A program made the position numbers and the translations under genes. Below are positions 1 through 64,000 of a stretch of DNA of 64,000 nt, piece by piece; position 1 is the first letter of the stretch; every line of letters starts with the position of its first letter. Origin of the DNA: Tannerellaceae bacterium (GTDB lineage: Bacteria; Bacteroidota; Bacteroidia; Bacteroidales; CAMTPD01); NCBI GenBank assembly GCA_051656605.1, contig JBOGCF010000007.1, positions 16,556-80,555 of the forward strand, in the 5' to 3' direction. Below the pieces are notes generated by a model. The model saw only the letters and a list, made by a program, of their open reading frames with translations, was not told the DNA's origin and made no database searches.

Positions 1-1059
1 GCCCAAGATCATGTGATCGTTGTGAATCCTCCATTCCCACCTATGACGGAAACGGAGATCGACGCATCATTTGACCTGCCGTATACACGCCTGCCACATC
101 CAAAATATAAAGGGAAAGACATTCCTGCATTTGAGATGATTAAGTTCTCTGTCAATATGCACCGTGGATGTTTCGGAGGTTGTGCCTTTTGCACAATTTC
201 TGCACATCAAGGTAAATTCATTGCTTCACGCTCTAAGAAATCTATCCTAAAAGAGGTTGAAGCCATTACCGAAATGCCTGACTTTAAAGGATACCTGAGC
301 GACTTGGGTGGACCATCTGCCAATATGTATGCAATGAAAGGGAAGGATACATCTATTTGTGCTAAATGTAAGAAGCCATCATGTGTATTCCCTCGCGTAT
401 GTAAGAATCTCAATGCCGATCACAGTGCACTGCTTGATGTTTTTGCATCAGTGGAGAAAATACATGGCATCAAGAAAGCATTTATCGGAAGTGGTGTCCG
501 ATATGACTTATTACTGCATAAGTATGAAGACGGAAAACTTAAAAAAGCAGCAGATCAATATACGGAAGAACTTATCGAAAAGCATGTATCGGGTCGACTA
601 AAAGTTGCACCGGAGCACACTTCTGATCAAGTTTTGGGTATGATGCGTAAACCCTCTTTCAAACTATTTGAAGAGTTTACCACAATATTCAACCGTGTAA
701 ATGCCAAAAAGGGTATGAAACAACAGCTTATTCCATATTTCATCTCCAGCCACCCTGGTTGTACTGAAGAAGATATGGCATCACTAGCAGTACTTACCAA
801 GAACCTAAACTTCAAGCTTGAGCAAGTACAAGACTTTACCCCAACTCCTATGACATTGGCAACGGAGATGTATTATACCGGTTATAATCCGTATACCTTG
901 GAGAAAGTCTTTACTGCAAAAACAAAGGAACAGAAGCTAGGACAACGAAAATACTTCTTCTGGTATATGCCGGAATACAGAAAGGATATTACAAACTCTT
1001 TGCGAAAAATGAAGCGTCCGGATCTACTTGACAAACTCTTCCGCAAAAACAACAGATAA
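1..1059 (+). CDS. ygiQ: YgiQ-family (UPF0313) radical SAM protein, 5'-truncated by the window edge
   Basis: Frame open from base 1; HRGCFGGCAFC radical-SAM CxxxCxxC motif, DLGGPSANMY, LKVAPEH and EQVQDFTPTPMT motifs typical of YgiQ. Confidence 0.9.
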   Translation, partial: AQDHVIVVNPPFPPMTETEIDASFDLPYTRLPHPKYKGKDIPAFEMIKFSVNMHRGCFGGCAFCTISAHQGKFIASRSKKSILKEVEAITEMPDFKGYLSDLGGPSANMYAMKGKDTSICAKCKKPSCVFPRVCKNLNADHSALLDVFASVEKIHGIKKAFIGSGVRYDLLLHKYEDGKLKKAADQYTEELIEKHVSGRLKVAPEHTSDQVLGMMRKPSFKLFEEFTTIFNRVNAKKGMKQQLIPYFISSHPGCTEEDMASLAVLTKNLNFKLEQVQDFTPTPMTLATEMYYTGYNPYTLEKVFTAKTKEQKLGQRKYFFWYMPEYRKDITNSLRKMKRPDLLDKLFRKNNR

Positions 1060-1080
1060 CACCCTACTCTATATATTAAG

Positions 1081-1117
1081 AAAGCCGACTAATCATTTCT
1101 GACTAGTCGGCTTTTTA
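1081..1117. terminator. Bidirectional intrinsic terminator
   Basis: Inverted repeat aaagccgactaatca...tgactagtcggcttt between two convergent genes, with A/T tails. Confidence 0.8.
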
Positions 1118-1125
1118 TATCGAGG

Positions 1126-1887
1126 TTACTTCTCTTCGAGAATCTCCATCAATAATTGAGGCTTATCTGTTGTGATAAAATCAACTCCTTGTGCAATCAA
1201 AAACTCCATATCCTCTCGATTATTAACCGTCCACACATTTACTTTCAACCCTAAGTCATGAGCTTCTTTAATCCACTCAGGATGGATTTTGATCGTATGG
1301 ATGTTATAATCAAGACCGGCACATCCGATTTCTTTTAGTTTTGCCGGCTCCATATCACCTTCGAGATAATATACATCAGCATCGGGCATTACTTTTACAA
1401 ACTCCTTTACGGCATTCAAAGAAAAAGCAATAAAATCAGTTCGATCAGCTACCCCATAAGCTTTTATCAGTTTTGCAATACCAAGCACAGCCTCTTTTTC
1501 GCGCTCGTCTGAGACGTGCGATTTCAACTCAAGTACCAAATGCAGTTCGGGATGATCCAAAGCTTCACTAAAATACTCACTCAGCGTAGGCATGCTTTCA
1601 CCGTTACCAAGTTTCACTTTCACAGCCTCAGCAAATGTGATGTGTTCCATATCATGTCCTTGGAACTTTTTATCATGATTCACAACAAGCCTATTATCTC
1701 CTGTGAGCCAAACATCAAATTCAGAACCATATACTTTCAATTCCGCAGCATTTTGTAAAGCTGAAATTGAATTTTGAGCAGAGCCATCTTTCTTCCAATA
1801 GCCTCTGTGAGCAATCACTTTTGTATTTTGAGCATTCATACCAAAACAAATCAAAGTTAAACACAGTTGTATAAAAACACATTTCAT
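1126..1887 (-). CDS. Glycerophosphodiester phosphodiesterase (GDPD family), exported
   Basis: VIAHRG, SEFDVWLT, VVNHD, LELK, VNVWTVN and GVDFITTD motifs; start placed at ATG 1887 (MKCVFIQLCL, signal-peptide-like) rather than the ORF-track start at 1932. Confidence 0.9.
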   Translation of the reverse strand: MKCVFIQLCLTLICFGMNAQNTKVIAHRGYWKKDGSAQNSISALQNAAELKVYGSEFDVWLTGDNRLVVNHDKKFQGHDMEHITFAEAVKVKLGNGESMPTLSEYFSEALDHPELHLVLELKSHVSDEREKEAVLGIAKLIKAYGVADRTDFIAFSLNAVKEFVKVMPDADVYYLEGDMEPAKLKEIGCAGLDYNIHTIKIHPEWIKEAHDLGLKVNVWTVNNREDMEFLIAQGVDFITTDKPQLLMEILEEK

Positions 1888-2058
1888 CGTATTAGATTTT
1901 AGATCGATCCAATCACTATTACATAAACACAATTTTATAATAATTTGTTTTATATAGTTTCAATCAATCGAGATTATTGATACTAAGAGATATTCTAAAA
2001 TCTGTGCCAATTTAGTACAACAAATATTAATTAAACCAAGAGTCCGTTTTATTCTTAT

Positions 2059-2066
2059 TAACTTTG
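2059..2066 (+). promoter_or_regulatory. Bacteroidota sigma-A -7 element upstream of the BCCT gene
   Basis: taactttg matches the TAnnTTTG consensus, about 170 nt upstream of ATG 2237. Confidence 0.5.
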
Positions 2067-2236
2067 TAATCACAAATCCGGGGACGTATTTCTAAAATCA
2101 CTACAATTTTAATCATTTTCCCCATCTAAACTTCGACACTTAGCCACATCGAAGAAATTTCAAGTATAATCAATATCGACACTTAAGCATTTAATGTGCT
2201 TTAAATTCTCGTGCCGATATCTAAAATCTCTATTCT

Positions 2237-4237
2237 ATGAATATTAGGAATTTAAAACCTACTTTCTCGTTATCTATTTTACTACCTAGTTTATTTGTTA
2301 TCATCGGACTTTCTGTTTTCTCTGGGATATGGCCTGATAGCGCTTATAAATTACTTACATCCATACAAGACAATATTTTCCGCAATCTAAGCTGGTTATA
2401 CGTGATGGTTGTCTCAATCTTCATATTCTTTCTACTTTTCCTTGTTATCAGTAAATATGGAAAGATTAAATTAGGATCGAACACTTCGAAACCTGAATAC
2501 TCATTTTTCTCGTGGATATCGATGCTTTTTGCCGCGGGAATGGGTATCGGACTTATGTATTTTGGTGTAGCCGAACCTATTGCTCACTTTAATACAGAAT
2601 CTATTCATACAGCCCTAGATGCGGCCTCCAAAGCAAAAAATGCCCAACTATATACATTCTTCCACTGGGGCATACACGCTTGGTCGGTTTATGCTGTTAT
2701 TGGTCTTACATTGGCATATTTCGCTTATCGCTACCGACTTCCACTTTCACTTCGCAGTGCTTTATATCCATTGCTTAAAGATCGAATTTATGGAAAAATT
2801 GGCGACCTCACCGATATCTTTGCTTTATGTAGTACCTTCTTTGGAATTACAACAACACTGGGATTTGGCGTAGTACAGTTAAATGCAGGACTGGTAAGTC
2901 TCGGTATTTTACCACAAAGTGATTTCAAGTATCAAGTTGTCATTGTTATATTGGTTATGGGTACAGCTATTGTATCTGCACTTTCGGGACTAAGTAAAGG
3001 GGTGAAAATGCTAAGCCAAATCAACATTATTTCAGCGATAATTTTACTGTTATTTGTCTTAATTACCGGACCAACTGTCTACCTTCTCAGTGCTTTTTCT
3101 GAAGGTATCGGTTTTTACATCAACAAATTTACGTCTCTCACATTCGACACTCATGTTTACGAAGCCGAGCGCCTCAAATGGTTTACCAACTGGACAATAT
3201 TATATTGGGCTTGGTGGATCTCATGGTCGCCATATGTAGGACTATTTATTGCAAAAATCTCGAAAGGACGCACCATCAGAGAGTTCATTATTGCTGTATT
3301 AATCATTCCGTCTATTTTTAATTTCGTATGGATGACAATATTCGGTTCTAGTGCCATACAACTAGATATTCTATCTGGAACGAACGCTCTTAGTAAGCTC
3401 GTTAACAATCCCGACATCATGCTTTTTAGATTTTTACAAATGCTTCCATTTAGCTTCATTAGTAGTATTGGAGCACTTTTCATTATCTGCATCTTTTTCG
3501 TCACATCTGCCGATTCGGGTATATATATACTCAATAATATTGCCACAAAAAATGCAGAAAAATCCCCTGCGTGGCAAACGATATTCTGGGGAGTTCTACT
3601 TGGCTCTACAGCTCTTATCCTTTTAAATGTAGGAGGATTGGCATCACTGCAAACAACAACATTGATTATTGCACTGCCATTTTCTATACTAATGCTTCTA
3701 TTTTGTTACAATCTACTGTCTGCACTTTATATAGACCATCGTTACAATACGACCGGATTTTCCCACTCTACACACAACTGGACTGGAAAATTCTGGAAGA
3801 AACGTCTACGCAGCATTCTTACGTACTCACAAAAAACAGACATCAAAGAGTTTATACAAAAGACTGTTTCCCCGGCTCTGGAAGATCTTTCAGTCGAGTT
3901 ATCAGAACAAGGAATTGAAGCAGAAATAAAGATAAACCTTTCGGGAAGTCCATATATACAATTATCAATAGAACATCAGTCTATGAAAAATTTCACCTAT
4001 GGGGTAAAAGCTCAAAAACGAAATATTTCCGAAAACTTGCTTAACGAAACGAATGCACCATCCATTGAATCACAAAAAACTTTTATTCCTTTTACCTATT
4101 TCGGTGACGGCAGAAATGGGTACGATATCCAATATTTCACAAAAGAAGAAATCATCAGTGATATATTAAGACATTACGAACGCTTTCTCTTTATCGTATC
4201 AGACAAACGAAACGATCTATACATATTGGAGCCATAA
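2237..4237 (+). CDS. BCCT-family (BetT-like choline/glycine betaine/carnitine) transporter
   Basis: MLFAAGMGIGLMYFGVAEP, FFHWGIHAW, WTILYWAWWISWSPYVGLFIAKISKGRTIREF and FFVTSADSG signatures; long soluble C-terminal tail as in BetT. Confidence 0.92.
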   Translation: MNIRNLKPTFSLSILLPSLFVIIGLSVFSGIWPDSAYKLLTSIQDNIFRNLSWLYVMVVSIFIFFLLFLVISKYGKIKLGSNTSKPEYSFFSWISMLFAAGMGIGLMYFGVAEPIAHFNTESIHTALDAASKAKNAQLYTFFHWGIHAWSVYAVIGLTLAYFAYRYRLPLSLRSALYPLLKDRIYGKIGDLTDIFALCSTFFGITTTLGFGVVQLNAGLVSLGILPQSDFKYQVVIVILVMGTAIVSALSGLSKGVKMLSQINIISAIILLLFVLITGPTVYLLSAFSEGIGFYINKFTSLTFDTHVYEAERLKWFTNWTILYWAWWISWSPYVGLFIAKISKGRTIREFIIAVLIIPSIFNFVWMTIFGSSAIQLDILSGTNALSKLVNNPDIMLFRFLQMLPFSFISSIGALFIICIFFVTSADSGIYILNNIATKNAEKSPAWQTIFWGVLLGSTALILLNVGGLASLQTTTLIIALPFSILMLLFCYNLLSALYIDHRYNTTGFSHSTHNWTGKFWKKRLRSILTYSQKTDIKEFIQKTVSPALEDLSVELSEQGIEAEIKINLSGSPYIQLSIEHQSMKNFTYGVKAQKRNISENLLNETNAPSIESQKTFIPFTYFGDGRNGYDIQYFTKEEIISDILRHYERFLFIVSDKRNDLYILEP

Positions 4238-4279
4238 AAACAATCTAGTGCGAACTACTCCAATCTAACTAAATATAAA

Positions 4280-4318
4280 AAATAAAGGATGTACTTATTA
4301 TAGGTACATCCTTTATTT
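4280..4318. terminator. Bidirectional intrinsic terminator
   Basis: aaataaaggatgtac / gtacatcctttattt perfect 15-bp inverted repeat between convergent genes. Confidence 0.8.
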
Positions 4319-4329
4319 CTTGTCCACAT

Positions 4330-5409
4330 CTACTCAGGTATCGCAATAGCACTTGTTGTAGGTCCGTCAATTGTAAGAACCCCATTGCGAATATCCATCT
4401 TATCGATGAATACAACACGTTGATCTCCGGTTTCTGTTGTACGACCATGATATACACAATATCGATTACCATTATCTAATGTAACAACAGAGTTATGACC
4501 TGTTCCGGTTACATTTCCTCCCGATGTGATATTTTTTTGTAATACGGGATTATTAGAAGCCTTGGTAAATGGACCCTTCGGACTGGTTGCAGTTGCATAT
4601 CCTACAGCATAATGAGCTCCACCGAAATAATTCGCAGAATACATTAAATAATACAACCCATCTTGTTTGAGTATGAACGAGCCTTCGGTCCATCTACGAT
4701 TTACTTCTTTCTGCGTAACAGATCTGCTTTCCCATTCAGACTGAGGATCATTCATCGTTTTAGGAGGTGATAGCACTAAAACCGGTTCTGAAATCACACG
4801 ATCTAATTGAGGACTTAACTCAACTACATACACCCAACTCTCTTCTATCTCGTTAAACAACCCTTCGGCCCTAGCCCACTGAGCAACTTCAGATTCTACA
4901 GGGTTCTTGTAACAACATCGTGAGTAATACAAGAACACACGGCCATCGTCGTCGAAAAGAAGATTCCCGTCAATTACAGGATAACCCGGATCCCAAAGAG
5001 GTTTATCACTCATTTCTTTAAATGGGCCTGCTGGAGAATCCGCCTCAGCTACACCTATACGAAACATTTCCAACTCACCATTGGGATTCTCTTTCCAATT
5101 TGCAGAAAAGAACATATAGAATTTGCCATTACGCTCATACACCTCCGGAGCCCAAAAACAATCAACACCCCACGAGTCGTTCGTTTTCTCATACACTAGA
5201 CCACAATCTGACCAATTGATCATATTATCAGACACATAAGCTCGAAATCCATTTTCATTAGTAGTTCCATACATATAATATTGTCCATCAGATGCCTTAA
5301 TTACATACGGATCTCCAAATGCAACATCCAAGGGATTAGAGTACGTCTTTTTAGGCTCAGTACTACAAGCCGAAAGAATAATTACACCAAATAAGAGTAG
5401 TTTCTTCAT
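4330..5409 (-). CDS. Glycoside hydrolase family 43 lipoprotein
   Basis: Lipobox LSAC; GDPYV, FWAPEV, VIDG, TEGS, GHNS and VYHG motifs of the five-bladed GH43 fold. Confidence 0.88.
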   Translation of the reverse strand: MKKLLLFGVIILSACSTEPKKTYSNPLDVAFGDPYVIKASDGQYYMYGTTNENGFRAYVSDNMINWSDCGLVYEKTNDSWGVDCFWAPEVYERNGKFYMFFSANWKENPNGELEMFRIGVAEADSPAGPFKEMSDKPLWDPGYPVIDGNLLFDDDGRVFLYYSRCCYKNPVESEVAQWARAEGLFNEIEESWVYVVELSPQLDRVISEPVLVLSPPKTMNDPQSEWESRSVTQKEVNRRWTEGSFILKQDGLYYLMYSANYFGGAHYAVGYATATSPKGPFTKASNNPVLQKNITSGGNVTGTGHNSVVTLDNGNRYCVYHGRTTETGDQRVVFIDKMDIRNGVLTIDGPTTSAIAIPE

Positions 5410-5585
5410 AATGATCTATTTTATTACTGATTAGCTTAGCAAACTTCTAAATAAATTTGAACTCTACATAATTATTATCCATTCAAAAATATCACAAACC
5501 ATTCATTTTAAATCATTAATAAATAATCAATAAAGGCTTGAGTGTTCATTGTCCATCTTGAATTAAATTATGAAAAAGCCTCCGT

Positions 5586-7565
5586 TTATTCCGCTTTCAG
5601 AATTACTGCATCAGCAAATATTGGACCATCAGAATTCTCGCCATCAATAATAATCTCAGCTTTACCAGAATTTAGCTTATGGCAACCTAAATCGATCCAT
5701 TGCCCAATATGTTGTTTTGGATTTACAGAAATATCCTTTGTTCCATCAGCCGTCTGTATTCTTACAGCCATACGATTAGGCATATTAACTGGCTCAATCA
5801 ACGATGAACAATAAAAATAGATCGAATAGTTGGAAGCATGTTTTACATCCGGACAAAAAATAAACTCATTATTACTTGTATTAATATCCCCTTGAGCATA
5901 ACTATGTTTATAATAATAGCCTTCATGAGTTTGCCAGTTACCTCTACGCAATGTATTAGAATCCATATCATCCACTAATATATCCGGAATAGAACCATCT
6001 AAATACGGATCTAAAGCTAATTTATCTTGTAAAGCAACCACATCAACATCTTGCACAACATTATTGGCTTTATCGATAGCAATAGCAGCCGCGACAGCAG
6101 CACTCTGACCCAAAACCATAAAGACTGGTTCCATACGTAAAGATCCATATGCTATGTGAGATGAAGATACACAAACAGGCACAAGTAGATTTGTACACTC
6201 CTGTCTTTTAGGCGTTATACTTCTATAAGCAATTGGATAAGGAGGAAAACCACCAATCTGTACATCGCCCTCATTCTTGACCATTCCATCAATAATTATT
6301 CGCTGACAATTGTGTGAATCCATAATATAAGCAGCTAATCCTATCCCATCATCAACAACTTCAGCTCCTTCACAATTTTTCTGAGTCATCACATATTCTC
6401 CAATCATGCGTCGAGCTTCTCTAATGTATAATTGTGTTGGGAAATTATCGTTATCTATAAATTCATCTTTTGTCCATCCGAACTCATTCACTTTATCTCT
6501 CAACTCTTTCGGAACTCTAGCATCATGCGTCATAAAATACATCAATCCTTTGGTATAACTTTCATGATCTTTCCAAATTTGCTTACGTTCCTCATAGGTC
6601 GCCTCCGGATACTTATGATTCATTCCTATCATATCTGTCGACAAGGGACCTCTATTGTTTACATCGTATTTATCATCGGGCATCTCTCCCCAATTAATCA
6701 GCAAATACTTATTAATATCACAGCCAATACCTGGTATTGCTCGGGCCAATAATTCATACTTCGTGGAGTCATAATCTATAGGTCGCGTAAATGAAACTTT
6801 ATTCGCAGGATCATTTGTCAAGCACAATCGAAAATTATATGCCTGAATCAAGGAGTCTCCCGAGCCTATCGGATTATATGTATTTGTGCTTATTCCCCAG
6901 CACAAACCGGAAGTTGAGTCTCCTGGTACAATATAAGGATCAACACCATCGGGAAACTGATGCCAATAAGACAACTGCACGCCGTTAAAACTTTCTCCAT
7001 AGGTATCATTTGACTCACGACCTACAAAATAAGAAATACCGGCTTTAGCCATAAGATCACCCTCGTAAGTGCAATCTATATATTGCTTCGCTTTTACACG
7101 TATCAGTTCTGAGGTATTGTTATCTGCTTCCAATACAATTGACTGAATAGTTCCACTCGTATTATCAGCTTCAATAATTCGGTATTGACACAATACATTT
7201 ACATCGTTATCTGAAATAAAATGCTGCATTACATTCATTGCAATACTAGGAGGAAACATCCATTGCTCAAACTTATTATAATGCTTTCCTAGTTCTCTAT
7301 AAAACATTCGGGCCAATCCGGTAACTGCATATTTATTACCGATATCTGTAGCACCAAGCCCTCCGGTAGTCATCCCTCCAATATGTTTACTAGGTTCTAT
7401 TAACAAGACAGACTTTCCCATCCTTTTTGCAGACATTGCAGCTACAACTCCGGCAGAAGTTCCTCCATAAATACAGATATCTACTTCTTTTTTAGCCGCC
7501 TCAGCCGCAAAACAATCTGTCCACGCAAAAGAAGTTAGAAGTATGATGCATATTTGTTTTTTCAT
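5586..7565 (-). CDS. Exported FAD-dependent oxidoreductase with C-terminal Golvesin/xanthan-lyase CBD-like domain
   Basis: IYGGTSAGVVAA dinucleotide-binding motif, IDCTYEGDLMA, YIREARR, SSSHIAYGSLRMEPVFM; C-terminal beta domain ending ADAVIL; start placed at ATG 7565. Confidence 0.8.
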   Translation of the reverse strand: MKKQICIILLTSFAWTDCFAAEAAKKEVDICIYGGTSAGVVAAMSAKRMGKSVLLIEPSKHIGGMTTGGLGATDIGNKYAVTGLARMFYRELGKHYNKFEQWMFPPSIAMNVMQHFISDNDVNVLCQYRIIEADNTSGTIQSIVLEADNNTSELIRVKAKQYIDCTYEGDLMAKAGISYFVGRESNDTYGESFNGVQLSYWHQFPDGVDPYIVPGDSTSGLCWGISTNTYNPIGSGDSLIQAYNFRLCLTNDPANKVSFTRPIDYDSTKYELLARAIPGIGCDINKYLLINWGEMPDDKYDVNNRGPLSTDMIGMNHKYPEATYEERKQIWKDHESYTKGLMYFMTHDARVPKELRDKVNEFGWTKDEFIDNDNFPTQLYIREARRMIGEYVMTQKNCEGAEVVDDGIGLAAYIMDSHNCQRIIIDGMVKNEGDVQIGGFPPYPIAYRSITPKRQECTNLLVPVCVSSSHIAYGSLRMEPVFMVLGQSAAVAAAIAIDKANNVVQDVDVVALQDKLALDPYLDGSIPDILVDDMDSNTLRRGNWQTHEGYYYKHSYAQGDINTSNNEFIFCPDVKHASNYSIYFYCSSLIEPVNMPNRMAVRIQTADGTKDISVNPKQHIGQWIDLGCHKLNSGKAEIIIDGENSDGPIFADAVILKAE

Positions 7566-7585
7566 AATCAAGACTGTTTAAATTA

Positions 7586-7628
7586 AAAGCTCCGGATGAA
7601 TAGATCCAATCCATTTATCCGGAGCTTT
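7586..7628 (-). terminator. Intra-operon hairpin (terminator or RNA-stability element) after susD
   Basis: aaagctccggat...atccggagcttt inverted repeat. Confidence 0.6.
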
Positions 7629-7642
7629 ACAATTAAGTGTTA

Positions 7643-9130
7643 TCAATAACCCGGATTTTGAATTACTTCTCCTTTTCCTTCGTTAATAGCCCATTGTGGT
7701 ATCGGCATCAATACACACTCTTCACGAGTTGTAGTTGACCCTTTATATTCTCGAGCATATTGTATATATTTCCCATGTCTTATTAAGTCTTCTCTGCGAA
7801 TACCTTCAAACCAGAACTCATGTCCACGTTCGAGTAATATACTATCCAAAAAGTCTTGCAAAGAAGAAACATCAGCCAATGTTAAAGCCTCTAATCCTGC
7901 ACGCAAACGTACTTGATTTAACAAATCAACAGCTTCTTGAGTTGCGCCACCGGCATTACGAGCTATAGCTTCCGCTAATAAAGTTACAACATCAGCGTAT
8001 CGCAAAACAATCCAATCAACTTGACTTTCTTCTCCTGTCGCTGAGGGATCTTCCCCATATTTAACTGGTAAAGCTCCTTTTCTCAAAGCAACATGTGTAT
8101 CTTTAGTTGACTCATTGTAAAGCACTCCATCATTTCCTTTAAACTCACCTACAAGAACCTCCAATCTCTTATCCTTGGCTTCAAACGTATGATAAAAGTC
8201 CCAAGGGACACGATAACCATTCCATTTCTGAATTGCACTATTTTGTGTAGGATACTCACTTGGTAACACGTGTGCTAGCCAAAGTTGTGCATTCTTACTG
8301 TCGCATGTTGCAGCAAAAATGATCTCTTTATTACCTTCATTTTCTAATTTAAAAATACTAGCGTAGTCAGACATGAGTCCGTAGCCATACTCCGGATTCA
8401 AGAGTTCACGACCTACACTCTCAGCTTTAGCCCATTCCCCCTCATGCATGTACAACTTCATGAGAACCGTTTTTACAAGACCTTTTGTAAAACGGCCATA
8501 GTCGGTATCTGTATATTTGGCAGGTAACACCTTAGCTGCCTCGATCAAATCCTCTTCTATAAAATTCACAGTCCATTCTTTTGTAGGACGAGGAATCGCT
8601 TTATCAGCCAAAGGAGTATTCAACTCTTCTAGAGTAGCAACAGGAACAGGACCATACCAATTATAGAGCATATACAACATCCATCCTCGGGCAGCTCGTA
8701 GTTCCGCAGTAAGCCGAGCTTTCTTTTCTGCATTCATTTCTATTTTGGAAATACGATCCATTGTGATCGTAAACTTTCCAATATCTCTTGTATATTCATA
8801 AAAACGCCCAACGTAAGGTTCATTTGCATCCCAATTATGATACAAAGCTGGCCCCCAACTATTTTCGCCCCATTGACACTGACCTAAATCAGTAGACATA
8901 TCTCCAATTATCTGAATACCTCCAGATGCCACGGTAAAAATCCCACCATACCAATTGGATCGAAATGGCATATAACATGCATTTACCAAAGCAAATGCAT
9001 CTTGCTCTGTTTGTGGAAAGATCGTAGGATTAATAACATCATAGATCTCTGACTCTAAATTAAGACACGATGTATTTAACAATGAAAACGCGGTAATAAC
9101 CGATAGTGATATATTTCTGATAGTACGCAT
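7643..9130 (-). CDS. SusD/RagB-family lipoprotein
   Basis: Lipobox NTSC, YGPVP, LRYADV, ERGHEFWFEG and QNPGY terminus; start placed at ATG 9130. Confidence 0.92.
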   Translation of the reverse strand: MRTIRNISLSVITAFSLLNTSCLNLESEIYDVINPTIFPQTEQDAFALVNACYMPFRSNWYGGIFTVASGGIQIIGDMSTDLGQCQWGENSWGPALYHNWDANEPYVGRFYEYTRDIGKFTITMDRISKIEMNAEKKARLTAELRAARGWMLYMLYNWYGPVPVATLEELNTPLADKAIPRPTKEWTVNFIEEDLIEAAKVLPAKYTDTDYGRFTKGLVKTVLMKLYMHEGEWAKAESVGRELLNPEYGYGLMSDYASIFKLENEGNKEIIFAATCDSKNAQLWLAHVLPSEYPTQNSAIQKWNGYRVPWDFYHTFEAKDKRLEVLVGEFKGNDGVLYNESTKDTHVALRKGALPVKYGEDPSATGEESQVDWIVLRYADVVTLLAEAIARNAGGATQEAVDLLNQVRLRAGLEALTLADVSSLQDFLDSILLERGHEFWFEGIRREDLIRHGKYIQYAREYKGSTTTREECVLMPIPQWAINEGKGEVIQNPGY

Positions 9131-9141
9131 AATAGTCAAAT

Positions 9142-12100
9142 TTAAAAGGTGATATCAATACCTAAGCTATAGGTTCTTACATTAGGATAAGCAGCCGAGT
9201 GATTATCTGTCTCAGGGTCCAAGCCTTTGTAATTTGTGAATACAAACGGATTGTTTATATCAACATACACTCGCACATTTGATGCAACTTTAGGAATTGA
9301 AAAATTATAGCCCAAAGCAATGTTACGCATACGAACAAACCATATCTTTTCCATAAAATAGTCTCCGGTTCCAAAGCGACTTTTTGATTGAAAATATCCA
9401 GGTCGTTCTGTATTTTGATTATCTGCCGACCAGATTTCTTTAGTTGTCGAAGGCATATTATAACCTCGTCTGATATCTTCAATTCCAGTAGGTCCAAAAT
9501 CAAGATACGAACCAGAAGATAACTTATTAAATACTCCATACATATAAAAAGACAAATCAAACTTTTTATACGAAAATGTATTATTAAATCCTATTTGAAA
9601 GCCCGGATCCCATGAACCATAATACACTTTATCTGCATCATCGAGTTTACCATCAGGTTTACCGGTTTTCATTGGGATACCATATTTATCCACCATAATC
9701 TTTCCGTTATCATCATAGCGATAGCCATCAAGATCTTGGATCTTAACTTGTCCGGGTAAAGCTCCCGGCATATGATCAATTGTTTCTCCCGGCTGAATCA
9801 AACCTGCTGATTTATATCCATAAGCAGATCGAATCGGATCATTGTATTTCTCATAAGCTGCCGGTTTCCATGAAGGATCACGCATATCCCATGTATCTCG
9901 ATACATAGAGAAAGTTACATCCGAACTCCAATTAAAAGATGAGGTAATAATATTTCTACTACCAACTGTCAATTCAAAACCTTTACTCTTAGTTGAGCCT
10001 ATATTTGCAGCAATTGCACCAACCTCGAGAAAGCTCATCAAATTACGTGTACTAAGCAAATCTACAATTCGACGACTAAATACCTCTGCTGAGATATTCA
10101 CTCGATCATATAATCCTAAATCAAGACCAAAGTTCCATTCTTTTGTTGTTTCCCACTTTAGATTCGGATTGCCCAATTGTCCTAAACCAACGCCCTTGTA
10201 TGCAATATCTCCAAATACATACTCGCCAGTTATGCTGTAATAATCGAGTGCTTTATTTCCAATATTCGAATTCCCTGTTTCACCGTAGCTTACACGTAAT
10301 TTACCATTCGTTATTACATCTCGAACACGTTCCATAAAGTTTTCTTCACTGAATCTCCAGCCTAATGCAACCGATGGAAAATATCCCCACTTGTGATTTT
10401 TAGCCAAGTTTGAAGCCCCGTCAGCACGTAAAGTCGCTGTAAGCAGATAACGATCTAGTAATGAATAGTTGAAGCGACCAAAGAATGAGGCCATACAACT
10501 TGAATTTCCCCATGAACCAACAGTTGGCTTTGCAAAAGCTCCGGCTCCAAGATTATTATAACCAAACCCATCGATTAGAAAGTCACTGTTTGCAGCATTC
10601 ATACCTTCACCCTCAAACTTTTGATATGAATATCCTCCAAGCACGTTGATGCTATGCACATTGATTGTTTTTTGATAGTTTCCGGTTAACTCGAACAAAT
10701 AATCTGTTTTATCATATTGATTAATACTAGCCTCTCCGTTTTTCTTCTGTCCATAAAGAGTGGTTTTAGGCAAATAAGTTTTGCGCTTTTGATAATTTCT
10801 ATCCAAGCCCATGTTTGCTTTAATCTTCAAATCTTTAATTGGTTCAGCTTCTAAATATAACGTTCCCAAAACTCGCTCTTGTCTACTCTTATCATCAATT
10901 TCCAACAAAGAAACAGGGTTAGGTAAAAACGCAGCAGCAGAATTTAATGCATAGTTGCCATTTTCATCACGAATCGGAATCAAAGGATTAAATTGTGTTG
11001 CAGAAACAATTGTACCTGCATATTCATTTCCACTATCACCTACAGGAACATTTCCAAAATCATTTCTATTTAAGGCAAGACTAACTCCGGTCTTTAAGTA
11101 CTTATTAATTTGTTGATCGAGATTAACACGACCTGCATAACGGGTCATATCATTATTTTTAATAATACCATCCTGCTTAAAATAATTGAGAGACACCATA
11201 TACTGTGTACCATCTGTTCCCCCATTCATACTCACATTGTGCTGTTGTTGAAATCCGGTACGAGTCACCTCATTCATCCAGTCTGTAGAATTTATAGGAT
11301 TTGCGATATCGGCATCAGAAAAACGAGGCACAAATGAGTCTTTAATATCTTGTATATTATTCGTTCCATAAGGAGCTACTTTATTATTCAGCATCCACTC
11401 TTCTCGTAAGAATCGATTCGACTCGATCATAAAATCACGAGCATTCAACATGTCATAATTCTTAGCAATATTCTGCAAAGCAACTGTTCCTGAATATTTG
11501 ATCAGAGGCTTTCCTTGTTTCCCCCGTTTTGTAGTCACAATAATTACACCATGCCCTGCACGTGATCCATAGATTGCTGTAGCACTAGCATCTTTGAGAA
11601 TCTCAATCGATTCAATGTCATTGGGGTTTATTGATGCCAAAACATTATCTTTCGGACCGCCATCGTAACGATTACCACTACCCGGTTCTCCGGAAGAAGT
11701 TACAGGAAATCCGTCAATGATAATTAGAGGATCGTTTCCGGCGCCTGTAGATGCAGCACCCCTAATCCGAAACGAAGCCTGACCACCTGGTTGCGCACTC
11801 ACCGTGTTTACCTGTAATCCGGCAGCTTTCCCCGCTAAAGCATGACTAATTGTTGAAACTGTAGCAACAGGAGTTTCATCCATTTTCACTGATGAAACTG
11901 CACCCGTAAGATCTTTCTTTTTCATTGTTCCATATCCAACAACAACAACCTCATCCAGATTTTTGGTATCCTCTTTCATTACAATATTCATAGCAGAACT
12001 ACCTTTTACCGTGATATCTATCGGTAAATAACCAATATAAGTTATATGCAGAACTGCACCCACTGGAGCATTTACCTGGAATGCCCCATCTACATCTGAA

Positions 12101-12369
12101 ATTGTACCAACTTCTGTACCTTTTACTACAATATTAGCACCAATAATTGGTTCTCCTTTTTCATCTGTGATTACCCCTTTCACAGCACTCTGCTGCACCA
12201 GCATTACATGTTTTAGCTCAGAAGAGTTTTTTACATAATCAGAAGTACTAGTTTCAGCATTTACATTGTTTAAAACAGAACTAAGCAAAAAACAAGTTAC
12301 ACATAATCCCCTCATGGGAAATTGATAACGGACTACATCTTTGGTAGTCACTCTTTCATTGTTCTTCAT
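9142..12369 (-). CDS. SusC/RagA TonB-dependent transporter
   Basis: GEPIIGANI, LDEVVVVGYG, DIESIEILKDASATAIYGSRAGHGVIIVTTKRG, NPNLKWE, terminal F. Confidence 0.95.
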   Translation of the reverse strand: MKNNERVTTKDVVRYQFPMRGLCVTCFLLSSVLNNVNAETSTSDYVKNSSELKHVMLVQQSAVKGVITDEKGEPIIGANIVVKGTEVGTISDVDGAFQVNAPVGAVLHITYIGYLPIDITVKGSSAMNIVMKEDTKNLDEVVVVGYGTMKKKDLTGAVSSVKMDETPVATVSTISHALAGKAAGLQVNTVSAQPGGQASFRIRGAASTGAGNDPLIIIDGFPVTSSGEPGSGNRYDGGPKDNVLASINPNDIESIEILKDASATAIYGSRAGHGVIIVTTKRGKQGKPLIKYSGTVALQNIAKNYDMLNARDFMIESNRFLREEWMLNNKVAPYGTNNIQDIKDSFVPRFSDADIANPINSTDWMNEVTRTGFQQQHNVSMNGGTDGTQYMVSLNYFKQDGIIKNNDMTRYAGRVNLDQQINKYLKTGVSLALNRNDFGNVPVGDSGNEYAGTIVSATQFNPLIPIRDENGNYALNSAAAFLPNPVSLLEIDDKSRQERVLGTLYLEAEPIKDLKIKANMGLDRNYQKRKTYLPKTTLYGQKKNGEASINQYDKTDYLFELTGNYQKTINVHSINVLGGYSYQKFEGEGMNAANSDFLIDGFGYNNLGAGAFAKPTVGSWGNSSCMASFFGRFNYSLLDRYLLTATLRADGASNLAKNHKWGYFPSVALGWRFSEENFMERVRDVITNGKLRVSYGETGNSNIGNKALDYYSITGEYVFGDIAYKGVGLGQLGNPNLKWETTKEWNFGLDLGLYDRVNISAEVFSRRIVDLLSTRNLMSFLEVGAIAANIGSTKSKGFELTVGSRNIITSSFNWSSDVTFSMYRDTWDMRDPSWKPAAYEKYNDPIRSAYGYKSAGLIQPGETIDHMPGALPGQVKIQDLDGYRYDDNGKIMVDKYGIPMKTGKPDGKLDDADKVYYGSWDPGFQIGFNNTFSYKKFDLSFYMYGVFNKLSSGSYLDFGPTGIEDIRRGYNMPSTTKEIWSADNQNTERPGYFQSKSRFGTGDYFMEKIWFVRMRNIALGYNFSIPKVASNVRVYVDINNPFVFTNYKGLDPETDNHSAAYPNVRTYSLGIDITF

Positions 12370-12510
12370 AAGTTAGATTTTCAAGATTTCAAATGCAATG
12401 TATTACATTTACTATTTAGAACAAACAGAAAATTAATTTATTTTCATATTTATCAATTTACATTATTAATTTGTCACTATAATACATATATAAAAGAGCA
12501 AAAAACAATA

Positions 12511-12540
12511 AACCCGGCAAAAGTTATCTTTTGCCGGGTT
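12511..12540 (-). terminator. Intrinsic terminator after susD 12564-14225
   Basis: aacccggcaaaag-ttat-cttttgccgggtt hairpin followed by a T-rich tail on the minus strand. Confidence 0.8.
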
Positions 12541-12563
12541 ACTTATTATAGAATCACTTTTTA

Positions 12564-14225
12564 TTATTTCTTGTCCCACCATAAACGACCAAACTCATTC
12601 TGAATTTCACCAAACTCTGCGTCAGATGCCATTTTCTCAATGCGATCTATCATATTCGCTTTGTTAGGTGTGCCTTCTGCCGGATAAGCAAAACGAGTTC
12701 TACGTGGCACTTTTTGCTCTTCACCATTGATCATGACCTTATCAAAAGTAACAATTGTTGAAGTTTGATTCGGATAACCGGTTCTACGCCACAAAGCCCA
12801 AGCCTCATTTGTATTTTTATAATGTTCAACCCACGATTGGCAATAAATCTGTTCCAATGCATTCGCTGCATTCCAAGCAATACCCGGCTGCGATAAGAAA
12901 TCATTGATCTCCGCATCGGTGATTGGTTCATATTCGTAGATTTTGCAATATTCACCCATTGCACTCCAAAGCTTTAGAGAAGCAGCAACACCTTCTTCGT
13001 ACCATTGCTGTGCCGATTTAGCATTACTTACGCCCAACAATGAAAATTCCGACGCCATGAAACAGAAATCTGCATAAGTCAGATTTGGGAACCAAGAGCC
13101 ACCACTTCCATTATCATACATTCCTTTCCAAAGCCGTACTTGTGGTTGATTCATTGCACGCATATCTGTTCCATCTTTCAACGTACGAGAAAAGTATCGT
13201 TTATCCGTTTTTCGTTCATCGTAGCTTACAGTACCACCTTCCCACTGTGTAAAGTCTGTAGGGATCAGTTTTTCTGGATCGGTTTGCTCTGAATTGTACT
13301 GAGCGATATTTTCAGGAGTAAGATTATTTATTCTGAAATAGATACGCTTTCGTGGGTCATTGTACGTCTTAAGATACCTCATAAACGGAGCAGAAGCCCT
13401 ATCCATATCAATCACCGAATGCCAATCGCCATTATTGGTGTACAACTTATCAAACTTTATGATGAAACCATCTTCATTCGAAGTTGGAATACTATTTTTT
13501 AGCACTTCCGCCGCAATTTCCTTAGCTTTTGCAGAATCACGCTTCAACAAGCGCAAAGCCATACGCAAGCGAAGCGCATTAGCGGTTTTTATCCATTTCG
13601 AGACATCCCCTTTAAAAGCCATATCATAACCCGCCAGCGAAACCTGATCGGTTGCAGTAGATAGCTTCTCTATCGCAGTTTTCAACTCCTGATCCCAGAT
13701 CGCAAATAATTCTTCTTGTGTATCAAACTTAGGATTTTCCAATTCAGGACGACCTCTTCTCAAACCCCAACCTTCGGTATAAGCTAATGAGCCATGCATA
13801 TCAGTTGTTGCAATCCCCTTGTTGATAAGCATAATTCGGGCCACCTCGATCAGATTTGAATATTTGGGCAATTCCTCCGGCATATTCTTCGTTATGTAAT
13901 ATTCGATATGTGTTGCATATCCACCCATATCAAGCCACTCCGAATACAAATCAGCACCAATACTTGATGTAAAATACGTAAAATTTGTTGTACTATAGCC
14001 CCATATATTGGAACAGTATTGCAACCATCGCAATTTACAAGCATACGAATCTGTCCATGTCGATCCAGCTCCTTGATTTCGCTCCTGCACTTTATATAAA
14101 AACGTAAGCGGATCTACTTCATATACTGTAGAAACACTATTATTTATATCGGTAAAACTCTCACAACCTGTCATCAATGTCATCGACAATGGCAGTAAGC
14201 ATAGTATTTTTTTTATTGTTTTCAT
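12564..14225 (-). CDS. SusD/RagB-family lipoprotein (SusD-like 2 type)
   Basis: Lipobox MTGC, KWIKTANALRLRMALRL, EAWALWRRTGYP and LWWDKK terminus. Confidence 0.88.
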   Translation of the reverse strand: MKTIKKILCLLPLSMTLMTGCESFTDINNSVSTVYEVDPLTFLYKVQERNQGAGSTWTDSYACKLRWLQYCSNIWGYSTTNFTYFTSSIGADLYSEWLDMGGYATHIEYYITKNMPEELPKYSNLIEVARIMLINKGIATTDMHGSLAYTEGWGLRRGRPELENPKFDTQEELFAIWDQELKTAIEKLSTATDQVSLAGYDMAFKGDVSKWIKTANALRLRMALRLLKRDSAKAKEIAAEVLKNSIPTSNEDGFIIKFDKLYTNNGDWHSVIDMDRASAPFMRYLKTYNDPRKRIYFRINNLTPENIAQYNSEQTDPEKLIPTDFTQWEGGTVSYDERKTDKRYFSRTLKDGTDMRAMNQPQVRLWKGMYDNGSGGSWFPNLTYADFCFMASEFSLLGVSNAKSAQQWYEEGVAASLKLWSAMGEYCKIYEYEPITDAEINDFLSQPGIAWNAANALEQIYCQSWVEHYKNTNEAWALWRRTGYPNQTSTIVTFDKVMINGEEQKVPRRTRFAYPAEGTPNKANMIDRIEKMASDAEFGEIQNEFGRLWWDKK

Positions 14226-14239
14226 GGAATAATCTCTTT

Positions 14240-17200
14240 TTAGAATGATACATTGATATTAAAACCGTAGTTCCGTGTATAAGCAGCGCCTCCGCTTTCC
14301 AGGTATTCCGAACTTTGATTTGTAGCCAATCCTTCGGGATGGATATTATTCGGTAAACTGTTATACAAATAGCCTACATTTCTCACCACAAAGCCAACGC
14401 TTACATTTTGCATGTAAATTTGAGAAATCCAATCTTTAGGAAGCGACCATCTCAGCGATAGCTCTCTCAGTGCAATCCATGAACATTTCTTGATCGCTTG
14501 CTCACGAATACCTGTACCCCAGTCGGCCAAGTTTGCATAATACTTGTAAGCCGACAATGGTTCTACATAACCTTTATCATAAGCCTCTTGATAAGACATT
14601 CCCGATAAGTCGACATTATTCACCACAGTTCCCCCGGCAAAAACACCTTCAGGTATCATACCGTCGTTCAATACACGGCCATCCTCAAGTGTGCGAGGCA
14701 AACCACCGTTTTCGGCATCACGACCATACAATGTATGTTTTAGTGTTCCGGAAGAAGTTCCATAGTTGTAAGAGTTGGAGTAAATATCTCCTCCAAAGCG
14801 AGCATCAATAACCATATTAAAGCTAATACCCTTGTATGAAAGCGTTGATACGATACCTCCTAACAAGTCGGGCTGTAAACTACCAATCTTTTCACTCGTA
14901 CCCGATCTTCTCCACGAACCATCGGCATTCAATATCTTTTGACCTTGCTCGTTACGCGCAAAAGCATAGCTCGAATAGATATCACCATAAGCACCACCAA
15001 CGGTAGCCCATGCATCTGTATCGGCTCCACCACCTCCAAGACGATAACGCTCTACATCCGGAGCAAGGCTTATGATTTTATTGCGATTGCGAGTAAGATT
15101 TACCATCAATGTCCAGTTCCAGTTTTTAGTTTCCACAGGAACAGCAGTTACCAACATTTCAACACCCGAGTTTTGAATATTACCGGCATTAATCCATCGT
15201 GATTTTACACCCGTTTCGGAAGCCATACTCAACGCCAAAATCTGATTCTTTGTATTCGTCTTATACCAAGCAACATCAATACCCAATCGGTTTTCGAAAA
15301 ACTTCACATCCGCTCCAATCTCTAGTGAGTGTTGCTTTTCGGGTTTCAAGTTATTGTTTGGCAGTGAGTTTGAATCAAATCCATAATATGGATAATCCTT
15401 ACCATCAAACGGATTTACAAACGTTCCATCTAATGTATAATATCCCGTACTTGTTGTCAAGTATGGATCACAGTCGTTACCCACAATCGCATACGAAGCT
15501 CTGAGCTTTGCAAAAGAAATCACCTCCGGTAATTGAGATCGAAATGTTTCGGTCGCAATCCAAGATGCACCTACCGACGGATAAAAATAAGACGTATTAC
15601 CGGAACCATCGTTATAGATAAGAGCCGACGACCAGTCGTTACGACCTGTGATATCTAAAAAGACTTGATTTTTGAAATCTAGATTGGCAAAAGCATAAAC
15701 CGAATTGATACGCTTACGTCCTGTATTATGTCTTACCGAAGTTGTAGCCGGAGCCACAGAGTTGGTCATATCAAACTGCCCGGGAATACGCAACCCGTTT
15801 GATGAAGATGTATTATGATAAGCCGAACGTGTATCCCATTGCTCGGCAGCAATCGCCCCATTCACACCGACCATATCAGCAAAACGATGATTGGCACTCA
15901 ACATCGCAGTTATTTTGTATTGATCTTTACGAGACTCGTTTACGACATAGCGCGAACCGTCGTAATTACTTTTGCCGGTAGCAAGTACTTTTTGTTCGTT
16001 TGTTTTAAAAATCTTATTGAAGTCTCCATTCAGTCTGAGCGACAACCAATCGGTAAACTTCACGTTCAAGTTCAAAAAAGCCCGAAGATTATCTTCTTTT
16101 TGCGAATACTTATTTTCTAAATATTCCCAGATGGTTTTTGAATATTCAAACGGATCCCCTCCATTCCACCCGTCTCCTTTCGGACTCTTATAATTGTTGA
16201 GCCAATATTTTGTATCATATTCGCGCGGAACACTAAACATAAAGTCATAAATCGGCGACTTGTCTCCTCCCTGATAAGTAGGATTTTGCGTACTTGAATT
16301 GATGTAAGCAAAACCGGCATCCGCATTTACAAACTTACTAATCTCTCTTGATGCATTCAAGTTGAAGCTATTGCGATCAAAATCATTATTGAACGTTGTT
16401 CCGTTAGAGTTTAGATTTGAGTATGAAAAACGGAATGCACCTTTTGCATCCCCACCGTGCAATGCCACATTTGTATTCATGTACCGACCGGTTTGATACA
16501 TCTGTTTTATATTGTCCTCTTTTGCAGAGAATGTCAGATCAAGACCATCCACTTTGTAAGGAAGTCCATCGAAACGAGGTCCAAAGTTTCTATTTTTCGA
16601 GATATTTCGGTTTTCAGTACCGTCAGAATTTAGATCCCAAGCCGGTTGCACACCCATACCATACACATTCTGGATATCAGGAAAACCGTATACGTGATCC
16701 CACGTTTGGGTATGCGAAAAGTCGATACCAAAACCCTCTCCTTTTTTACCTTTTTTTGTAGTAATCAGGATTACACCATTGGCTGCACGTGAGCCGTAAA
16801 GAGCTGTAGCAGCTGCACCTTTCAATACTGACATCGACTCAAAATCGTCGGAGTTTAAGTTTTTCAAATCATTTCCGAAGTCCTGAACAGATGAGGATGA
16901 TTTTGTGGTTTCATTATCAATAATCACACCATCAATCACGAAGATAGGCTGATTATTTGACCCTAGTGAAGAGTTACCACGAATCAAGATACGTTGTGAC
17001 GATTGCGGACCTGAGTTACCCATATTGATTTGTACTCCGGCAACTTTCCCTTGCAACCCATTGATCGGATTCACAACATTTGCCTTAGCTATCTCATCCC
17101 CCTTAATCTCTGTCATGGCATAACCTAGAGCCTTTTTATCACGACTCATACCTAATGCCGTAACAACAACCTCATCCAATGCCTCGGCATCCTCTTTGAG

Positions 17201-17575
17201 TTGTACGTTGATCGTATTTTTTCCGGCAACTTTTACCGTCTCAGTCTTGTAACCGATAAATGAAAATTGTAATTCAGAACCAGTGGCAACACTTAATTCG
17301 TATTTACCGTCGAGGTCCGTTATGGTGCCTTTATCAGTACCTTTCACAACAACATTTACACCAGGTAATGGCTCTCCTAGTTCATCTTTTACAACACCCG
17401 TCACCTTGATCTGACCTTGTTGAACTTCGGCATAAACTACCGAAAGATCATCAGCATAAACCGTAGGAGAAACAAGTAGGCTCGCCATAGCAATGCCCAA
17501 ATAAATAAACTTTTTTCGTGGATAAGGAAAAGGCATGGAACAAGCCTTCTCACAGTAGGTTTTCATCATGTTCAT
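14240..17575 (-). CDS. SusC/RagA TonB-dependent transporter
   Basis: LDEVVVTALG, SVLKGAAATALYGSRAANGVILITTKKG, NLKPE, terminal F; start placed at ATG 17575 (17569 also possible) rather than GTG 17641. Confidence 0.95.
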   Translation of the reverse strand: MNMMKTYCEKACSMPFPYPRKKFIYLGIAMASLLVSPTVYADDLSVVYAEVQQGQIKVTGVVKDELGEPLPGVNVVVKGTDKGTITDLDGKYELSVATGSELQFSFIGYKTETVKVAGKNTINVQLKEDAEALDEVVVTALGMSRDKKALGYAMTEIKGDEIAKANVVNPINGLQGKVAGVQINMGNSGPQSSQRILIRGNSSLGSNNQPIFVIDGVIIDNETTKSSSSVQDFGNDLKNLNSDDFESMSVLKGAAATALYGSRAANGVILITTKKGKKGEGFGIDFSHTQTWDHVYGFPDIQNVYGMGVQPAWDLNSDGTENRNISKNRNFGPRFDGLPYKVDGLDLTFSAKEDNIKQMYQTGRYMNTNVALHGGDAKGAFRFSYSNLNSNGTTFNNDFDRNSFNLNASREISKFVNADAGFAYINSSTQNPTYQGGDKSPIYDFMFSVPREYDTKYWLNNYKSPKGDGWNGGDPFEYSKTIWEYLENKYSQKEDNLRAFLNLNVKFTDWLSLRLNGDFNKIFKTNEQKVLATGKSNYDGSRYVVNESRKDQYKITAMLSANHRFADMVGVNGAIAAEQWDTRSAYHNTSSSNGLRIPGQFDMTNSVAPATTSVRHNTGRKRINSVYAFANLDFKNQVFLDITGRNDWSSALIYNDGSGNTSYFYPSVGASWIATETFRSQLPEVISFAKLRASYAIVGNDCDPYLTTSTGYYTLDGTFVNPFDGKDYPYYGFDSNSLPNNNLKPEKQHSLEIGADVKFFENRLGIDVAWYKTNTKNQILALSMASETGVKSRWINAGNIQNSGVEMLVTAVPVETKNWNWTLMVNLTRNRNKIISLAPDVERYRLGGGGADTDAWATVGGAYGDIYSSYAFARNEQGQKILNADGSWRRSGTSEKIGSLQPDLLGGIVSTLSYKGISFNMVIDARFGGDIYSNSYNYGTSSGTLKHTLYGRDAENGGLPRTLEDGRVLNDGMIPEGVFAGGTVVNNVDLSGMSYQEAYDKGYVEPLSAYKYYANLADWGTGIREQAIKKCSWIALRELSLRWSLPKDWISQIYMQNVSVGFVVRNVGYLYNSLPNNIHPEGLATNQSSEYLESGGAAYTRNYGFNINVSF

Positions 17576-17799
17576 TCGATTAAAAAGGATTAGAATCAAT
17601 TTGTTTTTCAAAGCACCTACAAACACTATTCGATTAGCCACCCTTGTGTTTGTTTTACAAATAAAAACATTTAATCCTCCAAATCAAAGCATATTTAGAT
17701 AAATTTTTACCCTATTTGCTAATATATCAATATAGCTTACTAATTTTTGCAAACTGCTTACTTTTCAAAAGAGACTTCGTGAAAGCATACACTGCTTTA

Positions 17800-17931
17800 T
17801 TCATAAACACGGCAAATTGTTTTCGTGGAAAGTTTGAAAAGTATTCGTGAAGAATCTGAAAAGTCTCCGTGAATATCCCACAAAATATTCACGAAAACTT
17901 TTCGCCATCTCCGTGAAAACTTTTTACCATC
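17800..17931. repeat. Degenerate tandem repeat, 22-bp period, 5-6 units, core T(T/C)CGTGAA
   Basis: Units start at 17800, 17822, 17844, 17866, 17888 and 17910 (e.g. ttcgtggaaagtttgaaaagta, ttcgtgaagaatctgaaaagtc, tccgtgaaaactttttaccatc). Confidence 0.75.
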
Positions 17932-18247
17932 CTCTTTCTTTGCTTTCCTTTACATTACATACCGGTACTGTTAGGTAAACCGGTATGTATTTATATATAT
18001 AGGTTTTTTTAGACATTTTCTGACCTCTAAAAAGGAAACACAAGAAATCATTAACAACTGATTATCTGAATATTAAGACACACAAGTCCCCCTATATTTT
18101 GGATATTTATGTGCCTGTGACGGGTACATTTGTACCCAATTTTGAAACATCATGTTCAACATACAACCTTAGTGTATTTCACTCAACTCACTTTTGCTAT
18201 ATTCAACGGCCGTAGAGATCTCGAAAGAAACCTTCGTTTTAACATAA

Positions 18248-18480
18248 TCATCTCTCAACTAAATATCTATTTATCAGGTAATTGATCCATAACCTGTGCC
18301 TATCCAAAACAAAAAAAGAAGCCATCTTATCAAATAGCTCTTCATAGGTAAGCCCGATAAAGCTAAACTTGCCTTTATTGGATAATAGACTTTTATATGC
18401 AGGCAATGCCTTTTCACCAAAGTGCCTATTCCCCTCGGGATACAGATGAATATGATGAAAATACACAATAGATGTAAACT
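18248..18480 (-). pseudogene. C-terminal remnant of a putative restriction-endonuclease-like (PGN_0703-type) gene
   Basis: HHIHLYPEGNRHF...FIGLTYEELF...WINYLINRY* resembles, from memory, the C-termini of that family; no credible N-terminal part, and upstream sequence runs into a repeat array. Confidence 0.45.
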
Positions 18481-18520
18481 CATGTAGGAAAAACAAGTAG
18501 CTTTGAAGTAAAACTTTTGT

Positions 18521-18666
18521 CAGAAAAATTGACAACTTGTCGAAAAACTTGACACGAACAACAGAAAATCCGACTGGAAGAGCAGAAAATCGGTCACGAA
18601 CGACAGAAAAATTGACACGAGTGAAGGAAAATCGGTCACGAACAACGGTTTTTCTGACAATTCATG
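18521..18666. repeat. Degenerate tandem repeat, 21-bp period, about 7 units (iteron-like)
   Basis: Units start at 18521, 18541, 18562, 18583, 18604, 18625 and 18646 (e.g. cagaaaatcggtcacgaacga, cagaaaaattgacacgagtga, aggaaaatcggtcacgaacaa). Confidence 0.8.
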
Positions 18667-18837
18667 CAAACAAAAGAACCGCCTCAACCCCTAAAAGGTA
18701 TGATATAATCAGGGTTTTCAAACAAACACAAACGAGCATTTAATCTTAAATCTAAATCTAGAATTTTACTCTTATATATACATATATATAAACGGTTATT
18801 GAGATGCGTTTATATAAATGTATCTAATAAAAATGTT

Positions 18838-18935
18838 TTCATCGAAAATGTAAATACCTCTTCAACGAAAACGATTTTGCGCTTTCGACGAAGACGATTT
18901 TACGGCTTCAATGAAAACATTTCCGGTATTTCACG
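18838..18935. repeat. Degenerate tandem repeat, 23-bp period, 4 full units, core TTC-N3-GAA
   Basis: Units start at 18838, 18861, 18884 and 18907 (ttcatcgaa, ttcaacgaa, ttcgacgaa, ttcaatgaa), with a partial unit at 18930. Confidence 0.75.
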
Positions 18936-19077
18936 CCTCTTTACGTATGATCACAGACGTTGACGCACATTGACGGATTTAAGCTTTTTACTCTGCCTTA
19001 TCTTCACGCTGTAATCGATTCACAACAAGTAAAACACTTTTAAAACAGAACAACATGTATGCGTTTATTTTATCGGG

Positions 19078-20037
19078 CTAGAAGGTTAAAACATTATAGC
19101 CTTGTTTGAGATAAGTGGTCAAGGGTATTCCCATTGGTAGAACCTCATAATTAAGCTGTTTCAAGGTTTCGACAACACCGTAAGCATCAGCACAAGCGAC
19201 GCAGGCCTGAATACGCACTCCGTCTTTCTGCATCTGTTGTATTTTCTTTTGCAAATCGACATTATTTGCAATTAGTTTTGCCGAAGGTCCCCAAATTACC
19301 AAGGTTACATCGCCATACCATTTGCTCTTTTGTGCTGCATGAGAATACATTAAAGCAACTCGTTAGGCAACCATAGGATTGTCGCTACTCCAAACTAAAA
19401 CGAGCTTATCATTATTGCTACTTTTCACCATTTGTGTTAGTTGCATTAAAACGTCGTCAGGATTGGCGCGCTGCTTGTAATCTGTATTGATATAGGCATA
19501 ACGAATCACTCCTTTTTGATCTATGATATAGGTTGCCGGAATGGGAAGTTCATTATTGGCATTTCCATTGTAAGTACTCAATGCAAAACTTTGCTCATAG
19601 CGATTGGCAGTTTGATCATCTAACTTAAAAACAAGATCGTATTGTCGGGCTACCTCATTATTTAAATCTGATAATACGACGAATGGTAATTCATTTTTTT
19701 CTTTTGTAGAAAGGCTCTTATCCGGTATTTCGGGAGTGATAGCAACTAGTGTTGCGCCTAATTGTTTTATGTCGTCGTTGACATCTGCCAGCCCTTTAAG
19801 TGCAACATTGCAATATGGGCACCACCCTCCTCTATACCAAGACAAAACCACAGGCCCTTTCTCGAGTAGCGAATACAGATTGATGGATGCTCCGGTTGCA
19901 TCTGTTAGCGTAAAGTCGGGAGCTTTTTCTCCTACTCGTATTCCTTGATCGGGACGTTGTGCTTTTGCAGTATAAGCATTCGTGAAGAATAAAGAAAGGA
20001 ATGCCAGTGCAAATAAATTCAGATTTTTCATATACAA
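19078..20037 (-). pseudogene. Exported peroxiredoxin-like (AhpC/TSA)-DsrE fusion interrupted by one in-frame TAA at 19363-19365 (ORF-track pieces 19363..20037 and 19078..19350)
   Basis: Signal peptide, APDFTL and WYRGGWCPYC; DsrE domain begins DKLVLVWSSDNPMVA, then TAA, then continues in the same frame RVALMYSHAA...VIWGPS...ACVACA. Confidence 0.8.
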
Positions 20038-20060
20038 CTTAATTTATTGGTTTGCATATA

Positions 20061-20088
20061 TAGTCGACTTATTGTGAAAAACCTGACA
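20061..20088 (-). promoter_or_regulatory. Candidate ECF-sigma promoter for the peroxiredoxin-DsrE gene
   Basis: Minus strand reads TGTCAGGTT-N13-CGACTA, about 24 nt upstream of the ORF; ECF-like bipartite form next to an ECF sigma gene. Confidence 0.5.
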
Positions 20089-20173
20089 TAAAAAAGAATC
20101 TTTTTTTTTACACAAGAGGATACAAATTTGTCTGATAAATTTACTATACTTGAGCATTCAAACAAAAGAACAG

Positions 20174-20725
20174 ATGAACGCCACTAACTCGCAAATATCA
20201 ACTTTAATCATCGAACAATGGATTGATGAGCATTCTGAGTTTCTTCTTAAAAGAGCTTTGTTTTCTTTGTCTGTAAAGGAGGATGCAGAAGACGTAGTAC
20301 AGGAGTTTTTTTTATCGTTGTGCCAACCAAATATCTCATACAATGAGAAAAGCTCGGTTCGAACTTGGCTCACAGCAATCTTGAACAATAAAATTGCCGA
20401 TTTCTATAAAAAGAAGTACAAGATAACTCAGGTTTCATTTCATCAAACGTTTGATAACCATGGAGAATGGATCGAACCACAACATCATTGGGAATGTGAT
20501 GATGAAATTACGGCTGATCCAGAATTTAGTTCCGTACTTGAAGGATGTATGGATAAACTACCCCCACAGTGGAAAATTATTGTAGGACAGGCTTATTTTT
20601 CTGGAGAAAAAGCTTTTGATATTTGTCAGAGTCTTAATATTTCGAATACAAACTACTGGAAAATCCTTCAACGAAGTAGAATTCATTTAAAAAAATGCCT
20701 CAACATTAATTGGTTTAATTCATAA
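20174..20725 (+). CDS. ECF sigma-70 factor
   Basis: EDAEDVVQE region-2 motif, RTWLTAILNNKIADFY, region-4 ICQSLNIS.TNYWKILQRSR; start placed at ATG 20174. Confidence 0.9.
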   Translation: MNATNSQISTLIIEQWIDEHSEFLLKRALFSLSVKEDAEDVVQEFFLSLCQPNISYNEKSSVRTWLTAILNNKIADFYKKKYKITQVSFHQTFDNHGEWIEPQHHWECDDEITADPEFSSVLEGCMDKLPPQWKIIVGQAYFSGEKAFDICQSLNISNTNYWKILQRSRIHLKKCLNINWFNS

Positions 20726-20730
20726 CTGAC

Positions 20731-21021
20731 ATGTATAAAGATTTTATTCACTTGTTTATTTTATCTTGCAATAAAGCTTCCTTCTTAATTGAGAAACGGT
20801 TTCACATGCCACTTTCTTGTGTAGAAAGACTCCAGTTAAACTTACACTTATGGGTCTGTGGCTCATGTAATCAATATCATACAGATGCCGCAATCATTGA
20901 TAAAACCATAAGGGACATTGCAAAATGTGACCACCTGGAAGCAAAAACGACATTTACAGTTGAGGAGTTAAGTGCAGCTCAATCTCGAATGAAAAAACAG
21001 ATCAACGAACACAATAAATAA
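20731..21021 (+). CDS. Soluble zinc-binding anti-sigma factor (zf-HC2/ZAS)
   Basis: LSCNKASFLIEK...HLWVCGSC (HxxxCxxC) directly after the ECF sigma gene; no transmembrane segment. Confidence 0.82.
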   Translation: MYKDFIHLFILSCNKASFLIEKRFHMPLSCVERLQLNLHLWVCGSCNQYHTDAAIIDKTIRDIAKCDHLEAKTTFTVEELSAAQSRMKKQINEHNK

Positions 21022-21089
21022 TCAATACTCGTATCATTCGTTTTTCATTCGAGCTCAAGATTATATGTACACTTATTTAATTATTTATA

Positions 21090-21908
21090 TCAGAAAGGAC
21101 TGAAAATCTTATTGTAAGTTTCCACAATTCCTGCGTAACATATTGTTATTATATCCTTATCAAACCCTATTTGTGCAGGAGCAGGTGTAGCAACATCCGG
21201 ACGATATAGATCAATATTTAGCTCACCGCTACGAATATCTGAAAAGATGTTGTAACCGCCTCGATAATAAAGAGGAATTAAACGATCGAGTATTCGAATA
21301 AAAGATAATGGTTGCACAGTAGTTGCTACTGCACGGTTCCAGTAATTGGGTATTTCCATATCACATTCGCCGGTTACTTTATTGAGTCGCTCATTTTGTT
21401 GCTCTACGTCTAATGCGTACGTATAGCTGTTTTTAATATAACGTGAGTAAAGATTCGTTCCGGTTATATGAAACAGATCTGCTCCTTTGCGCTGCACGTG
21501 ATAAAGATTGGTATGAACAATTGATGGTAAGTTGGTTTCACCATAGCCCCACAGCGAAAAGCTCTCTTTATAGCTCCACTGAGCATCTGGCTCGTTAAAT
21601 GCAACTCCATTCGTAATTACTGTTCCGAAGTCGACAATTACGATACTATCCCCATAGTTCTTTAAGGCGGAGGTTTCTCCAAAATAACGATTCACTATGC
21701 TTTGTTTTTCGGCTGATGTTTCGGCTCTATTCCATTGATCTACGGCCTCTAATATCTGCACTAGTTTTGATGCTTCATGATAAGCACCTACGAGATTGTC
21801 TGATACTTGACGTACACCTAAAGTTTGTGGAACATCCGGAGCCTCGTCTTTTGTACAAGAAGAAAAACCGATGATAATTGCTGAAATATAGAAGATTGCT
21901 TTTTTCAT
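21090..21908 (-). CDS. Hypothetical lipoprotein
   Basis: MKKAIFYISAIIIGFSSC lipoprotein signal from ATG 21908; no family recognised. Confidence 0.7.
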   Translation of the reverse strand: MKKAIFYISAIIIGFSSCTKDEAPDVPQTLGVRQVSDNLVGAYHEASKLVQILEAVDQWNRAETSAEKQSIVNRYFGETSALKNYGDSIVIVDFGTVITNGVAFNEPDAQWSYKESFSLWGYGETNLPSIVHTNLYHVQRKGADLFHITGTNLYSRYIKNSYTYALDVEQQNERLNKVTGECDMEIPNYWNRAVATTVQPLSFIRILDRLIPLYYRGGYNIFSDIRSGELNIDLYRPDVATPAPAQIGFDKDIITICYAGIVETYNKIFSPF

Positions 21909-21943
21909 ATTGCTGTAACTTTGTAGATTTTGTATAAGATTCG

Positions 21944-22615
21944 TCATTTTCCAAAACGATAACCGGCTCCGATTTTAAAAACACCATTGGTCCCGGCTCC
22001 TACTTCTGCAAAACCAAACCATGTTTTACCAACACTTACACCCAATGCAACCACATCTACTCCTATATGATTTTCAGATGATTTCCAGGACCCTTTTCCT
22101 CCGTAATGAATATCTCCGGAATGGTATGAATTATCCTCAAAGGCTTTAGTACGATCTAGTTCAAAAACTACCCCCAACGCGAATGACGAATAAAGACGAA
22201 CCATATCGCGACGGAACCAATTAAAGGTAGCACGAGGCATAATTGTAACGTAATGTTCTGAATATCTATAGGCTAATGTTTGGTCATAAATACTATATGA
22301 GTTTTGATAGTTCATGGTATAGGCAACTGTTGCCCCTACCGACAACCACTTGAACGGTCTAAAGTTATAATCTACAGCCAAAGAAGGCATGTAAACTCTG
22401 TCTCCTTGATAGAGGTTATTGTACCAATCTTCTATTCCCTGATAAGGCATATAATATGCATCTCCCCAATAACGTACATGAACTAATGGCAAAACGCCTA
22501 CATTCATGCGGACTTCATGCTTTAATGCCGTGTCAAAGTTTTCTGCCTTAAGGGTGGTTACATTACTCGTTAAAGTTAAAGACAACGTGGCTAATGAGTA
22601 AAAAAGTTTTTTCAT
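21944..22615 (-). CDS. Outer-membrane beta-barrel protein
   Basis: Signal peptide, alternating amphipathic strands, C-terminal GFAEVGAG...IGAGYRF barrel signature. Confidence 0.75.
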   Translation of the reverse strand: MKKLFYSLATLSLTLTSNVTTLKAENFDTALKHEVRMNVGVLPLVHVRYWGDAYYMPYQGIEDWYNNLYQGDRVYMPSLAVDYNFRPFKWLSVGATVAYTMNYQNSYSIYDQTLAYRYSEHYVTIMPRATFNWFRRDMVRLYSSFALGVVFELDRTKAFEDNSYHSGDIHYGGKGSWKSSENHIGVDVVALGVSVGKTWFGFAEVGAGTNGVFKIGAGYRFGK

Positions 22616-22685
22616 GAAACAATTTCTTAGTATGTAAAACTTTACAAATATACGGCAATATTTTTATTTGCAAAGTTTTGTATAC

Positions 22686-23036
22686 TTACTCTTGAATCAA
22701 ATGATATCCGGCTGTTTCACACTCTAAAACCTTAAAGATTCCGCCTTCGGGAACAATCACTAAATCCGAAAGAATATTTGTCTTGTCAATATTGTATTTA
22801 TGTACCGTATTTCCACATAACCAAAACTGAACATCCGCTTGCAAAAATTGAGATAAACGCTCTCTGAATTCTTGTAAAATAGTTCCCTTAAGACAGGAAA
22901 GAATAGCTGTATCTGTAATAACTACGCCTATTTGATCAATCTTTTGTGGTTGTTTTAAAAGGTTGGATAAGTGTCCGAAAAGATGATCCCATTTATTATT
23001 ATCGCTAATTAAAAATACGATTTTATAGGTTTCCAT
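22686..23036 (-). CDS. DsrE/DsrF-like family protein
   Basis: KIVFLIS...NLL...VQFWLCGNT...VPEGG...GY pattern of small DsrE-like proteins. Confidence 0.6.
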   Translation of the reverse strand: METYKIVFLISDNNKWDHLFGHLSNLLKQPQKIDQIGVVITDTAILSCLKGTILQEFRERLSQFLQADVQFWLCGNTVHKYNIDKTNILSDLVIVPEGGIFKVLECETAGYHLIQE

Positions 23037-23142
23037 AATAAGATGTTTTAATGATTATGCTATCTTTTAATCAACAAACCGATAAAGCAAATGTTGCATA
23101 AGATGCTATTCTTGTCTTTGCGACTTACAAACATTATTTTTA

Positions 23143-23150
23143 TATATTTG
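23143..23150 (+). promoter_or_regulatory. Sigma-A -7 element upstream of the GH16 gene
   Basis: tatatttg matches TAnnTTTG; tttg at 23117-23120 as a possible -33 element. Confidence 0.55.
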
Positions 23151-23181
23151 CATATATTGTTATCCTAAATGATCTTATAAA

Positions 23182-23976
23182 ATGAAAAAGCTCTTACTTC
23201 TCGTAATTATGTTGACTGGTTGTGTAGCATGTAAAAACAATGCAAACCGCCCTACTCCTATAGGTGCAGCAAACCCTGAAGAGTGGGTATACTGTGAACA
23301 ATTGAGCGATGAGTTTGACGGCATTGATGTAGATACATCGAAATGGTATACTTACAATCCGATATGGTTGGGACGAGAACCTTCGCTTTTCTTAAAAGAG
23401 AATGTGATGGTACGAGACGGATCTTTGGTACTTACCGGCCGACGCCAAGATGTATCGAATGCACCTGAAGGCTATCATACATTCACCTCTGCAGCGGTAC
23501 AAAGTAGAGATACCGCACATTATGGTTTCTTTGAAATTAGATGTAAGCCAATGGATTCGGCTCTATCAAGCGCTTTCTGGCTCTATACACGCGATGAAGT
23601 AAAACAGGAGGAGATTGATATCTTTGAAATCTGCGGACGACACGATACAGACTCCACCTATCAGCATACGCTTTTCGCCACAAGTCACTTTATGATTATG
23701 CCGCATGACATCCATCTAAGTGATCATGTTGCTCACAAAACTGATTATCGCTTGGCCGATAGATATATTACGGTTGGTTTGGAATGGAATGAACGTGAAT
23801 TAATTTGGTATCTGGATGGAGAGATAATCCGCCGTCGCAAGAATGACTTCTGGCAACTTCCCGAAACGATCAACTTCGACAGTGAAGCATTTCCTACTTG
23901 GTGGGGACTTCCTTCAGACACCGATAATGGCGGAGAATTTATCATCGAGTATTTTAGATATTGGACTAGAAAATAG
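23182..23976 (+). CDS. Glycoside hydrolase family 16 lipoprotein
   Basis: LSDEFDG, YGFFEIR, SSAFWL, catalytic EIDIFE, WYLDG and IEYFRYW motifs; lipoprotein-type N-terminus. Confidence 0.9.
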   Translation: MKKLLLLVIMLTGCVACKNNANRPTPIGAANPEEWVYCEQLSDEFDGIDVDTSKWYTYNPIWLGREPSLFLKENVMVRDGSLVLTGRRQDVSNAPEGYHTFTSAAVQSRDTAHYGFFEIRCKPMDSALSSAFWLYTRDEVKQEEIDIFEICGRHDTDSTYQHTLFATSHFMIMPHDIHLSDHVAHKTDYRLADRYITVGLEWNERELIWYLDGEIIRRRKNDFWQLPETINFDSEAFPTWWGLPSDTDNGGEFIIEYFRYWTRK

Positions 23977-24076
23977 CGATATACTCTTGAATCGATAGTT
24001 TGCTGCAAGAATTGTAAAAAGACTTTGCTTTTGACTATCTCTTGCAGCAGGATCTATCAGAATAATTAAATGATTG

Positions 24077-25231
24077 TTATTTTGCAATGTTTAGGATTTG
24101 ACGTACTACATCTGGTGTAATATTGCCACATTCTCCTAATACAGTATTACGCTCAGTAAATCGACGAACAATCTCTTCGATGGTATCTTCACCTACACTT
24201 ACTTCGTTCAATCGTGTAGGTAATCCCATTTCGCGAAAGAAGCTTTCAGTTGCAACAATTGTATTATCTATTCGTTGGGTTGCGCTTCCTTCTTTTATTC
24301 CCCATACACGCTCACCATATTGCAAAAGTTTCACATGTTTTTGCTCTTTCATTACTCGAAGTGTGGCCGGATATACAATAGCTAATGTAACAGCGTGAGT
24401 TAGTCCATGTAATGCTGTAAGCTCATGACCGATCAGGTGGGTTGCCCAATCTTGATCTACACCCATCGCTACAATTCCATTGAGAGCCATTGTTGCAGAT
24501 AGCATAAACTCACTCATTGTTTCATAATCGGGTTTTTCTGTTCGCAAAGACGGTGCAATCTCTACAAGCGTTTGTAAGATACCTTCGGCCCAACGATCCA
24601 TTAATTTTGTACCGACAGGAATGGTCAGGTATTGCTCTACAACGTGTACAAATGTATCAACAACTCCACATGATACCTGAAATTTAGGAAGAGAGTAAGT
24701 TACTTCCGGATCTAGAATCGAAAATTGAGGGAAGTTTGTATCTGCAAAAAACGGATATTTCTCTTTGGTGGCTGTACGTGAAATAACGGCTCCGTTATTC
24801 ATCTCCGAACCTGTTGCCGGTAAAGTGAGAACGGATGCTAAAGGTACTGTTGATTTGATCAATGAGTTGTCTTTGACGAAGTCCCATTCTTCTCCAGTAG
24901 TATAAGGTATTGCTGCTGCTATGAATTTAGTACCGTCGATCACTGACCCGCCTCCTACAGCTAGTAATAAGTCAACTTTCTCATTTCTACCCAGCTCTAC
25001 TGCTTTCATCAATGTTTCATATGTAGGGTTTGATTCGATTCCCCAAAACTCAATACAAGTGTGTGCACTCAAAGCTGCTTTTACTTGATCGTAGACTCCA
25101 TTTGTTTTTACACTGCCTCCTCCAAATGTAATCATCACCTTTGCAGATGCAGGAACTAATTGGGCTAGTTGTGCGATAGATCCTTTACCGAATACTAGTT
25201 TCGTTGGATTTACAAATTCAAAATTTCTCAT
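24077..25231 (-). CDS. Iron-containing NAD(P)H alcohol/aldehyde dehydrogenase (YqhD/Bdh-like)
   Basis: NPTKLVFGKG, AVGGGSVIDGTK, TLPATGSEMN, DWATHLIGHELTALHGLTHA. Confidence 0.92.
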   Translation of the reverse strand: MRNFEFVNPTKLVFGKGSIAQLAQLVPASAKVMITFGGGSVKTNGVYDQVKAALSAHTCIEFWGIESNPTYETLMKAVELGRNEKVDLLLAVGGGSVIDGTKFIAAAIPYTTGEEWDFVKDNSLIKSTVPLASVLTLPATGSEMNNGAVISRTATKEKYPFFADTNFPQFSILDPEVTYSLPKFQVSCGVVDTFVHVVEQYLTIPVGTKLMDRWAEGILQTLVEIAPSLRTEKPDYETMSEFMLSATMALNGIVAMGVDQDWATHLIGHELTALHGLTHAVTLAIVYPATLRVMKEQKHVKLLQYGERVWGIKEGSATQRIDNTIVATESFFREMGLPTRLNEVSVGEDTIEEIVRRFTERNTVLGECGNITPDVVRQILNIAK

Positions 25232-25259
25232 ACTATTTCATTCTATCTATTTATAGACA

Positions 25260-25371
25260 CAAAGGTAGAATGTAGCATCATACCGATCAATTACTGAAAA
25301 AAGATTCATATATGGATAAATTTATCCGTATACTACTCCTTTTCGTAGGTATAAACAGTTTTATATCTTTG
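25260..25371. promoter_or_regulatory. Divergent sigma-A -7 elements for the dehydrogenase and HxlR genes
   Basis: caaaggta at 25260-25267 (tacctttg on minus) and tatctttg at 25364-25371 on plus. Confidence 0.55.
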
Positions 25372-25387
25372 CAAGAAATAAACGATT

Positions 25388-25735
25388 ATGTATGAAAGAA
25401 AAACTCCGCTTGATATGTCTTGCGGTATACGCATAACAATGTGCTTAATAGGTGCCAAATGGAAGCCTTGCCTTATTGATATGCTACGTGATGGAGCAAT
25501 GCGACCTAGCGAAATCCATAAAAACATGCCTGAAGCAACACCTAGAGTATTGAATCAGCAATTAAAAGAGCTAGAAGAACATGGCATTGTAAAAAAAGAG
25601 ATTTTTCCGGTATTACCTCCTCACTCAGAATACTCACTCACCGAACTGGGAAAAGACTTACTTCCAATTATTGATATGCTAGATGATTGGGGAGAGTCTC
25701 ATCGTGCAAATTTTGAATGCACAAATCTCGATTAA
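25388..25735 (+). CDS. HxlR-family winged-helix transcriptional regulator
   Basis: CG...IGAKWK, RVLNQQLKELEEHGIV, PPHSEYSLTELG. Confidence 0.9.
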   Translation: MYERKTPLDMSCGIRITMCLIGAKWKPCLIDMLRDGAMRPSEIHKNMPEATPRVLNQQLKELEEHGIVKKEIFPVLPPHSEYSLTELGKDLLPIIDMLDDWGESHRANFECTNLD

Positions 25736-25929
25736 GTGATCGAGTCGTCCTCTTTGTTAACCTTATCCCTTCGCATTTCAGAAAATAATTTAGTAAGATT
25801 ATACAATCATTCAAATAAATAACACAAATACATTAACATTTCATATATGTTCTTTTGCTTTAATAAATGAAAAGACAGCTTTAAAAACCAACTATGTGTT
25901 AACATGTTTACTTTAAACACCATGAATTT

Positions 25930-28900
25930 ATGAACAAATCGAGATTTCTAAGAAGTTCGTACGCACAACTCTTAATTTCTAATCGAAAAGAAATATTGTG
26001 CTTTTCTTCTATTGTGTTACTATCTACCAGTCCCTCGGCCTTCGCCTTGGAAACAGATCATTTAAAACCAACAAGTCTAGAGCAGACACAGCGACAGAAA
26101 CAAACCATTAAAGGAAATGTCAAAGACTCAAATGGGGAGCCTGTAATCGGAGCCAATGTGAAGGCCTTAGGAACAACTGATGGTACAATTACCGATTTTG
26201 AAGGGAATTTTGAGATTCAAACTACACCTGGCACCACACTTCAGGTTTCATATATTGGATATCAATCACAAAATGTAACTGCTCAAGCAGGCAGACCTCT
26301 AATCGTTGTCTTAGTTGAAGATACCGAAAATCTGGACGAAGTTGTTGTCGTTGGATATGGAACACAACGAAAGTCTGACGTCACAGGTTCAATCTCGGTA
26401 GCCACAGCAGAAGATATTTTAAAAACTCCGGCATTCAATGCGCTTGACGGATTGAAAGGTAAAGCTGCAGGCGTTAACATCTTTACAAATTCCGGACAAC
26501 CCGGCGGAAATACCCGTGTAATTATTCGTGGTATCGGAACTATTAATTCATCATCAAACCCTTTATATGTTGTTGATGGAGTGGTAATGGAAGAGTTTCA
26601 ATATTTAAACCCTAATGATATTGAACGAATGGAAGTGCTAAAAGATGCATCATCAACTGCTATTTATGGTGCTCGTGGTGCTAATGGTGTAATCCTCGTA
26701 ACAACTAAACGTGGAAATAAAAAAGAAGGATCGACTGTTTCATACAATGGATATGTAAGTCTATCGCATAGGGCAAGCTCAATGGATGTAATGGATTCGA
26801 ATCAGTTTATGCAAGCCATGCGTACAAGTTACCAAAATGCAAATACCTATTACGGAAAACAGGCTGAGTTACTCCTTAATGACAGAAATTTATTTGACGC
26901 AGATGGTAACCCGCTATACAATACAAACTGGCAAGATGAAGCAACACGTACTGCTTTCTCTCAAAACCATCAACTCAATATTCTTCACGGCGGAAAAAAC
27001 ACATCCATGGGTGCATTTTTGAATTTCACGGACGAACAGGGCATTATGCTTAACTCTTGGATGAAGCGTATTAATGCTAAAATGGCTTTTGATGCAAAAC
27101 CGATGAAGTGGCTTTCTACTGGAGTCAATGTGTTAGTCAACCATACATGGGCTAATGAGGCTGAAGAAACAGGTGGAGGACAAGTAGCTCGTCGTACAAT
27201 GATTGAAATGCCACCTATTTTTCCTGTGAAATTTCCAGATGGAGCATGGTCTAATTCCTTCTCTTCTTCTGATGAATTTGGGTTTGAAGCAATGGCAAAT
27301 CCTGTTCACATCCTTGAAACACAAAAACGCAATCGATACAGAACTCAAATTTTTGGTAATGCAGCATTAACTTTTCATATACTCCCATCTCTTGAGCTAA
27401 GAACTCAGATCGGTGTAGATGGACACTTAAACACTACTAAAGAATATAGCCCTAAAGATTTAATAAATATATCGGCTCCTAATGGAAGGGCATATATCAG
27501 TAATAATGATTGGCTTTATTGGCAAGAAGAAACATTTTTAACTTACAATAATGTATTCGGTAAACATCGACTCAATGGTGTATTAGGGATGTCTTGGCAA
27601 GCCCGTACATCTACAGGAAACAGTACACAAAGTGAAGGTTTTCCTGATGACTTTTTCGGATATGACAATATTGGAGCGGGAACCTCTCCTTCCGCACCAA
27701 GCTCATGGTATGATAAATGGGCAATGAACTCATATTTTCTCAGAGCTGGCTACACTTATAATGATCGATATATGGCAACTGTGACTGCTCGTGTTGATGG
27801 ATCGTCAAAATTTGGAAAGAACAACAAATATGCGTTCTTCCCATCGGTAGGGTTAGGTTGGATCATTTCTAACGAATCATTTATGAAAGACGCAACTTGG
27901 CTAGATCAATTAAAATTACATACGAGTTACGGCGTTACAGGTAATAGTGAGATTGGTGTATATAGATCTTTGGCAACTATTGCATCTGGCACGATCTTGC
28001 AAAATGGAAATCGTCAGCCAAGTAGTTATGTTACACGCTTACCAAATCCAGATTTAAAATGGGAAAAAACCGAACAGTTTGATGTCGGCTTTAATATAAG
28101 TATGTTCGCTAATCGGGTAAGCTTTGAAACATCTTACTATCATAAACTAACTAAAGATTTATTACTTGACCGTCCGGTTCCACATAGCACCGGATTCTCA
28201 TCTGTAATTGATAACATCGGTAGTGTAAAAAATCAGGGTCTTGAGTTTATGCTTAATACTGTCAATGTACAAACAAAAGATTTTAGATGGAGTTCTACAA
28301 TCAATCTAAACTGGAACAAAAATGAGGTTGTAAAACTCGGAGCCAATAACGAAGACATTGAGCCAGGACCATGGTGGGTTTCCGGAAGTCAGATTCGCTT
28401 ATCTGTAGGCCAACCTCTAAGCTCGTTTTATGGATATGAACGTTTGGGTATTTGGGGTGAAGATGAGGCTGATGAAGCTGCTAAAGTTGGAGCCAAACCT
28501 GGAGAAGCCAAACGATCTAAAGACAAGAAGTTCTTAGGCAAAGGTCTTCCGGATGTAACTGGGAGCTTCTCTAATAAATTCTCATATAAAAACTTCGATT
28601 TTACATTTGATTTGCAATATGCATGGGGTGTGGATATTTTACAACAATACATGCACTCTGTAGAGGATCGTTTTGGATATTCTAATGGCTTAAGCACAAT
28701 ATTGACTGATGCTTGGTCTCCTCAAAATCCAAATACAATGATACAGGCTATTCGTAATGCTCCGCTCACAGGACAAAGTTCGGAACTTGATTCTCATTGG
28801 GTCTGTGATGGATCGTACCTACGAGCTAATTTAATCCAATTAGGATATACATTTGATCGTGTTACTTTGGATAAAATAAAGTTAGATGCCCTTCGTATTT

Positions 28901-29061
28901 ACTTTAGCGTTAATAATGCTTTTGTAATCCATTCAAAAGATTTTAAAGGGTTTGATCCGGAAGGTAGTTCGTATGGCGGCGATCAGTGGGGGCAAAATAT
29001 GTTTTTCTTCCAGTATCCTAAACCTCGAACCTTTACCTTGGGCTTGAATATTACGTTCTAA
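25930..29061 (+). CDS. SusC/RagA TonB-dependent transporter
   Basis: LDEVVVVGYGTQ, LKDASSTAIYGARGANGVILVTTKRG, NPDLKWE, YPKPRTFTLGLNITF. Confidence 0.95.
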   Translation: MNKSRFLRSSYAQLLISNRKEILCFSSIVLLSTSPSAFALETDHLKPTSLEQTQRQKQTIKGNVKDSNGEPVIGANVKALGTTDGTITDFEGNFEIQTTPGTTLQVSYIGYQSQNVTAQAGRPLIVVLVEDTENLDEVVVVGYGTQRKSDVTGSISVATAEDILKTPAFNALDGLKGKAAGVNIFTNSGQPGGNTRVIIRGIGTINSSSNPLYVVDGVVMEEFQYLNPNDIERMEVLKDASSTAIYGARGANGVILVTTKRGNKKEGSTVSYNGYVSLSHRASSMDVMDSNQFMQAMRTSYQNANTYYGKQAELLLNDRNLFDADGNPLYNTNWQDEATRTAFSQNHQLNILHGGKNTSMGAFLNFTDEQGIMLNSWMKRINAKMAFDAKPMKWLSTGVNVLVNHTWANEAEETGGGQVARRTMIEMPPIFPVKFPDGAWSNSFSSSDEFGFEAMANPVHILETQKRNRYRTQIFGNAALTFHILPSLELRTQIGVDGHLNTTKEYSPKDLINISAPNGRAYISNNDWLYWQEETFLTYNNVFGKHRLNGVLGMSWQARTSTGNSTQSEGFPDDFFGYDNIGAGTSPSAPSSWYDKWAMNSYFLRAGYTYNDRYMATVTARVDGSSKFGKNNKYAFFPSVGLGWIISNESFMKDATWLDQLKLHTSYGVTGNSEIGVYRSLATIASGTILQNGNRQPSSYVTRLPNPDLKWEKTEQFDVGFNISMFANRVSFETSYYHKLTKDLLLDRPVPHSTGFSSVIDNIGSVKNQGLEFMLNTVNVQTKDFRWSSTINLNWNKNEVVKLGANNEDIEPGPWWVSGSQIRLSVGQPLSSFYGYERLGIWGEDEADEAAKVGAKPGEAKRSKDKKFLGKGLPDVTGSFSNKFSYKNFDFTFDLQYAWGVDILQQYMHSVEDRFGYSNGLSTILTDAWSPQNPNTMIQAIRNAPLTGQSSELDSHWVCDGSYLRANLIQLGYTFDRVTLDKIKLDALRIYFSVNNAFVIHSKDFKGFDPEGSSYGGDQWGQNMFFFQYPKPRTFTLGLNITF

Positions 29062-29078
29062 TTCTTAATTTGATTCTT

Positions 29079-30671
29079 ATGAAACTACATACTTTTTTCA
29101 AATATACCGGACTAGTTCTTCTTACTAGTTTTGTCTCATGTAATGATTTCCTAGAGGAAAAACCTAAAAGCGAAATGAACACTGACCAGTTTTTCACATC
29201 TGCTCAACATGCATATAGCGCCGTAAACTCATTATATCGTACAGGTGTTCCTGAATTCTACAACTCGGGGAGTGCATACATGGGACCTACAATTATGCTG
29301 GATGGATATTTATCAGGCTTTTTCGATAATGAATATAAAGGACAAGAAGTTGTTATATTGTATTGCCAGAATCTGAATATTACACCACAAAACTCTGCAG
29401 GTGTAATGGATGGTGTTTGGGATTTATGCTACAGAGCTATCTCGAGAGCGAACTTTGCGATAAAAAATATTGGAAAAACTCCAGGTTTAACTGAAACAGA
29501 GAAGAATCAGTTATTAGCAACTGCTCGATTCTTTAGGGCAATGAACTACTTCCATCTCGTTAAGTTTTTTGGTGATGTACCATTGATCACAGAGCCCTAT
29601 GAATCGTTAAATAATTTATATGTTGCACGTGAATCTTCTTCAAATATCTATAAATTAATTATAGAGGATCTAACATTCGCCATCAATAATGGAGAGCTAA
29701 AAGAAGAAGCTTTCACTAAAAATGGCTTCAAAATTTCTAAAGGAACTGCTCAAACGTTACTTGCCAACGTATACTTAAACTTGAGTGGCTATCCTTTGCT
29801 AGAAGATAATTATGCTAATGCAGCAGCACTTGCTCGAGAGGTTATTAAAAGTGGTAAATATGCAATGATAGTAAATGGAAACACTCCCGAAACAAGTGCC
29901 TATAATGGGATTAGGACTATAGACGACTCTAATGAGTACATCTATTCGATTGAATATGATGCTACAATAGCGAGTGCAGGTTGGAGACCGACATATTGCT
30001 TTCCAAATAAAGCTGCAACATGGGGTATATTTAAGTATTCAATTACATGTAATGCATACCGACCTGTTGATGAGTTTCTGAATATATATGATCCGAAATC
30101 AGATCTGCGTGTTCAAAATAAGCAATTTTTCCATACGTCTTTCTCTTATACAAAAAATGATAAAGAAATAACTGAGACATTCGCTCCATCACCTTATCTT
30201 TGGTACAACGAAGAGGCAATGCTTGAAACGGGAAGATCGGGCAAAGATGTTGCTGTTTATCGATACCCTGAAGTTTTATTAATTGCAGCCGAAGCTATAG
30301 CTAAAACAGAAGGTGTAACAACCGAAGCTGTTGATTATTTAGCCCAAGTAAAAGCACGAGCTTCGCTTGTAAAATCGAAAGAAGAGATTGCAAATACATT
30401 AATGACCTTAAATCCTCAAAATTTTATAGAGGAAGTCTGGAGTGAACGACTACGCGAGTTTCCATTAGAGAATAAGATCTGGTGGGATATCCAACGTACA
30501 CGCAAATACCCTAGTACAAATGCAAATAATAAAGGCTTTGTATCTTTTATTGACGTTATTGGTGCTAAAAATCCATGGGGCAGCACTTATAGTGAAACAA
30601 ATTTGTTATGGCCTATTTCTGATAACGAAATGCAACGTAATCCAAATCTAGTGCAAAACGAGGGATATTAA
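29079..30671 (+). CDS. SusD/RagB-family lipoprotein
   Basis: Lipobox FVSC, FGDVPL, YRYPEVLL, ERLREFPLE and QNEGY; start placed at ATG 29079. Confidence 0.92.
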   Translation: MKLHTFFKYTGLVLLTSFVSCNDFLEEKPKSEMNTDQFFTSAQHAYSAVNSLYRTGVPEFYNSGSAYMGPTIMLDGYLSGFFDNEYKGQEVVILYCQNLNITPQNSAGVMDGVWDLCYRAISRANFAIKNIGKTPGLTETEKNQLLATARFFRAMNYFHLVKFFGDVPLITEPYESLNNLYVARESSSNIYKLIIEDLTFAINNGELKEEAFTKNGFKISKGTAQTLLANVYLNLSGYPLLEDNYANAAALAREVIKSGKYAMIVNGNTPETSAYNGIRTIDDSNEYIYSIEYDATIASAGWRPTYCFPNKAATWGIFKYSITCNAYRPVDEFLNIYDPKSDLRVQNKQFFHTSFSYTKNDKEITETFAPSPYLWYNEEAMLETGRSGKDVAVYRYPEVLLIAAEAIAKTEGVTTEAVDYLAQVKARASLVKSKEEIANTLMTLNPQNFIEEVWSERLREFPLENKIWWDIQRTRKYPSTNANNKGFVSFIDVIGAKNPWGSTYSETNLLWPISDNEMQRNPNLVQNEGY

Positions 30672-30694
30672 TCATATATTATAGAGATACAATG

Positions 30695-30745
30695 AGGCAA
30701 TAAAACAGTCATTAAGCAATTGATGATCTGTTTTATTGCCTTTGC
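30695..30745 (+). terminator. Hairpin/terminator after susD
   Basis: aggcaataaaacag...ctgttttattgcct inverted repeat. Confidence 0.7.
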
Positions 30746-30874
30746 TATTTGTAACCATTAATCTATTACAACACAAAACATTATTTACATTTGTATATTA
30801 TAAATAATTTATAGATATTTACAGCGACCGCCTTAGTTATGGATTTTTTAGAAACCTTACTATTTAAAACCTAA

Positions 30875-33628
30875 ATGTTTAGATTTATGAAAAAATTAAA
30901 CACGCTGTTGACCTTCGTATTGACTGCGATCTGTATTTTCACCGCTTGCTCTGATGATGAAACCAAAGCTCCTCCGTTTCTGGAGATTTCGAAAGAGAGT
31001 GTTAACTTTAGACAAACTGCCAATGTCTCTGAATTGGAATTTAAGACCAATGCTGAAACTGTAGAGGCTATAGTTGGACAAGCTGGAAGCGGCTGGTGTG
31101 ATGTCTCTGTTTTACATAATGCAGACACAAAGTTATTGAAAATATCTGTTAACGAAAACTCTGAAATTGACTTACGAAGCACTGTGGTCGACATCAATGC
31201 CGGTGGGATAAAGAAATCTGTTGCCGTTTGTCAAATGGGACAACGTCCTACAATTCTTATCTCAAATAAAAATTTTACACTTTCGCACAGAGACACAACA
31301 ATCACACTAGAGGTTGTAAGTAATTGTGATTTTGAGATTGAGCACAATGCTGAATGGATCAATAAAACTGAGCTAACCAAAAGTATGGATAGCACTATGC
31401 ACTCGTTTAAGATCGATCGACATCCTGGCACAGAAATCAGAAGCCAAGAGATTATTTTTAGAGAGAAACACGATGATGCTGAAGCAAAAGTGTATATCGA
31501 GCAACAAAATCAGGAGGACTATACGGGAGGAGATCCTTCAACTATTACAAGCGATATAATGCTAACTGTAGCACGTTCTCGAACTAGTTCGTTCCAAAAC
31601 GGAGAGGGTATCGATAAATCACATGACGGAGACAAGGAGACTATTTACCACTCATCATGGAATAATGCCGTAACAAACTACTTCCCTATTACACTCGAGT
31701 ATGACTTTGATAACGAACCCTCTATTGATTATCTAATCTATTATCCAAGACAATCTGGTAGTAATGGAAACTTTAAAGAAGTAGAAATTTGGATTGCTAC
31801 TGAAGAAAATCCGACTTTTATAAAAGCTCTAGACCACGACTTTAGAGGGGTTGGAACAGCTGCTAAAATTGAATTGGGACAAAGTTACGTAAAACCGACA
31901 TCTGTTAAGTTTATCATAAAATCAGGTGCAGGTGATAATGTTGGCTTTGCAGCCTGTAGTGAAATGGAGTTCTATCGTAAAAATCCAGATGCATTTGATC
32001 CTCTTACTATCTTTACAGATGAAGTGTGTACTGAGCTACGCACTGAAGTTACGCAAGAGATGATTGATACAATATCTGCTCCGTATTTTAAGACAATGGC
32101 TCAGTATATGTTTGATGATAGATATCCAAGAGATTTTCGCATTGCTAATTATAAAGCATATCGTCATCCGGATATTATGGCAAAAGTAAATAAAACAAGT
32201 CCATATAGCCTACGTGATAATCCTACTGGTATACACTTTAAAGCTGGTGAAGAAGTTGTAATTATGATGGGAGATACTCATGGAGCAACAGTTAGCCTGC
32301 AAGTACAGAATCTTGCTGAAGGATATGGTGGTAATAATTATCCTCTTAGCAAAGGTTTGAATAAATTTACTATCACAAACGAGGGATTAGGATATATCAT
32401 GTATTTTTCAGATACCGAACAAGAAGAACCTGTAAAGATCCATATTGCAAGTGGAACGGTACAAGGGTTTTACGATCCGGAGAAACACGATCTTGCCAAA
32501 TGGAATCAAATACTGAATAATGCTACTCAGCCTTATATAGATGTACTCGGCAAGTTCTCTCATTTGACTTATCCTGTAGAAAGCTTCAAAAACTATTGTT
32601 CTGATATCAATAGATTGATCCAAGTTTATGACTCAATTGTATATATAGAGCATCAATTAATGGGTCTATATAAATATGACAAGCTATTTGATAATCGTAT
32701 GTATTTTCACGTAGTTTATGGCGACTCATATATGTACGCGACATCGTATCGTACGGCGTATCATGAAGGAACTCTCAGCGAACTGTGTGACCCTAACAAG
32801 TTGCGCACAAGCAGCATTTGGGGACCGGCACATGAGGTTGGCCATTGTAATCAAACACGACCAGGTCTAAAATGGCCAGGAATGACAGAGGTAACTAATA
32901 ATATTCACTCATTAAACGTTCAGTCAGCTTTCGGAAATTTAACCCGTCTTCAAGCAGAAGATTTAGGAGGAACACATCCAAATCGTTATCAATTGGGTTT
33001 TACAGGTATTATTGCGGCTAAACTTCCTCATAATAAACATGGTGATGTTTTTTGTAAGTTGATACCTTTCTGGCAGCTGCAACTATATTCGAAACATATA
33101 AAAAATATGCCTGATTTTTATGCTGATCTACATGAAATGGTAAGAACAAATCCAGATATAAATCAAGGTGGTGCTAACCAATTGCAGTTTGTTCGTTGGA
33201 CTTGTGATCTAATTGGTGAAGATTTGACAGAATTTTTCGAAGCTTGGGGCTTCTTAACTCCTGTTGACTTTGAAATAGATGATTATGGAAAAAGTCGATT
33301 TACTGTAACCGAATCTCAAATTTCGGAAACAAAAAATTATATTGCATCAAAAGGCTATCCAAGACCAAATCGTATTGTACAATACATGCATGATGATGCA
33401 TTGCAAGCATACATGAGTGGAGCCAATATCGGAACGGGAACCGCATCGAAGAATGGACGTACCATTACTATGACAAACTGGAGTAATGTCGCTGTATATG
33501 AAATATACAGTGGAGATGAAATGAAAATGATTTCGCACTTCAACTCTTTTACATTGCCTCAAGACTATGCAAATCTACGCATCGTAGCTGTTGGTGTGGC
33601 CGGTGATAAAATGAACGTAGCTCTGTAA
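30875..33628 (+). CDS. M60-like (enhancin/mucinase) zinc metallopeptidase lipoprotein with BACON and F5/8-type-C (CBM32-like) domains
   Basis: Lipobox FTAC; BACON-like repeats; DGDKETIYHSSW...YYPRQ...CSEMEFY discoidin motif; WGPAHEVGH zincin motif with downstream EVTNN. Confidence 0.9.
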   Translation: MFRFMKKLNTLLTFVLTAICIFTACSDDETKAPPFLEISKESVNFRQTANVSELEFKTNAETVEAIVGQAGSGWCDVSVLHNADTKLLKISVNENSEIDLRSTVVDINAGGIKKSVAVCQMGQRPTILISNKNFTLSHRDTTITLEVVSNCDFEIEHNAEWINKTELTKSMDSTMHSFKIDRHPGTEIRSQEIIFREKHDDAEAKVYIEQQNQEDYTGGDPSTITSDIMLTVARSRTSSFQNGEGIDKSHDGDKETIYHSSWNNAVTNYFPITLEYDFDNEPSIDYLIYYPRQSGSNGNFKEVEIWIATEENPTFIKALDHDFRGVGTAAKIELGQSYVKPTSVKFIIKSGAGDNVGFAACSEMEFYRKNPDAFDPLTIFTDEVCTELRTEVTQEMIDTISAPYFKTMAQYMFDDRYPRDFRIANYKAYRHPDIMAKVNKTSPYSLRDNPTGIHFKAGEEVVIMMGDTHGATVSLQVQNLAEGYGGNNYPLSKGLNKFTITNEGLGYIMYFSDTEQEEPVKIHIASGTVQGFYDPEKHDLAKWNQILNNATQPYIDVLGKFSHLTYPVESFKNYCSDINRLIQVYDSIVYIEHQLMGLYKYDKLFDNRMYFHVVYGDSYMYATSYRTAYHEGTLSELCDPNKLRTSSIWGPAHEVGHCNQTRPGLKWPGMTEVTNNIHSLNVQSAFGNLTRLQAEDLGGTHPNRYQLGFTGIIAAKLPHNKHGDVFCKLIPFWQLQLYSKHIKNMPDFYADLHEMVRTNPDINQGGANQLQFVRWTCDLIGEDLTEFFEAWGFLTPVDFEIDDYGKSRFTVTESQISETKNYIASKGYPRPNRIVQYMHDDALQAYMSGANIGTGTASKNGRTITMTNWSNVAVYEIYSGDEMKMISHFNSFTLPQDYANLRIVAVGVAGDKMNVAL

Positions 33629-33669
33629 TAATACACATGAAATAACCAAGGTGGTCCTTATTTTTTTAG

Positions 33670-33759
33670 ACAGCTACTCTTTTATTTTTTGATAGCAAAA
33701 GAGTAGCTGTTAGCTTTTAATAATAGAATAGCCCCGACCTTCTACGAAGATCGGGGCTA
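33670..33759. terminator. Two terminator hairpins between the convergent M60 and ridA genes
   Basis: acagctactctttt/aaaagagtagctgt (33670-33710) and tagccccgaccttc/gaagatcggggcta (33729-33759). Confidence 0.75.
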
Positions 33760-33780
33760 CTTGTTTGATATTTTTCTTGA

Positions 33781-34164
33781 TTATGCTTCTTTGATTGCAA
33801 TAACCTCAATTTCTACAAGACCATTTTTTGGTAATGTTTTTACTGCTACTGCAGAACGTGCAGGAAAAGTTCCTTCAAATTTAGAAGCATAAACTTCGTT
33901 CATTTCTGCAAATGTAGCCATATCAGCTAGAAATACTGTTGTTTTAACTACATCGTTGATTGAGAAACCTGCTTCTGAAAGGATAGCATTGATATTAACA
34001 AAAGCTTGCTCCGTTTGCTCTTTTACTCCACCTGCAACAAAATCACCGGTAGCCGGATCAATACCTAATTGTCCTGATGCAAATAAAGTGTTACCAACTT
34101 GTACTGCTTGGCTGTATGGTCCAATAGCAGCAGGAGCCTGAGTTGTAGAAATTGTCTTTCTCAT
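33781..34164 (-). CDS. ridA: RidA-family enamine/imine deaminase
   Basis: APAAIGPYSQA, SGQLG, PARSAVAVKTLP, VEIEVIA. Confidence 0.93.
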   Translation of the reverse strand: MRKTISTTQAPAAIGPYSQAVQVGNTLFASGQLGIDPATGDFVAGGVKEQTEQAFVNINAILSEAGFSINDVVKTTVFLADMATFAEMNEVYASKFEGTFPARSAVAVKTLPKNGLVEIEVIAIKEA

Positions 34165-34199
34165 CGTGTTTAGTGTTTTTATAGTGTTTGAAATATCGA

Positions 34200-34946
34200 T
34201 TATTTATTTTCAAGCATACGCTGACGTACTACTTCGTAGATCAAAATAGATGATGCTACCGATACGTTTAGTGAACCAATTGTTCCGAATTGAGGAATTG
34301 TTACAATTTTATCGCAAATACGGATGTTTTCCATCGATACACCTGTGTCTTCAGCACCCATTACAATAGCAATAGGTCCTTGCATACTTGCTTCAGTATA
34401 TAGCTCTGCTCCTTTTTCGCTTGCAGCTACTACTGTAAAACCACAATCTTTCAAAAAGCGAATCGATTGATTGATACTTTTTTCTTTACATACTGGCAAT
34501 ACATGTAATGCTCCGGCTGAAGTTTTTACAGCGTCAGCATTTACAGATACACTTCCTTTCGAAGGGATTACGATTGCATCTACTCCAGCACACTCACATG
34601 TACGAGCAATTGCTCCAAAGTTACGAACATCAGTGATCCCATCTAATAATACAATGAATGGATCTTTACCTTGCTCGTATACAAATGGTACGATATCTTC
34701 TAGTCTTTGGTATGTAACAGCCGATACAAACGCAATTACACCTTGGTGATTTTTACGTGTGATACAGTCTAGTCTTTCTTGTGGTACACGTTGTACCTGG
34801 ATCTCACGACCTCTTAATACTTCGAATAGTTCTTTAGATAGATCGCCTTGTAATTCACGTTTTACAAGGATTTTATCAATTTCTTTATCTGCTTGAACAG
34901 CTTCGATTACGGCACGAATACCGAAAATTATTTCGTTTTCTTTCAT
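34200..34946 (-). CDS. rlmB: 23S rRNA (guanosine-2251-2'-O)-methyltransferase
   Basis: NHQGV, LDGITDVRNFGAIART, MGAEDTG and SLNVSVA SPOUT motifs; start placed at ATG 34946. Confidence 0.9.
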   Translation of the reverse strand: MKENEIIFGIRAVIEAVQADKEIDKILVKRELQGDLSKELFEVLRGREIQVQRVPQERLDCITRKNHQGVIAFVSAVTYQRLEDIVPFVYEQGKDPFIVLLDGITDVRNFGAIARTCECAGVDAIVIPSKGSVSVNADAVKTSAGALHVLPVCKEKSINQSIRFLKDCGFTVVAASEKGAELYTEASMQGPIAIVMGAEDTGVSMENIRICDKIVTIPQFGTIGSLNVSVASSILIYEVVRQRMLENK

Positions 34947-35029
34947 ATACTTGTTTGAATATGGGTACAAAAATAGTAATTCGCGAGCAGATCCACAAAG
35001 ATACTACCACGAAGGATGAATCCGTTAAG

Positions 35030-36691
35030 TTAATTTCGCAATAACAGATCGCGAGCGTTCGCTAAAGCCGAATCTGTAAGAGCTGAGCCACTCAACATAC
35101 GAGCTAATTCCTCGACCCGTTCGTCAAAACTTAGGCGACGAATACTCGTAACGGTAGCGTCTTCACGATCTTCTTTGTACACAAAATAATGTTCTGCTCC
35201 TTTAGATGCCACCTGTGGAAGGTGAGTAATGGTAAACACTTGCATATTATATCCCAGTTCTTTCATAATATCACCCATTTTGTCGGCAACTTCACCAGAA
35301 ACTCCTGTGTCAATTTCATCAAACACAATCGTAGGCAAAGCCATTATTCCTGAGATTAAGGCTTTAATACATAGCATTAATCGGGAAATTTCACCCCCGG
35401 AAGCCGTTTGTTCTACAGGTTGCAGCGGTGCATTCTTATTCGCTGAGAATAAGAATCTAATTTGATCGAGACCATCACCTTCAGGATTTTCACGCGTTGA
35501 GAACTCTACGTTGAAGCGTGCATTCGGCATTCCTAAAATTGAAACTTTCTCAACAAGATCATTTTCAAAAGTAATTGCAGCTTCTTGTCGCAGTCTAGAG
35601 AGTTGCTGCCCTGTTTGCACAACCTGCTGATAAGCCTTTTCTTTCTTTTCTTCTACCTCTACAATTGCATCTTCATAAGAATTAATCGTTTGAAGTTGTT
35701 TTTCAAACTGATCACGAAGTTCGATCAACTGATCTGTTGATGAAACACGATGCTTTTGTTGCAAACTATTGAGTAGATTTAAGCGATCATCGACCCATTC
35801 GAGACGTTCCGGATTAAACTCAACTTCCTCTATTTGCGATTCGATCTCCGACATCAGATCTTTCAGATCAATATATGAACTTTCGAGACGACTTTCAACC
35901 TCTTCCGCTTTTGCAAAATACTTTCCAGACTGATGAGCATACCCTTTTGCAGTCTTTAGCATCGACACAATACCAGACTCATCGTTATCGAGTAATTGCA
36001 AAATTTTATATAGTGAAGCCTTTATCTCCTCAGCATGTGTCAGTTTCTCTTGTTCAGCCTCTAGCTCCTCTTGCTCACCATCAATCAAGTTTGCTTCACT
36101 TAATTGAGTGTATTGAAAATTAATATAGTCTTCTTCTTGTTTTGATTTCTCTGCTTCGTCGACAAGACGTTTGTGTTCTTTATCGAGTTTATTATACGCT
36201 TTATACTCTTGCTTGTACTTCTGCAATAAAAAGTCTGACTTTGCCACTACATCAATAACATTAAGCTGAAAATGAGTATTCCCCAGCAACAAGTTTTGAT
36301 GTTGGGAGTGAATATCGATCAACATAGTGCCTAAATCTTTCAATTGAGTTAATGACACTGGTGTATCATTGATAAACGAACGAGACTTTCCATTAGTCAT
36401 TACCTCTCGACGAATAAGACAATATTCTTTATCGTACTCAAGATCGTTATCGGTAAAGAAATCTTCGAGATGATACGACGATAGATCAAAAACGGCTTCG
36501 ATCGTGCATTTAGCAGCTCCGTGCTTGATACTTTTGACATCAGCACGCTGCCCTAATACCAAGGATAAAGCTCCAAGTATGATGGATTTACCAGCTCCGG
36601 TTTCACCTGTAATGACCGAAAGGCCATTGGTAAACTCTATTTCGAGCTGATCGATTAGCGCATAATTCTGTATATACAGAGACTTTAGCAT
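35030..36691 (-). CDS. recN: DNA repair protein RecN
   Basis: ITGETGAGKS Walker A, ASGGEISR, FDEIDTGVSG, ITHLPQVA. Confidence 0.96.
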   Translation of the reverse strand: MLKSLYIQNYALIDQLEIEFTNGLSVITGETGAGKSIILGALSLVLGQRADVKSIKHGAAKCTIEAVFDLSSYHLEDFFTDNDLEYDKEYCLIRREVMTNGKSRSFINDTPVSLTQLKDLGTMLIDIHSQHQNLLLGNTHFQLNVIDVVAKSDFLLQKYKQEYKAYNKLDKEHKRLVDEAEKSKQEEDYINFQYTQLSEANLIDGEQEELEAEQEKLTHAEEIKASLYKILQLLDNDESGIVSMLKTAKGYAHQSGKYFAKAEEVESRLESSYIDLKDLMSEIESQIEEVEFNPERLEWVDDRLNLLNSLQQKHRVSSTDQLIELRDQFEKQLQTINSYEDAIVEVEEKKEKAYQQVVQTGQQLSRLRQEAAITFENDLVEKVSILGMPNARFNVEFSTRENPEGDGLDQIRFLFSANKNAPLQPVEQTASGGEISRLMLCIKALISGIMALPTIVFDEIDTGVSGEVADKMGDIMKELGYNMQVFTITHLPQVASKGAEHYFVYKEDREDATVTSIRRLSFDERVEELARMLSGSALTDSALANARDLLLRN

Positions 36692-36694
36692 AGG

Positions 36695-37905
36695 TTACTT
36701 TTTTGCGTATAAACGTGTTTGAAGAAAATCAATGATATCTCCTGCAACTTTTTGTTTCGATTTCAATGGATACTCTTTGGCCTCTCCGCAATCTGAGATA
36801 ATGGTCACTTTATTTGTATCACACTGAAAACCTGCACCTTCTTGTTGTAGAGAATTAAGCACGATAAAATCAAGATTCTTTCGCTGCAATTTTGCTTGAG
36901 CATTTTGCAGCTCATTATTTGTTTCAAGTGCAAAACCAACTAATACCTGATCTGGGCGTTTTAGCTTTCCGAGTTCAGCTGCAATATCTTTATTGGGAAC
37001 TAAATGAAGTGTCATTTCGCCAGTCTGCTCGCGCTTAATCTTTTGCGCAGCTTCTGTCTCAGGTCTGTAATCGGCAACAGCAGCACAAAGAATGGCAGCG
37101 TCTGCATCTGGAAACTGCTCTACGCTTGCCTGATACATTTGCTCTGCACTTTCTACATTGATGCGTTTGATGGATGGATGTACTGTTTTGAGAGAAACCG
37201 GACCTGCTATTAATACGACTTCAGCTCCTCGCTCGGCACAAGCCTCGGCAAGCGCAAAACCCATCTTTCCGGAAGAGTAATTACCAATGAAGCGTACAGG
37301 ATCTATCTTTTCATAAGTTGGCCCCGCCGTTATGATTACTTTTTTTTTTTAAGAGCTTCCTCTTGAACAAAAAATGCTTCAAGTTTTGCGACAATAGTAT
37401 CAGGCTCTTCCATACGTCCTTTTCCTTGCAAATGGCTTGCTAATTCACCAAATCCAGGTTCGATAATATGGTTTCCATAGCTTTCTAAAATATCAAGATT
37501 ACGTTTTGTAGAAGGATGAGCAAACATATCAAGGTCCATTGCCGGAGCAATAAACACAGGGGCTTTACATGACATGTAACAAGTAATTAGCATATTATCA
37601 GCAATTCCATTAGCCATCTTTCCTAAAGTAGAAGCAGTAGCCGGTGCCACGACCATTGCATCAGCCCATAAACCCAAGTCGACATGGCTATGCCATGAAC
37701 CATCTGTATGCGCAAAGAACTCACTTAATACAGGGCGTCCGCTCAAGGCCGACAATGTAACTGGTGTAATGAATTCTTTACCAGACGGAGTAATTACAAC
37801 CTGTACCTCTGCTCCTTTTTTCACGAATGCTCTTACCAAATAAGCCGCTTTATATGCAGCAATACTTCCTGTTACGCCTAATATGATTTTCTTTCCTTTC
37901 AACAT
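36695..37905 (-). CDS. coaBC: Bifunctional phosphopantothenoylcysteine decarboxylase/ligase, split by a frameshift at the A11 tract 37340-37350
   Basis: CoaC part GVTGSIAAYKA...APAMDLDM...GRMEEP ends LKKKK*; the -1 frame continues KVIITAGPTYEKIDPVRFIGNYSSGKMGFALA...AAVADY...VGFALET; joined product about 403 aa. Confidence 0.9.
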
Positions 37906-38026
37906 ATTATTCTTATTTTAGTCGAAGTCACTGTTTCTTTGTGGTTATAAACTCGAATGACCTCAAAAAGTGAAAGCCCAAGCTGCTGTAAAATTAAACA
38001 ACAGCCTAAGCTTTTCGCTATATCAA

Positions 38027-38794
38027 TTACTTATTGAATTCTCTTAGTTTGATTTTTGTCAACATTTGCTTGGTATTAAGAGGGAAATCACCCTGCATCA
38101 TCCACGCATAGTATCCTGGCTCTTGTTTTAGAATATCACAAACGAGTTTACCTCTAAACTTTCCGAAATTAAAAACTTCTTCTCCTTTATCATTATAGAT
38201 CATACGACCAGCAAAGTCTACATTGTTTGTAAAACAAGAAAACTCAGACAAAAAGTTTATATCATTTTGCAATTCCGGATAACGATCCAATTGTGATTTA
38301 AGAATTTCGTAAGTTGCACGAGTATCTGCTTCTGCAGAGTGTGCGTCCTCTAACGTTCTATCACAATAAAATTTATAAGCCGCAGATAGTGTACGTTGCT
38401 CCAATTTATGAAAAATTGTTTGAACATCGACAAATTTACGTTTGCTCAAGTCAATATCTACACCTGCACGTAAAAACTCTTCTGCAAGCAACGGAATATC
38501 AAAACGGTTAGAGTTGTAACCTGCAAGATCACAACCTTCAATTTGAGTAGCCAAGGATTTTGCCAATGTTTTGAATGTCGGGCACTCTGCTACATCTTCA
38601 TCTGTAATTCCGTGTACTGCCGTTGCTTCTGCTGGAATAGGCATTTCTGGGTTTACGCGTCTTGTTTTAATCTCCTCATCACCGTTTGGATATACTTTTA
38701 GGTATGAGATCTCAACAATTCTATCTTTAGAGATATTAATCCCGGTTGTCTCCAAGTCGAAGAAGACGATTGGGTTCTTAAGGTTTAATTGCAT
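38027..38794 (-). CDS. dnaQ: DEDDh 3'-5' exonuclease (DNA polymerase III epsilon-like)
   Basis: FFDLETTG, GYNSNRFD, AHSAEAD; lies directly downstream of dnaN. Confidence 0.85.
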   Translation of the reverse strand: MQLNLKNPIVFFDLETTGINISKDRIVEISYLKVYPNGDEEIKTRRVNPEMPIPAEATAVHGITDEDVAECPTFKTLAKSLATQIEGCDLAGYNSNRFDIPLLAEEFLRAGVDIDLSKRKFVDVQTIFHKLEQRTLSAAYKFYCDRTLEDAHSAEADTRATYEILKSQLDRYPELQNDINFLSEFSCFTNNVDFAGRMIYNDKGEEVFNFGKFRGKLVCDILKQEPGYYAWMMQGDFPLNTKQMLTKIKLREFNK

Positions 38795-38809
38795 TTGTAA
38801 AGAGAAAAA

Positions 38810-39934
38810 TTAGTCATTCAACATCATTGGCATCAATAGCATTACAAGTTCTTCATCTGCCTCATTAACCATAGGCACGATAAGACCTGCACGTGATGGA
38901 TCAGCCAATTCTAATACAACCTCAGTAGCATTGATATTATTCAAAATCTCAATCAAATAAGAAGCCTTGAAACCAATACTTAGACTTACATCTCCATATT
39001 GACAGCTAATACGCTCTTCAGCTGCGGTAGAAAAGTCAACGTCTTGTGCTGAGATAATGATTTGATCTGTCACTACCTGAAACTTTACAAGGTTGCTCGA
39101 CTGACTAGAGAATACAGATACACGCTTCAATGCATTAAGCAACATGATTCTGTCTACAATTACTTTATGCGGATTTTCTTTTGGAATTACCGAGTTATAG
39201 TTTGGGTAACGTCCTTCGATAAGACGACAAGTCATCTCAAAGTTAGGCACTTTGAACAACGCATTTTTATCATCAAAACGAACTTCAACTACAGAAGATT
39301 CCTTAGCTAAGATACCTTTCAATAAATTGGCAGGTTTCTTTGGAAGAATAAAAGCCGCACGCTGTCCCGATTGCAAAGCCATATTTCTATACTTAACCAA
39401 CTTGTGACCATCTGAAGCTACGAATGTAAGATCATCTGGAGTAAGATCGAAATACACACCATTCATTACAGGACGAAGTTCATCATCGGCTGTTGCAAAG
39501 AATGTACGATTGATACCACTCAACAACATTTGGGCATCAATATTGAAAGATGCTGCATCTTCACTGAGCGTTTTATATTCCGGATAAGTATCGCCACGCT
39601 GACCGATAAAGTTGTATTTACCATTTTGAAAATAAATAAACACCTCCAAGTTTGAGTCGTCGATCGTAAATATCAGCGGTTGATCTGCTAATTCTTTTAA
39701 AGGATCTAGAAGTATCTTAGCAGAAACGGCAAAAACACCACTTCCCTCTACATTGTTTACTTCCAAAGATGTCACCATTCTTGTTTCCGCATCTGAAGCT
39801 GTAATTGAAAGCGTATTTCCTTGCAGATCGAACAGGAAGCTATCCAAGATAGGCAACGAGTTTTTTGATGCAATTACCTTGCTGATTTGTTGTAAATGCG
39901 ACAACAAAGTCATACTTGATACCTCAAATTTCAT
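38810..39934 (-). CDS. dnaN: DNA polymerase III beta sliding clamp
   Basis: LPILDSFLF, RPVMNGVY, VASDGHKL, LIEGRYPNY, LLMPM. Confidence 0.96.
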   Translation of the reverse strand: MKFEVSSMTLLSHLQQISKVIASKNSLPILDSFLFDLQGNTLSITASDAETRMVTSLEVNNVEGSGVFAVSAKILLDPLKELADQPLIFTIDDSNLEVFIYFQNGKYNFIGQRGDTYPEYKTLSEDAASFNIDAQMLLSGINRTFFATADDELRPVMNGVYFDLTPDDLTFVASDGHKLVKYRNMALQSGQRAAFILPKKPANLLKGILAKESSVVEVRFDDKNALFKVPNFEMTCRLIEGRYPNYNSVIPKENPHKVIVDRIMLLNALKRVSVFSSQSSNLVKFQVVTDQIIISAQDVDFSTAAEERISCQYGDVSLSIGFKASYLIEILNNINATEVVLELADPSRAGLIVPMVNEADEELVMLLMPMMLND

Positions 39935-40025
39935 ATCCCTTGCTATTTATAATGTTTTTCTGATTATCAATTAAATGCACATATACCGTTTCAAAACAAT
40001 ATTTATGCATACAAATTTAATAAAA

Positions 40026-40061
40026 AAAAAGAGAGACACCCTTTCGGACATCTCTCTTTTT
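40026..40061 (-). terminator. Terminator of the rpmB-rpmG-DUF4295 operon
   Basis: aaaaagagaga...tctctcttttt inverted repeat with a long T tail on the minus strand. Confidence 0.7.
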
Positions 40062-40080
40062 ATAAATTTCGTTGAGAATA

Positions 40081-40233
40081 TTACTTTGAAAAGTATTCTT
40101 TCACGTTGTCATTAGGAACCATTTCTTCTTGAAATGTGTAGGCTCCTGTCTTAGGAGATTTTACCATCTTGATAACTTTCGAAAAAGTACGTCCTTCTCC
40201 TTTTTTATACGATGCAACTGTTTTCTTTGCCAT
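40081..40233 (-). CDS. DUF4295-family small protein (50 aa), absent from the ORF track
   Basis: Manual translation MAKKTVASYKKGEGRTFSKVIKMVKSPKTGAYTFQEEMVPNDNVKEYFSK*; conserved position after rpmG in Bacteroidota. Confidence 0.88.
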   Translation of the reverse strand: MAKKTVASYKKGEGRTFSKVIKMVKSPKTGAYTFQEEMVPNDNVKEYFSK

Positions 40234-40248
40234 GATTCAATCTCCTAA

Positions 40249-40437
40249 TTACTTAATTTCTTTGTGAAGTGTTACTTTCTTAAGAATTGGGTTGTATTTT
40301 TTCAACTCGATTCTTTGAGTAGTATTCTTTCTATTCTTTGTAGTAATATATCTAGATGTTCCTGGCATACCACTTTCTTTATGCTCTGTGCACTCTAGAA
40401 TAACTTGCACTCTGTTACCTTTTGCTTTTTTTGCCAT
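40249..40437 (-). CDS. rpmG: 50S ribosomal protein L33
   Basis: [10 protein letters not shown]...[11 protein letters not shown]...LKKYNP...HKEIK. Confidence 0.96.
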
Positions 40438-40455
40438 CTTTCAATTCTCCTCTGA

Positions 40456-40695
40456 TTAAGCGTTTAAATGACCCTTTTCAGCGGCTTGTTTGATCGCTGC
40501 ATCCAAGCCTAACTTATTAATAACACGCAAGCCTGCAGCAGAAATATTCAGGCTAACCCAACAATCTTGTTCTACCCAAAAGAACTTTTTTGTAAACAAG
40601 TTGACATTGAATTTACGTTTCGTTCTTCTCTTTGAGTGAGAAACGTTATTGCCAACCATTGCTTTTTTTCCGGTAATTTGACAAATTTTAGACAT
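40456..40695 (-). CDS. rpmB: 50S ribosomal protein L28
   Basis: [10 protein letters not shown]...[19 protein letters not shown]. Confidence 0.96.
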
Positions 40696-40941
40696 CGCTA
40701 TCTTTTTTAATTGTTTTATTTTTAGCTGAATCCATCAGCTTATAATAATTCAGCGCAAAGTAAATCATTTTTTCTATTATGCAACTTTTCGAACAACAGT
40801 CATCCAAACCACTTCAGCTAGCATCCGCTGAAATAGAAAAAACCGTCTACTCTGGAAGGCGATACTACTTCTCTGATCACTTTACGAGCGCAAAGGTAAT
40901 ATTATTTTTGATATTTACAACCCGTAAATGCGCATATTTTT

Positions 40942-42195
40942 TCATTTCTTGAGATCTTCTTTGATAAAATCATAGAGCATCAGTAATGCATTGCTAACAC
41001 TTCGCTGTATATTTTGCTCACGATCAATACCAAAGCGAAAACAGTGAGATTTGACTGCAACTTTAGAGGCAACTGCAACCCAAACGGTCCCCACCGGTTT
41101 TTCTGCACTTCCACCGTCAGGCCCGGCAATTCCGGAGGTCGCAACTGCATAGTCTACTCCTAAAGCCTTGACTACACCTTGAGCCATCTGCTCAACTACC
41201 GGCTCACTAACCGCCCCGTAATTCAGAAGATCATTCTCTTTTACTCCTAGCACAGCATGCTTCACATCATTGTGATAAGAAACTACACTACCTTTATAAT
41301 AAGCTGATGATCCAGAGTTGGCCGTAATCGATGCAGCAATTGCCCCACCTGTACAACTCTCGGCTGTCGCCATATATTTTCCAGAATCCAGCAAAAGCTG
41401 ACCAATCACGCGTTGCAACGAAATATCATCGTGCGCGAAGATTGCATCTCCAAGCAACCCTTCTAGTTTTTGCAAATATTTATCTGCAATCTGATTACAT
41501 TCAACTTCATCTTGCAAATAAACAGAAATACGAAGTCGGATCATCCCATACGAAGGAAGATAAGCCAGCTTGGCTTTATAAGAAAGCTCTGCCTCAAAAT
41601 CGGCCAAATAAATTGCGAGAGCTGACTCAGTATAACCTTTAACCCACACAGTACGATGTGCGACATACAAATCTTGTTTATATTGTGCTGCAATACGGGG
41701 AAGAATACATTCTTGCATAGCCCACTTCATTTCCGAAGGCACACCTGGCAAAGAAACCACAACCTTCCCATCGGCTTCAAACCATGTAATAGGGGCTGTC
41801 CCAACTGCATTGACAAATACAACTGCATTTTCAGGAACATAAGCCTGACTATAAGTGAGCTCATTCATAGACTTCCCCCACTTCACAAACATCGATTCAT
41901 TCGAAACTAACACATCTTGATTAAGCACCAATCGCGTTTTGAAGTAATCGCATAAAACCTTTTTTGTTATATCGTCTTTAGTCGGACCTAATCCTCCGGT
42001 TAAGAAAACGATATCAGACCGAAGCAAAGCCAAATCCAGCGCATTTGTGATTTCAGTCGCATCGTCTCCAATAGCTACCTTTCGCACTACCCTTACCCCT
42101 GCAGGCTCTAAAGCTTTTGCCATCCAAGCAGAGTTTGTATCAACAACCTGCCCTATAAGCAACTCGTCTCCTATTGTTATAATTTCTGCATTCAT
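40942..42195 (-). CDS. cinA: CinA-family protein (molybdopterin-binding domain plus NMN deamidase)
   Basis: IITIGDELLIG, TGGLGPTKDD, LPGVPSEM, ATAESCTGG, SGIAGPDGG. Confidence 0.93.
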   Translation of the reverse strand: MNAEIITIGDELLIGQVVDTNSAWMAKALEPAGVRVVRKVAIGDDATEITNALDLALLRSDIVFLTGGLGPTKDDITKKVLCDYFKTRLVLNQDVLVSNESMFVKWGKSMNELTYSQAYVPENAVVFVNAVGTAPITWFEADGKVVVSLPGVPSEMKWAMQECILPRIAAQYKQDLYVAHRTVWVKGYTESALAIYLADFEAELSYKAKLAYLPSYGMIRLRISVYLQDEVECNQIADKYLQKLEGLLGDAIFAHDDISLQRVIGQLLLDSGKYMATAESCTGGAIAASITANSGSSAYYKGSVVSYHNDVKHAVLGVKENDLLNYGAVSEPVVEQMAQGVVKALGVDYAVATSGIAGPDGGSAEKPVGTVWVAVASKVAVKSHCFRFGIDREQNIQRSVSNALLMLYDFIKEDLKK

Positions 42196-42245
42196 GATAT
42201 ACTTGAATTATCTCATTGTAATAGCAGAGAAAACAGCTCTTTTGT

Positions 42246-43265
42246 TTACATTGTCACACGTGCATAAGGAGCTGCATCCATACCACAAAAATCTTGATCG
42301 AAATATTTATAGTAACCAGTAATAGCAACCATTGCTGCATTATCGGTCGTATAAGCAAATTTAGGAATATGGATTTTCCAACCAAATCGTTTTGCATGAT
42401 CTTCAAAAGATGCGCGCAATCCTGAGTTTGCCGAAACACCACCAGCCACTGCAACTTCCTTAATACCTAGATCTTTCGCTGCTTTACGCAGCTTATCCAT
42501 CAATATTTCGATCACAGTATATTGTAGCGAAGCACACAAATCTGCTTTATTTTCTTCGATAAAGTTTGGATTCTCCTTTAAATGATCTCTCAACAGATAC
42601 AAGAAAGAAGTCTTTAGTCCGCTAAAGCTATAATTATAACCCGGAATATGTGGTTTATTAAATTTAAAAGCATGCGGATTCCCTTCCTTAGCAAGACGAT
42701 CTACGACTGGTCCTCCAGGATAACCAAGACCCATCACTTTTGCACATTTATCAAAAGCCTCTCCGGCTGCATCATCAATTGTTTGGCCAATCACTTCCAT
42801 ATCGCTATGCGAACGCAATAATATAATCTGTGAATTGCCTCCCGAAACCAACAAACACAAAAATGGAAAACTAGGTTGATCCATGTCTGCTTCATCTTCT
42901 TTAATGAAGTGTGCCAACACATGTGCTTGCAAGTGATTGATATCAATCATCGGTATATTTAACGATGCCGCAAAACCTTTAGCAAAAGAAGTCCCAACCA
43001 ATAGCGACCCCATCAACCCGGGACCACGTGTAAATGCGATGGCTGAGAGCTCCGATTTATCTACTCCGGCACGCTTAAGCGCCTCAGATACAACCGGTAT
43101 TATATTTTGTTGATGAGCGCGTGAAGCCAACTCGGGTACTACACCTCCATACGCCTCATGCACAGCCTGACTAGAGATTACATTCGACAAAATAACGCCG
43201 TTTCTAATCACCGATGCCGATGTATCATCACAAGAAGATTCTATCCCTAATATCGTAACGTCCAT
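42246..43265 (-). CDS. tsaD: tRNA N6-adenosine threonylcarbamoyltransferase TsaD
   Basis: ILGIESSCDDT, GGVVPELASRAH, NHLQAH, DDAAGEAFDK, DNAAM. Confidence 0.96.
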   Translation of the reverse strand: MDVTILGIESSCDDTSASVIRNGVILSNVISSQAVHEAYGGVVPELASRAHQQNIIPVVSEALKRAGVDKSELSAIAFTRGPGLMGSLLVGTSFAKGFAASLNIPMIDINHLQAHVLAHFIKEDEADMDQPSFPFLCLLVSGGNSQIILLRSHSDMEVIGQTIDDAAGEAFDKCAKVMGLGYPGGPVVDRLAKEGNPHAFKFNKPHIPGYNYSFSGLKTSFLYLLRDHLKENPNFIEENKADLCASLQYTVIEILMDKLRKAAKDLGIKEVAVAGGVSANSGLRASFEDHAKRFGWKIHIPKFAYTTDNAAMVAITGYYKYFDQDFCGMDAAPYARVTM

Positions 43266-43342
43266 ACTTCTATTTTTTTATGCAAATAAACAAAATCTAT
43301 CGCTAATTTGTCGTAGTTTTGTGATTAAAATAAGATAAAGAT

Positions 43343-46300
43343 ATCAGAGGAATTAAATATATACTAATCGCGCTGCTTTCCCTTATATGGATATTTTATG
43401 CAGCCCCAACCCTACTCCTGAAAATACCATTTGTTCAGGAGAAGGTGGCTTCTATTGCCTCGAACGAATTGAAAAAGATTCTACACACTGACGTTTCGAT
43501 AGGCAGGGTTAACTTCACTCCTTTTTCTCGTATTGTACTAGAAAACTTGTATCTGCAAGATCAGCAGGGTGATTCGTTATTTACAGCCAATCATGTTTCA
43601 GCCGCGCTGGATATACTCCCTCTTTTTGACGGAAAATTATCTTTTTCATCAATCAGACTTTTAGGACTGGATGTAAGATTGGCCAAAGAAACGCCACAAT
43701 CGCCATTAAATCTGAAGTTTGTCATTGACGCCTTTGCAAGTAAAGATACCGTAAAGAAAGAGAAAAAGCTTATTGATCTTTGCTTCAATTCTGTAGCAAT
43801 AAGACGTAGTAAGTTTTCATATCATGTAAAGAACGCACCACAAACACCTGGTAAGTTCAATGCCAAACATGTTGATATCGAAAATATCAGTGCCAAAATA
43901 TCCCTCAAAGCTATAAACAAAGATTCGATTGATGCACAAATCGAACGCTTAAGTCTTGACGAAGCATCGGGCGTACACCTAAACAAGTTAGCATTAGATG
44001 TCAAAGCCAATCGGGATAGTGCGTTGCTTTCTAATCTAACCATTAAACTCCCGAATACAGATTTTACAATCAACAATACAAGCATACACTATTCGGGAAT
44101 CGATAGTATTTCTGGCATTGTTGAGTATGCTCCTATTCAATTAAACATTGCACCATCAAGGATTACGCCCAAAGATATCTCGGCGTTTGTTCCTGCGTTG
44201 CGCAACTTTACAGAGTCAATTGATTTATCAGGACATGCGGATGGTTCGATAAACAACATTGATCTAAATCAGCTAACCTTGCGTTATGGAGACATGATGT
44301 TCTTTCAAGGTGCCATGAATCTGAAAGGAATCAGACATCCTGAAGAAGCTTATATATTTGGCTCTGTAAAAAACATGTTTATCACTACCGAAGGAGTAAA
44401 TCGTATCGTAAACAACTTTTCAGACAAAAAGGTAGTACTACCTCAAGAGGTGGAAAAACTTGGAATAATTCGATTTGATGGAGAGATCTCCGGCTTCTTT
44501 GACAATTTGGTTGCCTTTGGTAAATTTAGAACGGATGTAGGTTCTATCCGTACCGATATAAATGTAGGTAGTGATAAAGATAAAGGCATCGGAACATTTA
44601 TCAAAGGAAAGCTATCCACTTCAGACATAAAACTGAATCAGCTCTTAAAAGAAAACAACCCTTTTGGAATTGTAAACCTAAACGTTGAACTTAACGCCGT
44701 TCGCCCTATAAATGGAGATATACATGGCGACGTAAATGCAAATATCAAGCAATTTGATTTCAAAGGTTATCGCTACAACAACATTAGCATTGTTGGAGCA
44801 TTTGCTCCAAAAGAATTTAACGGAAGCCTAATTATCGCAGACCCAAACGGTCAGTTGTTTGCATCAGGCTTATTTAGCAACATGGGCAAAGTTCCAGAAT
44901 TTAACTTCGAAGCTCAGTTGCAAAACATTCGTCTCGACAGCTTACATTTGACCAATAAATACGATACACCGGATCTTTCTGCTTCATTAAAAGCAAACTT
45001 CACCGGAAACAACATCGACAATCTTGAGGGAGACATCGAAATATCAGACTTGAGTTTTAAAACAGCTCAAGACAGTTTCTTGGTGAAGAACCTAGACATT
45101 ATTGCATCGGGCGTATCTTCAGATCGACATCTAAACATCAAGTCTGATGTTCTAAATGCAGAAATATCGGGAGCATACTCATTCAAAACCATTGTTCCGA
45201 GCATCATGAACACATTCCGTGAATATGTCCCAGCTCTGATCAATGCAACTCAAAAGAATCTGTCTACTGAAATAAATAATTTCTCGATGCAATTGACTAT
45301 CGAGAATACAGAGCGTATCTCCTCTACCCTAAAGCTTCCTGTTACGATAGAGAATCAAGTGCGCCTTCTGGCTCATTATAACAATAGCTATAATAAGTTC
45401 AGAGTAGAAGGATATCTACCTAAGTTCAGAGTAGGCAAAAGCAAGTTTGAATCGGGTTATCTCATTGCAGAAAACCCTCAAAAGAAAGCGACTATAGAAA
45501 TACGAGCTGTCAATTACAACGACAATGGGCTCAAGAATAAAGTAAACGTATCTCTAGATGCCGAAAACGACTATTTGAATACATTTATTTCATGGGCTAA
45601 TAACAAAGCCGAAACGTATAAAGCCGATATCTCTACGACGACTCACTTCGTTACAGTACAAGAAACAGAGAAGCGCAACGCTAAAAAGAATTTACGCACC
45701 GAGATTGCAATCAACCCAACAGCTGTCGTAATCAAAGACTCTGTTTGGAGCATAGCACCCTCAAACGTAATTATAGAGAACAAAACCATAATGATTGACA
45801 ATTTCGAGATTGGGCACAATCAAGAGTTTGCTTTAATAGATGGTATTGTATCAGAGAACCCACTAGACACGCTCAACCTGCAATTAAAAGACATCGAACT
45901 GGCTTACATTTTTGATGTTCTCAACATCCCTGCTCTTCAATTTAGTGGAGTTGCAAACGGCAAATTCAACATCTCTGACTTAAAAGAAAGTCAGATGCTA
46001 AATACAGACTTGAATATCGAAAACTTCGGGTTCAACGGCGTTACTCTAGGCCGACTCAACTTATTTAGCGAATGGGATCATACACAGCAAGGCATTATGA
46101 TGTTGGGTAGTATCCATAAGAACGATAGTGTATGGACCGACGTAAACGGATACATCTACCCTATCAAACAAGGACTATCGCTTTATTTCGATGCGAATGA
46201 TCTCAACATAGCCTTCCTCCAACCATTTTTGCAAAACGTGGCAAAAGACCTTCAAGGGTATGGAACAGGATTGGTTCATTTGTATGGACCCTTTAGCGAT

Positions 46301-47914
46301 CTTACTGTACAAGGAAAGGCATATCTTAAAGACGCCGGACTAGGTATCGAGTTCCTGAATACATACTATACATTCAGCGACTCGGTCTACCTCGATCCCG
46401 ATAGTATTTATGTTAAGAATCTTTCGCTAAGTGATAAATTCGGAAACAAAGCAACCGTAAACGGACACTTCAATCATAAACATTTTCGTGACTTTAACTT
46501 CGGAGTGCAGCTGCAAACACCAAATCTTTTGATGTATAATGCAACTGAAAAACAAAATCCGCTGATGTACGGAACAGTATTTGGCTCAGGTAGTGCGACG
46601 ATTGCAGGAGATGAAAAGATAATCAATATGAATGTCAATGTGCGTAGTAATCCAAACTCATCTATCGGTATGAACTTTATGAGTGGAACTTCTGTCGCAG
46701 ATTATGACTTCATCACATTTGTCGATAAAAACCCAGTTACCGATTCGACCGAACAGGTAAACGACACAATCACACTAGGTGAGCGATTCAAGCTAAACAT
46801 GAGCAAGTTGGCTCAGAATACTGCTGCCGAACTTCGGATGAACTTTCGACTTGATGTCACGCCGGAGCTTACCATTGATATGATTGTAGACCCAATAAGC
46901 GGCGACAAAATCAGAGGTACAGGTAGCGGGAGCTTACTAGTTGAATTCGGCACAAAATCTGACTTGAAAATGTTTGGGAATTATACCATTCAACAAGGCA
47001 ACTATAACTTTAGCTTACAGCAAGTAATACACCGCGACTTCAAAATCAGAGAAGGAAGTACGATCTCATTCCGTGGAGATCCGTTGGATGCGAGCTTGAA
47101 CGTAGATGCACTTTACACGCTTACGGCATACCTAGGAGACCTTGATGAGCGCTTGGCTCAAGAAAGTGCTCGCCTTAACGTTCCGGTAAACTGTATCTTG
47201 AAGATTCAAAATAAACTAAGCGATCCTAAGCTATCGTTCGACCTAGAATTACCCTCTTCGAGCCCGGAACTAGAGCGACAAGTACAGTCGCTTATTACGA
47301 CGGAAGATATGATGAGTCGTCAGATTATGTATTTGCTTATTCTGAGCAAATTCTATACACCTGACGTAAACACTCAAACGGGGAAAACCTCTTCCAACTT
47401 TGCTTCGGTTGCATCCTCTACCATCTCGTCTCAATTGTCGAGCATCCTCAACAGTATAACGGACAAAGTACAGATAGGAACCAACATCAAAGCTAATGAT
47501 GCAACATTTGACGACACTGAGGTTGAGTTGATGCTATCGAGTCAACTACTTAATAACCGACTGATCTTTAACGGAAACTTCGGCTACAAGAACAATCCAA
47601 ATATTCAGTCATTTGTAGGAGATTTTGACCTCGAGTACAAATTAACTAAAAGTGGTGAAGTTCGTTTGAAGGCATACAACCATTACAACGACATGTACAA
47701 GTACCTCAACTCGTCACAAACGACACAAGGATTGGGCATTATGCTCAAAAAAGACTTCAATCGTCCAAAAGAGATATTCCTTACACGTAAAAAGCTTTTA
47801 CTAATGAAGAAGCTCGAACAAGAACGCCGAAAGAAACAAGCTGAAGAAGAACAGAAACAAAAAGAGCAAGCACAAGAGACTACTTGGATTTACATGAAGA
47901 AGGATGATGAGTAA
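43343..47914 (+). CDS. tamB: TamB/AsmA-like translocation and assembly module protein; start uncertain (non-AUG at 43343 or 43352, or GTG at 43445)
   Basis: About 1500-aa beta-rich protein with a DUF490-like C-terminus (GDPLDA, LLNNRLIFNGNFGY, VGDFDLEYKL); frame open from 43334 and encodes an N-terminal membrane anchor upstream of the first GTG. Confidence 0.8.
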   Translation: MRGIKYILIALLSLIWIFYAAPTLLLKIPFVQEKVASIASNELKKILHTDVSIGRVNFTPFSRIVLENLYLQDQQGDSLFTANHVSAALDILPLFDGKLSFSSIRLLGLDVRLAKETPQSPLNLKFVIDAFASKDTVKKEKKLIDLCFNSVAIRRSKFSYHVKNAPQTPGKFNAKHVDIENISAKISLKAINKDSIDAQIERLSLDEASGVHLNKLALDVKANRDSALLSNLTIKLPNTDFTINNTSIHYSGIDSISGIVEYAPIQLNIAPSRITPKDISAFVPALRNFTESIDLSGHADGSINNIDLNQLTLRYGDMMFFQGAMNLKGIRHPEEAYIFGSVKNMFITTEGVNRIVNNFSDKKVVLPQEVEKLGIIRFDGEISGFFDNLVAFGKFRTDVGSIRTDINVGSDKDKGIGTFIKGKLSTSDIKLNQLLKENNPFGIVNLNVELNAVRPINGDIHGDVNANIKQFDFKGYRYNNISIVGAFAPKEFNGSLIIADPNGQLFASGLFSNMGKVPEFNFEAQLQNIRLDSLHLTNKYDTPDLSASLKANFTGNNIDNLEGDIEISDLSFKTAQDSFLVKNLDIIASGVSSDRHLNIKSDVLNAEISGAYSFKTIVPSIMNTFREYVPALINATQKNLSTEINNFSMQLTIENTERISSTLKLPVTIENQVRLLAHYNNSYNKFRVEGYLPKFRVGKSKFESGYLIAENPQKKATIEIRAVNYNDNGLKNKVNVSLDAENDYLNTFISWANNKAETYKADISTTTHFVTVQETEKRNAKKNLRTEIAINPTAVVIKDSVWSIAPSNVIIENKTIMIDNFEIGHNQEFALIDGIVSENPLDTLNLQLKDIELAYIFDVLNIPALQFSGVANGKFNISDLKESQMLNTDLNIENFGFNGVTLGRLNLFSEWDHTQQGIMMLGSIHKNDSVWTDVNGYIYPIKQGLSLYFDANDLNIAFLQPFLQNVAKDLQGYGTGLVHLYGPFSDLTVQGKAYLKDAGLGIEFLNTYYTFSDSVYLDPDSIYVKNLSLSDKFGNKATVNGHFNHKHFRDFNFGVQLQTPNLLMYNATEKQNPLMYGTVFGSGSATIAGDEKIINMNVNVRSNPNSSIGMNFMSGTSVADYDFITFVDKNPVTDSTEQVNDTITLGERFKLNMSKLAQNTAAELRMNFRLDVTPELTIDMIVDPISGDKIRGTGSGSLLVEFGTKSDLKMFGNYTIQQGNYNFSLQQVIHRDFKIREGSTISFRGDPLDASLNVDALYTLTAYLGDLDERLAQESARLNVPVNCILKIQNKLSDPKLSFDLELPSSSPELERQVQSLITTEDMMSRQIMYLLILSKFYTPDVNTQTGKTSSNFASVASSTISSQLSSILNSITDKVQIGTNIKANDATFDDTEVELMLSSQLLNNRLIFNGNFGYKNNPNIQSFVGDFDLEYKLTKSGEVRLKAYNHYNDMYKYLNSSQTTQGLGIMLKKDFNRPKEIFLTRKKLLLMKKLEQERRKKQAEEEQKQKEQAQETTWIYMKKDDE

Positions 47915-47951
47915 TCCTCTGGAATATTAAAATATAACTAAGCATAGAACA

Positions 47952-48037
47952 AATCGTCAGGTGCCGACCTGACGATTATAAACACACGAAGAGAGAATTG
48001 TCAGATGCCGACCTGACGATTCTCTCTTCGTGTGTTT
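47952..48037. repeat. Duplicated 26-bp palindromic unit; the second copy caps a long hairpin (REP-like element or terminator)
   Basis: aatcgtcaggt-gccg-acctgacgatt (47952-47977) and aattgtcagat-gccg-acctgacgatt (47996-48021), the latter flanked by aaacacacgaagagag/ctctcttcgtgtgttt. Confidence 0.85.
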
Positions 48038-48141
48038 TGTTTGTATTGGTAGGCATAAAGCATCAGAAGCAAAAAGGAAACTAAAATTGGAATGAGTATA
48101 AATTTCGGATTGAATTCATTTGATTATTTAAAATAATCCTT

Positions 48142-48149
48142 TATATTTG
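48142..48149 (+). promoter_or_regulatory. Sigma-A -7 element of the Fur/PerR-rubrerythrin operon
   Basis: tatatttg matches TAnnTTTG; tttg at 48119-48122 as a possible -33 element. Confidence 0.6.
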
Positions 48150-48192
48150 CGACAGAAATAAATATGTATCCAATTCAAATCCGACTATAATT

Positions 48193-48630
48193 ATGGCAAA
48201 CTTCATTAAGGAACATCTCCTTAAATATGGAATAAAACCGTCATTACAACGCATGGCTGTAATGAATTATTTGATGCAACACAAAACGCATCCTACAGCT
48301 GAAGAGATCTTCAACGACCTCTACCCTGTAATTCCAACGCTATCAAAAACAACTGTATACAATACACTTAAGCTATTCGCAGAACATAACGCAATCTTGT
48401 GCATTCAAATTGATGATAAAAACGCTCGCTATGATGCAGATACATCAAGCCATGCACACTTCCGTTGTAAATCATGTGGATGCATTCACGACCTTAAAAT
48501 CGAAGGTCTTGAAACAATTCATATCGAAAACTATGGTGAACTTACAGTTACAGAGTGCCATATTTACTACAAAGGTTATTGCAAAGACTGCCTTGAAAAA
48601 CAGGCTAATGAAAACGAAAACAACAACTAA
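48193..48630 (+). CDS. Fur-family regulator (PerR-like)
   Basis: HPTAEEI, TLSKTTVYNTL, HAHFRCKSC, YKGYCKDC; upstream of a rubrerythrin. Confidence 0.9.
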   Translation: MANFIKEHLLKYGIKPSLQRMAVMNYLMQHKTHPTAEEIFNDLYPVIPTLSKTTVYNTLKLFAEHNAILCIQIDDKNARYDADTSSHAHFRCKSCGCIHDLKIEGLETIHIENYGELTVTECHIYYKGYCKDCLEKQANENENNN

Positions 48631-48669
48631 TTAACTCGAAAATAGTAATCTATTTTAAACGTATCTCTA

Positions 48670-49218
48670 ATGAAAAAGTTTATTTGCACCGTTTGCGGTC
48701 ACACTCACGAAGGAGAAACTGCTCCTGCTATCTGTCCACTATGTAAACAACCAGCTAACAAATTCAAAGAAGTAGAAGCTACAAACGATCTTCAATGGGC
48801 TGACGAACACAGAATCGGTGTTGCGAAAGATGTAGATCCAGAAATCCTAGAAGGATTGAAAGCTCACTTTATGGGTGAATGTAGCGAAGTTGGTATGTAT
48901 CTTGCTATGAGCCGTCAGGCAGACCGCGAAGGTTATCCAGAAGTAGCAGAAGCATACAAACGTATTGCATGGGAAGAAGCAGAACATGCTGCTAAATTTG
49001 CAGAACTTCTTGGCGAAGTAGTTTGGGATACTGAAACTAACCTAAAAGCAAGAATGGAAGCTGAATGTGGTGCTTGTGCAGACAAAAAACGCATTGCTTC
49101 AAAAGCTAAAGAACTTGGTCTTGACGCTATCCACGACACTGTACACGAAATGTGTAAAGATGAAGCTCGTCACGGTCAGGCTTTCCAAGGTCTTTACAAC
49201 CGTTTCTTCAAGAAATAA
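48670..49218 (+). CDS. Reverse rubrerythrin / NADH peroxidase
   Basis: N-terminal rubredoxin-type CTVC...CPLC, then ferritin-like GECSE, EEAEHA and DEARHG motifs. Confidence 0.92.
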
Positions 49219-49243
49219 TCGACAAGAAATATTTGTCAATCGT

Positions 49244-49339
49244 AAAGAAAGGCTGTCGGACTTGCTCCGACAGCCTTTCTTTTATTCTATAGATTCACCT
49301 AAAAAAAAGAGCTGCCCAAATAATATCGGGCAACTCTTT
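49244..49339. terminator. Two terminator hairpins between convergent genes
   Basis: aaagaaaggctgtcgga/tccgacagcctttcttt (49244-49282) and aaagagctgccc/gggcaactcttt (49306-49339). Confidence 0.8.
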
Positions 49340-49383
49340 GTAAACTGAGTTAAACAACTAAATATCGAAGTAAAACGAACTTC

Positions 49384-52300
49384 TTATTTCAACTCTTTGA
49401 TACGAATATCTTTAAACTTAACAACCGAACCATGACCTAAGAATCCAATATGGCCTTTCTCATTGAACAAACCTGGATGTTCTCTTTTGTCTGGAGTTCC
49501 ATTTGCTGTAGCTTCTTTGATATCTCCATCAACAATAACCTCACCATTTAAGATCACTTTAATTTTATTACCTTTGGCAATTACCTCTTGAGTATTCCAT
49601 TCCCCAACCGGTTTCATAAAGCCTCTTTTAGCAGGAATAATACCATATACAGACCCATGGTGTTGATATGGAGTAATATCTTTGTAGATTGGATCTTCTC
49701 CATCAAGGATTTGAAGTTCCATGCCTACATAAGCAGCATCTCCTTCCATTGGTGTGCGAATACCAAGTCCGTTGTTTGCACCTTTGGTTAATTGGAAATC
49801 AAAACGCAACACAAAGTCTTTGTATTCCTCTTTCGAGTACAAGTTACCACCTCCATGATTTTGCGGATACAAAACAATACAACCATCTTCAGCAACATAA
49901 TCTTTGGTATTACCCGTCCAACTATGCATTGATGTACCGTCAAACAAAACTTTAAAGCCTTCTTTCTTTTCATCAGCTGAAAGTTCGAATGGTTGAACTG
50001 TTGGCAACTCATTTACATATATATCGCGGTACGAGACTTTGCTACCATGCGCTTGAAGTTCGATTTGTTCCAACATTGGGATTGGCTGCTTTCTATCCCA
50101 ATAGTTTTCCATAATCACATTATCAACAACTGTTTCGCCATTTAAAACAACCGTTACACGCTCACCAACCATCTTAATATAGAAGCTGTTCCACTCTCCA
50201 AGTTTGTTATCGGCAACGTGCGAAGGCTTACTCATATTGGTAGCATTGTTATATAAACCTCCCGATCCTACTTGAGCACCCACATTTACACGAGATGTAT
50301 CCCAAATCTGAACCTGTGGTGTTCCTCGAAGATATACTCCGGCATCAGCCTCCGGTCCTGCCGGATCGAGCATCCAATCTACATACATTTCGAAGTCACC
50401 ATATTTTTTATCTGTACAAAGATTATCGCCCTTACCGTTGAATACAAGACATCCGTCTTCTACACTCCAGCCGGCACGCATTGCTTCATCAGCCTTTTCT
50501 TGAGCTTTAGCTAGTTGAGCCGGGGTCATCTTTTCTCTCGAAATTGGATTACCCACTAAACCTTTCCAACCATCAAGATTCTTACCGTTAAAGATAGACA
50601 CATAGCCTCCTTCTTGTGGAAGCTCTGCAAGGTGTTTCTTAATTGCTTCTTTTTGATATTGACTATCCGGCCCACTTATTACTTGCAATACCTTATTTAA
50701 TAACGCTGTAACATCCTGACCATAATAGCTTTTATTATTCAAAGCAATATTCATGATTGTCTGGCAAGCTTGTTGTTGTGTCGCTGCATTATCAAGATAA
50801 TCTCCTGCTGCAATCAACCCTAAGAATGTGCCAGTCTTCTGTATTTGCTTTAATGTTTCATTTTGTTGAGCCGGAGTTTTTGCAACATCTAGCCCTTTAC
50901 GAAGGAATATTAGTTTATTCTCATTGGCAATCGGAGCTGATGCAACTTTCGCGACATAGGCATTAAAGGCTTGATTGAAAAAGTCTGCAGACCCCTTATT
51001 TGTACATATTGCATATAATGCATCGGCAGCTTCAAAACCATTCCATGTTTGAAGAGCATTTACAGCTTGCTGTTTAGCATCTGCATTACCTTGAGAGAAA
51101 CCTTCAACAATCACATCTAATGCCTTCGGATTACCCGTTGCTGCTAAAATCGTATAATAACGAGGTTTAACAGACGCTTGCACTTTTCCCATTTGAGACA
51201 TAACAGCATTGAAGCGTTCCGACTCTGGCATAGTAGATACTGCTGCAACAATTGCCTGCTGAACTGCTGATATATTATCCGAATTTACACTACCCAACAT
51301 ATTATATAGCGTAGGTAACTCCTCTATTGTTACCACATCTTTCAATGTTGTAAAAGCAGCCTGCTGAACAGCCTTATTACTGTCTCCACATAATGCGAGA
51401 ACTTGTTTTGAATAAGCATCACTTTTGCGAAGAGCCAATAACTGAAGTGTCGCAATTTTACCGGCTTCACTATCTTTAGAGAATCCTGCCATCAATGGAG
51501 CGGCAATATCTCCTTTCGTAAACGCCAATGCTTCTTTTGCACCTTCTACAATAGCAGGATCGCTGGATGTCATTAATCCAGACAATGCATTAATCGCATC
51601 AACACCACCAATCAATCCAATCGTTTTGATTGCCGCAAGTCGCACTTCCGGGTTTTTACTTTCAAGCATCGGAAGAATATCAGGCAATGTAGAAGAAACG
51701 CGATTAACCCCTAACCAATTGATAATATCAGCTTGTGTTTCCGGTTTTGATTTCTTGAGCTTTGAGGCAACTTTATCAAAAAAGGCGTCATCTGCAAATG
51801 CACTTGCGTACATCAATGCAGCATTGCGATATTCTCGATTAGTATCATTCAATGCATTCAAGACCTGTTGCTGCCCTCCGCTACTCTGAATATCTAAAAA
51901 CAAATCCAATGCTGCAGCTCGTGTTCCTTGTTGATTTGCTTTCTCAGACTGCTTCATGAGATCCTTTGCATGTTTTTCTGCAAGTTTCGTATTACCTGTC
52001 GCAGCCATCTTTCCAATCAATGTAATATATGCATCGTTAGCGCCTGAATATTCCATCGTATATCCGACCTGCTTTGCTGCATTAGCTAATATACTCAGTG
52101 ATTTTTCGCCTCCACAACGACCCAATGCATAATATAAAGCTCTTGAGTCTGTTTCTGCAACTTTGCCGACTTGCTGAAGTAATAATGCTTCAGCCTCTGC
52201 TGTCTGAGACTCACCCAAAGCATTGATAATATTTTTCTTTAATGCCGGACTCGTTGTATTTAATGCAGATAATAAGGCTTGTTGAGCTTTTTCACTTTTA

Positions 52301-52776
52301 TTGGAAACCAAAGCACGAGCTGCATACCCTGATAAATATTCATCATTCAACATCGAAGCTAAGAAATCAACACTTTCATCTGTGCCTAACATTCTCAACT
52401 GACGAATAAAAAATGCTTTAGAGTCTTTACATTCTGTATTTTTTATTGCTGCGATATATGCATTCTGTAAATTCTTTCGTGCAGTTGCATCTTTTAGCCC
52501 CAATACATAAACAGAAAGACCGTTAAGTGCATAATCAAGACTCACACGATCTGCTGGTGCTGTTTGATTTCTCATTTTCAGCAACTGAGCCACACCACTT
52601 TCGCCTGTGGATGTAATATCTTGTAAAGCTTGGTTATAAACAGCTTGTGTACCTGCTGGCATTTGCGCTAGCGCATCTACAAGTTTTGTATTTGCCGATC
52701 TATTTGCATCTAGTTGTGCAAACATCATTGTACTCGACAACAATAAAATATTTACTGGTAATAGTATTTTTCTCAT
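49384..52776 (-). CDS. Exported HEAT-repeat protein with two C-terminal DUF1080 (3-keto-glycoside hydrolase-like) domains
   Basis: Ala-rich helical repeats, then two IFNGKNLDGW / LFDGTSMHSW...GEWN...IELQAHG / IGFLGHG domains. Confidence 0.85.
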   Translation of the reverse strand: MRKILLPVNILLLSSTMMFAQLDANRSANTKLVDALAQMPAGTQAVYNQALQDITSTGESGVAQLLKMRNQTAPADRVSLDYALNGLSVYVLGLKDATARKNLQNAYIAAIKNTECKDSKAFFIRQLRMLGTDESVDFLASMLNDEYLSGYAARALVSNKSEKAQQALLSALNTTSPALKKNIINALGESQTAEAEALLLQQVGKVAETDSRALYYALGRCGGEKSLSILANAAKQVGYTMEYSGANDAYITLIGKMAATGNTKLAEKHAKDLMKQSEKANQQGTRAAALDLFLDIQSSGGQQQVLNALNDTNREYRNAALMYASAFADDAFFDKVASKLKKSKPETQADIINWLGVNRVSSTLPDILPMLESKNPEVRLAAIKTIGLIGGVDAINALSGLMTSSDPAIVEGAKEALAFTKGDIAAPLMAGFSKDSEAGKIATLQLLALRKSDAYSKQVLALCGDSNKAVQQAAFTTLKDVVTIEELPTLYNMLGSVNSDNISAVQQAIVAAVSTMPESERFNAVMSQMGKVQASVKPRYYTILAATGNPKALDVIVEGFSQGNADAKQQAVNALQTWNGFEAADALYAICTNKGSADFFNQAFNAYVAKVASAPIANENKLIFLRKGLDVAKTPAQQNETLKQIQKTGTFLGLIAAGDYLDNAATQQQACQTIMNIALNNKSYYGQDVTALLNKVLQVISGPDSQYQKEAIKKHLAELPQEGGYVSIFNGKNLDGWKGLVGNPISREKMTPAQLAKAQEKADEAMRAGWSVEDGCLVFNGKGDNLCTDKKYGDFEMYVDWMLDPAGPEADAGVYLRGTPQVQIWDTSRVNVGAQVGSGGLYNNATNMSKPSHVADNKLGEWNSFYIKMVGERVTVVLNGETVVDNVIMENYWDRKQPIPMLEQIELQAHGSKVSYRDIYVNELPTVQPFELSADEKKEGFKVLFDGTSMHSWTGNTKDYVAEDGCIVLYPQNHGGGNLYSKEEYKDFVLRFDFQLTKGANNGLGIRTPMEGDAAYVGMELQILDGEDPIYKDITPYQHHGSVYGIIPAKRGFMKPVGEWNTQEVIAKGNKIKVILNGEVIVDGDIKEATANGTPDKREHPGLFNEKGHIGFLGHGSVVKFKDIRIKELK

Positions 52777-52787
52777 GGCTTAGGGTA

Positions 52788-54044
52788 TTAAATATTCCAA
52801 GGAGCTCTCATTGGTTGATCAACTAACTTATTCGCTGCTTCGTCATTAACAAACAACTGAGTAACCGGATCAAAATAAAGAGTGCGATTCAGACGAAGTG
52901 CTGCTAATCCCATATTTACAATCGTACAAGAACGATGACCATTTAGCTCATTAAGAGCAAACTTCTGACGATTCTTCACACAATCAATAAAATCTGTATT
53001 TTGTGGTTCTGGTTCGGGATAATCAGCAAGTTTCTTCTCCCAGTTTGGAATATCGCAAACAAAGTTTTTGTATACATTTCCTTTAGGCCCTGCGATATAT
53101 GGAGTATTTGGATCACCATAATCTCCACCCCAAAGCACAATTTGACAACCATCATCATAAGTGTAGGTTATCGAACGCCAAGTACCAACAGCGTCATTGT
53201 GTTGCTGCGGAGCATCTACTTCGACTTTAATCGGACTTGTATTATCTTTACCTAAGAAATATTGTACCGGATCAATGTAGTGCTGGCCCATATCGCCTAA
53301 ACCACCTCCATCATAATCCCAATATCCTCTAAAGGTTCCGTGAACACGATGTGGGTTGTAAGGCTTATACGGAGCTGGCCCTAACCACATATCGTAATCC
53401 AGTTCCGATGGAATCGGAGCTGGATCAAGATGCTCTTTACCAACCCAATAGAATTTCCAGTCAAAACCTGTATGCTTACTAATAGTTACTTTTAGTGGCC
53501 AACCTAGCATTCCACTTTGCACTAGCTTTTTCAGTGGTTTCACAGGAGTACCCAAACCATAAAAAGGATCATCAAATCTAAACCAAGTATTGAGTCTAAA
53601 GATTCGTCCATATTGATTTACGGCTTCTGCAACACGCTTCCCTTCACCAATTGTGCGTGTCATTGGTTTTTCACACCAGATATCTTTTCCTGCTTTTGCC
53701 GCCTCAACCGACATGATTCCATGCCAATGCGGAGGTGTTGCAATATGAACGATATCTACATTTTTATCAAGAATAAGCTCTCTAAAATCATGATATTGGG
53801 CAATTTTCTCTTTTACTAAGTTTGCACCAAGTTGCAAGTGATTTTTATCAACGTCGCACACTGCAACTAGACGTGTTCCGCCATAATTTAAGTGTCCGCG
53901 ACCCATTCCGCCAGTACCAATTATACCTTTTGTCAATTGATCACTAGGAGCAATATATCCCCTACCTAATACATGACGAGGCACAACAGTTAATGCGGCA
54001 ATACCTCCTACAGTTTTAAGGAAGTCTCTTCTGTTTGTTTTCAT
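52788..54044 (-). CDS. Tat-exported Gfo/Idh/MocA oxidoreductase
   Basis: NRRDFLK twin-arginine signal, GIIGTGGMG, IATPPHWH, CEKPM, WLGPAP. Confidence 0.9.
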   Translation of the reverse strand: MKTNRRDFLKTVGGIAALTVVPRHVLGRGYIAPSDQLTKGIIGTGGMGRGHLNYGGTRLVAVCDVDKNHLQLGANLVKEKIAQYHDFRELILDKNVDIVHIATPPHWHGIMSVEAAKAGKDIWCEKPMTRTIGEGKRVAEAVNQYGRIFRLNTWFRFDDPFYGLGTPVKPLKKLVQSGMLGWPLKVTISKHTGFDWKFYWVGKEHLDPAPIPSELDYDMWLGPAPYKPYNPHRVHGTFRGYWDYDGGGLGDMGQHYIDPVQYFLGKDNTSPIKVEVDAPQQHNDAVGTWRSITYTYDDGCQIVLWGGDYGDPNTPYIAGPKGNVYKNFVCDIPNWEKKLADYPEPEPQNTDFIDCVKNRQKFALNELNGHRSCTIVNMGLAALRLNRTLYFDPVTQLFVNDEAANKLVDQPMRAPWNI

Positions 54045-54332
54045 GGAGTAAATTATAATTGTAAATTATCATGGTTAACTATAAAAGAATCGATGCAATA
54101 TATATAAAATATATCTATTCAAAAACAAACATTATATATTTGTTACAATAATATCAATATAAAACACAAACATGTAAACATATAACAGTTTTATAGCGAT
54201 ACAGACATTTATAAAATAGATAAACCTACTGATTTGCAGACAAAAAAATATGAGAAGTTGTTGTTTATCTTCTCATATTCTTTGAATCATAAAAGGAATA
54301 TTGATATATCCATTATATATAGGCCAATATTA

Positions 54333-56102
54333 TCAATCTAAGGTAGGATTAAAAGTTCCACCCCAATTTGAATTTTGTTCTAGATTACTATTCCTATCTA
54401 TTGCACTTTGTGCAATTGGAAAGAAATAATAAGTATCGGGAACAGATGTCTCTTTCACTCCCGAAAAAGGAATTTGATGTAGAATATACTTAAAATTATT
54501 CTCGACCAGTTCATTTTTACTAGCCTTTGTTTTAGCCTCACCAAGAGGCATTTCTGTTCCATCAATATTAATAGCAATTGCTTCTACGCCATGTTTTGTT
54601 TTACCATTAATCAAATCAAACCTTCTTAAACGTCGTACATCCCAAAAACGATAACCTTCAAAACAAAATTCGATATTTCTTTCCTCCAGAATCGCCTCAC
54701 GTACATCTTCTCTAGTTGTCGCATCTATTCCATAATTATTATTCAGCCCGGGTTCTATACCTGCTCGCTCTCTAATTTCTCGCAAAACTGTCAGAGCAGC
54801 ATTCGTATTACCTGTTTCATTTGCAGTTTCAGCATAATTAAGCGCAACCTCTGCAAAACGCATCACAACATAATCTATATCATATTGCTGCACTTCAGAT
54901 TGAAGCAAAGATAAGTCACTTGCTTTCCGAATAAAAAACCCACTTGCCGAATTCAAATTAGTTGAGTTTACATTCGCATTGGGATTTACTCCAAAATCAT
55001 CCATTTCATGAGCAACTCCTAAAGCTGTATATTGACGATTACCCTTTTTTCCCGAAACTTCATAAACCGATCCATTCCATACAACGGATTTTTCGAAACG
55101 AGGATCTCTGTTTTTCCAAAAGTTCTGTAAGAAGTCATTTTCTGCTATTGCATATTTTCCAGTAGGATCATTAAACTTTTTTCCATCTTTCATTGGAAAC
55201 TCTTTAACAAATTCCCATGTAGGCCCAGCCCAAGCATTACCACGACTCTCTGAACCTGGTCGAACACCATTATCCCAATTTGCCATTTTATTAGGATAAG
55301 TATTAACAACAGCAAAAACCGTTTCTCTATTTCTCTCAACTAAAAACAAATCATCATAATTTGAAACTAAAGTATGACCATTCTTTTTTAGTAGCTCGTA
55401 TGCTGCTTTATTTTCCTCATAGGCCTCACTCCAATATTTATTATCCCATGGATTATTGGGATTAAACTGTGGTGATGCTTTATATAATAAAACCTTTGCT
55501 TTAAAAGCTGTAGCATAACATCCGTCAATTCGACCATAATCATTCGAAGTCGATGCTATTTTTTCTGGCAACAAAGCTATAGCATCATCAATATCCTTTA
55601 GAATCAAGTCAAAACACTCTGCTGTTGTATTACGTTTTACGTATAAATCATCTTTATCCTTATCTTGAGGGATCGTAATATATGGAATTCCACCATGATA
55701 ATTAACCATACCAAAATATACGTAGGCACGAAGAAATAAAGACTGCCCTATTAATGCGTCTTTAACGGGTTGAGTCAAATCTCCATTAGAGACATTTTGT
55801 ATTGCCTCATTAATCAACCGAATTGTTTTATAATTCCAGTTCTTATAATTATCATTTGTGATCGTTATTGCATCTTTGTAAAAATGAATTCCACTCAATT
55901 GTTGAGATGTCTGATCTGCCGAAGGACTCCAGTTCCCAAAAATACTTGCATATAAATTTGCCACATAAGCATTTGCTAACTTAGGATCATTCCATACTTT
56001 ATCTGCATCGTAACTATATATATTATCTATGTCAAGCGTATTACAACTTGTCATTGCACCCATTGACATAAGTGCAATTGCTAAATATGCAATCTTTTTC
56101 AT
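54333..56102 (-). CDS. SusD/RagB-family lipoprotein
   Basis: Lipobox MTSC, HGGIP, RDPRF, MRFAEV, ERNIEFCFEG, YFFPI, QNSNW. Confidence 0.92.
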   Translation of the reverse strand: MKKIAYLAIALMSMGAMTSCNTLDIDNIYSYDADKVWNDPKLANAYVANLYASIFGNWSPSADQTSQQLSGIHFYKDAITITNDNYKNWNYKTIRLINEAIQNVSNGDLTQPVKDALIGQSLFLRAYVYFGMVNYHGGIPYITIPQDKDKDDLYVKRNTTAECFDLILKDIDDAIALLPEKIASTSNDYGRIDGCYATAFKAKVLLYKASPQFNPNNPWDNKYWSEAYEENKAAYELLKKNGHTLVSNYDDLFLVERNRETVFAVVNTYPNKMANWDNGVRPGSESRGNAWAGPTWEFVKEFPMKDGKKFNDPTGKYAIAENDFLQNFWKNRDPRFEKSVVWNGSVYEVSGKKGNRQYTALGVAHEMDDFGVNPNANVNSTNLNSASGFFIRKASDLSLLQSEVQQYDIDYVVMRFAEVALNYAETANETGNTNAALTVLREIRERAGIEPGLNNNYGIDATTREDVREAILEERNIEFCFEGYRFWDVRRLRRFDLINGKTKHGVEAIAINIDGTEMPLGEAKTKASKNELVENNFKYILHQIPFSGVKETSVPDTYYFFPIAQSAIDRNSNLEQNSNWGGTFNPTLD

Positions 56103-56112
56103 GATTTAATCT

Positions 56113-59100
56113 TTAGAATTTAATGTCAATACCAAAAGTAAATGCTCTCATTAAAGGAAATGAATCATAACAGTCTTGTTCTGGATCATGAAACTCATTC
56201 ATCTTTGAAATAGAGAATAAATTACTACCATTGAAGAATACCTGAGCATTTGTAAGCCCAAAAACAGATAAGAAATTACGAGGCAAGTCATAGCCAAAAT
56301 TTAAATTCTTCAATCGAAGATATGCTCCATTACGAATCCAGAAAGATTGAGCACCAGTACCTGACTCATACCAGTTGTTTCCAATAACTCGGGGATACTT
56401 AGCATCTGTATTTTCCGGAGTCCACACATCATCAGCCCAGATAGGATAATATGGACGAATAGAACCACCATGTTGGCGAATACCTGCTCCATCAAGATTA
56501 CTGATCATTCTATCATAGCCACCTACTCCTTGAAAGTGAAGATCTAGCGTAAACCCTTTCCATCGCAATGTTGTTCCAAAGCCAAAATTAAAGCGTGGTG
56601 AAGCCTTATCTGATAATAATTTAACATCGTTACCATCTACCTTACCATCTGGCCCCGGAGTATAACCATCACCTCGAACATCTTCTAACAACAAACCTCC
56701 TAGATATGGATCTCTACCAAATTGCTTATACCCTTTAGCTAATAACTCATCTAACTGCTCTTGAGTACGCACCATACCTAACGTTTTATAGCCGGTAAGC
56801 CGATTAATCGGTTTTCCTATTGCTGACATCTCTGATAAATTTCCTCCAGGAGCGTACAATACAGTCTCATCTAGAATATCCCACCTATCTTTTGTGTAAC
56901 CAATATTACCATAAATCGTATAATCAAGCTTTCCTCCAGCAGCGATATCTCTCCAATTTGCAGTAATCTCAACACCTCTCCAGGAACGCTTAGCATAATT
57001 TTCAGGAGCTAGATCTTGCCCATATGTATCTGGAATTGTAATAATTCTCGAACCTAAGATATTCTCTTCTGTCCTATAAAAAGCATCGAATGACCCTGAT
57101 AATCGATTATTCAAGAATCCAAAATCAAAACCACCATTCACCGTCTTTGATGTAGCCCAAGTAAGGTTTGCATTTGGTGTCGCTCCAGGCATAATACCCA
57201 AATTAAGATCATTCCCAAATATATACGAATAGCCCGGTTGATATACGGGAATATATGAGAATGGAGATATTTTATTTTCGCCGCCTTTATTTAAATCTAG
57301 ATCATTACCTGTAGACCCATAAGACGCTCTAAGTTTTAAATTATTAAACCAATCCTCAACACCGTCCATAAAACCCTCTTCTGTCATACGCCAAGCAGCG
57401 GAAAATGACGGAAAGAATCCCCAGCGTCTATGTTTTGGAAAAAGAGTATTTCCATCATAGCGAAATGAAAATTCACCAATATATTTTTGAGCATAACTAT
57501 AATTAAAACGACCAATCCAAGAAAGTCGTCCACCTGTAGTCTCACTAGCACTACCCCATCTTCGTTCAGTATCCGAAGAATACACAAACATTTGATCAAA
57601 ATACGTCAAAGGGTCTTCCGCCTTTGCAAATACATATTCTCCACCATTCTGAGCTTGCTCCCATACAACTGTTGCCGCAATATCGTGTTTCCCAAATGAA
57701 TTATTATACATCAAGAACCAGTTGAGCTGTTCGCTCCAAAGTGTATTTACATTATAGCTTAAAAACTCTTGATTTTGAGAAAATGTAAAAGTATTGATTT
57801 TATTCGGGTCAGGTGGAGCTGGAATAAACCTGTTCCCATCAGCATTAGCTGGAGCCCAAACATAATTTTTTTGGTAGGTGAGGAATTTCTTTCTTGTATA
57901 ATCATTCCCAATATAATTAGCAGTAAATCGAGTTGTTAAACCTTTTAATATTATATCTAAATCAATATCAAAGGATAAAATGGCGTTTACTTCACGCTGC
58001 CTGGTTTTTATATAGCGATTTCCAATCACTTGGTCAATAACACTCCATGCTTGCCAGCTACCCATTGGCGTTTGTACCGGATAATCTGTTACTCCATTAG
58101 CAGGACTACCATCTGCATGTAAATAAAAAGGATATGTTTTAGGCCAATTAAATGTACAACGATATAAATCTCCTACAGTCTGCTCATCATCTCCAGAAAA
58201 TGGCCAAAAGAAACGACGCTGATTTTGTTGATTACCTGCAATATTCAGATTCATTTTAATCTTATCTGTGATTTTGGCTGTAACATTAGATCGAAGATTA
58301 AATTTCTGATTTTCCATATTTTTATAGGAACCTTCTTCTCCAATATAACTCGCCAAAGCGTAATATGAAATACGATCACTACTTCCCGACACACTTAATG
58401 AATGCTTCGTATTCCATGGATTTTGCCAGATGTAATCATTTACATTATAATTCTTATCAGCAAAATATTCGAATTCGTCCTTCCCGTTTGGCAGAGCTTT
58501 ACCGAGATATTCTGAAACCCTATTTTGATAAATCAATTCATCAACTGCTGTAAACCGATCTGACATCAGTTCTCGTGTAGGATTCATGAAAGTATAAGAA
58601 CCTTGATAATTAAATACAGGTTTGGCATTTGCATCTGAACTTCCTTTTTTAGTAGTAACTAAAACAACTCCATTTCCAGCTTGAGAACCATATATTGATG
58701 CTGTTGCTGCATCCTTCAAAAAGCTCAACTCATCAACCTCATTTGCTTCCAATGCGTCGAAAGCTGCTTTATCTCGTACTATCCCATCAATCACAAATAA
58801 TGGCTCACCAAAACCTCCACGCATGCGAATAGAAGAAGAAGCCCCCATAAATCCAGAGTTTCCTGTAATATTCACGCCAGGTGCACGTCCAGCAAGCGTA
58901 TTCGACAAATTTGATGTTGAAATATTTGTCAACTCATCAGTTTTAATTGCTGTAATAGAGCCTGTCATGTTTACTTTCTTCTGTACACCATAACCAACAA
59001 CTACAACCTCTTCAAGATTCTTGGTATCTTCCCTCAATACCACTCGAAACTCATTACTTGATTTATCTATTGGAACCTCTTGCTCAATATATCCAATATA

Positions 59101-59406
59101 ACTTATCTGCAAAACACCATTCTCTGGAACTTTCGAGATACTGAAATTTCCATCAATATCAGTAATAGTTCCATCGGTAGTACCCTTTACCCTAATATTA
59201 GCCCCAATAATAGGCTCTCCTTTTTGGTCGACAACAATACCTTTAACAACTAGACCTTGATGTATCTCCATACTACTATCGAATGGCACCTGTTGTTTTG
59301 AGCGTAAATTAGGTAATTGATCTGATACATTATATGTATCAACAGCCAGCAAGCTTGTTGCGGCAAAAAAGACAGCATAAGTCGTAAACGATGCTTTTCT
59401 TTTCAT
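56113..59406 (-). CDS. SusC/RagA TonB-dependent transporter
   Basis: LEEVVVVGYGVQKK, LKDAATASIYGSQAGNGVVLVTTKKG, YLRLKNL, terminal F. Confidence 0.95.
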   Translation of the reverse strand: MKRKASFTTYAVFFAATSLLAVDTYNVSDQLPNLRSKQQVPFDSSMEIHQGLVVKGIVVDQKGEPIIGANIRVKGTTDGTITDIDGNFSISKVPENGVLQISYIGYIEQEVPIDKSSNEFRVVLREDTKNLEEVVVVGYGVQKKVNMTGSITAIKTDELTNISTSNLSNTLAGRAPGVNITGNSGFMGASSSIRMRGGFGEPLFVIDGIVRDKAAFDALEANEVDELSFLKDAATASIYGSQAGNGVVLVTTKKGSSDANAKPVFNYQGSYTFMNPTRELMSDRFTAVDELIYQNRVSEYLGKALPNGKDEFEYFADKNYNVNDYIWQNPWNTKHSLSVSGSSDRISYYALASYIGEEGSYKNMENQKFNLRSNVTAKITDKIKMNLNIAGNQQNQRRFFWPFSGDDEQTVGDLYRCTFNWPKTYPFYLHADGSPANGVTDYPVQTPMGSWQAWSVIDQVIGNRYIKTRQREVNAILSFDIDLDIILKGLTTRFTANYIGNDYTRKKFLTYQKNYVWAPANADGNRFIPAPPDPNKINTFTFSQNQEFLSYNVNTLWSEQLNWFLMYNNSFGKHDIAATVVWEQAQNGGEYVFAKAEDPLTYFDQMFVYSSDTERRWGSASETTGGRLSWIGRFNYSYAQKYIGEFSFRYDGNTLFPKHRRWGFFPSFSAAWRMTEEGFMDGVEDWFNNLKLRASYGSTGNDLDLNKGGENKISPFSYIPVYQPGYSYIFGNDLNLGIMPGATPNANLTWATSKTVNGGFDFGFLNNRLSGSFDAFYRTEENILGSRIITIPDTYGQDLAPENYAKRSWRGVEITANWRDIAAGGKLDYTIYGNIGYTKDRWDILDETVLYAPGGNLSEMSAIGKPINRLTGYKTLGMVRTQEQLDELLAKGYKQFGRDPYLGGLLLEDVRGDGYTPGPDGKVDGNDVKLLSDKASPRFNFGFGTTLRWKGFTLDLHFQGVGGYDRMISNLDGAGIRQHGGSIRPYYPIWADDVWTPENTDAKYPRVIGNNWYESGTGAQSFWIRNGAYLRLKNLNFGYDLPRNFLSVFGLTNAQVFFNGSNLFSISKMNEFHDPEQDCYDSFPLMRAFTFGIDIKF

Positions 59407-59781
59407 GGTTAGTTCATTTAAGTTTCACAACAAAGATTTAATTTAAGTTTATTCAAAAGTGACTATTTCCATAATATCGCTAAATACTCCAAGTATTGTA
59501 TTTTTTTTGCCCCAAATCACTTTTTAACAACCACAACAAACATAAACATATATTTGTAATAAATCAAGTTTTGGTTATCTTTTTTATTTTTAACCATTAC
59601 TCGCTATTGATATTTTTTTAGCATAAGAAAGAATATGTAAAAATATAAATATACAGTTAGTTACAAATATTGACTTAAATCAACTAATATCGGGGAGTAT
59701 TACACTCACTTTATCAATAAACTGGCTCTTATTCGGTAAAATATATTATTTTTGAGAAGCTAAACATGAATAAATTTTACG

Positions 59782-61974
59782 ATGAAGAACACTACTAAAT
59801 CTTTTATATGCCTCGCAAGTAGCATGATTTTACTACTCGGAAGCTGCTCGAGTAAAGAACAATCTCCTACACACCAACTCCTAGATAGAATAGAGCAAGG
59901 AACTAGTGATAAATTTATAATCGACATTATTCCGGCACAAGATGGAAAGGATTATTTCGAATTATCACAAAAAGGAGATAAAATAGCTATTGCAGGATCT
60001 AACCTCTCTAGTATCACTACTGGTATCAATTGGTATCTCAAACACTACGTAGGTGTACATTTATCATGGAATGGTATGCATGCAGACCTTCCTGACACAC
60101 TCCCTTCGGTATCTGAGAAAATTAGAATTGCGACAGATCAAACAATACGTTACGACTTCAACTATTGTACATATTCATATTCGATGGCTTTCTGGGATTG
60201 GGAGCGCTGGGAGAAAGAAATCGACTGGATGGCTCTTCATGGCGTAAATGCACCATTAGCGCTTACCGGTATGGAAGCTGTTTGGTATAATGTACTTGAA
60301 AAATTAGATTATTCAAAGGAAGAAATCAATGATTTCATTGCCGGACCAGGTTTCTTGGCATGGTGGCATATGAATAATCTTGAAGGTTGGGGTGGCCCAA
60401 ATCCTGATAATTGGTACACACAGCAGGTAGCATTACAAAAGAAAATTATTACGCGAATGCGCGAATTGGGTATTGAACCTGTGTTTCCGGGTTATGCCGG
60501 AATGGTTCCGAACAATGCTGCTCAAAAGTTAGGACTTAACGTTGCCGAACCTGGCGTATGGTGTGGCTATAAACGCCCGGCCTTTCTTCAACCAACCGAT
60601 CCCAGCTTTGACAAAATAGCAGATCTATATTATCAGGAAATGGAAAAACTATTTGGCAAAGCTAAATATTACAGCATTGACCCATTTCATGAAGGAGGCA
60701 GCACAGAAGGCGTTGATCTTGACAAAGCCGGAAAAGCCATTCACAGTGCCATGAAAAGAGCCAACAACGAGGCCACATGGGTAATTCAAGCATGGCAGGC
60801 AAATCCACGTCCCGAAATGGTGAACAATCTGCCACAAGGAGATTTATTAGTACTTGACTTATTTAGTGAAAGTCGCCCGATGTGGGGAGATGCACACTCT
60901 CCATGGTTTAGAGAAAATGGATACGACAAACATGAATGGCTATACTGCATGCTTCTCAATTTTGGAGGAAACGTAGGAATGCACGGAAAAATGGATCGCT
61001 TAATAAGTGGATACTACAAGACAAAGCAACATCCAAATGGAAAAACACTAAAAGGAGTTGGAGCTACAATGGAAGGGATCGAAAACAATCCTATCATGTA
61101 TGAGCTATTATTTGAGTTGCCATGGCGCACTACAGAGTTTTCGAAAGAAGACTGGTTAAACGATTATGTATTCGCGCGTTATGGCAAGAAACACTCCACA
61201 CTTTGGGAAGCATTGAAAATATTGGCGAATACTGCATATCAAGCACCATTTGATGGAACACAAGAGGGTACAACCGAATCTGTTTTTTGTGCTCGCCCGG
61301 CTCTTGATATTCATTCGGCATCAACATGGGGAACATCAAAGCTCTATTACGAACCTCAAGACCTCAGAGCCGGTGTTGAGAAGATGATTGCAGTGGCTCC
61401 CAACTACAAGTCGAATAACAACTTCCAATATGACCTTGTCGATGCTGTGCGACAAGCAATAGCCGACTCCGGCAATGTAGTACAGCGAGAAATAGCCGAA
61501 GCATTTAGAGCCAAAGACAAAGTTGCACTAAAACAAAAAAGCACCAACTTTCTCACACTCATTCAAGAACAAGACAGATTACTTGCTACTCGCCCGGAAT
61601 TTATGACCGGCACATGGATTGAACAGGCGAAAAAGATTGGAGCTACACAGCAAGAAAAAGATTTATACGAATGGAATGCCCGAACTCAAATTACATCTTG
61701 GGGAGATCGATACGCAGCCAATACGGGAGGCTTAAGAGATTATTCACACAGAGAGTGGTCGGGAATCTTAAACGATCTTTATTATAAACGATGGAAAATA
61801 TATCTTGACACAATCGCTACTTTTGTAAATGAAAAAGATATTCCGGAAATCGATTTCTATGCAATAGAAGAAGATTGGAACAATCAAAAGAAAATATATC
61901 CAACGAATTCACAAGCTCACCCTGTAGAAACAGCGTGCGAAATATATAACCGAATATTTAAACCCAACAACTAA
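59782..61974 (+). CDS. Alpha-N-acetylglucosaminidase (GH89), lipoprotein
   Basis: NYCTYSYSMAFWDWERWEKEIDWMALHGVN, MNNLEGWGGP, DPFHEGG, LLNFGGN, MEGIENNP, NARTQIT.W. Confidence 0.95.
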   Translation: MKNTTKSFICLASSMILLLGSCSSKEQSPTHQLLDRIEQGTSDKFIIDIIPAQDGKDYFELSQKGDKIAIAGSNLSSITTGINWYLKHYVGVHLSWNGMHADLPDTLPSVSEKIRIATDQTIRYDFNYCTYSYSMAFWDWERWEKEIDWMALHGVNAPLALTGMEAVWYNVLEKLDYSKEEINDFIAGPGFLAWWHMNNLEGWGGPNPDNWYTQQVALQKKIITRMRELGIEPVFPGYAGMVPNNAAQKLGLNVAEPGVWCGYKRPAFLQPTDPSFDKIADLYYQEMEKLFGKAKYYSIDPFHEGGSTEGVDLDKAGKAIHSAMKRANNEATWVIQAWQANPRPEMVNNLPQGDLLVLDLFSESRPMWGDAHSPWFRENGYDKHEWLYCMLLNFGGNVGMHGKMDRLISGYYKTKQHPNGKTLKGVGATMEGIENNPIMYELLFELPWRTTEFSKEDWLNDYVFARYGKKHSTLWEALKILANTAYQAPFDGTQEGTTESVFCARPALDIHSASTWGTSKLYYEPQDLRAGVEKMIAVAPNYKSNNNFQYDLVDAVRQAIADSGNVVQREIAEAFRAKDKVALKQKSTNFLTLIQEQDRLLATRPEFMTGTWIEQAKKIGATQQEKDLYEWNARTQITSWGDRYAANTGGLRDYSHREWSGILNDLYYKRWKIYLDTIATFVNEKDIPEIDFYAIEEDWNNQKKIYPTNSQAHPVETACEIYNRIFKPNN

Positions 61975-61975
61975 A

Positions 61976-63646
61976 ATGATACAATCGAAAAAATACAAAC
62001 TAGCACTACTTATGCTTGCCATGCAATCTCCTGCATGGGCACAATATGCACCTGAAGTCGTAGGCAAATGTCCAAGCGATGCATACATAGGTCTTTCTCT
62101 GCGCAAAGACAATGAAATAAGACATTACAACTACGGAGAGCAAGAAGAACCGGGACATTTCTATATTTCGAGTAAAGACAATGGAAAAACTTGGTCACGC
62201 GTAAATACCCCTGACTCCTTGTTTTATGCGGACAATTGCAATCCGCTTACGGATACCATGATTCGCTTGTTTTATGACAAAGGAGTATGGTGTATTCGCT
62301 ACAATGCCAATCAAGATGGCACTACACAAATCTCCAAGGTTACAGACAAACCTTTGATTATGATCAAGCCTCCGGTTTTTGTACGTGGAGGCAAACGCAT
62401 TTTAGTAGCAACTCACTATGCCGGACCTGACGCTTCAGAAAAGGGAGCACGTGTGCTTTATTCCGATGATGATGGTCTCACTTGGAATGAATCTGAAAAA
62501 GTAATGACACCTCCTCATAAAAAAGAAGGTTTTCACAAAGGTGTACGTTGGAATCATGGCGCAGTTGAACCTACGGTAATTGAATTAAACGATGGTCGTA
62601 TTTGGATGATAATGCGTACCCCTCAAGACTCACACTACCAATCTTACTCCTATGATGGCGGCGAAACATGGACAACCCCTACTCCTGCTCCATTCTATGG
62701 AACGATTACCATGCCAACAATTGGTCGCTTAAAAGATGGTCGCCTCTTATTTGTTTGGAACAACACGACCCCTTTACCTGAGCTAGCTTCAGCAAATGGT
62801 GTATGGGACGACGTTTTTACCAATCGCAATGTATTGCATGCAGCAATCTCGGAAGATGAGGGCAAAACATGGATAGGCATGCGTGAATTGTATCTCGACG
62901 AAGGTAGAAATAATGCAAACTTTGGCGACACAAAGGGTATGGACAAAAGTGTACATCAAAGTCAATTCGTAGAAACTGAACCGGGAAAGATCGTTATCGC
63001 AATTGGCCAAAACACAATCCATCGTAAGATTTTACGCTTTGATGTAGCTTGGCTCTATGAACAAGAGCGTTCTAATTCTTTTGAAAACGGATTGGCCGAC
63101 TGGACAACCTTCCAATATTACAAAGGGATAAAAGGTCACTGCGGATATAATCGAAAAGAAGGGGGAACATTAGTAGCACATCCAACATCAAAAAACCGCA
63201 ACATTCTCAATCTAAAACACACGGATAATGACTCATTGCTTTATGCTGGAGAGGGAGCACTATGGAACTTTCCGGCAATGATGAAAGGAAGCTTTAGCAC
63301 ATCCATTCGTATTCCAAAGAACTCAAAAGGCGGTGAATTGATCCTAAACGACCGTTGGTTTAATCCGACAGATACAACGGCATCTCATTTTGGAATGTTC
63401 AGGCTACCTCTTAACAGACAAATGCTAGGCATCAATGACGACAAGTTCCACACCATTCGAATCGTCTGGGATATTACAAGTCGTGATACATCAGCAAAAG
63501 TATTTGTCGACAAGCAAAAAAAAGCTGTAGCTGAATTACCGCTACAGAACTTACCTTTACATGGGATCTCATACACACAATTCATAACATCGCAAGAGAT
63601 TGATCCAATAGGATTTGACATTGAGTCTGTACACGCAACTAAATAA
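61976..63646 (+). CDS. BNR/Asp-box (sialidase-like) exported protein
   Basis: Four Asp boxes (SKDNGKTW, SDDDGLTW, SYDGGETW, SEDEGKTW) and EPTVIELNDG. Confidence 0.8.
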   Translation: MIQSKKYKLALLMLAMQSPAWAQYAPEVVGKCPSDAYIGLSLRKDNEIRHYNYGEQEEPGHFYISSKDNGKTWSRVNTPDSLFYADNCNPLTDTMIRLFYDKGVWCIRYNANQDGTTQISKVTDKPLIMIKPPVFVRGGKRILVATHYAGPDASEKGARVLYSDDDGLTWNESEKVMTPPHKKEGFHKGVRWNHGAVEPTVIELNDGRIWMIMRTPQDSHYQSYSYDGGETWTTPTPAPFYGTITMPTIGRLKDGRLLFVWNNTTPLPELASANGVWDDVFTNRNVLHAAISEDEGKTWIGMRELYLDEGRNNANFGDTKGMDKSVHQSQFVETEPGKIVIAIGQNTIHRKILRFDVAWLYEQERSNSFENGLADWTTFQYYKGIKGHCGYNRKEGGTLVAHPTSKNRNILNLKHTDNDSLLYAGEGALWNFPAMMKGSFSTSIRIPKNSKGGELILNDRWFNPTDTTASHFGMFRLPLNRQMLGINDDKFHTIRIVWDITSRDTSAKVFVDKQKKAVAELPLQNLPLHGISYTQFITSQEIDPIGFDIESVHATK

Positions 63647-63654
63647 ATCCGTCC

Positions 63655-63790
63655 AAAAACAATAAAAGTCGAACTTCGCTACAAAGTTCGACTTTTATTA
63701 TATGGTTCAAACCGGTTTCGCAATCGGCTTTTACCTAACTCTTCTTGTACTAATTAAAACGTATCCTAATAATATTTATTATGACTTCTC
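63655..63790 (-). ncRNA. Candidate small RNA of about 130 nt
   Basis: Minus-strand -7 element tatctttg (63797-63804), no ORF noticed, GCGA-tetraloop hairpin (63709-63730), ends at the terminator 63661-63699. Confidence 0.35.
63661..63699. terminator. Bidirectional intrinsic terminator
   Basis: aataaaagtcgaactt / aagttcgacttttatt perfect 16-bp inverted repeat. Confidence 0.85.
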
Positions 63791-64000
63791 ACATTGCAAA
63801 GATACGTTAGCCTTATTCCTCCCACAATCCCCACGAATCGGTATTTTTCAGACTTTCAGCTCACAAGATGTAGGTAAAACAGGCACAAAACCATGTTTGC
63901 TTCTTCTAAAAAGGCTGCTTACTTTTTCAGGAAACCATATTTGGTTCCTGGAAGAAGTACATAAGGTTTTTGACAAGATTTTTAATCGTTCGTCATTAAA

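Follow-up and report, generated by a model that had tools for sequence, protein, structure and literature searches.

The coaBC locus and its conservation within the genus

The window, the whole stretch of 64,000 nucleotides of DNA that was analysed, carries on its minus strand a coaBC gene whose two domains lie in different reading frames that meet at a run of eleven adenines. The features of the locus are as follows.

37336..37905, minus strand: zero-frame ORF of coaBC, the CoaC domain, 189 aa, with the end ...EEALKKKK and then TAA (from the ORF list)
37340..37350, minus strand: A11 homopolymer (T11 on the plus strand), the site of the required frame change (from the sequence)
37339..37345, minus strand: A_AAA_AAG heptamer in zero-frame phase, the last seven bases of A11 plus G (phase read from the sequence)
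37336..37338, minus strand: zero-frame stop TAA, directly 3' of the heptamer (from the sequence)
36695..37345, minus strand: -1 frame with the whole CoaB domain, 216 codons plus stop (from the translation)
37262..37264, minus strand: first ATG of the CoaB frame (ORF 36695-37264)

At the junction the minus strand reads ...GAA GCT CTT, then A11 (37350 down to 37340), G (37339) and TAA. Sequence, ORFs and Pfam matches place the split exactly where an earlier note on this DNA had put it, at A11 between CoaC and CoaB, with CoaB in the -1 frame. The zero-frame ORF is CoaC, the phosphopantothenoylcysteine decarboxylase, a flavoprotein (PF02441, E 6e-35, residues 5-176), and the -1 frame is CoaB, the phosphopantothenate-cysteine ligase (PF04127, E 8.6e-75, profile positions 4-186 of 186). 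The CoaB frame is open from 37345 to 36695 and closed by a TAA immediately upstream of the A11 run; its translation starts KKVIITAGPTYEKIDPVRFIGNYSSGKMG..., and solved CoaB structures (5int, 1u7u, 6tgv) align with it from query residue 1-3. At the window locus, no ATG, GTG or TTG is present in this frame ahead of the TAGPT motif. The first ATG, at 37264, is 25 codons past the run and is therefore located after the TAGPT...SSGK motif, which bears out a further claim of the note; a CoaB started there would lack 25 conserved residues, VIITAGPTYEKIDPVRFIGNYSSGK.

A single uninterrupted frame for CoaC and CoaB is absent at the window locus: the zero frame ends at 37336-37338, CoaB is read in -1, and a fused product requires a slip. 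Each of the two domains is single-copy in the window's genome, G000. The same-strand neighbours are genes that we take to encode a RecN-like ATPase (35030-36691, minus), a DnaQ-like 3'-5' exonuclease (38027-38794, minus) and a DnaN-like sliding clamp (38810-39934, minus). The ATG of the downstream ORF 35030-36691 (minus) is found 4 nt after the coaBC stop.

The split arrangement is common to the genus. Aligned for a poly-A tract followed by a zero-frame stop, the three other species, with nucleotide identities to the window of 97% (G002), 93% (G003) and 85% (G001), all have the -1 offset and the TAA, so that both are kept in all four species. The junction reads CT-A10-GGG in G002, CT-A12-G in G003 and CTT-A11-G in G001, and then continues in each relative with TAATCATAACGG. 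Because the total length is always 13 nt and changes occur by substitution only, the four species require the same -1 correction. The A_AAA_AAG heptamer is not conserved as such, since G002 has A10 followed by GGG. Within the genus dN/dS is 0.01-0.08 for CoaC and 0.03-0.06 for CoaB, with dS up to 1.0-1.2. Between G000 and G001, the 27 codons from GTA, which extend from the run to just past the first ATG, include 12 that differ, and all 12 are synonymous in the -1 frame. Given the purifying selection, the synonymous differences and the single copy, the CoaB frame, including the part before its first ATG, must be translated and needed.

The window genome G000 is a draft of 58 contigs, 94% complete, with 40.6% GC and 3.83 Mb, and long homopolymers are depleted in it: 10 A/T runs of at least 10 are seen against 28.9 expected, and a single run of at least 11, the coaBC run, against 8.6 expected from base composition. 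As the sole run of this length where 8.6 are expected, the coaBC run is not a chance product of an A-rich genome. Among the G000 runs of at least 10, it is also the only one that sits between two long same-strand frames. As many as 65 A8-A10 runs in G000 stay in frame within long ORFs, and the assembly thus has no general homopolymer problem.

Independent assemblies agree on the length of the run. Logan contigs from the DNA runs X2, X8 and X11, which come from three studies, cross A11 with substitutions and 0 gaps; the X2 and X11 contigs cover the whole stretch and the X8 contig covers 36600-37502. A separate metagenome contig, L224, the only one recovered in a metagenome pattern scan, has CTT-A11-G, the identical frame and the zero-frame TAA. 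These assemblies thus read A11 without an indel, not the A12 or A9 of an intact gene, and the relatives share the offset. In a large protein collection from public assemblies, the 189-aa split form of CoaC is represented by 9 distinct sequences on 62 contigs, and a fused 403-aa CoaBC with 98% identity, which reads ...EESLKKKKVIITAGPT..., by 3 contigs. The fused proteins P0002, P0003 and P0004 belong to the same genus-level group and come from one contig each. Since these 3 contigs encode an in-frame form, the length of the coaBC run does vary, in DNA or in assemblies; no indel variant was seen in the contigs of the four runs X2, X8, X11 and X7 or among the four species of the genus. The earlier note had proposed that recoding yields a full CoaBC of about 403 aa and might set a decarboxylase:ligase ratio, and the rare fused forms have exactly this length; the argument for recoding itself is a comparative one.

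A contig of the RNA library X7 (depth 13) crosses the run with 0 gaps and reads A11, not A12, and slipped transcripts are thus not the majority in this library, although it may also contain DNA and contigs lose minority variants. The X7 contigs end at 37298-37306, a position that does not match the break expected of a run-length bubble.

Distribution of split and fused coaBC in Bacteroidales

We searched 401 Bacteroidales genomes with the intact CoaBC of genome G020 and obtained matches in 376. Junctions were fetched for every genome with two half-length matches, and 100 loci were classed, 53 as intact and 47 as split; because this set is enriched for split genes, frequencies are to be taken from the 376. 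Left out before counting were the duplicates L001, L032, L059 and L061, the loci in which CoaB is cut by contig ends (L085, L086, L087, L102), and L109 and L110, which represent a second, fragmented CoaB copy in G102.

A -1 switch within an A9-A13 run is present in 28 of the 376 genomes, spread over 18 families, with runs of A9 (n=2), A10 (n=14), A11 (n=7), A12 (n=2) and A13 (n=3). Wherever in the run the -1 correction takes place, it gives back exactly the linker spacing seen in intact relatives (e.g., at L006) and the sequence of the fused forms. All 28 genomes are drafts of 20-620 contigs, and the -1 state is found in none of the survey's single-contig genomes. In a CoaB tree with 99 rows, six exclusive clades of 2-4 species and 12 singletons, the latter known from assemblies, account for the 28. 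At least 18 state changes are needed on this tree; shuffles average 24.5, and 18 or fewer are reached in 3 of 1000. One of the families, f40, includes four species with 61-79% protein identity, all -1, whose runs of A13, A13, A10 and A10 differ by three bases, with the frame kept.

Most of these loci offer no conventional way to start CoaB on its own: ATG, GTG and TTG are all missing from the CoaB frame before the motif at 24 of the 28. Split loci without a long run number 16, and 12 of them have a canonical start about 10-18 codons upstream of the motif; these 12 are true two-gene splits. True-split loci are found in families f139 (L080, L083, L105), f22 (L079, L104), f129 (L071, L073) and f79 (L069, L072) and in the single-contig genome G118 (L063). 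Because several families have separate coaC and coaB genes with their own starts, the CoaBC fusion has been undone repeatedly in Bacteroidales.

Three A-run loci have a +1 offset. Two of these, both in family f94 (L076 in G096 and L097 in G328), have a CoaB-frame ATG directly before an A9 run, overlapping the end of coaC, and are likewise true two-gene splits, with the start codon embedded in the old linker run; only L106 (A10) is +1 without a start. An argument that both offset directions occur and hence the polymerase is responsible was dropped, since the f94 pair makes up two of the three +1 loci. A separate observation concerns family f29, in which two species of one genus (L021 in G031 and L078 in G171) have a common +1 offset that is bridgeable only in a T7A6 stretch; their linker is long, has an in-frame A9 or A6 run and is without a canonical start. 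This T7A6 stretch may be a second, different slip site in coaBC.

Intact Bacteroidales genes often hold the run in frame, with A9-A12 in 20 of the 53 intact loci. Linker runs of at least 10 are present at 17 of these 53 loci but at none of 25 class-level loci outside the order, all of which are intact with runs of at most 9. Two splits outside the order (G551, G533) are ordinary two-gene arrangements. AAA makes up 87-89% of the linker lysine codons in intact genes, compared with 55-69% of those elsewhere in the gene, in a set of relatives that are not independent. Of 80 named close relatives, most of them Bacteroidaceae, 79 have an intact gene, and no cultured strain in the -1 state was identified among them.

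Routes to CoaB from an out-of-frame gene

The only coaBC gene does carry the -1 offset, which is inherited, and we posit that CoaB is made via a slip on A11, in which RNA polymerase most likely adds one A; on the evidence of the sequences, we hold this reading with moderate confidence. The polymerase would stutter on the run to produce an A12 mRNA that reads ...ALKKKKVIITAGPT..., and the product translated from it would have the junction stretch ...EEALKKKKVIITAGPTYE.... Unslipped expression would end at the TAA and give free CoaC (189 aa), and the CoaB domain would be made only within the 403-aa CoaBC, after the frame has been corrected on A11. A ribosomal -1 slip or slide on A11 may add to the correction. 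A linker run of A10 or longer appears to make the DNA frame there nearly interchangeable, so that Bacteroidales lineages have switched many times between in frame and -1. Published measurements bear on such a route from both sides. In E. coli reporters of chlD, frameshifting is 10% on A7, 40% on A9 and 63% on A11 (PMC3711429, in part), and in Blochmannia, where transcriptional slippage corrects conserved poly-A frameshifts, about 30% of transcripts are full-length (PMC3017870, in part). It counts against our proposal that, for the RNA polymerase of E. coli, poly(T) is a more slippery template than poly(A) (PMC6260861, in part).

A possible but less probable reading of the same frameshifted gene is that the correction is mainly ribosomal, through a -1 tandem slip on A_AAA_AAG or A_AAA_AAA by the stop or through sliding on AAA codons for poly-lysine; ribosome sliding on runs of AAA codons was reportedly described by Koutmou et al. 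2015. The earlier note had pointed to a dnaX-type A_AAA_AAG site, and this heptamer is indeed present in zero-frame phase, directly before the TAA in G000, G001, G003 and L224. All 28 out-of-frame loci need -1, and L106 alone needs +1 at an A10 without a start, a pattern in favor of the ribosome. Poly-A sites can, moreover, serve both mechanisms (PMC3711429, in part). The analogy with dnaX is nevertheless weakened at several points. The feature common to the 28 loci is the long run, not the heptamer, a nearby stop or the 3' context, which varies and in which the next base is G, T or C; G002 itself has A10-GGG in place of heptamer and stop. The 90 nt after the site fold with -15.5 kcal/mol (z +0.97), a stability that 172 of 200 shuffles match, and thus form no unusually stable structure, and the fold upstream of the run (z +1.24) is no more stable than shuffles. 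G000 encodes tRNA-Lys(CUU) in two genes and tRNA-Lys(UUU) in six, and the former would remove the basis on which AAG is shifty in E. coli. (Five of the tRNA-Lys(UUU) genes lie in tandem on contig C36, at 155275-155789 and outside the window, and the sixth elsewhere; both tRNA-Lys(CUU) genes are together on C53.) Bacteroidia ribosomes do not use Shine-Dalgarno pairing (PMC10798248 and PMC13000457, each in part), which makes an upstream stimulator of the dnaX type unlikely. Because the loci share only the run, G002 lacks the heptamer, no fold stands out, tRNA-Lys(CUU) is present and the ribosomes are blind to Shine-Dalgarno elements, polymerase slippage is favored over a dnaX-type site; the comparative data, for their part, fail to separate polymerase from ribosome, because every run of at least 9 contains A_AAA_AAA in phase.

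Readings that dispense with a slip fare less well. CoaB could be a separate gene, started at a non-canonical codon such as the ATC or ATA that follow the run in its frame, with the A run as an adenine-rich leader. Upstream adenines do guide start selection in Bacteroidia (PMC13000457, in part), and the true splits in f139, f22, f129, f79, G118 and f94 indicate that the CoaC and CoaB domains can work as separate proteins. We consider this arrangement improbable for the A-run loci: the canonical start that most run-free splits place 10-18 codons before the motif has no counterpart at 24 of the 28, some A-run loci (e.g., L011) are without any ATN or NTG codon between run and motif, and a -1 shift gives exactly the linker spacing of intact relatives together with the sequence of the fused form. 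Phase variation in DNA, with run length changing in replication and function provided by an A12 subpopulation or by pantetheine-supplying neighbours without recoding, would account for the 3 contigs of close relatives that encode the in-frame 403-aa protein and for the 18 or more state changes on the CoaB tree, and long A runs are hypermutable (PMC3711429, in part). It is nonetheless unlikely, in that all DNA assemblies examined for the genus (from 4 genomes, 3 runs and 1 metagenome contig), and 62 of 65 contigs, have the out-of-frame state as their consensus, contigs of four runs show no indel variant, clades keep their state, be it in-frame or -1, and a gene switched off in most cells is at odds with a single copy under strong purifying selection. 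A sequencing or assembly error in a gene that is truly in frame, which the earlier note regarded as the main alternative, has in its favor that long homopolymers are error-prone and that the state is known from drafts and from no single-contig genome; it is contradicted by the gap-free independent contigs, by L224, by conservation in the genus with run differences that are substitutions only, by the 62 split against 3 fused contigs and by the 65 in-frame runs of G000, and we regard it as highly improbable. Gut bacteria may have access to pantetheine, and a decaying pseudogene in an organism that salvages it is conceivable on that ground; both halves are intact, however, with dN/dS of at most 0.08 at dS near 1, and the offset persists across species without a second lesion, so that decay, too, has very little probability. 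Since selection on the CoaB frame shows that it is translated and needed, the pseudogene and error readings both fail.

Beyond slippage as such, we raise tentatively, as a conjecture that is more likely wrong than right, that linker runs of at least A10 have been selected in Bacteroidales as a means of recoding and are more than tolerated lesions, with the in-frame and -1 states as two heritable settings of a CoaC:CoaBC mix. Because the polymerase would slip on the run in either state, every allele would yield both free CoaC and CoaBC, and the mix could tune the number of ligase arms on the CoaC core and hence the flux into coenzyme A. Hints in this direction come from the coaBC run being the longest homopolymer in a genome depleted of them, from the AAA bias of the linker and from the confinement of runs of at least 10 to the order.

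Significance and comparison with known systems

The gene coaBC is essential and serves as a drug target. In these organisms annotation pipelines will label it a pseudogene or two genes, and 28 of the 376 matched Bacteroidales genomes (about 7%) would then seem to lack CoA synthesis in metabolic reconstructions. If its recoding is confirmed, coaBC would join the few genes for core metabolic enzymes that are recoded at a homopolymer in free-living bacteria with unreduced genomes, and would be among the first recoding cases besides prfB in Bacteroidia, where translation departs from the E. coli model. The in-frame and -1 alleles from A9 to A13 form a natural series for measuring slippage by Bacteroidales RNA polymerase and the role of free CoaC. 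Judged from titles and abstracts, coaBC recoding is not described in the literature searched (coaBC frameshift, slippage in Bacteroid-, Bacteroidales programmed frameshift). The terms coaBC, dfp and pantothen are absent from the main text of PMC3711429 and from the first 300,000 characters of PMC5009743.

The arrangement superficially resembles that of separate coaB and coaC genes, which, like the window, have two ORFs, one per domain. True splits, however, have an N-terminal extension and start CoaB from an ATG, GTG or TTG of its own, whereas the CoaB frame of the window has none and begins inside the run. E. coli dnaX has an upstream Shine-Dalgarno-like element and a downstream hairpin, in a species without tRNA-Lys(CUU). 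Its heptamer, A_AAA_AAG, has the same phase as in G000 coaBC; unlike dnaX, coaBC is without a stable downstream fold, is translated by ribosomes blind to Shine-Dalgarno elements in the presence of tRNA-Lys(CUU), and does not keep the heptamer in G002.

A closer parallel is offered by the poly-A frameshifted genes of the insect endosymbionts Blochmannia and Buchnera, which were reportedly the subject of Tamas et al. 2008 and Wernegreen et al. 2010. They are housekeeping genes in which, as in coaBC, an essential gene has a one-base indel in a stretch of roughly 10 or more A's, the state is conserved between species, the downstream frame is undecayed, and a mixed pool of mRNAs presumably rescues the function. 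Their genomes are tiny, extremely AT-rich and hold more than 100 long runs in genes, whereas the coaBC host has 3.8 Mb, 40.6% GC and in coaBC its single longest run. Unlike the endosymbiont sites, moreover, that of coaBC is exactly in a domain linker, so that the unslipped product is predicted to be a complete functional domain, and the state recurs in 18 families.

Two-ORF genes with known slippage complete the comparison. The dnaX genes of Thermus thermophilus (A9) and Chlorobi (two ORFs, A10) resemble coaBC in having a homopolymer of 9-10 A's and a short and a long product, and in Chlorobi the long form needs the slip, as we propose for coaBC (PMC3711429, in part); the dnaX products are known subunits of defined stoichiometry, whereas coaBC is a different gene whose two products are putative. 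In chlD-type Mg-chelatase, as in coaBC, a -1 offset on an A run (A7-A11) joins two domains of a metabolic enzyme, and efficiency there rises with run length, as shown by reporters (PMC3711429, in part), whereas coaBC belongs to another family and other taxa and is known from sequence alone. By analogy, then, the coaBC case is one that would work like the endosymbiont poly-A frameshifts and the two-ORF dnaX and chlD genes. What differs is the gene, coaBC; its host, a free-living gut bacterium whose genome is of normal size and avoids long homopolymers; the position of the site in a linker; and a state that has arisen or reverted many times across an order.
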